From Ministeria vibrans ATCC 50519 (lineage: Eukaryota; Protista; Filasterea): a stretch of DNA of 48,784 nt. The notes beneath the pieces are model-generated. The model was not told the origin of the DNA and did not search any database. It worked only from the letters and a program-made list of their open reading frames with translations. Below are positions 1-48,784 of this stretch, in pieces (position 1 is the first letter of the stretch; every line of letters begins with the position of its first letter). The translations under genes were made by a program, and so were the position numbers. The DNA is taken from positions 1-48,784 of the forward strand of contig CALSCP010001788.1 in the NCBI GenBank assembly GCA_943704425.1. The letters run 5' to 3'.

Positions 1-133
1 TTTTTTTTTTTTTTTCATCTTGCCTTGTTTGTGGACATTGTGGCAATGTTTTTATTTTTTAATGATAATTTTGATGTTGTTAAAATTGTCTTGGACTCAA
101 AGCCTCTTTTCTTCTCTCGCGCCTGTTGAACAG

Positions 134-3100
134 GACCCCTCCGGCACGGTCACTGTCGATGGTGAGGTGAATGCAGGCATCATTCTCTTGAGTGGGGCGA
201 TTTTACTCGACAATATTGACTCGGCGATTCTCTTTGGCGCTGACCCCTGCGATTTTGCCTCGTGCGACTCCTCCCCATGCCTTTCCGGCGGCAGCTGCTC
301 TACAACCGACGCGGGTCCCGTCTGCGCGTGCGTCGCGGGCTACACGGGCGAGTTTTGCGCATCTAATATCAACGAGTGTGTCTCGTCGCCCTGTCTCAAC
401 AACGCCACTTGCGTCGACGCCGGCAATGGCTTCTCGTGCACCTGTGCGCCAGGCTACTTTGGCAACCTGTGCGAAGCCGACACCGACGAGTGCCAGAGTT
501 CTCCGTGTGTCTATGCTTCGACGTGTACCGACGTTGCGAATGGATTTCTGTGCACCTGCCTGGATGGCTACACAGGAGCCGCCTGTGATGCGGATATTGA
601 TGAGTGCGCTTCGAATCCTTGTCAAAATTTCGGCTCCTGTCTTGATTTGGTTAATTCCTTCTCATGCGAGTGTTTTTCTGGCTATGGCGGGCCCTTGTGT
701 GAGACAAACATCGACGAGTGCCTTTCGTTTCCCTGCCAAAACGGCGCGAGTTGCAACGACGCAGCCTACTCTTACACCTGCACCTGCCCGTCGGGTGTTA
801 CCGGCAGTCATTGCGAGTCGGATGTCGACGAGTGTCTAAGCGACCCGTGCGTGAACGGCGCGACGTGTGTCAACGCCGACGACAAATTCTTGTGCACCTG
901 TCCTCTCGGCTACACAGGCCTCTCGTGCGACATCGATATCAACGAGTGTGCTTCGTCGCCCTGCCTGAACCAGGGAACATGCGGCATGTCAGTGGTTGCC
1001 AACGACTACATTTGCGTCTGTCCAGACGGCTTCACCGGTGCCAACTGCGAAACCAACATTGACGAGTGCGCCAGCAACCCGTGCACCAACGGCGGTACCT
1101 GCACCGACGACATCTGGGCGTACGCCTGTACTTGCCCGACCGGTTTTGCCGGCGACGAATGCGAAACCAACGTTGACGAGTGCGCGAGTAGCCCCTGTCT
1201 TGCCAGCGGTACCTGTACGGACAAGGCAAATGGATTTATCTGTCAATGTCCCGAGGGTATCACTGGTGCCATCTGCGAGACCGACACGCGCCCATGTGCT
1301 TCATCACCCTGTCAAAACACGGGCACATGTACGCAGACGGGGACGTCTACATTTGTCTGTACTTGCTCCAGCGCCTACTCAGGTTTCTTTTGCGAGACAC
1401 CACTCAGCGGCTGTCAAATTTACGCATGTCTCAATGGTGGCGTATGCGACTCCACCTACCAGTGTGTGTGTGCCACCGGCTTTGACGGCGACGACTGTTC
1501 CAACAACTGTGGCATCACCCCGTGCGCCACGTCTGCCATCAGAGACATCCCTGTTCCAACATGGTCCCTTCCTGCTACGTGGGACGGCTCCGTGCCTGCC
1601 CTGTGCACAGCCGTCGATCTCGAGAACCTCGTACCAATTCCATTTGTTCTCATACTCTTTTTTTTTTCTCTCACAACCAACGTCCTTTTTTTCATTTTTT
1701 TTTTCAGGATCCCTCAAGCAGCAACTACATTGGCCAAGAGAACATACTTCTCGATGGTGTTGGCGCCGCACACACCATTTTGCTTGGCGGCTCCATTGTA
1801 TTCGACGCCGATGACTCGGTGTTGATCTTTGGTGAGGGGGCATGCTCAGTACCACAGGCACTGTGTGCTTCGTCATCTTGTGCCAACGGTGCCAGCTGCA
1901 CCGACAATCCCATTGAGTACTGGTGTACCTGCGCTGAAGGCTACACTGGCACTCAGTGCGAAATACTTGACGATAGATGTGCCTCTAGCCCATGTCATAA
2001 CAACGCCACTTGCTCGTGGGCGCAAAACAGTTTTAGTTGTGCGTGTGTCGCAGGATTCACCGGTGCCTTCTGCGAGGTTAACATTGACGAGTGTGACTCG
2101 TCACCGTGTCACTCAACGGCCACCTGTAACAATCTCGTGGGCTCTTTCAACTGTTCGTGTGCTCCGGGATACACGGAAGCTCGCTGCGACGCGGACGTGA
2201 ACGAGTGTGACGCGTTCCCCTGTCTTCACGGTGGCTCGTGTTTCAATTCGATAGGCAGCTTTTCGTGTGTGTGTGCCGACGGATTTACCGGCGCCGTGTG
2301 CGAGTCTGACATTGACGAGTGTGCGTCATTTCCATGCGAGAATGACGGCACGTGTGGCCAGGCGGGCGTCGTCGAGATACCGTGGTGCCTCTCCTGCTCG
2401 GGGTTTCCCATCTTAAGCGACGTTCATGTCGGCGACTTGGTGCGCTGGACTGTGAGCGACGGTCCACACACGGTGACGACCGTACCTGGAGCCCCCACAT
2501 CGTTTGACTCGGGCTTTATCACGACCGGAATCTACGAGCAAGTCATGTCTACTGTCGGATCAATCGACTACCAATGCGACGTTCACCCCACAGCCATGAT
2601 TGGAACGCTCAACGTCTTCCCCGCGCCCAGTGGCGGCCAGGGTCGTTTTACCTGCACATGCAACTCTGGCTATACTGGCGTCACGTGCGAGTCTGACGTT
2701 GACGAGTGTGCGTCGAGCCCTTGCCTCAATGGCGCGACGTGCGTGGACAGTGTCGACGGCTTTTCTTGCAGCTGTGTTGTGGGCTACAGTGGCGTCCTAT
2801 GCGAGACTGATGTGGCCGAGTGTGACTCGTCGCCGTGTGTCAATGGCGGCATCTGCGTCGACGAGTTAGATGGATTTGCGTGCAACTGTTCCTCGGGATT
2901 TAGCGGTGATATGTGCGAGGTGAACCTGTCCTATTGCTCCGAGCAGAATGCGTGCAACAGCGTCGGTGCGTGCAACACGACGGCGAACATCAATCCGTGT
3001 ACATGCTTGTCAGGCTACACCGGCATGTTTTGCGAGACTGAAATTGACGAGTGTGCGTCGAGCCCTTGCCTCAATGGCGCGACGTGCGTGGACAGTGTCG

Positions 3101-6100
3101 ACGGCTTTTCTTGCAGTTGTAATGCGGGTTTTACTGGGCGTTGGTGTGCGAGCGACATTGATGAGTGTATGTCGTCGCCATGCGTCAATAGTGGCACTTG
3201 CAGCAACGATGCAGGGTCATTCACGTGTGACTGTGTCGAGGGCTTTCGTGGAAGTCTTTGTGAAAACAATGTCATCTATTGCGATATGGCGGACCCATGT
3301 AACAATGCGGGCGTGTGCAACGACACAATCAAAGTGAATCCTTGCACATGTCACGCCGGCTTCGTCGGTATTTTTTGCGAGACGGATGTGGACGAGTGCG
3401 CTTCGGCGCCCTGTCTCAATGGTGCAAGTTGCCTTGACAGTGTCAACAATTTTACATGTGTATGCGTTGCTGGCTACACCGGCGTCCAATGCGAGACGGA
3501 CATCAACGAGTGCCAGTCTGATCCGTGCAGCAATGGTGGCGTCTGTTCCGACGCTATCAACGGTTTCACGTGTACCTGTGATAGCACAGGCTACACCGGC
3601 AGTCTCTGTGAGTCGTTGTTGACCGACCATTGTTCAAGCTCGCCTTGCGTTGGCACGGCCACGTGTCAATCGCTCGCCGCTCAGTTTGAGTGCACCTGTC
3701 CCACTGGCTACACCGGCCAGAACTGCTCCGCCAAAATTGACGAGTGCGCTTCGGCGCCCTGTCTCAATGGTGGCGTGTGTATGGACAACTTGGACTCCTT
3801 TGTGTGTATGTGCACTTCTGGTTACGCCGGTGACACCTGCGAGCTTGCTGATACGTGCGCCTCGTCGCCGTGTGTCAATAGTGCGGCGTGCACAAACTCG
3901 GTGGACGGACCTGTGTGCGTCTGTGGCACCAAGTTTACGGGTGTATTTTGTGAGCAGCTACTCACCGCGTGCAACAGTGGTACTGCCCCGTGTGCCAACG
4001 GCGGCACATGTTCACCATTTGTGGACACTTTTAATTGTACGTGCGCGCCTGGCTTTACCGGCAGTATGTGCGAGATCAGCGTTGACGAGTGTGTACCGCA
4101 GCCGTGTCTGAATGGCGCCACCTGTGAAGATGGAATTTTGTCATATATCTGTGTATGCACCACCGGCTATGAAGGCTTGCTATGCGATCGTGAAGTGATG
4201 ACGGGCTCTTGCAGCGTCGGCAGTGCACCATGCCAGAACAACGCGACGTGTGTCGACGTCACTACCGGTTATTATTACTGTGTGTGTGCCGCAGGCCACA
4301 CCGGCTCCGCCTGCGAGCACATTGACCAGTGCGCAAGCGACCCGTGCCTGAACGGAGCAAGCTGCGTCTCTGCCTCTGGCTCACATACGTGTGTGTGTGT
4401 TGCGGGCTTTACCGGTGGCGTTTGCGAGACCACCGTCGAGTGTGACTCGTCGCCGTGCAGGAACGGCGGCAGCTGCGTCGACCTGGGTACCGCTTTTTCG
4501 TGTATATGTGCAGCAGGGTTTACGGGTGTTACGTGCCAGGTGGACATTGACGAGTGTGCCAGCAGCCCGTGTCAGAATGGTGCCACCTGTATCGACCTAT
4601 TACATAGATTCAGCTGTAACTGCGTGGCAGGTTTTACTGGCGATCTATGCGCGACCGACATTGACGAGTGTGCGTCGGCCCCGTGTCCCCTGGTCGCCGT
4701 TTGTGTGGACCAAGTCAATGGCTTCAGCTGCGCCAGTGGCTGCCTCTCGATGCCCGTGCCGCCGTTTGCGACAGCTGTCAATGCAACGACCAGCCCGTAC
4801 CTGTTGGGCCAGGTGGTTGCCTCCGAGTGCAACACCGGCTACGAAACATCCTTGGCAGCCGGCTTCACCACCGTCTACACGCGGTGTCTTGGTAACGATC
4901 CGGCGGTCCACTCCGACTCGTGTATACCCGTGGTCTGTGGCGTGCTGCCAGGCGCGACTGGCCCAGGCACGGTGGGCCCCAACACCGGGAGTGCATCCGT
5001 ATCGTTCGCCTCCGACGGCGGTGTGTACTCGTGCAGTCCGGGCTACACAACAACGGGCGTGGTGGACGGCTCTTCATCCTACCGTGTCACTTGCGATGCC
5101 AATGGCACTTTTGTGGGCGACACAACGTCGTCAACGTGCCAACGGATTGTTTGTCCTGCTCTGCCACGACCAACTGACTCTCTCTTCTACATGACCGCGT
5201 CGACAGCGACCAGCGGTGTGACGTACCTCTATGGCGACCGGTTTAGCTACGAGTGTGACGCGGGCTTTACACTGTCCGGACGCGTCGATCAGACCACGAG
5301 GCTCTCGTACGAATGTAGTGCGACGGGCAGATGGACGGTCATCAGTAATGCGGCGACGGACAGCGTAACATGTACATTTGCCTGCAACACGACGCTCCTG
5401 ACGGAGAAACGCATCAATCCCCTCACCGGCGGCCAACTGCTCATTCCTGGCGAAGTCCACATCACCGTACCCGAGTTCTTTGGACCGGTCTCGACGCTTT
5501 TCCAGATCGAATCGTACCCCGTCTCGTGTCGCACCAATGCGCCGTCGGGTGCAGAGGCCAAATCGGAGTGGTATCGATTGCGTCCGTCGCCGCGTCTGTG
5601 GAGCCGTAACATTACTATTATGATGACCATGACAGCCGGCTCCTACTCTGCGCAGGATCATCCCTCAAACTTTTCCGTGATGTACGGCGATGGGGGCTCA
5701 TCGCTGTCGTGGGATCACGCGTTGGACACGACGGTGGATTTCAATACTGGCAAGATACGGGGACTCATGTCGCACTTTAGCGTCGTTGCAGCCTTTGGCA
5801 ATGTGACCAACCCGACAGGCACGACGCCCGTGACGAACGCGTCTGTGCCGACATCGTCGTCGTTCCCCATCATTGCCATTGTCATTGCCATTTTGCTGCT
5901 ACTTATTGTCATCATTGTGGTGCTGGTGTTGCGTCGCCGACGACGCAAACATGGCCACGGACTCAAGCGGCTGCGGGTGCATGGCGACTCGCGCATGAGC
6001 ATGTCCAGCATGACGAGTGTGGTACCGGAGGAGCACGACACATCTCACGTGGGCATTCAGCTCAACGAGTTGCATGTACAACCGGACGTGTCGCCCGTGC

Positions 6101-7716
6101 AGCTCGTTCAGACGAACCAGTACGATCGGCAGTCGTCGTCGGATGCGCCTTTCACTTTCAACGCCAACTCAGCCATGTACGAGCCGACCAACGACGGACT
6201 GCGTACCCACGAGTCCAACCAGTACCAGGGCATGGACAACAGCGATCGAAGCTCAGGTGCGCCCAGCAGTCACTACCAGTACTTTGTGGGTAACCCGAGT
6301 CGTCGCACGTCTGCGGCGGGCGATGTGGGCGGCACCGGTGTGGTGCCGCTGTACGAGCGTGTTGCCGATGGCTACGGCGGCTCCATGTACAGTGCGACGG
6401 CGTCGTCGGCAGGCTATGCGACGCTCGACTCGGAGCCCACCAGTGACGAGGTTGCTGCGTACGGCACGTTTGGGTTGCGCAGTGGCTCCAAGGCAGTGCG
6501 TCGCGGTAATCGCGAGTTTGACGAGTTCAAGCGACACATTAGCGTGCACGCGACGGTGCCTCCTGTCATTGACGAGGACTCCTCCCTGTCCACGCGCCCC
6601 TCCACGGTCGCGGATGGATCCACTGCAGCAGCGATCTCGGGCAGTTCGTTTGGTGGCAACAGCGAGGGCAGCTATGCGTATGCGATGTCGTCGGTGGCGT
6701 CGACGAGCCAGGAGGAGCCCGAGTACCGCTTTGTGGCGCCGGCCATGCGGGAGGAGTATATCTCGTTTATGGCGCCCAACGCAGACATTGTGCCCGACTA
6801 CGCGGGCGAGGTGACGCGCGACCACATCATCTTTGGGGCGCAGTTGGGTGGCGGTAGCTTTGGCGTGGTGCTGCGCGGGCGACTAATGCCGACCCCCAAT
6901 GCGACCGAGGGCGGACGCGATGTTGCGCTCAAGATGCTCACGACGGCCGACAAGGAGTGGGAAGTGTATGCGTTCAAGAAGGAGGTCGGCATGCTGGAGA
7001 AGCTGCGCCACCCACACATTACAACGATGGTTGCTAAGGTGACGGGTGGTGACGACCCGACGCGCTGGATCATTGTAATGGAGTTGGCACGCGGCTCGCT
7101 CCTGTCGCACCTGCAGAACCGCCCGGTGATGCCGGCCGACCAAATGTACATGACGCTTCAGATTGTATCGGGCTGTCGCTACCTCATGTCCATGAACGTT
7201 GTCCACCGTGACCTTGCGGCGCGCAACTGCCTTGTGTTCCGCAGCAACGACGGTCGCCAGCTCGTCGTCAAGATCACCGACTTTGGTCTGACGCGTGATC
7301 TTGCGCCCGTCGACCCCAACGCGGGTCGCTGGAACGCCGCCTACCAGCAGTCTCATGTGAGTTTGCTGCCCCCGGCCGCCCCTCCGGAGATGATGGAGCG
7401 CGGTGAGTCGTCCGAGAAGTCCGACGTGTTCCTCTTTGGCTTCCTCCTGTGGGAGATCTACTCGCTCGGCGACGAAATCCCTTTCGCGACGCCTTACCAC
7501 CTGGCGCTTTTTGGCAACCCACAGCGCCGACTGCCGCGTCTCGCGTGCCACGAGCGCATCATGAATCTCATCGACCGCTGCCTGCAGTACTCGCCTACTC
7601 TGCGTCCGACTTTTGAGGGTGTGGAGCGTGCCATGCACGACTTGTCGCGCAGCATCACCGAGGAGGATCGCACTCTGCGCCTGCGCTACGGCATTGAAGG
7701 CGAAACCATTGCCTAA
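134..7716 (+). CDS. Giant single-pass receptor tyrosine kinase, 5'-partial (about 34 EGF-like repeats, G8-like modules, cupredoxin insert, Sushi-like repeats, ZU5-like domain, TM, Tyr-rich juxtamembrane region, TK domain)
   Basis: Exons 134-1630 and 1708-7716 are joined in frame by a phase-0 GT-AG intron (1631-1707); the upstream acceptor is CAG at 131-133. Repeats have the calcium-binding EGF pattern D/N-I/V-D/N-E-C. TM IIAIVIAILLLLIVIIVVLVL (5869-5931) is followed by RRRRRK. Kinase motifs GGGSFG, VALK, HRDLAARN, DFG lie at about 6820-7640. Confidence 0.93.
2699..3116 (+). repeat. 73-nt exact direct repeat inside the EGF array (2699-2771 and 3044-3116)
   Basis: ttgacgagtgtgcgtcgagcc...cttttcttgcag is identical in both copies, including synonymous positions. 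A second 34-nt identical pair occurs at 3391 and 3739. Confidence 0.9.
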
Positions 7717-7811
7717 TACATTAATGCTACTTTTCCAAGAATAATCATATTTTTACCTTTCGTTCTGAATTGTGATTGACAAAGTGAAAGTCCTATTCCA
7801 TAGCCATAGAA

Positions 7812-7985
7812 GCATCGTTATTATTAATATTATTATTATAATTATAATAATAATTATTTTATATAATTATTTATAATAATTCTTATAATTATTATTATAA
7901 TTAATTATCATGATTCCTGTATCATTAATAAAAATAATTTATTATGGGTAATGTCTCACACATATTTATAATTTTCTTATAATTT
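7812..7985. repeat. AT-rich low-complexity (TAA/TTA) intergenic tract
   Basis: Degenerate ATT/TAA runs between the RTK stop and the transporter start. Confidence 0.8.
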
Positions 7986-8005
7986 TCTTGTTTGGTTTGT
8001 GCGTC

Positions 8006-9677
8006 ATGGAAGGTGACGACGATGATGTTGGGCATGAGTTGCGAAACTGGCGTGGCCACGACGACGGGAATGGGGAGATTGTCGGCAGTGAATTGCAGTT
8101 GACCAGTCGTCACAACAACACTGAAGAAGAAGCGGAGGAGACGGAGAATCGCGGGCTGCTTGAGCTCGTAAGGACAAGGCATGGTGTGGCCCTTGTGATT
8201 GCTGTCGTGTGGTTATAGGAGGCGGAGGACGGGGAGGAGCACAGGGACGGGGTTGGTCGTGCGACGGACAGCGCACGAAATGGTGGCAAAGTAAACCCTC
8301 TGAACCGCTACACCGCGTTGGTGGCCGCCTTTGCCACTGTCGGAGGGGTTTTGTTTGGCTACGACATTGGGGTGATTGGTGGCGCTCTTGTTATGACGGG
8401 GTTTCGCGAAACGTTCGGATGTGAGTGACTTGTGTTCGGAATCACTTTGTTGATGCACTAACACGGAAACCGCTCCGTCTCCCGTTGCAGGGCCCATCGT
8501 GAATGCTACCGCTTCGAATTCGTGTGACGACGTTGCAACCGATCCGGCCTGGGTTGCCGTGCAAACAGGCTGGGTGGTTTCCTCCTTTCTTCTTGCGGTA
8601 CGATGTGCTATGATTGCTTATGATTGTATAGTGTTCTGTGTTAATCCGAATTGGTATTGTTCATTGTGAAGTATTGTTCAATCAGAACTTTTCTTGCATC
8701 GTTCATGTTCAATCAGACGTGTTTAACATTCCTTTTAGTGCGCCATCAGTTCGACATTTGCTGGTTACTTAGTAAGCTGAGAAATTGTGAAGGTCATACT
8801 AACGGCCTCTTTCGCGTAGGCCGATCGACTAGGAAGACGCAAAACGATTGTTGTGGGGGCTGTAAGGGAAAACGAGTGGTGTGTATGTGTGTGTGTGTGT
8901 GTGTGTGTAAACTGTGACATTTTGCCAGTTTATCTTCACAGTGGGGGGAGTGCTTCAAGCAGCAAGCACCGTCTATGCAATGCTGTTGGTCGGGCGTATG
9001 GTTGCAGGGGTATCCATTGGCATACTGAGCACGACCATTCCGATGTTCCTGACTGAGCTGGCTCCGTCCGAAGTACGTGGGTGTTTTTCTCAGCCATGAA
9101 CTGAAGCTGTGCTGCGTAGGTTCGCGGGCGTCTGGTGTCCCTTCAGCAACTTGCAATTCAAGCAGGAATCACCGGTAGCTTTCTGTTAAATCTGGGAGTG
9201 CAGGATTTGGCGTATGGGTGGCGACTATCGCTGGGCGTGCAGGCTCTTCTTTCCCTTATTCTGCTTGTCGGGATGGGCTTTATGCCCGAGACACCGCGGT
9301 ATTCAAAAATGCAATATTTGTGTTCTCACTACTCTCTCTCTATCACTTTGTTTCTTCCTCCCTCCTTTCACTCTCTATCACTTTGTATCTTTCTCCCTCC
9401 TTTCTTTATCACTTTGTATCCTTCTCTCTCTTTTCTCTCTCTCCTGGTGTGTAGGTGGCTCGTGCGCGCGGGACGCAACGAAGAGGCGCTGCTTGTGCTC
9501 ACTCGCACGCGTACAGGTGGAGAGGCCGCAGTACGTGCCGAGCACAAAGACATTGTTGCGGCAGTGGAGGCGGAGCGAGAGCGTACACGTGCGGTGCGTT
9601 TCCGTGACATTTGTGCAGTCAAAGTTCGGCTGCGCACGATCATTGGTGTTCTTGTTATGTTCTTCCAACAAGTACGA

Positions 9678-9772
<95 letters not shown>

Positions 9773-10880
9773 AGTGTGTCCATGTGTGTATCTTATACAT
9801 TGTGTCTTGTTTAGGCAACTGGAGTCAATGTTGTGATGTTCTACGCTCCAACTCTCTTCACTCAGTCACTTTGTATCTCGGGCGGTGAATTGCTGGCTAC
9901 TGCGTAAGATTTGACTCACACAGAAAAAAGAGAGAGAGAGTATTTAGTTCCCTTTATCGCATGTTGTGGTTCGTGTAATAGCATCACGGGAGTGTCGATG
10001 CTTCTTGCGACGGTTGCGGCTGTGATGCTGATTGATCGCCAAGGCAGGTAATGAGATCCGATTGACTGAATTCTTTCTTTTTCTTTCTGATTGGGTGGGG
10101 TCTGTGCTCTGAACTTCTCATTATGTGGGGTCTGTGCTCTGAACTTCTCATTATTGTCTCACTTGTCGCTCTGTGTAGGAGGAAGCTTCTCCTGATTGGC
10201 TCACTGGGAATGTTGGTGTCGCTGTTGTGCGCAGCCATTGTGCTAACAGCAGTGGATGTGAAGCAGTCACCCAGTGCCGGTTATCTCATTGTCGTTCTCA
10301 TCTGCTCATTTGTTTCCTTCTTTGCTCTCTCATGGGGTTAGTCACACATAATTATATTATAAAATTATTGCCCACTCGTACGCAGAGCTTTCACTTGCTC
10401 ACACATTGTACACATCTCACTTACTTTCTCACTCACTTACTTACTTACTCGCTCACTCACTTACTTACTTACTCACTCACTCACTTTCTCACTCACTCAC
10501 TTACTTACTTACTCACTCACTCACTTACAAATTTACTCGCTCTTCTTTATATAGGGCCCATTGGATGGACCCTCCCACCTGAAATCTACCCACTTGAGCT
10601 GCGCGGACGCGCAATGGCCCTTACAACCTTCACAAACTGGACCTGTGCCTTTACTGTGGGAATCCTCACTCCTATTCTTTTGTCTTCTGCCGGCACTAAT
10701 GGAACCTTCTTCATGTTGTCCGTGTCGCTGTTTCTCGGGTTTCTTTATGTCTGGCTCTTTGTGCCCGAAACCAAACAGAAAAGTCTGGAGGATATGGAAA
10801 TGCTCTTTCGTGTCCAGTCCCGTCGCGAACTCGCTCGCTTTGTACACGATCGTTTTCACGAGGGTCTCAAGTGTCATTGA
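8006..10880 (+). CDS. MFS sugar porter family transporter (multi-exon)
   Basis: Spliced exons give GGVLFGYDIGVIGG, ADRLGRRK, ELAPSEVRGRL, PETPRWL, FFQQ-ATGVNVVMFY, GPIGW..PPEIYP..RG and PETKQKSLE, all sugar-porter signatures. Introns are GT-AG (first 8168-8218). Confidence 0.93.
9680..9770. repeat. (GT)n microsatellite in intron
   Basis: About 45 perfect GT units. Confidence 0.97.
10095..10154. repeat. 30-bp perfect tandem duplication in intron
   Basis: gtggggtctgtgctctgaacttctcattat occurs twice in tandem. Confidence 0.95.
10417..10527. repeat. (ACTC/ACTT)n tetranucleotide microsatellite in intron
   Basis: Mixed ACTC/ACTT units. Confidence 0.9.
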
Positions 10881-11058
10881 ATGCATAGTAACAGTACAAT
10901 ACGACGTAGTAATTTATCTTCTTCGAGCTCGACCAACCACATCACACACCACTCATCCCTCATCTGTCAATTCAGTTTTGCATAATACACATGCATGCTA
11001 TGAGCGAGTAAGATGTGAATTATGAAATTAGTTACTGAGTCAATTCATTTTGTCTTTT

Positions 11059-11826
11059 ATGAGTTCACCTCTTGTTGCGTATTCCACAAGCGACTCCGAC
11101 GACGACTCCGACGACAAAGACTCCGATGAACGCAATCACAATGGCAACATAGAGACACGCAAACGGCCAAGGGACGACGGGGAGAGCGCGAGCGGCGACA
11201 AGCGACAACGCACCTTTGAACACGAGAGTGGCAAGTGGGCGACGTCGCTGCTGCTCCCGTGCTCCCTCGACGAACGCCTAGGCGAGCTTGTGCAGGACCT
11301 GGTCAAGGCGATCGCCGGCCACGCGTCCCTGGCACTGCAGCTGCACCCTCACTTTCACATGAGCTTGTCGCGCACCTTTCCCATTGAGTATTGCCAAGTG
11401 GACGCATTGCGAAAGGCGTTGGCGCGTCGCTTGCTCGCCGACCGCAACGCCTTGCCCATCCAAACGCGCCTGGCCACCCCCGTGGCGCTGGTCAACGACG
11501 AGCGCACCCGCACCTTCCTTGCCTTTCCCGTGGCCGAGCCCGCGCACGGCGACGTCGTCCGCCTCATCCGCACCCTTGTCGATCCGACCCTCGTGCGCTT
11601 TTCACTGCCCGTCTACTACAAGGAGCCGCTGGTGCACGTGAGCGTGGCGAGTGTCGTGGGAGACGAGCGTGACCGTCTCAACGCCCTTCTCCGTCCCTCT
11701 GCCCTCTGCCCTCTCGACGACGACCTTTGGCAACAACTGCGCACCGCGCTTGTGCGTCAACGTGAGCAGGTGTCCCGTGTCGTGGTGATCAGAGCAGGCC
11801 ACCTGCAGGTCGACGTGCGCCCCTAG
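11059..11826 (+). CDS. USB1: U6 snRNA phosphodiesterase Usb1 (2H phosphoesterase), intronless
   Basis: N-terminal LVAYSTSDSD, RTFEHESGKWAT, two HxS motifs (HMSLS, HVSVA), and NDERTRTFLA. Confidence 0.9.
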   Translation: MSSPLVAYSTSDSDDDSDDKDSDERNHNGNIETRKRPRDDGESASGDKRQRTFEHESGKWATSLLLPCSLDERLGELVQDLVKAIAGHASLALQLHPHFHMSLSRTFPIEYCQVDALRKALARRLLADRNALPIQTRLATPVALVNDERTRTFLAFPVAEPAHGDVVRLIRTLVDPTLVRFSLPVYYKEPLVHVSVASVVGDERDRLNALLRPSALCPLDDDLWQQLRTALVRQREQVSRVVVIRAGHLQVDVRP

Positions 11827-12134
11827 CCGTCCCGTCCGAGCTCACTCACCTCCCGCTCGCGCAAGTCTGACTGACTGTGCCGCTAAAAAAAAAAAAAAAA
11901 AAAAAAGGAAGGGGAATGATCGGTGAGGGGAGGTTGTGGGCAGAGGGGAGGGTGGACAAGGAGGCGTGGGATGCAGCATGAAGGCGGCACCTGCTGGAGA
12001 ATGCGGATGACTTCGGCTGTTTGTGTGTCCTTGACAAAGACATTGTCGCCGTCGTCGTCGTCGTGGATGAAGTCGTGCGAGAGGACGCGTCCGCGCCCTT
12101 TCGGCGACGAGGGCCCCGTTGTACTAGTGGCCAT
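11823..12134 (-). CDS. Small hypothetical protein (about 67 aa, 2 exons)
   Basis: ATG at 12134; exon 12134-11991; GT-AG intron 11990-11883 with a poly-T acceptor; exon 11882-11823 ends in TAG. No recognised domain. Confidence 0.55.
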
Positions 12135-12371
12135 CGAGCAAGTGAATATAATATAAAAAAGTGCCTCAGATGGCAGATGACAGATCAGTGAGATCACAAA
12201 TATTCACGATGTCACTCATGTCAGAATTCAGAATTATCTCAGATGTCTTTTAGTCTTATTTCATTTATGACATTTTGATCTCTATAGTTATTTAGGTTTC
12301 TTTATTCTACTGAATTCAACTAATACAAAAAAATAATACAAGTCCACTTGACAATGCAGCGGAAGGGAAGG

Positions 12372-13572
12372 TTAAGTTGGTACAGGAAGAGGAGGCGGCG
12401 CGTGGAAGGTCATGGCAATGCCGTGGTGGTCGGAGACCTGCGCAAAGGGTAAGGAAGGGTCACCGGCGGCAAGAGGATCAACGTGGGTGTGAGCAACGGG
12501 AATGTTGCTAAAGGCATGGTCAATGGCCTCGGGATGGCCACGGTCGCCAAGGACAGTCATCAGGGTGTCCAAGGGATCGCCAGTGTCTGGATGCAGACAG
12601 GCAAAGGTGGGGCGCCACGAAAGGTCGCCCGTGTGAGGATTGTGCACCGCCATGATGTCGGTGAGCGAAGGAAAGTCGGTGGAAAGCAGGCGAAAGCTGT
12701 CGTGGTAGGTTTGTGAGCCGCCCTTGAAATTGAAGTCGCCCGCAAACACTACTGACGGTGGCGTAATGTCGTCGTGGCTCCCAATGTTGATGGAAAGACA
12801 GTTCAGAGCAAACCGCACCAGTTCTGCAACCTGTGCCGGTGCTTGTGCATTGTCCGAGAACACCTCGGGACGCTTGCCTATGACATGCTGAATAATGCCA
12901 TCGCCAGGAGCCAAGTGTGTCGTGAAGAGGTGCACGGGGTGAGGCCAGGAGGGAACAACGATGCGTGCGTACAAAGCCGCACGGTTCACCGCAAAGTAGT
13001 CATACCAGGCCTGGAAACGGAAAATGTGATGGTCGCACACTTCAATTGGAAAGCGCGACAGAATGATTAGGCCGGAGGAACACAGTGTGGCGGGGAGATG
13101 AGGGCGCAGTGGCGGATGGGCAACGTGCGTGAACCCAAGTGAAGCGGCCCTCTCGATGAGCTGCGATGTGTAGTAATGAGAGAATGGCAAGTTGATCATT
13201 TCCTACAGACGAGAGACGAGACGACAGACGGTCGCGAGTGAGAGAGAGCGCGTGAGACGGTCGAGATGTGGAGGACGACTTCACCTGCAGCGCCACGACG
13301 TCGTAGCTCTCCATGTGCCGCAGCAACGCGGCCAGCCGTTGTTGTTTGTACTGTTCGTGGATACTTGGGACGAGTGGGATCGTGAGGAGGACGAGGAGGT
13401 GGGCGACGCCGGGAGTCACAAGAGGGAGCGCCAAAACAGACGAAAACGCCATTATCAGCGGATACGGGCTTGTCAGCGTTCCGTAGAGCAGCAGCAAGAA
13501 CACGAGTATCCCGCCAACGACTGCAAAGTACACCTGGAAGCGCAAGTTCCCTGGATTGTTGACAATTGACAT
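12372..13572 (-). CDS. Endonuclease/exonuclease/phosphatase (EEP) family protein, neutral sphingomyelinase-like, with N-terminal hydrophobic segments
   Basis: Exons 13572-13285 and 13202-12372. Motifs DVVALQ/E, SSGLIILSRFPI, THL, GDFN, IDH, SDH. Confidence 0.88.
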
Positions 13573-13999
13573 TAAAATTCAAAAATCAGTCAAAACTTGT
13601 GTTTTCAGTTTCAGTTTTACCGGTCGGGGCAATCAAGCACACATTCGCAGAAAGAACCCGTAGCAATCGCTGTGAGGATACGCTTCTATTGTTCTCCTGA
13701 CCTTCGTAGGCTTTTGGTGCCATAACAAAAAAAAATGTTCACAAATCACATTTCACTAATGAATAAGTGTCTAACACTGCACAAAGCCGCGTTCACACAC
13801 ACGTTTATGGCCAGAATAAGGCACCATGCCGCCGACAGTAGCCACTTCTGAAACACCGGGCACCGTTTGTAGTTCATACTTTAAGAAGCAATGCTGAAGG
13901 CTGCGTAGTTCAGACGCAGAAGAAACTGTGAAACAGGTAAAGAAAACTTGATCGTGAATAGGCTTTGCGAAATCTCAATAATCCTGGCCAATAGCCCTT

Positions 14000-14292
14000 G
14001 TTAAACCTGCATGTACTTCAAAGGCTAGTGGAAGAGTCGGAAATCTTCAAGGATGCTGAGGAATTGGCGAGGGTTTCCCTAACGTGAGTGGCCAATCTCG
14101 CACGAACCCTAACGCGACGCCCAATCACCCATTCTCACTCTTATTTTTGCTTTTCCCCACTATTTGAGTACTAAAGAGTAAAGCAGGCCACACGGCTGTC
14201 GTCGAAGCGACCATAGCCTGTTTTTTTTTCACAGGAGCGTCCCCGACATTTTGCTCAATTGTTGGAGGGGTCCTTTGACTCCTTTCACAGCT
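14000..14292 (+). ncRNA. Candidate structured ncRNA with telomerase-RNA-like features (unverified; boundaries approximate)
   Basis: AACCCTAAC at 14105-14113, a hairpin 5' of it, a potential U-rich/A-rich pseudoknot at 14137-14185, hairpin + ACAGGA (14231) + hairpin + ACA (14287). Lies in the longest divergent spacer of the window. Confidence 0.25.
14063..14126. promoter_or_regulatory. Three CCAAT boxes at 29-nt spacing with two CCCTAAC motifs in the divergent EEP/HELQ spacer
   Basis: ATTGG at 14063, CCAAT at 14092 and 14121; CCCTAAC at 14077 and 14107. Confidence 0.35.
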
Positions 14293-14503
14293 TTTTCCTT
14301 TTCACACCACATTTTCTTTTTGACTTTTTCTAACGTCGACTGCTCGCTCGTGACTTCTTTGTTCCTCGAACCATCCAACTCCTGCGGTCGGCACACGACA
14401 CTTGTGGCGATATCGCCGATACAACGTCGTTTGCCCGACCGGAACGAAAACTCGACTTGTTCACGTCCGCATCTGCAAATCATCGTTTGCTTTCTCGGTT
14501 TGC

Positions 14504-17500
14504 ATGGAGGCCGAGCTCGTTGTACACGAGACATGCCACACCCAGCTGGCGACTGGCCTCCAGCGCGTCCTTGTGCGCATCCGCGATGGTGTCGTGCAGA
14601 ATTTGTCGGTCGCCCAACTCCTCACCTTAAACTGTTCCACTGCCGCTCCCACTCGCTTCCTCGTCACCGCCCTACACGAATATGCTACAGTTGACCAACT
14701 CCTTTCCAACGAGCCGCTGGATGACATCTTTCCCAGTGGCCTTCACTACGACCGTGCTCGAGAAATTTTGAATGTTGACTGTCCGCCTCACCTCGTTGCT
14801 CGATTCGGCCTGGTCGCTATCCACGTCGCGTTGCACAGCCGCTCTCTCTCCAACAGCACCACTGCCTCTATCACGCGACCCGTCACCTTTCGAAGCGACT
14901 GTAATGACGACGAGGCGCTTCTCTGTTTGGACGATGATGCCATCTTAGCGCAGGAGTGCGCGCTCGCATCGGAGATTGAAATGCGATGTCGGCAGATTGA
15001 AGCTGACGCCGGTTCTACCGTTGCCACAGCCACGTCGCACTCAACAACTATCGCCATTGCATCGAGCACATGTACCACTACGCCCATCGACATCTTTTCG
15101 CGAGACGTTGCCTCGCCAATTCCAAACACATGCACAGTGCAGTCGGAACCTCCAAGAATTCGCCGTGTGCGAGAGAGCCCGCCACCCTTTGACACTTGGG
15201 GCGACGACGAGGAGGAGGATGCGTTGGAGAACGCTCGTCATGAGGAGAAACGACGACGTCTGGAAGCGCCCACCCCATTAGTGCAGCCGCCCCCACCACT
15301 AGTACAGCCGCCCCCATCTCCAGCGCATGCCACTTTGGTCTCACCTGAGATCCTTGACGCTCTCGGCGTACCAAGCCTGTATCAATGGCAGCTTGAGTGT
15401 CTTCAGGTCGCCCGACTCAAGGGCAACATTGTTTACAGTGCGCCAACGAGCGGCGGCAAAACGCTTGTTGCCGAAGTGCTCCTGCTGGAAACTTTACTGG
15501 AGCGCAAGAAAAACGTCATTTTTATCCTGCCCTATGTTAGTCTTGTGCAAGAGAAGGCTCGTGGTCTCGAGAAATTTGCCAAGAGATTCGACTTTAACGT
15601 ATTGAAAAAAAAACAGGAAAAAAAAAAAACTAATCGGTTTGTAATAGATCGAAAAGTACTGCGGTCCCAGTGGACGCATCCCCCCACCGCGCTCACGGGA
15701 GAGGTATGTGTACTTGTGCACCATAGAAAAGGCGGACATGGTTGTGAATCATCTGATGGAGGAAGGCCGTCTGGGTGAGCTTGGTTGTTGCGTAGTCGAT
15801 GAGTTGCACTTTATTGGGATGGACAGACGCGGTGCGGTTCTCGAGAGTGTACTCGTAAAGTTACTGCAGTGTACAAGGCTCTTGCGATTCGTCGGTATGA
15901 CAGCGACCGTCGGCAATATAGAGGAGCTGCGCGAGTTCTTCCGAGACGCCGGTCTGTATCAGGCGACGTATCGGCCTGTCGCTCTCCACCAGTTTGCCCT
16001 GCTGCAGAAGGAGAAGGAACTGTTTGCGGTGGTACAAGACGTACAACTGAGCAAGCCGTGCTTGCGACCACTGGACTGTGTGAGCGATGGTCAGCGCGCG
16101 AAGGCACCGCCCTTCACGGTGAACAGCGCTATTCGAAAGGGCGGTGTTGCCGTGGTGGTTGCGCTCCTTCGCGAAGTTGCTCCCGTCCACGGCTCCCTCG
16201 TGTTCTGTTGGAGAAAGGCTCAAGCGGAGCAATTGTGCATTGACATTGCTCGACATTTGTGCGACCTTCCCGCCGACAATGAACTTCAACAACGACGGCG
16301 GAAGCTCTGGATGGACTTGGCCGACGTCGCCTCCAAGACAGGCGACGACGACAGATCCGTGCAGTACGTCTGTCCTACGCTGACGTGTTCGATTGCCGCG
16401 GGTGTCGCCTACCATCATGGGGGTCTCACGATGGACGAGCGCACGCTGATTGAAGCTGCATTTCGTGCGGGCACACTTTGTGTGCTCACCTGTACCACCA
16501 CCTTGGCGGCCGGCGTGAATCTTCCCGCGACGCGCGTCATTTTGCGCTCACCCAGAAAGCCACAAAACGCGTACATTACGCGTTCCGAATACACCCAAAT
16601 GTGCGGTCGTGCAGGTCGCGCTGGAACTGTGCCACCTGCAACTGGCGAGAGCTACATGCTGCTGGAAAACGCTCGCGAGTGCTCCAAATTTCTCTCCACC
16701 TTGGCGAAACCATTTGAAGATTGTGCCTCGATGCTGCTCGATGGCAAGTCGTCCGCCGAGCTGTATCGCCTCATCCTCTCAATCGTTGGTGCTGGCCGTT
16801 GCGACACTATCTCTTCGGTGTTGTCCTTCTTGTCGCTCAGTTTGTGTCGGCTGCAATGTGCGGACCAGGCCGCGCTCAACCTGTTTTCGCATGGGGTGCT
16901 CTGTGCTATTCGCTCACTCGTTTCAAACGGAATCCTTTTCGTGAGCAACAATCCAGCTGCTTTGGACGCTGCTTGCGACGCCTACATCAGTCACCCGCCC
17001 CATTCCAGTGCGGCCGCAGACGTGTACCTGAATCCTCTGCAACAGGTCAGACTGTGCGCGACTCCCTTGGGCCGTGCCACCTACCGCAGTGGTATTGACC
17101 AGCGCTACGTCAAGCACAGTCACGACACCCTCAAGCGCGCCTTAGACTCCATGGCACTCTCAACCGAGCTCCACCTACTCTATCTCGTGGTGCCATATGC
17201 CGATATTGCACGCCTTGATATAGTACCGCATGATTTTGGTGGCGCCTTCCACAAGTACATCTTCAGCTCGCGCTATGTCGACCAGCGTGCCACGGAGCAT
17301 CTCGCTGTTGCTCTACAACTGAAAGGGGGGGACCCGAGCGCATTCCTTCGTGCTCAAATGAATCATTCGATTGTTAGGGAGGATAGCCCAAACTATTTGG
17401 ACTCCAACTACTTCAAGGTGCATCTTTTTGTTTCTTCTCATTTTTTTGCTTCTTCTCATCATTTTCTTTCATTCTTGTTTTTTTGTTTTCTTTTTTTTTT

Positions 17501-18132
17501 GTTCTTTTTGATGTTTTTTGTTTTTGTTTTTGTTTTTGTTTTTGTTTTTGTTTTTGTTTTTGTTTTTGTTTTTTTTTTTGTTTTTTTTCGTTGTTGTTGG
17601 ACAGGCTGCTCGTTTGTGTGCGACGCTGATTCTCCATGCTGTTGTGACTCACGAGAAGCCTGTGTTCGAGGCGGCTCACATGTTTGAAATTGATCGTGGC
17701 AAAGTGCAGGCGTTGATGCAGAATGCTGCTTGCAACAGTGGAGCGCTAGCTCGCTTCTGTGCCGAACTCACTGACGAGCCGGGATTCGACTCAATGCGGG
17801 CATTATGCGAGGCGCTTGCGTTGCGTCTGAGCTACGGTTGCAAGGCGGAGCTGGTGGAGCTCATGCAGTTGGACGGGGTGCGCGTGGACATGGCGCGACT
17901 GCTGCGTAACAATCGGTATGGGACACTGGCGAGTCTGGCGCGCGCATCTGCCGAGGAGCTGGTGCAGCGACTGAATCGACCGTTTGTGACGGTGGAAAAA
18001 GCGCGCGGCTGGGTGGCCAATGCGCGCGAGTTGCTGCGTCAACAATTGCGTATGCAGAGGGAGGCCGCTTACGAGGTTGAGCTTGAGCTAGCGCGCCAAC
18101 TCAGCACAGGAGCCGAAGCAAATTTTGTCTAA
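14504..18132 (+). CDS. HELQ: Helicase POLQ-like (HELQ/Hel308 family)
   Basis: Exons 14504-15598, 15648-17417, 17605-18132. Motifs LYQWQ, APTSGGKT, DELH, GMTAT, YHHGGL, TTTLAAGVNLP, QMCGRAGRAG, RLSYGCKAELVELM. No polymerase domain. Confidence 0.92.
17512..17589. repeat. (TTTTTG)n repeat in HELQ intron
   Basis: About 10 hexamer units. Confidence 0.9.
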
Positions 18133-18214
18133 AAATGTACGTGCGTTGTTGTAATATTGATGGTATCTAGGTTTACATGGTAGATCTACAATGATAAGAT
18201 GCGTAGTAGTAGTT

Positions 18215-20060
18215 TCAGATGGAGTCCATTTCCATATCATGGTCATCAAGCACAAGAGAACTCTGCACGGCCAAGAGAACGGCATTGTCATCGTCGTCGT
18301 CGTCGTCATCACTATGCACTGTTCCCAGCCCACCCAACACCACTGCATGGGTACGCTCTGTGCGATTCACCAGGGTTTCACGGTGAGCCGCACGCACACT
18401 CAGAACTGTGCCCCACACGCCAGACACAAGCGCAACGGCCATCAGCAACAACTGCGCCCACAGTACCAGATGAGGCGCGTATAACAAACCAATGGTGGCA
18501 AACATGCTATAAGAGAAAAATCCAGTCAAAAGCCACCATCAAACCATTGAGTCGGTACCTTTGAAAGAGGCGGAATAGGCCGTGAACCTTCTCCGCAGCT
18601 TCATTGTGGTGCACTCCGACAATGGCAAATATCTGAGTGTTGACACCAGAATCAGCAAAGCCCAAGAGAAAGCCACAGAAGAGGGCAAGCCAAAGAGGGG
18701 ACGGGGTTCTACAAAATAAAAAAAAAACATTATAGTGCTTTTACAGCATCTAACTGGTGTTTTGTATGTGTGGTGTGTGTGCGTATGTCTTTGTGGTGCG
18801 TAAATGAGTGTCTTGGTATGAATCGCACTGAGTAAAAAGAAAGACGACAGCAAGGAGCACCAGAGCAATGAGATAGATTAGAGAGGTGCCCACCAGCACT
18901 GCAATGTTGCCCACTCGGTCTGAGAGACGTCCCAGCACGAGAGCCCCTACACACACACCAAAGAAAAAACAAAAAAAAAACAAAACAAAACAAAAAAGAA
19001 GCCAAACAACACGCACACACAATCAAAATAAGACAATGCCGTTCACACAGTTGTTGAGTGCATCACCAGTTATTTGCCCCGCACCCTGTAAAAGGGCCGT
19101 GTACCCAATGGCGTGAGGGCGAAAGTCAGTCGGCAATGGCTTGACAACGGTGGGATTCTTGCCTCCCACCATGGTGGTGTAGGAGGAAAACAGAGCTAGA
19201 GACACGCCTGAGGCACAGAAAAGCGGAATGAGTAAGCGCACCGACTGACGACGGAGTAGCGCAAACGTGAGGACCACGCGGTGGCGCATGGTCAACGACG
19301 CATTGGCCGACTCGACAACGCCGTGGATGGGACGCAGTGTGCACAGCAAAAGAATGGCAAGGATTGCAATGCCCGTCAGTATAGAATACAGTCGTCGTGC
19401 TGACGCCACTGGAACTGTGTCGCCGTTTGGCAGAAGTACAATAATGACAACGCCGCCAAAGACGAGTGAAAAGTTGAGCAGCGCCCAGAAGATACCGCTG
19501 TTGCGCCCTTGCGTCTCGTCGGTTCCATTTCGATTCAAATACGTTCCTACACACAAAAAAAACATATATACGAGTGAGCGCGCAGCAGGCAAGGCGGTTG
19601 GCAGCCGACGGACCTTGCGCAGTCCACAGCACACTTGCGGCCAGTCCGACCAGGACCGACATGACGTAGAGGAGGGGCACAACCACCTTGATCTCGGTCG
19701 CGATGAACATCGCATAGGGAACAGCCGCGCCAATGAGGCATGTCCTGAGAGGGTGGTGCCGCGGGGAGAGTGAGTATGGGTGGAGAGAGTGCGTTTTTAC
19801 TTGGTTCCAAACTGCTCGACAATTGCGGGAGCCACAAAGCTGCCAAAGAGAAAACAAAAGTACACGGTCGCCAGCGAGTAGAAGCCGGTGTTGTGGCTGT
19901 TCAGGATGCTGGGCTGGAGCACGGCGGAGACGTTCCATCTACGGTGTAGGTGTGAGTTTATGTGCGACATGTCTGAGGGACGACCCTACGTGAGAAAGAG
20001 TAGGGTGAAGGCAACGCCGAGAACAACCACATTGATCAGGTGCCGTCGATTCTCAGACAT
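18215..20060 (-). CDS. UNC93-like MFS transporter (MFSD11-like), multi-exon
   Basis: NVVVLGVAFTLLF, GLAASVLWTAQG-TYL, RNSGIFWAL, and multiple TM segments across GT-AG spliced exons. Confidence 0.85.
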
Positions 20061-20151
20061 CCAAAAAGTGAAAGAGAGTGATCCTAAATCGGCAAGATGA
20101 AAGATTCAAGATTCATTGATTCAAGGAGATCAATGTTATTCAATTTCTCCA

Positions 20152-21297
20152 ATGCCTCACTTTTGTGCGACGCTCAAAAGCCAACTGGTTCGCTTTTCTG
20201 CAAACCAGTCACACCTGGTGGGGACTACCGATGAATTTGAGGCGCGTTTCTCGCTGGGGACGTTGGCAGGCGGACGCGTAGTCGACGCACGTCTCGTTCT
20301 TGTCCACTTGAGTGTGGCGACTGTTGCGCGACTGCCGACGTGCCTGGTGGTCCACGGGGCCCGCATGCTCGTTGCAGCACTTGATTACGACGCCCGGTGC
20401 ATCGTGGAAATCTTTCGTATGACGCTGGCAAGCGAGGGCACGGCGGTGTTTCACTTGGTCGACGGGCCGTGTGCCGTGGTGGGCACTGCCGACGCACTGG
20501 TGTCCGTAGGGCAAACCAACGCAGACGAGGGCCGCGTGGAGATTGTATCCAGGGTCTCTGTGGATTTGAACAGCGGAGTGCGGGCCTTCTGGATGGCGGT
20601 TGACGAGGTGATGTTGCAGGATGAAGACGCTCCTCACGAAGGCATCTCCATTTGCGTACACGAGAATGGCAAGCTACTTCAAAGGGATTGTTCGCTGCCC
20701 CTCATTCACGACGACATTACCAGTGCTTATCGTGCGTCGGATGACACTGTGTACCTGGGGGTGGGTGTAGGTGCTCTGGTTGTGGCACAGTCCACTTGCT
20801 GCGCTCCCGGTGTTCTCTGCGACGCCCTCTCAGCAGCACCCATCGCCCTCTACGAAGTTTCCCATCATGACCTACCCATGCTGCTTGTGCACTTGGAAGA
20901 CTGTACTGCACTTCTTGTGGCGCGTAGCAACGGCTCCATACTGTGTCAGTGGTCAGCAGTACACGCGTGTGTGCCTACGCCTACATTGGACATGTGGCTT
21001 GTCACTGCACACGACGCACCCTTCTCTCCACTGGTCGCATCTCTCGATCATCATATTGAACAGCCACGCGGCGAACACGACCATGACGAAGGACACTACG
21101 CCAGCGGCGCAGGCGAACATGGCAAGGGCATCGAGCAGGCGCTGAAACAGCGCATTTTGGTGGGAGGCACGCGCGTAGTAGAGCGCACCGAGGTGTTGCG
21201 TCAGAAGCAAGCGCAAATCAGAGCACTTCAAGACATGCTTGATGGAAATTCCGCTGAGCATGTCAGCGGATCGAGTACATTAGTTCAGCTAGTGTAG
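20152..21297 (+). CDS. Hypothetical protein, possibly FANCB N-terminal propeller plus coiled coil
   Basis: Intronless ORF of about 381 aa. LVDGPCAV and ILCQWSAVHACV and the C-terminal helix IEQALKQRILVG..LRQKQAQI resemble the FANCB layout (by-eye inference). Confidence 0.45.
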   Translation: MPHFCATLKSQLVRFSANQSHLVGTTDEFEARFSLGTLAGGRVVDARLVLVHLSVATVARLPTCLVVHGARMLVAALDYDARCIVEIFRMTLASEGTAVFHLVDGPCAVVGTADALVSVGQTNADEGRVEIVSRVSVDLNSGVRAFWMAVDEVMLQDEDAPHEGISICVHENGKLLQRDCSLPLIHDDITSAYRASDDTVYLGVGVGALVVAQSTCCAPGVLCDALSAAPIALYEVSHHDLPMLLVHLEDCTALLVARSNGSILCQWSAVHACVPTPTLDMWLVTAHDAPFSPLVASLDHHIEQPRGEHDHDEGHYASGAGEHGKGIEQALKQRILVGGTRVVERTEVLRQKQAQIRALQDMLDGNSAEHVSGSSTLVQLV

Positions 21298-21405
21298 CTG
21301 TAATATACATTTTGTACAATCATATCAAAATCAACTCAATTCTCCTCTTAACTCTTTCAAATTCCAATAAATTTCCATATTGTGTTGATCCATCGCCGCA
21401 GTTGG

Positions 21406-23233
21406 ATGGACCTCATTGGCATATCCATCAGTCTTGGTGGCTCGTGCGCCCTTGGCCTTGCGTTTGTGACTTCCTTGCGACGGGCACGTCAAAACCGACT
21501 CGCCAGTTCAAATTATGACACTCGCCATCGCTCGCGCCCGTCCGAGTCGCATCGCCGGAGTCTTCAGTCACCCGTCTACGACCTGGAAGAGTCCGACGCG
21601 TCGCCTAAGCGGTCGGCCGTTCCCGACACCTCCGAGGAAATTCTCGACTTACTCTCATCCATTGCGGATGACCAGACTCACCGCGAAGGATCCGTCCATC
21701 GCGGCATCACCTGTAACATGTGCAACATCAATCCCATCCGCGGCGTGCGCTACAAGTGCGCCAATTGCGTCGACTGGGACGTCTGTGAGGTTTGTCGATA
21801 TTATAGTACACTACCCTCAGTGCAATGTGACAAGAATGTGTCTCTCTCACCTGTATGTAGGCATGCGAGTCGCACCACACCCACACGCCCACCCATGTCT
21901 TCCTCAAAGTCACCACGCCCCTTGCGCCTCTGAGCAACCAGCGCACCGCTCTGCTCGCGCGCACCCTCTACCCCTCTCCGAAGCCCCTCAACCCCGAGAC
22001 TGTGCCCCCTCACATTCCCCACACCCACTTCGACCCTATTGAACAGCGTGCTCTTTACCGCCAATTCGCGGTGTTTGCCAGCGAGTCTTCAAAGGGTATC
22101 TCTCGCGCCGCCTTTGACTTTGCCTTGGGTCCCGTGTCGGCCAATCTCATTTCCAATCGTCTCTTCTCCTTTTTCGATTCGGTACGTTTGAACGAGACAC
22201 GTACAGCGCGAACGTGACTGTGCTGCGGTGTATCGTTTAGAACTCGGACGGGACAATATCGTACGAGGAGTTTGTGCGCGCAATGAGTGTTCTGTGCAAA
22301 GGAACACTCGACGAGCGGATAAGACGTAAAGAGACAGGAGAGAAAAAGAATCAAAGTGATGCAGAGACTGAGAGAGAAGCCAAAAAAAAAAAAAAAAAAA
22401 AAAGAATAGAGGGAGGCAGAATGAGTCAAAGTGTGTGAGAGAAACTGAGAGTATTTTTCTGATTTGTGTCTTAAGTTGCCTTTTTCGGGTGTGATTTGGA
22501 CGGAAGTGGATACATCACACGGAATCAACTGAGGACAGTGCTTCAGGTGAGCCAATAAGGGGCACACAAGTCACAGTGTGAATCTGGCTTCTTCTTTGTG
22601 TAGGGGTATTTTTCATTGAACATTGCGCTGGTGCGGGACGTGGTGCGGGGGCTTGAGGCTGATATGCTGGCGCAGTACACGGATGATGCGGGGAAGGTAT
22701 TGAATGCCACCGTTGAACGCACACTGACACACGCACATACATAATTGTATAATTTATTTTTATATCACGATCACAATCATATACCTTTACCCACGTACTA
22801 AAATAATACTAAAATACTATGTATCTCTTATCTCTATCATGTTTGCTTATTAGCCGGTGAGTGCGGTGTTCTCTGCACCGATTCCGAGTCGGATGGGAGA
22901 CGGTGGCGCGGATGGGACAGAGGAAGATGGAGATGCAGAGGGGAGGAAGAAAGGCGATGTGGAATGGCAGAGGGTCGCTGGAGGGGGCGATGGCAAGTCT
23001 CAGTCGCAGCCTATTCTTGAGGAGATGTCGCAGGTGAGGGCTGACCGTTTTGATACGGATCTCTTCATACTAAATACGTGCTATAGGATGCGGTGGAGGA
23101 ACTTGTGACGATGATCATGGACGGTGCTGACACGGACGGCGACGACCGACTCTCTCTTGCGGAATTCACGGCCTTCTCCCGGCACGATAACACAGTTCTC
23201 CTCTGGTTCGATGCCCTCGGATCGCTTTTTTAA
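21406..23233 (+). CDS. Membrane-anchored ZZ-type zinc finger plus EF-hand protein (multi-exon)
   Basis: N-terminal hydrophobic anchor; HRGITCNMC..PIRGVRYKCANCVDWDVCE..HTHTPTHVFLK; EF loops such as DLDGSGYITR and DTDGDDRLS; stop TAA at 23231-23233. Confidence 0.82.
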
Positions 23234-23422
23234 AGAAAGAGGACGATTGGTGGTATATTGTATTCTTTTCTGTACTGATGTATCTACAATGTGAATGTTC
23301 TATAACCATTGATAAGTATACCCTTCTGTCTGACAGGCAGACACCTGTGCCTGAGGCTGAGTTGTTACTTGAGTCTTGACTTCAACTTAAATTACATCAT
23401 ATTTATTTCCTTCTTTCTCACC

Positions 23423-26400
23423 ATGTGCCGCCTCATGGCATACATCGGCGTCAACATGCGAATGGCCGATTTGGTGACGCTGCCAAACAGGAGTCTTCTG
23501 CGACAGGTGTGCTTGCAAGTTCACCACTCCGCTCACAACTCATTCGTCTCTGTTGTTTGCAGTCCTTCGATTGTCGCGAGCGGAATCGCGCTCCCAACGA
23601 GCCAACCGACGCCTACCAGGCGTCCTATCTCAACGGCGATGGCTTTGGCGTGGGCTGGTACGAGAACGAGAGCGATCAAAGTTCCGACACGGCAACATCT
23701 CCCTGTGGTACGCACACTCTGCCTCCCTTCGCCTCACACACCCACACATCACCATCATTGACGTCATCGCCATGCAGTGTTCACCTCCTTGAAGCCGGCG
23801 TGGAATGATCTCAACCTGAGCCGTCTCGCCGAGAAGATCGCCTCTCCGCTCATCTTCGCACACATTCGCGCAGCGGGCCCCGGCATGCCCGTCGTCGAGA
23901 CCGCTTGCCATCCGTTTGTGTGCGGCCGCTACATGTTCATGCACAACGGCATGCTGGGCGGCTTCAGTACGACCCGACGGGCCCTCATCGAGCGCCTGGA
24001 CGCCTTCTCCTTCGACTACCTGCTCGACTGCTGCGGCACCTCCGACTCCATTGTCGCCTTCTGTATGTTCCTCTCGCTCCTCGGTGGCGACGCAGACAGT
24101 CCGCGCGAGCCGCAGTTCCTGCGACGCTCTCTTGAAGATGTCATTCGCACCATTTGCGCCGTCAACGACCAGCACGGCGTCACCGACGTCTCTCTCCTCA
24201 ACTTTGTCATTTCCGACGGACAGACCATTGTCGCGTCGCGCTTTGCCCATGCTCAGCACAAGGCACACAGCGATTCGGCGTCGCTCTACCTCGCGACAGG
24301 CACACACTTTGGGCGCGACAGTAGCGGTGAGTTTCACATGGTGCACGCAGACCGACAGATGAACATGGCCATTGTGACGTCGGAGCCACTTACGGACGTT
24401 GCGTACGACTGGATGATGGTGCCGCACAACCATTGTGTGGTCGTGACCAATCGCATGCATGTCATTATTAGCGAAACGGTCCTTCAGATCACCGATGGAA
24501 ACAGCCGCGAGCGAGAGCTGTCTCGATGCTTTGCTGCGCTGCGCACCAGCACTGCGCCCAACCTTGGCCGTCGCGAATTACCACTAACGGCAGTGGGTCA
24601 GCGTGCTCGACGAACCCCCAATGTGTCGGTGTCGCTCGAGCAATGTGAGTTCTCGGTGAGTGAGGAATGTTCGCTGGATGTGGACGAGGAGGCGATTCAA
24701 GTAGCCCACACACTCGACTGCGACTCGGACAGCGTCCTCTGCGTACATCTGGTGCATCACAACAATCATCTTATGTGCGGTCTAAACAGCGGCAAGGTGG
24801 TGTGTTGGAGCGCATCCGATAACCGTCTGGCAGGGACCGTGTGCGGCCACCAGTGTGCCGTCGTAGCCTTGCGCACCACCCCCGCTGACTCAGCCGTGCT
24901 CTTTACAGCCAGCACCGACCGCACCGTGTGCATGTGGTCTACGCGGTGGTGCTACGCCACCGTCTCCGACCAGCGTGCTCCGTTTGCCATGCAGCTGCTG
25001 CGCCTTCTTTCATTTGACCGCGGTGACATTCTCTCCATGACCATTCACAATGCAACCCTTTGTCTGGGAATGCAGTCCACCGAGGTGATCTGCTTGCCAC
25101 TCGCGAGTCTCATCGAAGCCGATGATGCGTCGCCGCCGTCGTCTAGTACGCCGCAACAGCACACGTTGCCGGACCGCCACTGTGGTGTAGTGCTGTCTCT
25201 TGAGTCGTGGGGCTCGCGTTACCTGTGCTCGGGCGGTGGTGACGCTTCAATAAAGGTGTGGGAAACACTCGAGGGGCAGCCCGAGCGCCTTGCAGGTGTG
25301 CTTATGGGCCACACCGACACGGTATTTGCCCTAGCGGCCATGGCCTCCCCACCCGATCTGCTCTTCTCCGGCTCAGCCGACGGCACCATTCGTGTGTGGG
25401 ACCAGGCATCGCTTGCCTGTCGGCACACACTGCTGGGCCACGAAGTGGCCGTTCTTGCTCTTGTCGTGTCGGGCACGACCATGTTGTGTTCGGGGGGTGC
25501 GCAAGGCACAGTGCGCCTGTGGGATCTCACCAGCTACGAGTGCATTGCGGTTCTCTCTTCGTCGTCGCAACACCGTGTGCTCTCCCTCGCCCGTTGCGAC
25601 ACCACCGGTCTTCTTTTTTCGGGCCACTCACAAGGCTCTGTCTGTGTCTGGCCGACTGCCCTTGCCTTCTTAGAAACCGCGAAAGGTCGCGACCGTCAAG
25701 CATTGAAGCCCGTTCAGAGTACCGGTCAACTTCAACCGCAGGCGCACTCCGACTCTAAACTCATCGAGCGTGCTCTACGTCGTCTCGTCGCCTTTCGATC
25801 CGTCTCCGTTGACCCCCGTCTGCGGCCCGAGTGCTGGGGCTGCGCGAAGTACGCTTGAAACAAACATGGACAGAATGGAGAGGGAGTGGAGGGAGAAATA
25901 GAGAAAGAGAGAGAAACCAAGTGCACCACAATGGATATTGCATCGTGTTTGTTTTCTTATTTATTTCTCTAGATACCTGTCGACGGTGCTTCAGTCGACG
26001 CTCGGAGCGAGTGTGCGACTTGTGCAAAAGGTGGACGGCTACAACCCGGTGGTGTTGGCGCGTGTGAAGGGCTCGGGTGCGACGCAGGGACGTGCACCCA
26101 TGATTTTCTACGGACACTACGATGTGGTGTCGGCAGGTCCGTTGGACCTGTGGGACACTGATCCCTGGACCATGACAGGCATTAATGGCTACTACCGCGG
26201 ACGAGGCGTCACCGACAACAAGGGACCCATCATGGCGGCCATTGTTGCCGTGAAGGGTCTTGTGGACGAAGGGGCCCTGCCGGGCGATGTGGTATTTTGC
26301 ATTGAGGGGGAGGAGGAGGCGGCGAGTGTCGGTTTCCGACAGGCTATTGAGGAGAATGTTGCTTGGATTGTAAATGGCGAAGAAGAAGAGGCAGGCGTGC

Positions 26401-27191
26401 CAGCGCCGTTGTCGTCGTCATCGCTGCCACTCTCGCCATCGCCAGTCGCGACCAACAATAGTAGTGGTGGTGGTGGTGGCGGTGCAGTGGCGCACCCGGG
26501 TGACATTGCGGCCATTGTCATTTCGAACACAACGTGGGTCGGTGAGAATGTTCCCTGTCTCGTGTATGGTATGCGTGGTGTGATTGACCTGGAGATTGAA
26601 GTGAGTGGTCCCGCGCGCAATTTGCACTCGGGTGTGGATGGCGGGGTGATCTTTGAGCCACTGAGCGATCTGCTGGCGCTACTGAGTTCGCTAGTGGACT
26701 CGCGTGGCATGGTGCTCATTCCGGGGTTCTATGAGGAGGTGCGCCCCACCGAGGACTACGAGGAGGCTCTGTACAGTGACATCAAGTTGAATGTGGACGA
26801 GTACAAGCGCGGTCTGGGCGTCTCGTCGCTTGCGTGCGACGAGTCTGCGCAACGTGTGCTTGAGCACCGCTGGCGCGAGCCTGTGCTGAGTGTGACGGGA
26901 GTCCACACGAGTGCCGATGCGGCCACGACAACACGGCTCATCCCGCACACAGCCAAAGGCCAAGTGACCATCCGCTTTGTGCCGGACCAGGACGCGACGC
27001 ATCTTATTGAACTGCTTCACAAGCACATACGCCACGAGTTTGCCAAGCGCCGCAGTGCCAATACACTGCAGCCACTGCGCACACTCAAGGTCGGCGACTG
27101 GTGGCTGGGCGACCACGCGTCCAAGGTGTACCAGTCGGCGGCAGCGGCTCTTGAGAAGGAGTGGGGTGAGAAACCTCTCTTTGTGCGCGAA
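23423..27191 (+). CDS. DUG3-type class II glutamine amidotransferase fused to DUG2-type WD40 + M20 peptidase; last exon not found
   Basis: N-terminal MCRLMAY, NGDGFGVGWY, PAWND.NL, FAHIRAA, CHPF, MHNG; WD40 repeats (GH...SGSADGTIRVWD); M20 motifs YGHYDV, GRGVTDNKGP, EGEEE, HSGVDGG. GATase and WD40 parts share one exon. Last visible donor at 27192. Confidence 0.9.
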
Positions 27192-27269
27192 GTAAGACTT
27201 TTCATCCTCACCATCGTCATCATCATCATCATCATCATTATCGTCGTCGTCGTTGTTTTTGTCTACTCG

Positions 27270-27720
<451 letters not shown>

Positions 27721-27741
27721 GTCTCTGCTTCTCTCACTTAC

Positions 27742-28084
27742 TCGCGTGACGAGAAAGGCCGGATCGGTGATGCGTTCGGGGCCCACACGAACGTGGCCGT
27801 GCTCCACGAGCGTCACCGCCGCCTTGACTGTCTCGGCCATCTTGAGACGCACCAACACAACGGGCAGACGCCGGCGACAGAAGGCAGAGGCATTCAGCTT
27901 TTCGCACTGACTCAGACTCTTTTTGGTTGTGATGAGTGCCATGTTGTACAGTTTGTCCAGAAGCAGGTCCGTCGTGACGATTCGCGTGGGGTCGCTGGAC
28001 TCCAGAGCCGACAGCTTGTTGGCCAGTGCCCGAATCATGCCGCACATCTTGTTGTATCTGTGAAAGGGAGAATGAGAAAAAAAG

Positions 28085-28115
<31 letters not shown>

Positions 28116-28262
28116 GTTTTTGTCGTACTTGGCGTAATCCTCGCGACGCTGAATGTGGTAGCGTCGCAGGACCTTCACTTCACGAATGTTTTGATCGCTC
28201 TTCCATTGGATGAAGTCTACTTTTCGTAGAAGTCGCTGCTCGTGGTGTTTGAGTTGGCGCAT
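27742..28262 (-). CDS. IMP3: U3 snoRNP protein Imp3 (S4 family); last exon not found
   Basis: [56 protein letters not shown]. Exons 28262-28129 and 28057-27742, then a GTAAGT donor. Confidence 0.95.
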
Positions 28263-28502
28263 TGCAAACGACCCGCGATATATAGATTATAGAACGATGG
28301 CCGCCTCAGTGATCCTGTTGTCGCCGCAGACGGTGCTCACAACACAATGATAACTGATAAGTGTCAAGAAAGAATATGATTCAGAAATGAGAATTGTGAA
28401 CTGTCATTTGAGAAATCTTTTATGAGTCGTAAGTCATTTCAGTGATGAAGGAAACTTTCTTCTCAATAAGTCACAATTCACATCGTTTCTCCTCTCGTTG
28501 AC

Positions 28503-30911
28503 ATGCTCTTACGACATGTCTTGAGGAGAGCTCGGGTGCGTGGAGGTGTCGTGGTGAGAAGACATGCTTCGTCGGGCACGAGCCAACCTAAATCGCTGGC
28601 GACCCTTCGACGCGCGAGTTCGGATGCCTTTGAACGATTTGCGCAGACGCAGCGAGCGCTGCGCGACGCTTATCGAGACATACCACAGCAGTCGCTTCCC
28701 CGGTTGATTTCGGGCGCGGATGCTGCCGCACACGACACGTCGATGCCCATTTACGAAACACTCCACAATGTCGCACCGCTGCTGCACGAAGGAAATCTCG
28801 AGCGTGCCGTCGCCATTGTCGCGTCGTTTGAGCACTATCGGAGGCGCGGCATTGAGTCGTCGCCAATGGACGATACGACCCACGAAAAGCTGTATGCCCT
28901 TGTGAATGAGGCGATGCTGAGCCAGGGTAACGTTGATCTCGCACGCATCCTCGCCGAACAGCTGCAGCCGCTCGAGTCTCCCAGCACCGCCTGGCCCACG
29001 CTCTACGAGGTGGGACGAGCGTCATCCATGGAGATGCTTGAATACCGTCGAGCGCACCTGGTCATCACGCACGGCCTGCTGGCGCTCTACGATGGCGATC
29101 GACCGACGGCGAGCGAGACACTCATCAATGTCGCCTCGTCAAACATGTGTGCTCTCTATGTATTCCCCTCCATGATCGAAGGCTTTGTCAAGCTGCGCGA
29201 CCGAATTGGACGGGTTGACGAGGACTCGGAGCACCTCAGCAAGTGGTTCTGCTACGAGGTGTGTTCGCTGATCCTGCGCGAAGTGCACCGCATGCCTGCG
29301 CACGCCTGCAACGGCATCAACCCCGCCGACGAGATCCTCGTTACTTCCCTTCGCCGATGCCACCCGCGTCACGCCGTCTTCCTTGTCGATCTCTTTTCCG
29401 CTGCTCACGAAATGGGTACGACGCGCCTTGAAAAGAACAATGATAACTGATTTTTGTTGTTGTTGTTGTTGTTGTTGTTGTTTTCAGGTCTGAAGATTGG
29501 CCGACTCTCGTTTGTGACTGCCATTGCCATTGTACAGCGCTCGATATACCCATGGGCAGCACTGCGACTCCTCAAGCTCATGACAGACTCGTACGCAAGA
29601 AAAGTGTCTGTCTCGGCCACTCTCATTTCTCTGCTTAGGGGCATTGAGCCAGACTCGCGCGTGTTTATTGCGCTGCTGCGCGGACGAAATGCTCAAGACC
29701 ACGCGAGCGTACAAGCGCTACTTGCTTCGGGTGGGCGGAAAACATCGGATGCGGTGAAGAATGAGGCAATTCGGGCACTGTCGCAGCACCCGTCGGGGCG
29801 TGCGCTGGCCATGCAGCTGTATGACGAGCTGTTGCGCTGTGGAGGCACCCGTCCGCAGACTGTGGTCAACATGATGTTTCTGGACCGACGCTGTGGTGAG
29901 TACGACTCGGCGTATGGGCGCGCCGAGGAGTACGTTGCGCAGACGCAGCGGCTCGTCGCCGACGACGATGCGCTGGCGCTGGCCAACGCACTCGACCGGG
30001 GCATTCTCGTGGAGCTCATTAAAACACATAGCGACACAGGTTTCTTCCAAGGCGTCGTGCAGATGCTCGACGCCATGCACCGCGTGTGTGCACACCTTAA
30101 TGCCGCCACCGTCATCTATGTGACGGGGGCCGCTCTGCGTGCCACACGTGTTCACCAGCGACGCCTCCAGCGACACCAGCAGCGCGTCTCCTTTCAGCTC
30201 GATGATCCAGACCCGTCGTCGTCATCAGTGCCATTGCAAAGCAACGGTGTTCCCCTTCCACCCTTCCTACAGACACCGCCACTGCTTGCACAGGCAACGG
30301 TGCACACACCCGACAGTCCCTCTGAGCTTGCCGATCAGTTTGTGACGCTTGTCTCGGCGCTGCACGATCCAGCGTCGGCGTTGCTGGACACGCGCCCGCC
30401 CCTGCACGAGCTCGATCCTCTGGCGAGGGCGTTGGCGGCAGTGCCGTGGACGCTACGCCCGACGCTCTCGGTGGCACCGTGGGAGCTGGACGAGGAGCGC
30501 ACGGCATGTCTGCGTGCGACGGATCAGGCCATGGAGGTGTTGTCGGGCGTGCCAGCGTCGCTGTGGTCGGTCGCCGACACAGACCTGCAGGAGCTGATTT
30601 CGGCGAGCATGGAGAGTGCACTGCACGTGTATGCGAACGAGGGGCGCGAGGAGGGAGTGGCTCGGGTTGTGCGTTTTATGGAGGAGAGTGACGTGCCCCC
30701 CAACGACCGTCACTACGGCGCGCAAGTACGTCTGCTTGAGCTGCGCAGCCGCACACGCCCATCCCTCGCCACCGCTCTGGCCCACCAGGCCCGTGCCCTT
30801 GTGGACACCATGGCTGCCGCCCATCTCCAGCCCGACGTTGAGATGCTTCGTGCCCTCGCCGACATCCACAAGAATGCCCGTGACTTTGTCCTGCAAAAAG
30901 CGGTAAGCCGA

Positions 30912-30946
<35 letters not shown>

Positions 30947-31080
30947 CTGATTGTGATTGATTAACGACATTCTTCGTTCTTCTTCTGTTTTGCTCTGACT
31001 CTCACCACGCATGTCTTCAGTACGAACGGGAGTATGTGGATGCGTGTGCAAAACGACAGACTGGTCAGTGGCGTCGGTGA
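28503..31080 (+). CDS. Helical-repeat (PPR-like) protein with probable mitochondrial presequence
   Basis: Arg-rich N-terminus MLLRHVLRRARVR..RRHAS; degenerate PPR-like units (GIEPDSRVFIALL, DVPPNDRHYGA, HLQPDVEMLRAL). Introns 29416-29487 and 30903-31020. Confidence 0.6.
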
Positions 31081-31280
31081 GCGGATAATTTATGTCAATG
31101 TGCAATAAACAAACTTGAAACATTAATAAGATACTTCCGGTTGAATTTACATTTTACAGCGCGCATCTCTTGTCTACAGTGAGTGGTCACTGCAATCTGC
31201 AATCACTAGCCAGAGTCCAAATGTGATGCATCGGCTGCCGTAGTGAAAAAATCTGAATCAGATTTAATCACATCTTTTCT

Positions 31281-32033
31281 ATGAAACGCTCACACCATGT
31301 CGCATGCGACGCTCTCGATCACGACACCGGACACAAGAAGAAATCAAAGGGGAGCGCGTCCGAAGTCCTTATTCAGCCAGTGAGTGTGGCCGGTGGATTT
31401 TTGTGCGTCGCAAATCGTCGCAGACTGTCCCAAAATATCGTGACCGCTGTGCATGCGGCGCGACCGCCACTATCGCCAGCCGTAGGTTCTCGAGCAAAAG
31501 TAGAGATTGTTGACGTCACCAGTCGCGGAAGCTTGCCCTTTGTGGCGCTCTCGCCTTTTTATGATCACGGTGGAATTCCAGTGCCTTTCGTTGTCCCAGC
31601 GACGACGTCGCGAACCGTCGAGGGCATTTGGCAAGGTCTTAAGCTTGTTGATGGTGTGGGCAAGCCGGACCAGGAGCGATTTGCTCGCACGACTCGTCTT
31701 AAGCTGCAACGAGGCAAAAAGGTCAAAGGACATTTTGGAGGCGATGGCCAATCTACTCTTGGCTACGGCGAGGCACGTCGCCAAATCTATGTACCCGCCT
31801 ACACAGAGATGCTTCGACGCCCAGCTGCTCAGGCAGCTCTGAACGCGATTGTCGCCCTCGTGCGCAGCGGTGCTAGTGTCGTCCTGCTGGACTATGCGAC
31901 GCGCGACGTTGAAGACTTGTCTGGACCCCTTTCCCATGCCCTCTTGGTCCACAAGCGCGTCGTGGAGTTGTTAGAGGAGGATAATAAATGTAATAAGGCA
32001 GGTGTGCAGGGGCGAAAGGATGTGTGTGTCTGA
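31281..32033 (+). CDS. DUF6939-like protein (bacterial-type, NADAR-like motif), intronless
   Basis: IVDVTSRG..LSPFYDHGGIPVPF..TVEGIWQGLK..YGEARRQIYVPAY..LLDY..PLSHALLV matches my recollection of this family; an N-terminal basic KKKSK patch. Confidence 0.7.
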   Translation: MKRSHHVACDALDHDTGHKKKSKGSASEVLIQPVSVAGGFLCVANRRRLSQNIVTAVHAARPPLSPAVGSRAKVEIVDVTSRGSLPFVALSPFYDHGGIPVPFVVPATTSRTVEGIWQGLKLVDGVGKPDQERFARTTRLKLQRGKKVKGHFGGDGQSTLGYGEARRQIYVPAYTEMLRRPAAQAALNAIVALVRSGASVVLLDYATRDVEDLSGPLSHALLVHKRVVELLEEDNKCNKAGVQGRKDVCV

Positions 32034-32324
32034 GCTAAAGAGGTTGAAGAGTGCCGGACCTGTCGCTCTCACGTCGTCTTGAAAACACATACTCTTCTAT
32101 TACAATGAGTAAGAGAGCAACTGAGCGATCCGTTATCCGATTCGTATTTTGATTGAGTATACGTGTGTGTGTGTGTGTGTGTGATTCTTAAAAATCCTCC
32201 TCGACTAATTCGCTTGTCGGTTTCAATTCTGCAATCATCCATTAAAATATTGCTTGTGGAGGGCGAAACGTCGCTTTGCCCCTTGAGACTTTGAAAAGTG
32301 ACGTCAGTGTATGCACTCTGCGAT

Positions 32325-32334
32325 NNNNNNNNNN
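32325..32334. other. Assembly gap (10 N)
   Basis: N run next to C/T/G homopolymers. Confidence 0.99.
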
Positions 32335-32466
32335 CCCCCCCTTTTTTTTTTTTTTTTTGGGGGGGGGAGTTTCTTCGGCTTCTGTCAGGACTCAACGACG
32401 TGTCTCTCTGTCGACGTCAAAGTCGATACTCTTCGTCGCTGGGATCACAAGAAGTTGAAGTGTCGC

Positions 32467-33072
32467 TCATTCGCAGGCAGCATTTTCGTCACGAATCATA
32501 ATGGAGACCCGTCGCTCGGGGCCCGCACCAATGGCGTGCGCATAGCATCGTCGCACGGTCCCAAACATCACGTACAGCGATCGAGGCGGGATCTCTATGG
32601 AGAGGCGCGCGGGCACGTCCGGCGGGAGGGGGCGCTGCCGTTCGGATTCGTCGGCAACCGTCAACAAAAGCGTTCGTGCCGAAACCAGGCTCAGAGACGC
32701 GACAATGTCGCCGCTCGCCGTCGCATGGTCCACATGGGCATTGATGACGCCCCGATTCGCCTGCAAGTCGAGAGCGTGCGGGGGCAGAAAGGCGCAGTCG
32801 GGTCTGTCGGTCGCCGTGCGAATCGTGGCGTACACCCCTTCGAACACTTCCAGGGCGGCCGGTGTCCATCGAACGGCGGACGTCTCGCGAAAGCCTGATA
32901 TCACGCCGTCCCAGTGACCGCTCTCGTAGCGCATCTTCCGCAAGTGGTCGTGGGCATTGGCGAGGAGCAGCGCATGAGACGCTTCGCTGATCGCCTCGGG
33001 AAAAAGAACAAACCCGAGCGCGCGTGCTGCTGCTGTCGAGGCACCGCTAAGGCGTGGAAGTGTACTGTACAT
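32467..33072 (-). CDS. ALKBH7: AlkB homolog 7 (2OG-Fe(II) dioxygenase), intronless
   Basis: YESGHWDGVISGFRE, HALDL, GVINAHVD, ASLSL, RSLYVM, YAHAI, RRVSIMIR. Confidence 0.92.
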   Translation of the reverse strand: MYSTLPRLSGASTAAARALGFVLFPEAISEASHALLLANAHDHLRKMRYESGHWDGVISGFRETSAVRWTPAALEVFEGVYATIRTATDRPDCAFLPPHALDLQANRGVINAHVDHATASGDIVASLSLVSARTLLLTVADESERQRPLPPDVPARLSIEIPPRSLYVMFGTVRRCYAHAIGAGPERRVSIMIRDENAACE

Positions 33073-33231
33073 AAATGTTATGACTAAGAAGTAAGTAAGA
33101 CAATAAAGACCGTGCTACGTCCTCATAAAAAATAAATGAAACCAATTTCAAATTCAACTCCTCCCAAATCACCCAAATTATCAATTTATCATTCAAGAAT
33201 CATTTATCGTCTTCCCACACCCGCACTCGAT

Positions 33232-34993
33232 ATGACTCGTGTCACTGTTGCCTTCACTGGCGACAACACTCGACTTGACACTGCCCAAGACGCCGAACCG
33301 GTATCGACTCGTCTCCTCTCTGATCCTCTTCACCTCCCTTCTATTCATCCTCCGCCCTTCGCCCATACCCTGCCTTCAACCCTCTCCTACCCTCCCCCTT
33401 ACTTGCCTACCTTCTTCTCGTTCAAACTCAAGTCATCATGTTTCAACAAAAAAAAAACCGTTCTGAAACGCTATTCTTTGTCCTCTCTCCACCTCACCTG
33501 TGCAGTTCTGCCAACGAATCCGCGACGCCGGCGACAATCTTGGCGTACTTGCATTGCACGGCAGCACAGTCGGTACGACCCATGGTGCTCCATACACTCA
33601 CACGACTCACACTTACACCGACCCTTTTTTTTTTTTTTTTTTTTCTCCCCGTTTGTCGCTTCCTCCCTCGTCGGATGGCTGGCAGGTGTCGATGCGGCAC
33701 AAGCCATTGCGGACGCACTGCGCGACGGCGGCGTCAACTTGGACGTTGCCGACTTCCACGACATGTTCACTGGACGGCTACTGACGGAGATCCCGGCAGC
33801 GCTCATCTCGCTGGGCAAGTCGCTTGTGACCATGTCGCACCTCACCGAGCTCAACGTCAGCGACAACGCTTTCGGTCCCATCGGCGCCGAGTCCGTACGC
33901 TCCCTCCTTCGCAACGCCCCCAATCTGAGCGTCATGCGGTTCAACAACAACGGTCTGGGCATTGGCGGTGCCAAAATCCTCACAGAGACGCTGAGCGAGC
34001 GTTACAACAGTGCTGAAAACCTGGCGCGCGTACGTGTCTTTGTTGCCGGGCGAAACCGGCTGGAAAATGACGGATCTAAACCTCTGGCAGGTGCATTCGC
34101 ACTGGCGGGCACACTAAAGGTAAAAAAAACCCTAAACATTTGTCATGCTTCTTTCAGTACTTGGCGCGTCTTCCGAATGGCGTTCGTCGCATCTCGTCTC
34201 ATTCGAACATTACATACCAATCAAAAAGGGCCATTGAGAAGACCAACATTGGTCGCTTTGCTTATCTGTATTTGAGAAGAAGAACTGACACCCTCCATCA
34301 TGCCGTGGACTTTGCTTTGGCCAGGAACTGCGATTGCCGCAGAACGGAATCCACGCGGCAGGGATCCGGGCGCTTGCGGAGGCGCTGGAACTCAACGCGG
34401 CCATTGAGGTGGTCGACCTCAACGACAATGTGTTCACACCCAAGGGAGCTGCTGCCATGGCCCGTGTCCTCCCGCGCCTCACTCGTCTGCGCGTCCTCAA
34501 CTTTGGCGATTGCATCCTGCGCTCTGCCGGCGCCATCGACGTCCTCAACGCCATTGCCGCTCTCGAGCACCTCGAAGAGTTGGACCTGTCGTACAATGAA
34601 ATGGGCGATGAGACAGTTGACGCGCTGCTGAGCGCACTCGCCAACAAGACACGCCTGGTCAAGCTCGAGCTCAACGGGAACGCACTCTCATCCGATGCCA
34701 TTGACCGTATTCGTGACGCCGTTGACTGTCTCGGCTCCGTCAGTGACATGGAAGATGACGACGACGATGACGACGATGACGACGATGATGACGACGACGA
34801 CGATGACGACGACGATGACGATAGTGAAGGCGATGATAATGAGCAAGACGACGACCACACGACAACCGCCATCTCGTCTGTTGCATCCACACCCGCCAAG
34901 GACTCCCCTGCTCCACCTGCACCGGTTCTTGACGATGACGATCTCGCCGATGCTCTTTCAAAGAGACTCTCACTCGGCGGTAAAGATGAGTAA
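33232..34993 (+). CDS. RANGAP1: Ran GTPase-activating protein (LRR plus acidic tail)
   Basis: Exons 33232-33300, 33506-33572, 33686-34119, 34325-34993. DMFTGRL, SDNAFGP, NNNGLG, GRNRLEN, PQNGI, and a poly-Asp tail. Confidence 0.95.
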
Positions 34994-35129
34994 TAAAATC
35001 AAAACGCTTTTTATTTGTGTAGAAAGTCAATTAGTATTGTTTTCCTATAGTAGGCGCCAAAGTGACAATGTCACTCAATTCATTTTTATTCTACGTCATG
35101 ATTTACAAGAAATTTATACAAAAATGTCA

Positions 35130-35638
35130 TTATATGGCCACGTTGATAAAGGGTGCAATGTCGTCGGGCAAATGTGGTTTGCGCAGCCACAGGTCCGTTG
35201 CGAAACACACATGCCGCATCACCGGCTCAAGCACACGCTCATCTTCGTCGCTCATTGGCGCTAGCACAAAGTCCGCCACGTCGCCCATCTTGTCGCCGTT
35301 GGGGCGACCAACGCCGATGAGCAGTCGTGCAAAGTCTTGTCCGCCCAAACACCGCTCAATCGAGCGCACTCCGTTGTGTCCGCGGGCACTCCCGCCCTTT
35401 CGAAACCGCACCCGTCCCATGGGTGTGTCGATGTCGTCCGCAATCACCAGCAAGCGCGTTCGTTTTGCATGTTGACTATACCACCATTGGAACACACAAT
35501 GTTAATATTAATTATTATTATTACATCCAAAACACACAAGAGCATCATACAGCACAGTTAGTGCAATACATCCCGACACATTTTCTTCAGCACGGCTCTC
35601 ATCATTCGACAACACGATCACAACTCACGCGCACTTTT

Positions 35639-35698
<60 letters not shown>

Positions 35699-36084
35699 NN
35701 NNNNNNAACGAATGAAACAGCCAATGAGTGGACGAGAGAAAGGAGGGAGCCCTCCCCTCAAGCAACATCGCAAACAGACCGCTGAGCTGCCACCCCAACG
35801 CATTTCGCATCCAACGCACAACCACTCCTCTACCTGTGCAAGAAGCCGCCCACACGGCTGCCGCACACGTTCATGAATCCGCCCGGCTTGAACAGCGACA
35901 CCCTGTTGCTGTGGCGGACCACCTCCAAGGCCCGTCCCTGCGCCACTCTCTTTGCTCCATTTGCCTCAAACGCCTTTGCAAGCGCATCAATCGCCAAAAA
36001 TCCCACATTATGCCGCGTCCGCGCATAATCCGCCCCAGCATTGCCCAACCCGGCAATCACCAGACGTCCGAGGCCCGCCGACAT
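35130..36084 (-). CDS. PTRH1: Peptidyl-tRNA hydrolase (bacterial-type Pth1, probably mitochondrial)
   Basis: IAGLGN, TRHNVGF, KPGGFMN, GGSARGHNG, RLLIGVGRP, DFVL; one phase-2 intron containing a CA repeat and an N gap. Confidence 0.92.
35641..35706. repeat. (CA)n microsatellite ending in an 8-N gap
   Basis: About 29 AC units, then N at 35699-35706. Confidence 0.95.
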
Positions 36085-36498
36085 AGCACCGACAAAATAA
36101 TCGTGAGACAAAAGAAAAAATATGTCGAACAGTCGAATGATCAGCAAATTCTAAAGAAATAATCCCACATTTTTGTGTCGCATCCTCGGGCTCCACATGT
36201 GTCTGTATTGTGTCATGCTTTTAGCTTTATCTCACTCAAATCTCAGCATTCCCAGCAATAGCCATTGCTCATTCGAAATACTCTTTCGTCTTTTGATTTT
36301 TGAAGCTTATTAAAGCTTGGAAAGTTACTCAGATGTCTGGGCTCAGCTGAGCTGCTATATGCTTATCGCTGTATGTTGTGTTGGCGCTATTCGTTTGTGA
36401 TTCGTTTGTGAATGAATCTTTTTTTTTCCTCAAATGAATAAATTTTACAATCAACAAAAGATTAAAGATAAAAGATTACAATATTACTGATCTTTTGG

Positions 36499-39275
36499 AT
36501 GAGCGTACGGTGCCACACATGCCTCCGCACCACTGACCCCCCCCCTGCTCTTTTTCTGTGTTGCTCCCTGTCTTAGCAGTCTCCGCCCGACGACGATCTC
36601 GAAGCACAGCTCCTCGCCGCCGAGCAGCATGGTCCGTCGCACTCTCACTCGCTTCCTCTCCTCATCACTCCCACACCCACCCACACACACACACATTCTC
36701 TTTCTCCCTCTCTCCTTTTTTTTCTGTTTGTTTCGTAACGTTTTTTTTTTCTCTCATCCGTATTTCAGCTCAAACGGACCCATCGCTTGTGGACGGCGCC
36801 GACGACGACAACGACGACGACTTCAAGGTAGACGACAACTTTGTGACAGTCAAGAGCCGTGGCGCGCAACGTCGCGAAACCAAGTCGTCGCAGTTGGCGG
36901 CTGAGGCGGCGCAAACGTCGCGACTGCCTGGCGCTGAACATGTCAATCTGGCGGCGCTCTGGACGGCCGACGACGGCGCCGCGTCCCTCGGCTTTGCGTC
37001 CTCTGGCAGCATCTGGGGAACTCCATCCTTGTTCAAGAGTGCCGAGGCGCGCGAAGAGGAAACGCGACGGCTTCGCGAGGCACACGAAAAGGACCGAATG
37101 AAGCGCGAAAAGGACTTGGCTGAGGCTGCCGCGGCAGCAGCCGCAGCCGCTGCAGTTGCTGCGACCCCACCTACATCAACAGCTTCCCCTGCACCCTCCA
37201 CCGTAGCACCCACTAGCCCAACTCCCACCGAACCCGAAACACTCGCAGATTCTGTCAAAGATTTGTTTGAAAAGGCACCCGTTGCACAGGCGGCAGTCTC
37301 ACACCAACAACAACAACAGCAGCAGCAGCAGCAACAACAACAACAACAACAACAACAACAGCCACGCACCGTCGAGGAACTGGTGCGCATTCAGCAAATG
37401 GTGGCACACAGTCAGCGATCAGGCCTCGAGCAACGCCTTGCCTTTGAGCGTCATCAGATTGAACAACAGCTCATGGCGACGCCTCCAATGCACCGCGAGG
37501 CACTCATGCGCAATCTCGTGCAACGGCAAGAGGCTATTCGTCGCGATTTTCTCGTGCACCTCATGCACTTTCAGGAGAACGAGTTACGTCGCTTCCGTTT
37601 CGACGTCGAGCACGGGCATGTCCCGCCCGTCCCCGCATCGGGTACACCCGACACAACGCCGCCCGTCGTGCCCGTCTCTGTGGCACCCACGCCCGCCGAG
37701 GCCGCCGCCATCACGTATGTCATTGACGCCAACACCGGTCTGCCCCAGCACCCAGACCCGTCCCATCCGGCGCTGGCATCCGTCGTGCAGCCACCCCTCT
37801 CCGGTCGTTACCGCCAACAGTCGCTTATGACGCGCGGTGATAAGGACTTCATTGTTCGCGTACAATTGGCGCAACTGCGCTCGGACAACCCCTACGTCGA
37901 CGACTTCTACTACCAGACTTACATGCTCAAGAAGAACCGCGTCTTTGCCAAGGGTGTCGTCATCCCCCCAACCGATGGCACCGCCCACCCGCACCACGGC
38001 CCGCGCACCCTCGTCCACCCTGCGCACCCCGAGAAGACCCTCGGACGTCTCACTACTTACAATCTGCGCACTCCTCGCCAGATCATCGACACGTCGGGTC
38101 CCGCTGCCGACGAGCCCGTCTCCGAGGCCGACGCCGTCCAACGCGCCCTTGCCAAGCGCCGTCGTCTCCTCGCCACCATTGAGCGCCTCTACGCCCTCGT
38201 CATTGAGATGGAAGACCACGCTAAGAGCGCCAACGCCCAGCCCGTCGACAAGCGCCAGCCTTTCTACGAGAAGCGTACCCTCCTCTTCAACGAGGCCTTT
38301 CTTCTTCTTGACATTCCCGAGCAGGGCCACGAAACAACGTATCATCAAAAAAATAACCAAAAAAAATAACCAAAAAAAGAAAACCGGCATTTTAATAGTT
38401 ATTATTATTATTATTATTATTTTCGCAGATCGCTTTTCAACGAGATTGTTTCGGTGTGCAAGGGGCGTCGTGTGCTGCATCGGCTGGTCATGCACGCACC
38501 GCCCGTTGCCGGCACCATCATCATCCGCGCATCGCTCGCGTGTGCCGCTGCCCTCGTCGCCGCATCGCCCGACGTCACCCTCTCCGATGAGGAGAAGGGG
38601 CTCATCAATGAGATTCTCACGCGCCACACCGCCATTGTGTTTGCTCGCAAGGCCGTGCTCTTCACGCGTGCCGCCGTTGTCGACTGCCTGACCGCCGTGC
38701 GCGAATCAGGCGCCGCTGTGGCTCTCCTGCGCGGCCGCTTTGGCCTCGAGGTCGTCTACGCTCTTTTTGTGCGGCTCATGGCTCTCAATGCCGAAGACAA
38801 GATTCCACACAACGCGTAAAACATAAGAACAAAAGAAAGAGACAGGGAGAGAAAGAGAGGAGAAAGAAACAAAGTGATAGAGAGCGAGAGAACGGCAGAG
38901 CAAACGATAACAAAAAACACCGTATAGGGAGAATGAGGTGGTGGAGCAGCTGTTTGTGTGCATTGAGTCGAGCCTGAGCGCCCTCGTGCATGCGGCAGGT
39001 GTTGCGTACAAGGGCAACTTTATGCCGGCTTGCGAGCTCTGCCGTGCCTTTGCGCGCCTTGCCCCGTCGACCATCCCGCGCATCCGCACACTCCTCCAGT
39101 ACGTACCCTCCCTCCCTTCCTCCCTCCTCCTCCCTCTCATCTACCATTGCCCTGTAGGGACATGGATATTCCCCCCATTCGCCAACTTCTTGTCACTCTG
39201 CCCGTCCTACCACAGCCACGACAGCCTGAGTCACAGTCCGATTCGCCTCAGCACGAAATCGAGACGGAAAATTAA
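36499..39275 (+). CDS. PAT1: Pat1 mRNA decapping activator (PATL family)
   Basis: SLMTRGDKDFIVRVQLAQL..DNPYVDDFYYQ, TLGRL..NLRTPRQII, LATIERLY, and polyQ. Predicted 6-nt first coding exon ATGAGC at 36499-36504; last exon ends TAA at 39275. Confidence 0.88.
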
Positions 39276-39298
39276 ATAAAAACCGAAAATAATACATT

Positions 39299-41219
39299 TT
39301 ACTTGACACTCCAACTGGCAACTATTTTCCGCTCGCGCACAAACACGCCGCACAGTGGTCGACACGCAAAGTATACATGTCCATTCACTGCGCCGCTGTT
39401 AGATCCCTCTACAATCCAATGTGGTGTCAGCTACACGACTCGTTTGTAGTAATACGTGTTCCTCATTCTTACTCGGCTCACACAACTCGATGCCAATCCA
39501 CACACCCGGCTTGAACTCCGTGTCGCCTACATAGCGCACGGTACCCTCGCGTCCGTCTCGCAGGCGCACCATCACCCCTTCACCCAGCGCACACTCTCGC
39601 GTGGCTGTGGTGCTCTCAACCGCACCCGTCCCACTTGACTCGCCCTCTTGGAGCACCTGCTGCACCCCGGCCAAATGGGCAACGCGTGCCTGCTCAGCCT
39701 CAAGCCGTCGCTCCACCACTCGTCGCAGTCCTTCCTCGTGTCGCAGCTTCCTCTCGAGTGCAAACAGCTGGTCGATGCTCACCATACCGCGCTGCACTCG
39801 CTTCATCTCCAGCTCACGTCGATCCCCCAGACCCACCTGCTCCTCTAGCATAGCCGTGCGGTGCTGAGCGCGCACCACTTCAATTTCAAGACGCCCCACC
39901 CGCTCCACCAGTCCGGCCCGTGCCGTCTCCACTGCCTGCAACTCACGCTGTAACACACCAATCTTGCTCTCTTGATCGCGACAGAGGAACAACAGCGTCT
40001 CCGTACACGACTCGTCTCCTCCCTCCACTTGATCCGCCTGCTCGCGCTCGCGATAGCCACGAAGAGCTGCCTCAAGGCGCGAAATGGTCGCGCGATGCCG
40101 CTCAAGCTGCGTTGCGTGCTGCTTCTGAACACTGGCCAACTGTCGAGCTGACGACTCGCGTTGTTGTTCGCCCAACTCAACAGCCTCGCGCGCTTCGGTC
40201 TGTGCCTCTTCTAAACGTCGCATAAAATTGGCACGCACCCTTCGAATCTCCTCGTCAGCATCGACCGAGCGCTCCCGCTCCCACTTCTCCGCCGCAGCAC
40301 GCAATTGTTGCTCGAAAGACACCTTACACTCGGCACGGACCCGTCGCACTTCTTCGTCAGTGTGAGCCGTGCTCTCCCGCTCCCACTTCTCCTCTAACGC
40401 GCGCCTTTGTTGCTCAAGAGATCGCTTACACTCGGTACGCACCCGCTGTACCTCGTCATCAGCTTCCGCAGTAAATCGAGTCCGCTCCCGTTCCCATTTC
40501 TCCGCCGCAGCACACATTTGTTGCTCAAGCAATACCTTACACTCGGCACGCACCCGTCGTACCTCCTCATCGGTGTTGGCCGTGCTCTGCCGTTCCCACT
40601 TCTCCGCCGCAGCATGCATTTGTTGCTCAAAAGCCACCTTACACTCGGCACGCACCCGTCGCACTTCTTCGTCGGTCGTGCGTCGTGTGTGCTCTCGTTC
40701 GTTGCGTTGCTCTTGTTGTGTCCTTTGCAGCTCTTCTCTGCTCGCATCGAGCTGCGCTTGTGCCGACTCACACTCGCGCTCAAGATGACTCGTGTACTCG
40801 CTCAATGACACGATCTGGTCGGCGCTCGTCTCGAGCGCACGACGGAGTTCCGCGCACGACTCCTCCAACGCTTGCTTCTCAGCATCCGCTCTGTCAACAT
40901 AGCGCTGCAACCGACGGACATTGTCGCGGACACTCGCCTCGACCGTCTCCGCCTTGTGCAGTTTAGACACAAGCGCCGACGACATGGGCGACAGCGGCGC
41001 CTGGGTGTTCATCAGCGTGACGCGCGCGACCGGATCCACCGGAGGAGTTTGTTGAGCCGAGTTTACAGACGGAAGCGACTCGTTCCTCGACTTCCGTTGC
41101 TTCGTCTCTGCCCCAGCCTGTGCATATCTCGCATGGTCATCTGCCGATGCGGAGGAGCGCTGAGAGAACTTTGCCAACACAGGGTCGTCGTCAAACAGCA
41201 CTCTTGACGTGCCGTCCAT
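39299..41219 (-). CDS. Coiled-coil protein with C-terminal CAP-Gly domain
   Basis: GTVRYVGDTEFKPGVWIGIEL, intron, KGSNSGAVNGHVYFAC..GVFVR; a long coiled coil; first ATG at 41219. Confidence 0.85.
40230..40680 (-). repeat. About 4.5 coding tandem repeats of 33-37 aa (DEEVRRVRAECKxxxEQQxxAAAEKWERE)
   Basis: Visible at both protein and DNA level within the CAP-Gly gene. Confidence 0.9.
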
Positions 41220-41488
41220 CCCCTGAAATCCCTCGCCAGTGACGCCACGCTTCACTTTGTCTGGTGTGCTGACTGCTGATACTCTCAGTTGACCAGAAAA
41301 GTACTGATAAATGATAAGATTATGAATTTTGATTGATAATAAAATAAATACAAAATATAAATCTCTAGTTTTTTTTTTGTTAAAAGTTCAGTTCCGCCAA
41401 CATCGAACATACCAGCGTAGTCTGCGGGGACGAAGTAGGGAGTGGGACGCGACTCGGGCACTTGGGTTTGGAAGATCGTGCATAGTTT

Positions 41489-44054
41489 ATGAAATCTTCC
41501 AAAAGTTCGACTGTTGAGAAGGCTCGAGAGGCGCGCCTTGAGCGCGAGCGGGCCCGTGAGCAAGAGCGCCATGCGAATGCAGCAAACAGCGCGGCGCCTC
41601 ATTTACAGGTGTGTGTGTGTGTGTGTGTGTTTGTGTGTGTATGTATGTATGTGTATGTGCATGTGTGTGTGTGTGCAAGAGAGAGAATTGAACTTTCATT
41701 CATAATAATTTATTATGTGTAGAAAGTCGTTCGAGGCTTTTTAGCGCGCCGTCGCCATCGTAGCGAGCTTCAGCAAGCGCTGGAGGCGTTTGTGTGTGGC
41801 GTGGAAGCGTCGACGACGGCGCCACCTCGACCGCTGGCGATTGCGAGTCACGTTGCAGTGCTGTTACGACTGGCTGAACTTGGAGAGGGAGCAGAGGGAA
41901 GGGAGCGTCTTGTGGTCGCCATGGGTCGCATTGTGGCGCACAGTCTGACGGGGTCGAACGTTTCGCTGTCGTACGCTGCGGCCGCTGCGACGCTTGGTGT
42001 GCGCTTTGTGCGACAAATGCGGCGACTGGTTGCCGTGTGTTTGCAGACGCTCGAGACTGTGTCGGAGGCGAACGCAGCGATTCTGCTTCGCGTGCTACTG
42101 ACGCTCACGACCAGTGATATGTGGGCGATTACGCGAACGGGTGCCGCACTAAAGGGCGCTTTTCGCACCATGTCGGCGTCTGCTCTGGCGACTCAGGCGG
42201 AACAAGCGATTGTGTCGTTTGGACGCTTCTTAGTTGGGCGACTTAGCCGCGAGAAGCCGACGCTGGATGCTGTGTCCTTGGCGGCCGCGTGTGCGCTTGT
42301 GACGCGAGCTCTACAGGGCAGTGCGGCGATGACGACGAGGGAGGAGGAGCGGCTTAATGGGGCTTTTGTGGTGCATGTGCTGTCTGTGCCGCTGCTGATG
42401 CATCACATGTTGAAGTCGCAGCGACAATTTGTTGAGCAGCAGTGGATTGTCGGGGCGGGATTGCTTCAGCGGGTGTTTGGTGTGCTGGTGGGGGAGCAGT
42501 CGCTGCGAATCACGTTCAACGCACTCGAAGGCAATGGTGCGCTTTGTCTGCTTGGCAATCTGTGTCAGTTGTATGGGACAGCGCTCGAGATGTCCGGTGA
42601 CTTTATTGCGGCACTCCCGACTGTGGACGACTTTGTGACGTTGACACAGCGGGTTTTGGCACACTGTCGAGGGTATGTGAGCAAGCGTGCAACAAACATG
42701 ACGAGTTTTCACGTGCTCTTTGGATGGTTCTCGGGCACGACGGAGCGGCAGCTGCAAGAGGCGTTGCCACTGGTCGCGTCGCAAATCCAGTCGCTGTGGA
42801 CGCCGCGCATGCTACGCGCAGTATTCGTAGACGTGTACACGGAGACGCAGGACCCACGCACGGCACCGGCTGATGCTGGATTCATCAGCGTGCCGGTATC
42901 GTCTACCACGTCGGTGGTATCGCGCCTTTTCGACACGCTGCGTTCGACACTTGGAGGCGAGGCGAGTGGTGGATCAGAGGGGAGTGCGGCAGCGGCGACG
43001 GCTCGTCGACGTCGTCTGGGCACACTGGACGCGCTTGCATGCATGCGTCTGCAGCGCGCTTGCTTGCTCTATATCACTGTTGTGAACACGTTGCCGAAGA
43101 TGCGACAAGAGTTGCTGAATGCGATTGCGTTTGCCGATTTGTTCCTGCTGCCGCGCTTGTGGCACTTTCTTGTGCGCATTGGGCCGCGCGGAGACATGCG
43201 TATTTTTTTGGATGCAACGGGTGTGCTGGAACGCGAGCCACTGCTGGACATTCTGTTGCTGTTTTTGGACACGACAGTGCATCTTGTGACGGTGCTGGAC
43301 GACGACGAGTTCTACGTCAAGCAGACGCCCTTTCGCCAATCGGACTTTTTGGGCATTTCGCGCTTCCTGCTGCACTTTGTTTTCAAGCTGGTGTGGCACG
43401 AGCGCGTAAAGCCTGACGAGGTGGGTGGTCACGGTGATGGGGCGACGACGGCGCTTCTGCTGAGTGCGCGACGCTTGCTGCGCGTACTGTACGACCGTGA
43501 CACACGACGCGCTTTTTGCCCTGCCGACCACTGGCTCATTCGCGACTTGCGGTCGGCCACGAGCGAGTTTGACACGGGCACGCCTCGGTCGCAGCTTGTG
43601 CTGCAGTGGATTCCGCAGACGATGAGTTTTCATCAGCGCGTGGCGCTGTTCCGTCGACTGGTGGAGCGCGACATGCGACTGCGGGTGCGCGACCAGAGCC
43701 AGAGTGCGCCGGTGAGCATTCGTCGTACAGCCATGCTGGAGGATGGTTTCCGCGGCCTTCAGGCCGCCTCGAGTGCCTTTCTGCGGGGTGCGGTGCGAGT
43801 GAAGTTTGTCAACGAGCAAGGCCTGGACGAGGCGGGTATCGACCAGCACGGCGTCTTCAAGGAGTTTCTCGAGGAGGTCATTACCCGCGCGTTTGATCCG
43901 TCGTTAGGGCTGTTCCGCGCCACTGCCGTCGATCAGCACCTCTATCCGTCACCCATGTCGTCCATCCACGAAAACCACCTGAATCTTTTCGAATTTGTTG
44001 GCAAAATGTTGGGCAAGGCCCTGTACGAAGGTACAACAAACAAACAAAACGAAA

Positions 44055-44119
<65 letters not shown>

Positions 44120-45628
44120 TGGGTGCAAGCAATATAAGGTATTGTGTGCCCTATTTCTGTAGGAATTGTGGTTGAAGTTCCATTCGCAATGTTTTTCTTG
44201 TCGAAAATGCTGGGGCGACAGAGCACGCTGGACGAGCTGCCGTCGCTGGACGGGGACCTGTACAAGCAACTCACGTTTCTCAAGAAGTACGATGGAGACG
44301 TGCGTGAGCTGGACCTGACCTTCTGCGTCGACGAGAGCCGCTTTGGCGTCATTGAGACGACGGATCTTAAGTTGGGGGGTGCTCACGATGTTGTGACGAA
44401 TGGTATGTCATTGAATGGTTGGCTGCTTATGATTTGGTTCTTTGTTTGCTTTGAGATTTGTTGTGTTTCATTTTTTCCATGTGTTTTCTTTTTTATTTTG
44501 TTTTTTTGTCTTCGTTTGTGTTTGCGTTTGATTTGTTTTATTTTAATTTGATTAAGTTTTTAGTTACTATTATTAATGTTATTGTTATTGTTATTGTTAT
44601 TGTAATTGTAATTGTAATTGTGATTATTATTATTATTGTATGTGCACTACTCATATTTGTCTTCTTCTATTGCATCGTAGAGAATCGCATCTTGTACATT
44701 CATCTGATGGCAGACTATCGCATGAACCGGCAGTTTGCGAAACAAAGCGAAGTGCGCTGCTTCCCTGAACGCATCAGTCACTCTAACTTTGCTCTCTTCT
44801 TTTCTAGGCATTCATTCGTGGGTTTACCAGTGTTGTCGAGCGAACCTGGCTCAATTTTTTTTCGGCGCCTGAGCTTCAGCGGCTCATCAGTGGTGACGCG
44901 CGTGCCTTTGACGTGGCGGAACTGCGGCGCAATGTCATTTACTACGGTGGCTACAGCGACTCTCACAGGGTCGTCCGGTGGCTCTTTGAGGTTCTTGTTG
45001 AGTTTGACGACAAACTACGCTCCGCCTTTCTTAAGTTTGTCACTTCGGTCAGTTTCATCAATGTGTGTGTGCGTCTGTGAGTGTGTATCTCATTCTATTC
45101 AAATACTATTGTATACCGAGTCACGGTGTGTGTGTATATGTGTGTGCGTGCGTGTGTGTGTGTGTGTTTGTCGTTTGGGGTGTGTCTTGTGCAGCTTTTA
45201 GTCTTTGTTTGCGTGTCTCGCGTAGCTCTTAGCTCTTAGTGGTGTTTATCGTGGGTTCATGTGCCTTTGAGGTTGCGTGTTTAATCTGCTTAGTGACTGT
45301 GGTGTGTATGTGTGTGTGTGCCTTACCCCCGTTGTGCGTTCTTTTACAGTGCTCCAAACCACCGATTCTGGGCTTCGGTCATCTCGAACCACGACTGGGC
45401 ATTCGATGTGTACACCCCGATGACAATGAGGACGATATTGTCAACACAACTCCCTCCGGCATTGTACGCGCGCTCTTCTCCTCGTCGTCTCGTGGCGAAA
45501 CCCGCCGCCTGCCCACCTCCTCAACTTGTTTCAATCTTTTGAAGCTCCCGATGTACAACTCCAAAAAGACGCTGCGCGAAAAGCTCATTGTGGCCATTAC
45601 AAGTGGCGCTGGTTTTGAGCTCAGTTGA
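41489..45628 (+). CDS. UBE3B: IQ-motif HECT E3 ubiquitin ligase, UBE3B type
   Basis: IQ-like [69 protein letters not shown]-stop; multiple GT-AG introns (first 41609-41722). Confidence 0.92.
44058..44117. repeat. About 60-nt poly-A tract in UBE3B intron
   Basis: Homopolymer run on the sense strand. Confidence 0.95.
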
Positions 45629-46047
45629 CTCGAGGGACTGTGCTTTTATTATTTTATGTATTACTTGGTTGTATAAACTAACTTTCCTCCTTTAAACGAA
45701 AGTTATGAGTCCCATCACTGATCACTCATCGGCTCATCGATCATCAGCATTAATAATTTATTCCTATCGCTTATCAGGTATCAGCACAGTCTGTCCAGTC
45801 ATCCTTTATACACAGCGATTTCGCAAGGCCGTATCGCCATGCAAAAAAAAAAGATTTTTGTTTTGCTATCCTGTCGGCAATGACACCCCGTTTAGTATTA
45901 TAACAATGCGCTGTATAGCTTGCATTATGCTATTGGTTTCAATCTGATTTTCCAAATCAGAATTTCAAAATGACTATTTGTAGCGTTTTACGGCCCAGAC
46001 CTTTCAGATGTCCAAGAAGCAAATCCGCATCTTGGATCTTCTAAGAT

Positions 46048-46147
46048 GCTTTCGTGGCGCAATCTTCTCTGGTTAGCGCGTCCGACTGTTATTACTCAAT
46101 AGTAACTGTTCATCGGGAGGTTGTAAGTTCGAGCCTTACCGAGAGCG
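46048..46147 (+). tRNA. tRNA-Asn(GTT) with a 20-nt intron (46092-46111) and an enlarged D-loop
   Basis: Acceptor GCTTTCG/CGAGAGC with G discriminator; D-stem GCGC/GCGC; anticodon stem TCCGA/TCGGG; GTT at 46088-46090; T-arm GTAAG-TTCGAGC-CTTAC. Confidence 0.92.
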
Positions 46148-46149
46148 TC

Positions 46150-46158
46150 TTTTTTTTT
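46150..46158 (+). terminator. RNA polymerase III oligo-T terminator
   Basis: T9 run starting 3 nt after the tRNA discriminator. Confidence 0.8.
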
Positions 46159-46560
46159 GTGTTCTTTTGTTTTCTTTTCTTTTTTTTCTTTTTTTTTTTT
46201 TTTCTTTTTCTTTATTAATTTTTTTTTTCTTTATTTTTTTTTTCGTTATTAATTCTCTCTCGTTCGCCTCAAAGTGAACCCTGATTCTCTCTAGGCCGTC
46301 TTTGCCTCTTGGGGCTTGGGAGTTGGGAGTTAGGAGTTGGGACTGAGTAGTAGAGTAAGTACAGGGACTCGGAGCCCCGGATGCTGAATTCCTGGTGAGC
46401 TCGCGGATATAACGGGTCATTTGCAGAGACGTATTAATATTATTTTATGATTATAATTTCTAGTAAATAAAAGGTGGCGGCCGCGAGACCTCGGCAGTCG
46501 GTAGAACAAAAAAAAAATCCTTCTCAAAAAGAACCCCCTCACGAATCATGATTGTATTTT

Positions 46561-48515
46561 TCACTCAGTCTCCTCATCGAGGTACTCAAAAGGCTCCGGC
46601 GGCGCTGGCTCACTGCCCGTGTCTGTCGTTTCGCCCTCGGCCTTGGGTGCCGTAAACTCAATCAACTCCTCCTCTTCGCCCGACTTTTTGTCGTCCACCA
46701 CAATCACACCGCAAAGACCATTCTCAAGCTACAAGAATAATAATAAAAAAAAAATCAATCGTTATTATAATAGAGAATAATACGTGCTGCAGTGGCAAGG
46801 CCGAAACAATACAAAATCCACACAGACACACACACACACACACACAAAAGTTTACCTTCACAATGGGAGCATAACGACAGTCGTCTGGGAACACAACGCA
46901 AGGCACTTGAGCGGGCACCACACGCGCCGGGTTGTCCAGCATAGTGAACGGAGCATTCTATAAAACTATTATTATGAAAAAACAAAATCTTTAAATTGCG
47001 GGTGCGCACCTTGGCCTGCTCCTCCTCCTTCTCCTTCTCCGCTTTCTTCTCGTCCGCCTCCTTTGCAGACTTTTTAGCGTCCTTCTCGTCGTCATCGCCC
47101 TCCTTTTTGCCGCTACCGTCCGCCGTCGCGACATCCATGGGAGCGGGGCCATCGTCTTTGGTGGGAGCGGCGGCGGCCGCCTTGCGTTCTCTGGCGCGCT
47201 TTGCCTTGTTCGTGATGGACAGCACGGCGGTCGAGACCTTTTCGCGCGTCTCTGTCTTGGGCGGCTCCATCTTGGGTGGATAGGCGTAAAGGGAGGCAGT
47301 CGCGTCGGAGCGCAGCTGCATCTTGGGCATTTTCAGGTCCTTGTTGAGGCACACGACGCAGGTGGGTGTGAAGGCGAGAGAAACAAAGTGCACGAGCGGG
47401 TGCCACGACCAGAATTGCGTCATGACCATAAGGCCCACGATGGAGGGTGCATGAAGCTGGCCACTTCGCGTCTGCAACGAAATGGTCACGTTGCGGCCGC
47501 CCGCATCCACAATGCCCTGCGCCACAATGGCGCCGAAACGTGCCATGGGGTCCTCGTGCTTATTTGTGATGACCTTGTCAAACGCTTTGCGGGTCGACAC
47601 GGCCTGCTTGCACTGCGCCTCGCTCTGCTGAATGACAATCATGGCCATGGCCATCATGGCGCCCTGGCGCACATAGTCGACCGAATCGGTCGAAAGTGGT
47701 TCCAAAAGGTTAAGCGCTTCCTTGAGACCTGTACCGGCACACGCAATGCCCAAGGCCATCGCGGACGCGTAGCGCACGTGCGGGTTGTAGCTCTCGCTGA
47801 GGAGCGACACGACCGCCGGACACTGCTGAGGGTCGCGTAGGAGAAGGAAGCCCAGGGCAATGATGGCGGCGCGGCGCACATCGTCGTCTGTGTCGGACAC
47901 GCCCACGTGAAGCAGCCGTCGGATCACCTTGTTGCTGGAGGTGCCGGCGTAGGCCATACCACACGAGTACATGGCGGCGCATCGCAGCAGTGGATCCTTG
48001 TCCGAGGCAAGTTGCTCAATGACCGTGTCGGCGCCTTCGGCACGCGCGTACGTGCACATGGAAATGCCCACGGCAAGGCCACGAATGATCTTCTCGTGCT
48101 GCGTCTCGTGCGCATACGAAATCATCTCTTCCAGTGCCGTGCCATCCATCGAGCCAAGCATGACAAGGCCCATGGCAATACCCGCTGCCTCACCCACATT
48201 GGCGCCGTCCGTGAACAGCGCGTCCTTCAGCGCACCGTACGCTGTTGCATCGTTGGTACCCATGGCCGCACAGCCAATGCCAAGACAGGCTCCGTGTTGA
48301 ACCACTTCGTTGTTGTTGTCCGGAGCGACCAAGTGTTCAATAAGAGTCGACACAATGTTCTGCAAGGAAAAGAAGAGAGAAAAGGAGAGAGAGATTTTTT
48401 TGTTATATTTTGTTGCTGCGGTCTCCTTTATTGGTTGTTTGTGCGTTGCAATACCTTGCCGTTGTTGGCATGGATAAGACCAAGCGCATAAAGAGCTCCA
48501 CCATGCGCATAAGGA
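46561..48515 (-). CDS. PSMD1: 26S proteasome regulatory subunit Rpn2, 5'-partial (continues beyond the window)
   Basis: [61 protein letters not shown]-terminal EPEPPEPFEY; stop at 46563-46561. Confidence 0.97.
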
Positions 48516-48580
48516 CTGCAAAAAATAGGAACATTATTAAATCTCATTGCCATTCAAGACAAAATTATAATAAGAATCAC

Positions 48581-48632
<52 letters not shown>

Positions 48633-48666
48633 GTTATTATTATTATTATTGTTATTATTATTATTA

Positions 48667-48711
<45 letters not shown>
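48581..48711. repeat. (TAT)n microsatellite in RPN2 intron
   Basis: About 43 TAT/TGT units. Confidence 0.95.
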
Positions 48712-48712
<1 letters not shown>

Positions 48713-48784
48713 TTATAGAAATAAACTAATAGCATGATCAACTCTTATCATCTTCATATGAGATTATATTATTGTTTTTCTTTG

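Follow-up and report, generated by a model that had tools for sequence, protein, structure and literature searches.

A predicted blue-copper-type domain nested in an EGF repeat of a protist receptor tyrosine kinase

Background

Does the ectodomain of a protist receptor kinase carry a genuine blue-copper domain, grafted into one of its EGF repeats, and if so, what could such a domain do at the cell surface? Blue-copper domains are familiar either as soluble carriers of electrons or as components of copper enzymes, and to our knowledge no receptor tyrosine kinase has a redox metal centre in its ectodomain. The window analyzed here (the whole stretch of DNA, 48,784 nucleotides) encodes a predicted receptor tyrosine kinase, for which an initial annotation had proposed an insert of copper-binding cupredoxin type.

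Results

Gene structure and topology of the receptor

The receptor gene was resolved into the following features.

62 to 1630, + strand: exon 1, from the first in-frame ATG, with a signal-peptide-like hydrophobic start followed by about 13 EGF repeats (open reading frame and Pfam EGF matches)
1630, + strand: end of exon 1, set by the GT..AG joint in a cDNA contig
1631 to 1707, + strand: intron of 77 nt, GT..AG, in phase, with a polypyrimidine tract (cDNA contig joint)
1708 to 7716, + strand: exon 2, encoding an EGF array, a Sushi-like and juxtamembrane region, a transmembrane helix, the kinase and the stop
5869 to 5931, + strand: single transmembrane helix, followed by an Arg/Lys stop-transfer run (direct reading and script)
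6832 to 7629, + strand: cytoplasmic kinase domain (Pfam and motifs)

The insert lies in frame within a long open reading frame of 2,064 codons (1522 to 7716). The receptor comprises 2,525 aa with about 33 EGF repeats, the insert-bearing repeat being no. 16, and has type-I topology (hydrophobic N-terminus, ectodomain, one transmembrane helix, cytoplasmic kinase). Its signal peptide, single transmembrane helix and HRDLAARN kinase agree with the original placement of the insert in the ectodomain of a receptor kinase. The kinase domain scored higher with the Pfam model PK_Tyr_Ser-Thr (172 bits) than with Pkinase (93 bits), and direct reading located VALK at 6922, a catalytic loop of predicted tyrosine-kinase type (HRDLAARN) at 7204-7227 and DFG at 7279. 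Its P+1 segment, P-P-A-A-P-P-E-M-M, deviates from the usual W-M-A-P-E motif. The spliced protein served for coordinate bookkeeping only; searches and folds used single-exon references.

Position of the insert in EGF repeat 16

The interrupted repeat and its guest domain were delimited as follows.

2320 to 2355, + strand: N-terminal half of the host EGF repeat (Cys1 to Cys3), preceded by a calcium-binding-type D-I-D-E prefix (reading, profile against EGF chains, model strand)
2356 to 2367, + strand: linker G-Q-A-G, from EGF Cys3 to the cupredoxin
2368 to 2619, + strand: predicted complete cupredoxin of plastocyanin/amicyanin type, 84 aa (AF2, VIA-align, Foldseek, PDB sequence matches)
2383 to 2397, + strand: W-C-L-S-C (W-C-x2-C motif) after strand 1 (alignment of 17 copies)
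2467 to 2469, + strand: predicted copper ligand His in P-H-T-V (alignments of 17 copies and 12 outside homologues)
2575 to 2598, + strand: predicted ligand loop C-D-V-H-P-T-A-M, with Cys 2575, His 2584 and Met 2596 (alignments)
2620 to 2652, + strand: return linker F-P-A-P-S-G-G-Q-G-R-F-T, leading back to the EGF hairpin (reading; model strand at residues 115-118)
2653 to 2688, + strand: C-terminal half of the host EGF repeat (Cys4 to Cys6; partial Pfam EGF match, profile columns 17-31)

Direct reading placed Cys1 at 2320-2322, followed by A-S-F-P, Cys2 at 2335-2337, E-N-D-G-T and Cys3 at 2353-2355. The repeat resumed with Cys4 at 2653-2655, T, Cys5 at 2659-2661, N-S-G-Y-T-G-V-T and Cys6 at 2686-2688, giving the spacing C-x4-C-x5-C ... 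C-x-C-x8-C of a six-cysteine EGF. The description of an EGF repeat interrupted after its third cysteine and then resumed was thereby confirmed to the base. Cys3 and Cys4 are separated by 99 residues (2356-2652) in repeat 16 and by 8 residues in neighbouring EGFs, and the net insertion therefore amounts to about 91 aa. The first estimate of about 90 aa after Cys3 stood, while the extent was refined to a fold proper of 2368-2619. When a profile of the 17 cupredoxin copies found in this genome (see below) was compared with PDB, the two EGF halves matched solved EGFs separately (profile positions 1-16 and 108-123), the C-terminal one matching a Notch1 EGF. The EGF hairpin strands appeared preserved in the AlphaFold (AF2) model (residues 16-19 and 115-118). 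Grafting of the insert into the Cys3-Cys4 beta-hairpin is thus supported.

Cupredoxin identity of the insert

A phmmer search of all PDB sequences with the insert as query gave 12 matches, every one a cupredoxin (best E 3.9e-5), and the 17-copy profile matched the NirK C-terminal cupredoxin (1.1e-17), amicyanin (2.5e-13) and plastocyanin (2.5e-10). With the best single-sequence and profile E-values at these levels, the likeness to cupredoxins lies far past chance. Among 1.84 billion representative proteins, 946 matched (96 at E <= 1e-10); all 8 that were scanned passed Pfam Copper-bind, 5 of them also Cupredoxin_1. ESM Atlas neighbours of the insert were Copper-bind clusters (score 0.93). Within the genome, Pfam Copper-bind was matched by 11 of the 17 copies at E <= 0.01, and the segments from contigs C1633 (33.1 bits) and C1296 (43.5 bits) both exceeded the Pfam gathering score of 21.2 bits, but the insert of the window copy alone gave no Pfam match at E up to 10. 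This silence is attributed to the sensitivity of the Pfam model for that copy, not to a missing fold. The homology check suggested by the initial annotation thus succeeded with phmmer and the 17-copy profile and failed with Pfam on the window copy.

The AF2 model of the EGF plus insert (mean pLDDT 89.7; 94-98 in the insert) agreed with the Greek-key beta-sandwich (7-8 strands) of the family, in a predicted, not a solved, structure. VIA-align superposed model residues 22-105 on plastocyanin residues 1-99 (84 residues with an rmsd of 2.1 A and a Z of 12.0), and the best 50 Foldseek rows contained cupredoxin-fold copper proteins or domains only (probability 1.00). The structure prediction that had been called for at the outset therefore returned a cupredoxin fold.

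Plastocyanin/amicyanin-type domains bind copper via His...Cys-x2-His-xn-Met. The insert encodes an upstream His (2467-2469) and a Cys-x2-His-x(2-4)-Met loop (Cys 2575-2577, His 2584-2586, Met 2596-2598; spacing C-x2-H-x3-M), the four positions falling, by direct reading, exactly where they had been set initially. The P-H-T-V strand paired with plastocyanin P-H-N-V in the phmmer alignment, with the His offset by one column. His 2467 was invariant in 17 of 17 genome copies and in 12 aligned outside homologues, as were the Cys, His and Met of the ligand loop in all complete copies and the same 12 homologues, which are of prokaryote type. Copper binding by the insert is predicted, and likely. Sequence, predicted fold and ligands together support its assignment as a complete type-1-copper-type cupredoxin, and bear out the plastocyanin/amicyanin-type domain first proposed.

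The insert contains two additional cysteines, absent from the initial annotation, in W-C-L-S-C. The Trp and first Cys of this W-C..C motif were invariant in 17 of 17 copies, while the second Cys was spaced by x2, x4 or x6, and the motif was absent from all of the best 150 of the 946 outside homologues. Judging from these alignments, it is probably a lineage-specific disulphide loop. We infer both this disulphide and the ligand geometry, rather than reading them from model coordinates.

Copies across the genome and reality of the insert

The 17 cupredoxin copies were distributed over 13 contigs, and 13 of them were nested at the same EGF position. The copies were 28-58% identical to the window copy, with the His, Cys, His and Met invariant; dN/dS of the insert was 0.19-0.26, and the insert is under purifying selection. 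Host proteins were of adhesion or receptor type (carrying EGF, Sushi, SRCR or Recep_L_domain) and included at least three receptor kinases and several kinase-less surface proteins. Within the DNA covered, a kinase was detected in only three host genes (window, C1708 and C1426), the others having different or no C-terminal domains. The EGF-with-cupredoxin unit is a generic composite module, not a kinase-specific one. A receptor kinase with a grafted cupredoxin, as first described, is present, but the graft is not special to the kinase, with 13 nested copies genome-wide. In a tree of 88 alignment columns, 12 of the 13 nested copies formed one clade with moderate support (81/75), which argues for a single origin of nesting, and the insert domain clustered with bacterial-type copper proteins.

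A cDNA contig (X5 record 24) joined 1630 to 1708, i.e., with the 77-nt intron removed, and covered 1708-2728, insert included, without any difference, while a DNA run (X2 record 16) retained the intron. As this spliced contig reads through the insert unchanged, the insert is not spliced out; its removal by splicing was what the initial annotation had named as fatal to its proposal. The evidence is from contigs, not raw reads. The insert would be an artefact or non-coding if it were an intron that escaped recognition, a chimera with bacterial DNA created in assembly, or a neutral insertion acquired recently and now in decay. Such a reading could draw on its closest outside relatives, which include bacterial cupredoxins (one named Flavobacteriaceae T9SS type), and on the missing Pfam match of the window copy. 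The insert is nevertheless in frame inside the long open reading frame, is kept in a cDNA contig lacking the adjacent intron, was found in DNA runs from several independent studies, and belongs to a set of 17 diverged copies, spread over 13 contigs, in which the ligands do not vary and dN/dS is about 0.2. An artefactual origin is thus extremely improbable, and was rejected on cDNA retention, copies across the genome and low dN/dS.

Search outside the genome

Neither an EGF repeat nor the nested pattern was found in the best 150 of the 946 matches from the 1.84 billion representative proteins. A homologue search with the whole exon-2 protein gave nothing in the insert region, and no protein of 1,100-3,500 aa in the collection searched shared the insert. 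An RPN2 fragment also encoded in the window was at most 63% identical to proteins named from animals and chytrid fungi and to EukProt entries with codes (Ihof, CFRG, Nk52) that probably denote ichthyosporeans. A metagenome scan (alignment A3, EGF-half pattern) gave a weak negative, with no nested module among the matches listed, which included L037, a Thr-rich protein whose cupredoxin is free, and L038, a plain EGF array. The published literature yielded no receptor kinase with a cupredoxin nested in an EGF, in line with the initial statement that no characterised receptor tyrosine kinase has this architecture. A blue-copper-type domain nested in an EGF repeat of a receptor kinase appears to be new, no other description having been found.

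Comparison with known systems

Amicyanin, plastocyanin and pseudoazurin (PF00127, Copper-bind) share with the insert the predicted Greek-key sandwich over its full length (Z 10.8-12.0), the ligand set His ... Cys-x2-His-x(2-4)-Met and profile E-values down to 2.5e-13. Those proteins carry electrons as free, soluble molecules of the periplasm or lumen, whereas the insert sits inside an EGF of a eukaryotic surface receptor, has the additional invariant W-C..C loop and, alone, falls below Pfam detection. The best sequence and structure matches were PDB 9cck (C-terminal cupredoxin, Nitrosopumilus maritimus) and the purple cupredoxin 5fc9 (E 3.9e-5 single, 1.1e-17 profile, 35% identity, Z 11.2-11.8), the ligand loop of 9cck being of the same short type. 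Such domains either pass electrons on to a catalytic copper enzyme or occur by themselves, while the insert has no attached enzyme domain. The two listings give the 9cck protein different names, copper-containing nitrite reductase and multi-copper oxidase.

Domain nesting in EGF-like repeats has a counterpart in laminin, where the L4 domain is inserted at the same point of a laminin-type EGF (LE) repeat. The L4 guest has a CBM35-like fold with no metal site and its host is an eight-cysteine LE, in contrast to a cupredoxin in a six-cysteine EGF; L4 is found only in animals and is unrelated in sequence to the cupredoxin module.

Ephrin receptor-binding domains have a cupredoxin fold and are proposed in the literature to stem from monodomain cupredoxins (PMC6485061, PMC6993872), having lost the copper ligands (PMC6485061). 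Like the insert, the ephrin domain is displayed at the surface within receptor tyrosine kinase signalling. Ephrins are devoid of copper ligands, contain cross-sheet disulphides of their own and act as ligand, whereas the insert keeps the copper ligands and is part of the kinase. Pfam Ephrin gave no match in any scan (receptor protein, insert, 17 copies), and identification of the insert as an ephrin was rejected on this and on the retained ligands.

Discussion

The reading that we favour, and hold to be reasonably probable, is that of a genuine, expressed type-1 cupredoxin at the tip of an EGF hairpin, born in this lineage, copied as a unit and acting as a copper-dependent surface module. The cupredoxin would be held by both termini at the tip of the Cys3-Cys4 hairpin. 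If plastocyanin topology applies, both termini would lie at the sandwich end opposite the metal site, and the copper end and the W-C..C loop would be directed outwards into the medium, away from the EGF rod. The EGF-with-cupredoxin unit would have arisen in its own lineage and then been copied into many surface proteins. Each domain would bind one copper via His/Cys/His/Met, forming a surface-exposed one-electron redox centre or a copper-dependent docking surface, and in the receptor kinase, copper occupancy or oxidation state may set the engagement of partners or ligands.

Alternatively, the fold could serve purely in protein binding or adhesion, as in ephrins, with copper absent or merely structural. 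Ephrin domains are a precedent for cupredoxin-fold modules (PMC6485061), the hosts are of adhesion or receptor type, and the module is generic and tied to no redox enzyme. This is nonetheless rather unlikely: none of the four ligands varies among the 17 copies, whereas ephrins lost them, and there is no Pfam Ephrin match. Some copies in a mucin-like outside relative (P0051) are without the ligand Cys, so that ligand loss is possible.

Type-1 copper proteins are almost all electron carriers, and the domains could instead be parts of a system for extracellular electron transfer or metal handling (e.g., surface iron/copper redox), with the EGFs as scaffold and the kinase incidental. The C1296 paralogue, which couples two cupredoxins to a His-rich multi-transmembrane region, is the sole architectural hint of a redox chain, and a weak one: the nearest ESM Atlas clusters of this region were Cytochrom_B561 (score 0.88), with a weak Pfam DUF2427 match (E 0.014). 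A PAS plus Ferric_reduct gene adjoins this paralogue, which could also speak for a redox system. The cytochrome b561 identity, however, was under every significance threshold, and lone domains mid-way along long EGF rods would make an odd electron-chain geometry; we regard this possibility as improbable. For the C1296 region, the PDB sequence search gave nothing, the homologue search no sequence homologues, the single-sequence AF2 model a pLDDT of 57.5 and Foldseek no matches with that model, and the cytochrome b561 reading was set aside, remaining a lead. No redox partner for the cupredoxin module was identified.

Returning to the copper-dependent surface module, its most far-reaching form would be a metal- or redox-gated tyrosine kinase, in which the state of the type-1 centre alters the conformation or partners of the EGF rod and hence kinase output. 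A bacterial-type carrier would then have become a standard building block of signalling, as a living instance of the proposed cupredoxin-to-ephrin-type step. We consider this doubtful, since the generic occurrence of the module across hosts makes an origin as a dedicated sensor of copper or redox state in kinase signalling less likely, and its occurrence in hosts without a detected kinase means that presence alone implies no signalling role.

If copper is bound, a built-in one-electron redox site would be a first both among receptor kinases and among families of EGF-rich surface proteins, and would make redox or copper sensing at the protist surface accessible to tests. To protein engineers, it would provide a natural, repeatedly duplicated case in which the Cys3-Cys4 hairpin of a six-cysteine EGF accommodates an entire domain. 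It would also bear on the proposed descent of ephrins from cupredoxins, a ligand-competent cupredoxin being already present in surface receptors of what is probably a relative of animals.

Host gene and split EGF repeat

The first gene of the window encodes an EGF-rich protein with a kinase, and the following features were read on its sequence.

62 to 7716, forward strand: first gene of the window, in-frame ATG to stop (ORF reading)
1631 to 1707, forward strand: 77-nt GT..AG intron (joint seen in a contig)
2320, 2335 and 2353, forward strand: Cys1, Cys2 and Cys3 of the host EGF (direct reading)
2356 to 2652, forward strand: 99-residue stretch between Cys3 and Cys4 (direct reading)
2653, 2659 and 2686, forward strand: Cys4, Cys5 and Cys6 of the host EGF (direct reading)
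5869 to 5931, forward strand: lone hydrophobic helix, followed by an Arg/Lys run (sequence reading and script)

Pfam detected 11 stretches of EGF sequence in the frame of exon 1 and 18 in that of exon 2, and a pattern count over both exons gave 32 regular EGFs. The kinase scored 172 bits for PK_Tyr_Ser-Thr versus 93 bits for Pkinase (Pfam, exon-2 frame), with VALK, HRDLAARN and DFG all present. The kinase match, the catalytic motifs and the single helix with its Arg/Lys run identify the predicted product (about 2,525 aa) as a type-I receptor whose catalytic loop is of the tyrosine-kinase type. Single-exon references were used in every search, and the joined protein for coordinates only.

The initial annotation had proposed that an EGF of this receptor is interrupted after its third Cys by a complete blue-copper domain. 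Direct reading bore out the interruption, which lies in EGF 16 of about 33, the Cys3-Cys4 spacing in adjacent repeats being 8 residues. The four copper ligands proposed (His 2467, Cys 2575, His 2584, Met 2596) were all found at these bases. The host EGF keeps a D-I-D-E-C calcium-binding prefix (window 2320-2360) and, unlike its regular neighbours, lacks Asp/Asn after Cys3; because of this absence, calcium binding at the junction may be lost.

Other repeats were observed in the array. A Gly/Leu-rich module of ~35 aa (G-x-V-x-V-D-G ... I-L-L-x-G ... I-L-F-G) opens each EGF block (window 134-230 and 1708-1830), its second copy starting immediately after the intron. Near-identical EGF repeats occupy window 2699-3073 and about 3040-3420. 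Contig depth rises several-fold across 2606-3141, and a contig from public run X18 jumps back 345 (3043 to 2699), which fits a recent internal duplication in the EGF array, one that also breaks short-read assemblies there.

Retention of the insert in RNA

Sequences matching this stretch of the gene were found in public runs from nine studies, including algae, seawater and marine metagenomes. A 1,712-nt contig from run X5 joins 1400-1630 to 1708-2728 with zero differences and is a spliced RNA product, since the GT..AG intron is gone; DNA run X2 retains the 77-nt intron. The same X5 contig is continuous through 2356-2652, so the insert is kept in the RNA rather than spliced out, as judged at the level of contigs; rare isoforms may exist.

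Cupredoxin identity of the insert

Except for Pfam, which gave no match to the window copy even at E 10, all approaches agreed with the proposed cupredoxin assignment. Against all PDB sequences (phmmer), the insert had 12 matches, every one a cupredoxin. The strongest (E 3.9e-5) was to the cupredoxin domain at the C-terminus of 9cck, a copper protein from Nitrosopumilus; next came plastocyanin, the blue-copper protein 5fc9 and amicyanins. The alignments to plastocyanin, 5fc9 and 9cck pair both the Cys and the His of the ligand loop. Its ESM Atlas neighbours were Copper-bind clusters (score 0.93). An exhaustive phmmer search of 1.84 billion representatives returned 946 matches, 96 of them at E <= 1e-10, many being multi-cupredoxin proteins with several matching stretches each. 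Clusters whose names were looked up comprised two plastocyanins and one Flavobacteriaceae T9SS sorting-domain protein, and all eight representative matches scanned passed Pfam Copper-bind (five also Cupredoxin_1).

The composite module (EGF plus insert) was modelled with AlphaFold2 from a 29-sequence alignment, with a mean pLDDT of 89.7 and values of 94-98 across the insert. Foldseek matched the model to cupredoxins only in the PDB, and VIA-align superposed it on plastocyanin over 84 residues (Z 12.0, rmsd 2.1 A). Model residues 22-105 correspond to plastocyanin 1-99, so the cupredoxin domain is whole, and the EGF hairpin bearing it persists in the model as two short strands (residues 16-19 and 115-118). 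Fold, ligands and sequence all make the insert a typical plastocyanin/amicyanin family member. On such a fold, a His/Cys/His/Met site forms a type-1 copper centre, which carries electrons one at a time.

A paralogue family in the genome

Six-frame searching of the 29.7-Mb assembly recovered 17 copies of the insert on 13 contigs, at 33-57% identity to the window copy and mostly within open frames of 1,000-3,400 codons. Thirteen were nested between Cys3 and Cys4 of an EGF. Individually, 11 of the 17 matched Pfam Copper-bind at E <= 0.01, and segments from contigs C1633 (33.1 bits) and C1296 (43.5 bits) exceeded the 21.2-bit Pfam gathering score. A 17-copy profile matched 9cck (E 1.1e-17), amicyanin (E 2.5e-13) and plastocyanin (E 2.5e-10) in the PDB, while both its ends separately matched solved EGF modules.

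In the alignment, the upstream His, Cys, loop His and Met were invariant across complete copies, and stayed so after twelve outside homologues were added. Within the G-D-x-V-x-W strand, Gly and Trp occurred in every complete copy and Asp and Val in 90% or more, as did the Gly following the Met ligand. A Trp-Cys pair after strand 1 was also invariant, with a second Cys 2, 4 or 6 residues further on; this W-C..C motif was absent from the best 150 of the 946 outside matches. The varying spacing of the second Cys speaks more for a disulphide loop than for another metal site. The dN/dS of the insert was 0.19 in the least saturated pair (dS 0.91) and 0.22-0.26 in two other pairs.

Origin and outside relatives

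The genome's own proteins are missing from both protein collections searched, and the window's RPN2 fragment shares no more than 63% identity with proteins named from animals and chytrid fungi and with EukProt entries whose codes probably denote ichthyosporeans. A midpoint-rooted maximum-likelihood tree (88 columns) was built from the 17 copies and the best domain of each of 60 outside proteins. One clade united 12 of the 13 nested copies (support 81/75). A well-supported branch (96/93) separated all 17 copies and six outsiders from the rest of the representative-search matches, 54 rows in all. Five of the six outsiders formed one group; among its checked members, one cluster has a Flavobacteriaceae T9SS name and two have a Por_Secre_tail domain. 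The sixth was a eukaryote-looking protein. The tree gives no direction of transfer; it would fit a single nesting of the cupredoxin in an EGF, after which the composite unit was duplicated.

Eukaryote-looking secreted proteins in which Thr-rich linkers separate tandem cupredoxins were observed in metagenomes and Logan assemblies (search matches P0025, P0051 and P0072, and metagenome locus L037, 1937-2200), P0025 ending in a GPI-signal-like tail. Surface cupredoxins of this free, un-nested kind may be common among uncultured protists. Ligand decay does occur, since the mucin-like P0051 has lost the ligand Cys in some copies.

Novelty lies in the combination, a cupredoxin with all its ligands within a 6-Cys EGF of receptor kinases, which was found neither among the best 150 outside homologues nor in a limited metagenome scan. 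The initial annotation knew of no characterised receptor kinase so built, and full-text literature searches likewise yielded none; the surveys of holozoan tyrosine kinases looked at mention neither copper nor cupredoxin. Guest fold and nesting site are already known: in laminin, an LE repeat carries the L4 domain between its Cys3 and Cys4 (PMC5338690), the same site as that of the insert.

Proteins carrying the module

Copies of the cupredoxin occurred in the following proteins on other contigs, together with one neighbouring gene.

C1708: receptor kinase with EGF, Sushi and PK_Tyr (Pfam)
C1426: receptor kinase with EGF, TM and PK_Tyr (Pfam); one copy, between EGFs
C981 (L032), 2022-5111, minus strand: nested EGF-cupredoxin, Recep_L_domain (EGFR/insulin-receptor L domain) and LRR-like repeats
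C2390 (L035), 1901-7834, plus strand: 1,978-codon frame with SRCR, T-T-Q-L-P-E-type mucin repeats and one un-nested cupredoxin, four ligands kept
C1296 (L034), 2896-4011, minus strand: small membrane protein, two tandem un-nested cupredoxins with Thr/Ala-rich linkers
C1296 (L034), 515-2878, minus strand: PAS (E 9e-16) and Ferric_reduct TM component (E 4.9e-9), directly downstream of the two-cupredoxin gene

The C981 contig stops short of any visible TM or kinase. In the ORF segments examined, C1809 and C232 stop shortly after a TM helix and have EGF-type Pfam matches only, and only giant EGF arrays were detected in the DNA examined of C1633, C1139 and C121, where more distant kinase exons are possible. 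Present in kinases, a Recep_L_domain protein and EGF arrays, the module serves Ministeria vibrans as a building block of extracellular proteins in general.

The C1296 paralogue hints at a role of the module in extracellular electron transfer. Five helices were predicted in its C-terminal region, four hydrophobic helices contain His by reading, and the nearest ESM Atlas clusters of this His-rich multi-TM tail were Cytochrom_B561 (0.88), with Pfam DUF2427 at E 0.014. The protein may be a cupredoxin-cytochrome b561 fusion, a likeness that stayed below significance in every test run. The adjacent PAS and Ferric_reduct gene, preceded by a long (CA)n-type His/Thr-coding microsatellite, looks like a gene of the NOX or ferric-reductase type that has PAS as its sensor.

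Proposed working of the module

Judged from plastocyanin topology and from the alignment of the model to residues 1-99 of plastocyanin, the two chain ends of the cupredoxin would sit at the pole away from copper. In that case the EGF hairpin would grip the domain by its base and show the copper end to the medium, the W-C..C loop lying next to the exposed His. The main rival, a purely adhesive, ephrin-like use of the fold, is disfavoured because ephrins have lost the copper ligands (PMC6485061), whereas all four are invariant in complete copies here. Copper binding alone is predicted with good confidence, and specific copper or redox gating of the kinase is an unlikely possibility. On balance, the insert is predicted, somewhat less firmly than copper binding itself, to be loaded with copper and exposed at the surface, working there as a redox module or as a docking module that depends on copper.

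What the first reader, a model, noticed from the sequence alone, without database searches (positions are those of the whole stretch)
5392..5800. Extracellular juxtamembrane ZU5-like domain ending in an HF/S autoproteolysis motif: an 'adhesion RTK'
Seen: between the Sushi-like repeats and the TM is INPLTGGQLLIPGEVHITVP...SEWYRLRPS...W....GKIRGLMSHFSVVAAFG, with HFS at 5773-5781 about 30 aa before the TM. Established: ZU5 domains start with a GG-x-L..V-P pattern, and the ZU5 regions of PIDD1 and UNC5CL self-cleave at HF/S, chemistry shared with Nup98 and analogous to the GPS site of adhesion-GPCR GAIN domains. Inference: the receptor matures into a non-covalent heterodimer whose long EGF stalk could be pulled off or shed, exposing the hydrophobic SVVAAFG peptide. 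That would be Notch/aGPCR-like mechanical logic wired to a tyrosine kinase.
Basis: partly seen in the sequence, partly recalled or inferred. Interest (0 to 1): 0.8.

Follow-up and report, generated by a model that had tools for sequence, protein, structure and literature searches.

The report
Self-cleaving-type ZU5 domain in RTK
A receptor tyrosine kinase of a single-celled eukaryote, probably a relative of animals, carries just outside the membrane a ZU5-type domain with the intact His-Phe-Ser motif that lets related domains cut themselves, so it may mature into two non-covalently joined pieces as adhesion GPCRs do; cleavage itself is untested.

Summary
Window 5368-5820 encodes a 151-residue all-beta domain between a Sushi repeat and the TM helix (5869-5931) of an EGF-rich receptor tyrosine kinase. 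HFS lies at 5773-5781, 30 residues before the TM.

AlphaFold gives a confident model (pLDDT 90). An unbiased search of 48,161 PDB chains ranks ankyrin ZU5 first (Z 13), followed by GAIN and the NLRP1/CARD8 FIIND. Where the cleaved N-terminal fragment is a chain of its own, the alignment ends at model residue 137, the Phe of HFS.

Pfam ZU5 does not hit this copy directly. The link is transitive: hhalign to paralogs gives 99.2%, and their profile hits ankyrin ZU5 at E 8.5e-14.

The genome holds about 33 copies. Of these, 29 keep [HS]-[FL]-[ST], and the Ser uses both codon families. At least 12 copies sit in RTKs. Four copies sit about 20 residues before an adhesion-type 7TM, where GAIN normally sits.

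Self-cleavage and mechanical signalling are inferred, not shown. No relatives or papers describing ZU5 in an RTK were found.

The scan had already noted this domain on other DNA of the same genome (s1-765418, s1-771855). I rate it a new variant of a known kind.

The parts
20..1822 (+). Upstream open frame with 11 EGF repeats, probably an earlier exon of the same gene. The contig starts at window base 1, so the 5' end and signal peptide may be missing.
   Evidence: Pfam EGF E 1.7e-69. It was searched separately and not joined to the main exon.
1522..7716 (+). Main open frame of 2064 codons: EGF array, Sushi repeat, ZU5-like domain, TM helix and tyrosine kinase.
5152..5337 (+). Sushi/CCP repeat directly upstream of the domain.
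   Evidence: PF00084 E 1.6e-10
5368..5820 (+). Extracellular juxtamembrane ZU5-superfamily beta-sandwich of 151 residues and 11 strands.
   Evidence: AlphaFold pLDDT 90, pTM 0.85. Ankyrin ZU5 Z 13.1-13.6, rmsd 2.5 A. hhalign 99.2% to paralogs whose profile hits ankyrin ZU5 at E 8.5e-14.
5773..5781 (+). His-Phe-Ser, the predicted autoproteolytic site. The scissile bond would lie between Phe (5776-5778) and Ser (5779-5781).
   Evidence: The motif lies at the turn between the last two strands of the model. Phe aligns with the last residue of cleaved N-terminal fragments of GAIN, NLRP1 and Nup98. H is invariant and F and S nearly invariant.
5779..5799 (+). Last beta-strand of the sandwich. It would become the new N-terminus of the membrane-bound fragment and corresponds in position to the GAIN tethered peptide.
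   Evidence: Strand E139-144 in the model, pLDDT about 90. Phe143 is invariant.
5806..5820 (+). T-N-P-x-G motif, invariant in the six closest RTK paralogs. Its function is unknown.
5821..5868 (+). Ser/Thr/Pro-rich stalk with an N-x-S sequon.
   Evidence: read
5869..5931 (+). Single transmembrane helix, followed by a polybasic stop-transfer run at 5932-5949.
   Evidence: read. The hydrophobic window is seen in all paralogs.
6832..7629 (+). Cytoplasmic tyrosine-kinase domain with the HRDLAARN and DFG motifs.
   Evidence: PF07714 E 1.7e-50

Best explanation
The stretch encodes an extracellular, membrane-proximal domain of the ZU5 / GAIN-subdomain-B / Nup98 autoproteolytic superfamily. The ancestral His-Phe-Ser site is intact.

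Shown: the fold, the family link, the position of the motif at the hairpin before the last strand, and its strong conservation. Also shown: the same module is used in at least 12 receptor tyrosine kinases, in adhesion-type 7TM receptors and in other single-pass proteins of this genome.

Inferred: during folding in the secretory pathway the Ser hydroxyl attacks the Phe carbonyl, which is held strained by the buried Phe with His as base. The chain would be cut by an N-to-O acyl shift followed by hydrolysis. The large EGF/Sushi ectodomain would then stay attached to the TM-kinase fragment only through the last beta-strand inserted in the sandwich.

More speculative: pulling or shedding the outer fragment frees the roughly 30-residue stub and changes kinase activity, for example by stub-driven dimerisation or further proteolysis.
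For: Fold:
- AlphaFold model with pLDDT 90.
- Foldseek top hits are ankyrin, UNC5b and ZO-1 ZU5 at E down to 1.5e-6, followed by GAIN and FIIND.
- VIA-align gives Z 13.6, rmsd 2.5 A over 132 residues to ankyrin-B ZU5. It gives Z 10.1 to CD97 GAIN and Z 9.3 to rat NLRP1 FIIND.
- The unbiased search of 48,161 chains gives the same families in 17 of the top 20 places; the other three are axonemal doublet-microtubule chains I did not identify.

Sequence:
- Pfam ZU5 passes its cut-off at six places in the genome, four of which my profile also finds.
- A2 against A3 by hhalign gives 99.2%, E 2.3e-19, with HFS aligned.
- The A3 profile hits ankyrin-2 ZU5 at E 8.5e-14 and ZO-1 ZU5 at 0.003.

Site equivalence:
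- Alignments to cleaved N-terminal fragments end at model residue 137. Examples are latrophilin-1 at L837, human NLRP1 at 1212 and Nup98 at 863.
- The cleavage sites come from papers: L837|T838 and BAI3 L856, rat NLRP1 F968|S969, NLRP1 Ser-1213 and Nup98 H862.

Conservation: (Ser invariant in A3).

Context: four paralogous copies lie about 20 residues before 7tm_2 domains.
Against: No experiment shows cleavage. An intact motif does not guarantee cleavage: the GAIN literature includes uncleaved members such as the BAI3 structure.

The window's own domain has no direct Pfam or PDB sequence hit, so the family link is transitive.

Site equivalence rests on the first and last aligned residues of structural alignments, not on residue-by-residue output. 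The model coordinates could not be inspected for strain or burial.

No relative outside this genome was found, so conservation is measured among paralogs only.
Confidence: 0.6

Rival explanations
1. The domain is a ZU5-type fold that does not cleave. It would serve as a rigid spacer or binding module next to the membrane, with HFS kept for folding reasons.
For: ZU5 domains of ankyrin, UNC5 and ZO-1 are protein-binding modules. My A3 profile aligns to them only up to about profile position 112-116, short of the HFS region. Uncleaved GAIN structures exist.
Against: His and Ser are not needed for the fold, yet His is invariant in A1 and Ser invariant in A3. The only substitutions seen are those known to work in cleaving relatives: HLT and HLS as in GAIN, SFS as in NLRP1/CARD8. 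Ser switches between its two codon families while staying Ser or Thr.
Confidence: 0.3
2. The domain cleaves itself but acts only as a break-point or shedding device, like SEA domains of mucins. It would release or protect the ectodomain without controlling the kinase.
For: The same module occurs in single-pass proteins with no kinase motif found in the DNA examined, and before mucin-like repeats. Its basic role may therefore be independent of the cytoplasmic part.
Against: At least 12 copies are in kinases and at least 4 stand directly before adhesion-type 7TM domains, where a tethered-peptide role is established for GAIN. This argues by analogy only.
Confidence: 0.25
3. It is a true GAIN domain that has diverged.
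For: GAIN domains are the second group of structural matches, at Z 8-10. The position before a TM helix is typical of GAIN.
Against: There is no helical subdomain A: the model is all-beta and a Sushi repeat abuts it. There is no Pfam GPS hit and no C-x-C pair. ZU5 scores higher in both structure and sequence. The genome has at least 58 canonical GPS motifs elsewhere, some upstream of a ZU5-HFS copy on the same contig and strand.
Confidence: 0.05

Closest known systems
ZU5 domains of PIDD1 and UNC5CL (autoproteolytic HF/S)
   Same: ZU5 fold and the same HFS tripeptide at the end of the domain. In PIDD, Ser is the nucleophile and Phe the structural anchor (PMC3210808).
   Different: Those are cytoplasmic and are followed by UPA and death domains. 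Here the domain is extracellular and is followed by one strand, a 30-residue stalk and a TM helix. The PIDD and UNC5CL sequences themselves were not compared here.
FIIND (ZU5-UPA) of NLRP1 and CARD8
   Same: Structural match at Z 9.3 and 8.2. The Phe of the motif aligns with F1212 of human NLRP1, and the strand after the cut stays inserted in the ZU5 sandwich.
   Different: The FIIND motif is SF/S, it is cytoplasmic, and the released part is UPA-CARD. Four paralogs in this genome do carry SFS.
GAIN domain (GPS) of adhesion GPCRs and PKD1
   Same: Extracellular position about 20-30 residues before the first TM helix. An H-[L/F]-[T/S] motif sits at the last hairpin and the final strand would be left on the membrane fragment. 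Structural Z is 8-10. Paralogs occupy the GAIN position before 7tm_2.
   Different: It lacks helical subdomain A and the GPS disulfides, has no Pfam GPS match, and is attached to a tyrosine kinase.
Nup98/Nup145 autoproteolytic domain
   Same: HFS motif, with the alignment ending at F863 of Nup98. It belongs to the same superfamily according to Liao et al. 2014 (cited in PMC11697300; the paper itself was not held) and Zhang et al. 2012.
   Different: The structural match is weak (Z 4.0-4.8), and the domain is nuclear-pore and cytoplasmic.
Bacterial surface ZU5 autopeptidases of polymorphic toxins
   Same: Extracytoplasmic ZU5 domains proposed to release large surface proteins (PMC3482391).
   Different: They are bacterial, lie N-terminal in RHS toxins, and have no kinase. 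No sequence comparison was made here.
SEA domains and the furin-cut Notch heterodimerisation domain (functional analogues only)
   Same: Membrane-proximal modules that turn a single-pass receptor into a non-covalent two-chain protein sensitive to force (from general knowledge).
   Different: The fold is unrelated. No SEA domain appears among the structural matches.

Membership tests
ZU5 superfamily | Beta-sandwich that superposes on solved ZU5 domains | tested here: met
   Z 13.6, rmsd 2.5 A over 132 residues to 4d8o. ZU5 is first among 48,161 chains.
ZU5 superfamily | Direct match of this copy to Pfam PF00791 or to ZU5 sequences in the PDB | tested here: not met
   No Pfam hit at E <= 1 and no PDB hit. 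The A1 profile gives only E 0.08 to ankyrin-1.
ZU5 superfamily | Transitive profile link to ZU5 | tested here: met
   A2 against A3 gives 99.2%. A3 against ankyrin-2 ZU5 gives E 8.5e-14. PF00791 passes its cut-off in paralogs that my profile also finds.
ZU5-UPA-death-domain supramodule | Cytoplasmic location with a UPA domain after ZU5 | tested here: not met
   Only 30 residues lie between the Ser and the TM helix. The domain sits between Sushi/EGF repeats and the TM, opposite the kinase.
Autoproteolytic HFS group (PIDD1, UNC5CL, Nup98) | H-F-S at the hairpin before the last strand, at the position of the scissile bond | tested here: met
   Alignment ends at residue 137 against cleaved fragments, with site numbers.
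Autoproteolytic HFS group (PIDD1, UNC5CL, Nup98) | Self-cleavage that depends on the Ser | not testable with these tools
   Needs expression of wild type and a Ser-to-Ala mutant.
GAIN domain | Helical subdomain A upstream of the sandwich | tested here: not met
   The model is all-beta and a Sushi repeat ends about 10 residues upstream.
GAIN domain | GPS motif with conserved cysteines (Pfam PF01825) | tested here: not met
   No hit in this protein. At least 58 GPS hits lie elsewhere in the genome and none in this window.
Receptor tyrosine kinase | Single TM helix with a cytoplasmic tyrosine-kinase domain | tested here: met
   PF07714 E 1.7e-50 and the HRDLAARN motif.
SEA domain | Alpha/beta SEA fold with a G/SVVV site | tested here: not met
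   The model is all-beta. No SEA entry appears among the structural matches.

The most novel reading that the evidence does not exclude
In this protist the HFS domain is a general juxtamembrane cassette that turns receptors of unrelated signalling classes into two-chain, force-sensitive receptors. The classes seen are tyrosine kinases, adhesion-type 7TM receptors and single-pass EGF proteins. In the kinases, loss of the outer fragment would switch the kinase on. That would be a mechanosensing 'adhesion RTK' with no counterpart in animals. The 7TM receptors with ZU5-HFS in the GAIN position would bear on how GAIN arose from an HFS ancestor.
Probability: 0.25. Interest if true: 0.85.

Novelty: new variant of a known kind. 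Interest (0 to 1): 0.65.

Why it matters
Self-cleaving juxtamembrane domains are known for adhesion GPCRs and PKD1 (GAIN) and for mucins (SEA). Notch is cut by furin at a comparable position. I found no report of one in a receptor tyrosine kinase.

If the domain cleaves, this lineage would have joined shedding or force sensing directly to phosphotyrosine signalling. It would also show the ancestral HFS form of the ZU5/GAIN superfamily working outside the cell in a eukaryote. The same genome places this domain where GAIN sits in adhesion-type GPCRs, which gives a concrete system to ask how GAIN and its tethered agonist evolved.

The claim is directly testable with one expression construct and one point mutant.

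Tried and rejected
**Sequence searches that found nothing**
- Direct Pfam and PDB sequence searches of the domain gave no hit.
- The word-index protein search gave none, both with the whole receptor scored on the domain and with a Pfam-ZU5-positive HFS paralog.
- The full phmmer scan of 1.84 billion representatives gave 0 hits. Records of the window's own genome seem to be left out of these collections (notes). This therefore shows no detectable relatives elsewhere by single-sequence search, not that the genome is unpublished.

**Other attempts that led nowhere**
With the single protein it found no relative in metagenome contigs.
- The look-up of encoding contigs with an ATG-start version of the frame found no record.
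- The ESM Atlas gave only a weak lead: a ZU5 cluster at rank 19 with score 0.89.
- The Liao 2014 paper is not held, so I cite it only through other papers and from memory.

I left that step out and measured Ser-to-TM distances from HMM coordinates and a generic pattern instead.
- The two open frames of the gene (20-1822 and 1522-7713) were searched separately. The spliced product was not joined or searched.

**Readings rejected**
- SEA domain: wrong fold.
- True GAIN domain: no subdomain A and no GPS.
- Chance tripeptide: ruled out by conservation.

**Not settled**
- The organism was not identified by me. Nothing suggests human DNA.

Full report
**1. What is in the sequence**

The window is contig C1788 of a 29.7 Mb assembly in 2860 contigs. 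A single open frame runs from 1522 to 7716 on the + strand, 2064 codons.

Pfam finds 18 EGF stretches and a tyrosine-kinase domain at residues 1771-2036 (PF07714, E 1.7e-50). It finds nothing for the stretch in question. An upstream open frame (20-1822) holds 11 more EGF repeats and is probably an earlier exon. I searched the two frames separately and did not join them. The contig begins at base 1, so the 5' end of the gene may be missing.

A Sushi repeat (PF00084, E 1.6e-10) ends at about 5337. The domain runs from 5368 to 5820. The TM helix is at 5869-5931, 30 residues after the Ser, and is followed by a polybasic run. The topology follows from EGF and Sushi on one side and the kinase on the other, so the domain is extracellular and membrane-proximal.

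**2. Paralogs and conservation**

A six-frame search of the window's own genome with the domain found 14 places. A profile of 13 copies (A1) found 32 places. In A1 the identities to the window's copy are 18-49%.

- Invariant columns are C6, P35, G132, H136 and F143.
- Columns conserved at 90% or more are C54, W115, F137 and S138.
- Five of these nine columns lie in the last hairpin (p = 1.4e-4 for a given window, 0.02 after correcting for all windows).

I counted motifs in about 33 copies:

| Motif | Copies |
|---|---|
| HFS | 21 |
| HLT | 1 |
| HLS | 3 |
| SFS | 4 |
| none | 4 |

Two of the four copies without the motif carry an Arg-Arg-Arg run near the C-terminal end of the domain.

The substitutions that occur are the ones used by cleaving relatives. 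GAIN uses H-L-T/S and NLRP1/CARD8 use S-F-S. In a second alignment of 13 more distant copies (A3) the Ser is one of only two invariant residues.

The Ser is encoded by AGY in 17 copies, by TCN in 8, and is Thr in one. It has therefore been kept through codon-family switches and not by recent gene conversion. The distance from the Ser/Thr to the first hydrophobic window is 13-30 residues in all copies but one.

**3. Fold**

AlphaFold2 on A1 gave a model with mean pLDDT 90 and pTM 0.85. It has eleven strands, and HFS sits at the turn between the last two.

- Foldseek against the PDB puts ankyrin ZU5 first (E 1.5e-6 to 2e-5, TM 0.60-0.69). UNC5b ZU5, GAIN domains (BAI3, CD97, BAI2, CELSR1), ZO-1 ZU5 and rat NLRP1 FIIND follow.
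- VIA-align gives Z 13.6, rmsd 2.5 A over 132 residues for ankyrin-B ZU5. It gives Z 10.1 for CD97 GAIN, Z 9.3 for rat NLRP1 and Z 8.0 for UNC5b.
- The search that does not depend on Foldseek covers 48,161 chains. Of its top 20, 17 are ZU5, GAIN or FIIND and three are axonemal microtubule chains that I did not identify. Nup98/Nup145 domains appear at Z 4.0-4.8. Unrelated sandwiches also start at Z 5 and below.

**4. Position of HFS relative to known cleavage sites**

In entries where the cleaved N-terminal fragment is a chain of its own, the alignment ends at model residue 137, the Phe:

| Entry | Protein | Chain ends at |
|---|---|---|
| 4dlq_A | latrophilin-1 | 837 |
| 6x6c_E | human NLRP1 | 1212 |
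| 1ko6_A | Nup98 | 863 |
| 5kvm_A | GPR56 | 382 |
| 8hc0_A | GPR110 | 566 |
| 8vti_A | latrophilin-3 | 854 |
| 7qu8_A | GPR97 | 249 |
| 6v55_A | Gpr126 | 827 |
| 7crv | rat NLRP1 FIIND | 187 |

Papers confirm several of these sites:
- Latrophilin-1 is cut between L837 and T838, and L856 is the matching residue of BAI3 (PMC3321182).
- NLRP1 needs Ser-1213, and Nup98 has H862 in its HFS (PMC3210808).
- Rat NLRP1 is cut between F968 and S969, and the strand after the cut is part of the ZU5 sheets.

For the uncleaved chains, counting back from the last aligned residue puts model Ser138 on BAI3 S857 and on rat NLRP1 S969. The sites for GPR56 and GPR110 are from my memory. For the other chains in the table I do not know the cleavage site.

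The tool reports only first and last aligned residues, so this is strong but not residue-level proof.

**5. Family link by sequence**

The window's copy does not reach Pfam ZU5 directly. The A1 profile gives only E 0.08 to ankyrin-1. The link is transitive:
- PF00791 passes its curated cut-off at six places in this genome. Four of them are also found by A1: C1214, C1507, C2584 and C1072.
- The six closest RTK copies (A2) align to the 13 other copies (A3) with hhalign probability 99.2%, E 2.3e-19, and HFS falls on HFS.
- The A3 profile hits ankyrin-2 ZU5 at E 8.5e-14, ankyrin-1 at 6.7e-12, ZO-1 ZU5 at 0.003 and UNC5B at 0.02.

One copy (C124) has both a Pfam ZU5 hit above cut-off and HFS followed by a TM helix.

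**6. Context of the paralogs**

Kinase motifs or kinase similarity lie downstream of at least 12 copies. In the five closest paralogs the kinase is split by an intron inside the HRD-LAARN motif. One such exon scores PF07714 at E 6e-50.

Four copies are followed within about 20 residues by a secretin/adhesion-type 7TM domain (7tm_2, E 1e-23 to 1e-27). That is the place where GAIN sits in adhesion GPCRs.

The genome also has at least 58 canonical GPS motifs. Near the four Pfam-confirmed 7TM copies, three have a GPS hit 0.3-1.3 kb upstream on the same contig and strand; a fifth 7TM-like copy that I did not run through Pfam has one 1.3 kb upstream. The ZU5-HFS domain is therefore not simply this lineage's version of GAIN. 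None of the GPS hits is in this window.

**7. Mechanism**

Shown:
- a ZU5-superfamily sandwich;
- the HFS site at the canonical hairpin;
- one strand plus a stalk before the TM helix;
- conservation of the pattern expected for catalysis.

Established for relatives, from the literature:
- Ser/Thr attacks the preceding carbonyl.
- Phe/Leu is buried and holds the strained turn.
- His helps as base.
- The fragments stay together through the inserted strand.

Inferred for this protein: self-cleavage into an EGF/Sushi outer fragment and a stub-TM-kinase fragment. I put this at about 0.6. That removal of the outer fragment controls the kinase is speculation, at about 0.25.

**8. Known or new**

ZU5, the GAIN sandwich and Nup98 have been united as one autoproteolytic superfamily. 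One source is Zhang et al. 2012. The other is Liao et al. 2014, which I could cite only through PMC11697300 because the paper is not held. From memory, Liao et al. also list extracellular ZU5-like domains in CILP and FAM171.

Bacterial surface ZU5 autopeptidases are described. Searches of the held library found no paper that puts ZU5 in a receptor tyrosine kinase or in receptors of unicellular relatives of animals. The 2025 eLife survey of GPCRs in those organisms did not come up for ZU5.

Protein searches found no relatives outside this genome. Own-genome records are apparently masked in those collections, and single-sequence sensitivity is limited.

The scan itself had already noted the same domain elsewhere in this genome. 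Follow-ups exist on an adhesion GPCR (s1-765418) and on a giant EGF protein (s1-771855). My reproduce the first independently.

Other scan notes suggest the organism is a filasterean, perhaps Ministeria vibrans. I did not test this.

**9. Verdict**

The domain assignment is secure. Self-cleavage is likely but unproven, and mechanical signalling is open. I classify it as a new architecture of a known autoproteolytic domain.

Noticed in passing
L064, L065, L068, L070 (G000 C2066:2000-8500, C2584:16900-19614, C572:73700-80300, C1103:19700-26250): Adhesion-type 7TM receptors (7tm_2, E 1e-23 to 1e-27) have a ZU5-HFS domain about 20 residues before TM1. In three of the four a canonical GPS motif lies 0.3-1.3 kb upstream on the same contig and strand, so these receptors would carry two self-cleavage modules in series.
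   Followed up: partly
window 2326-2690: A stretch inside the EGF array reads like a small blue-copper (cupredoxin) domain, with His, Cys, His and Met in the expected order. Another first-stage note (s1-779344) also flags it.
   Followed up: no
L051-L054, L056 (paralogous RTK genes): The kinase domains of the five closest paralogs are split by an intron inside the catalytic-loop motif, between HRD and LAARN. The window's own kinase is uninterrupted there.
   Followed up: partly
window 5806-5820 and the matching place in L002-L007: A T-N-P-x-G motif just after the last strand is invariant in the six closest RTK paralogs and absent from the more distant copies. Its function is unknown; it could be a second processing or capping site.
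   Followed up: no
L043 (C99) and L048 (C1157): Two ZU5-like copies lack HFS and instead carry an Arg-Arg-Arg run followed by a Cys-rich turn near the domain's C-terminal end. This may be a protease site that replaces self-cleavage.
   Followed up: partly
L044 (C2085:76933-80223): One HFS copy is followed not by a TM helix but by a long run of near-identical 9-residue Thr-rich repeats of mucin type.
   Followed up: no
L038 (C1890:92057-95440): Two tandem ZU5-like copies without any HFS-type motif lie in a protein rich in Thr-Thr-containing repeats.
   Followed up: no
entries 8glv_AE, 9fqr_Hn, 9y6s_9f: Axonemal doublet-microtubule proteins from Chlamydomonas, bovine sperm and Leishmania match the model at Z 6-9.3. 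This suggests ZU5/GAIN-like sandwiches in ciliary proteins. I did not identify the chains.
   Followed up: no
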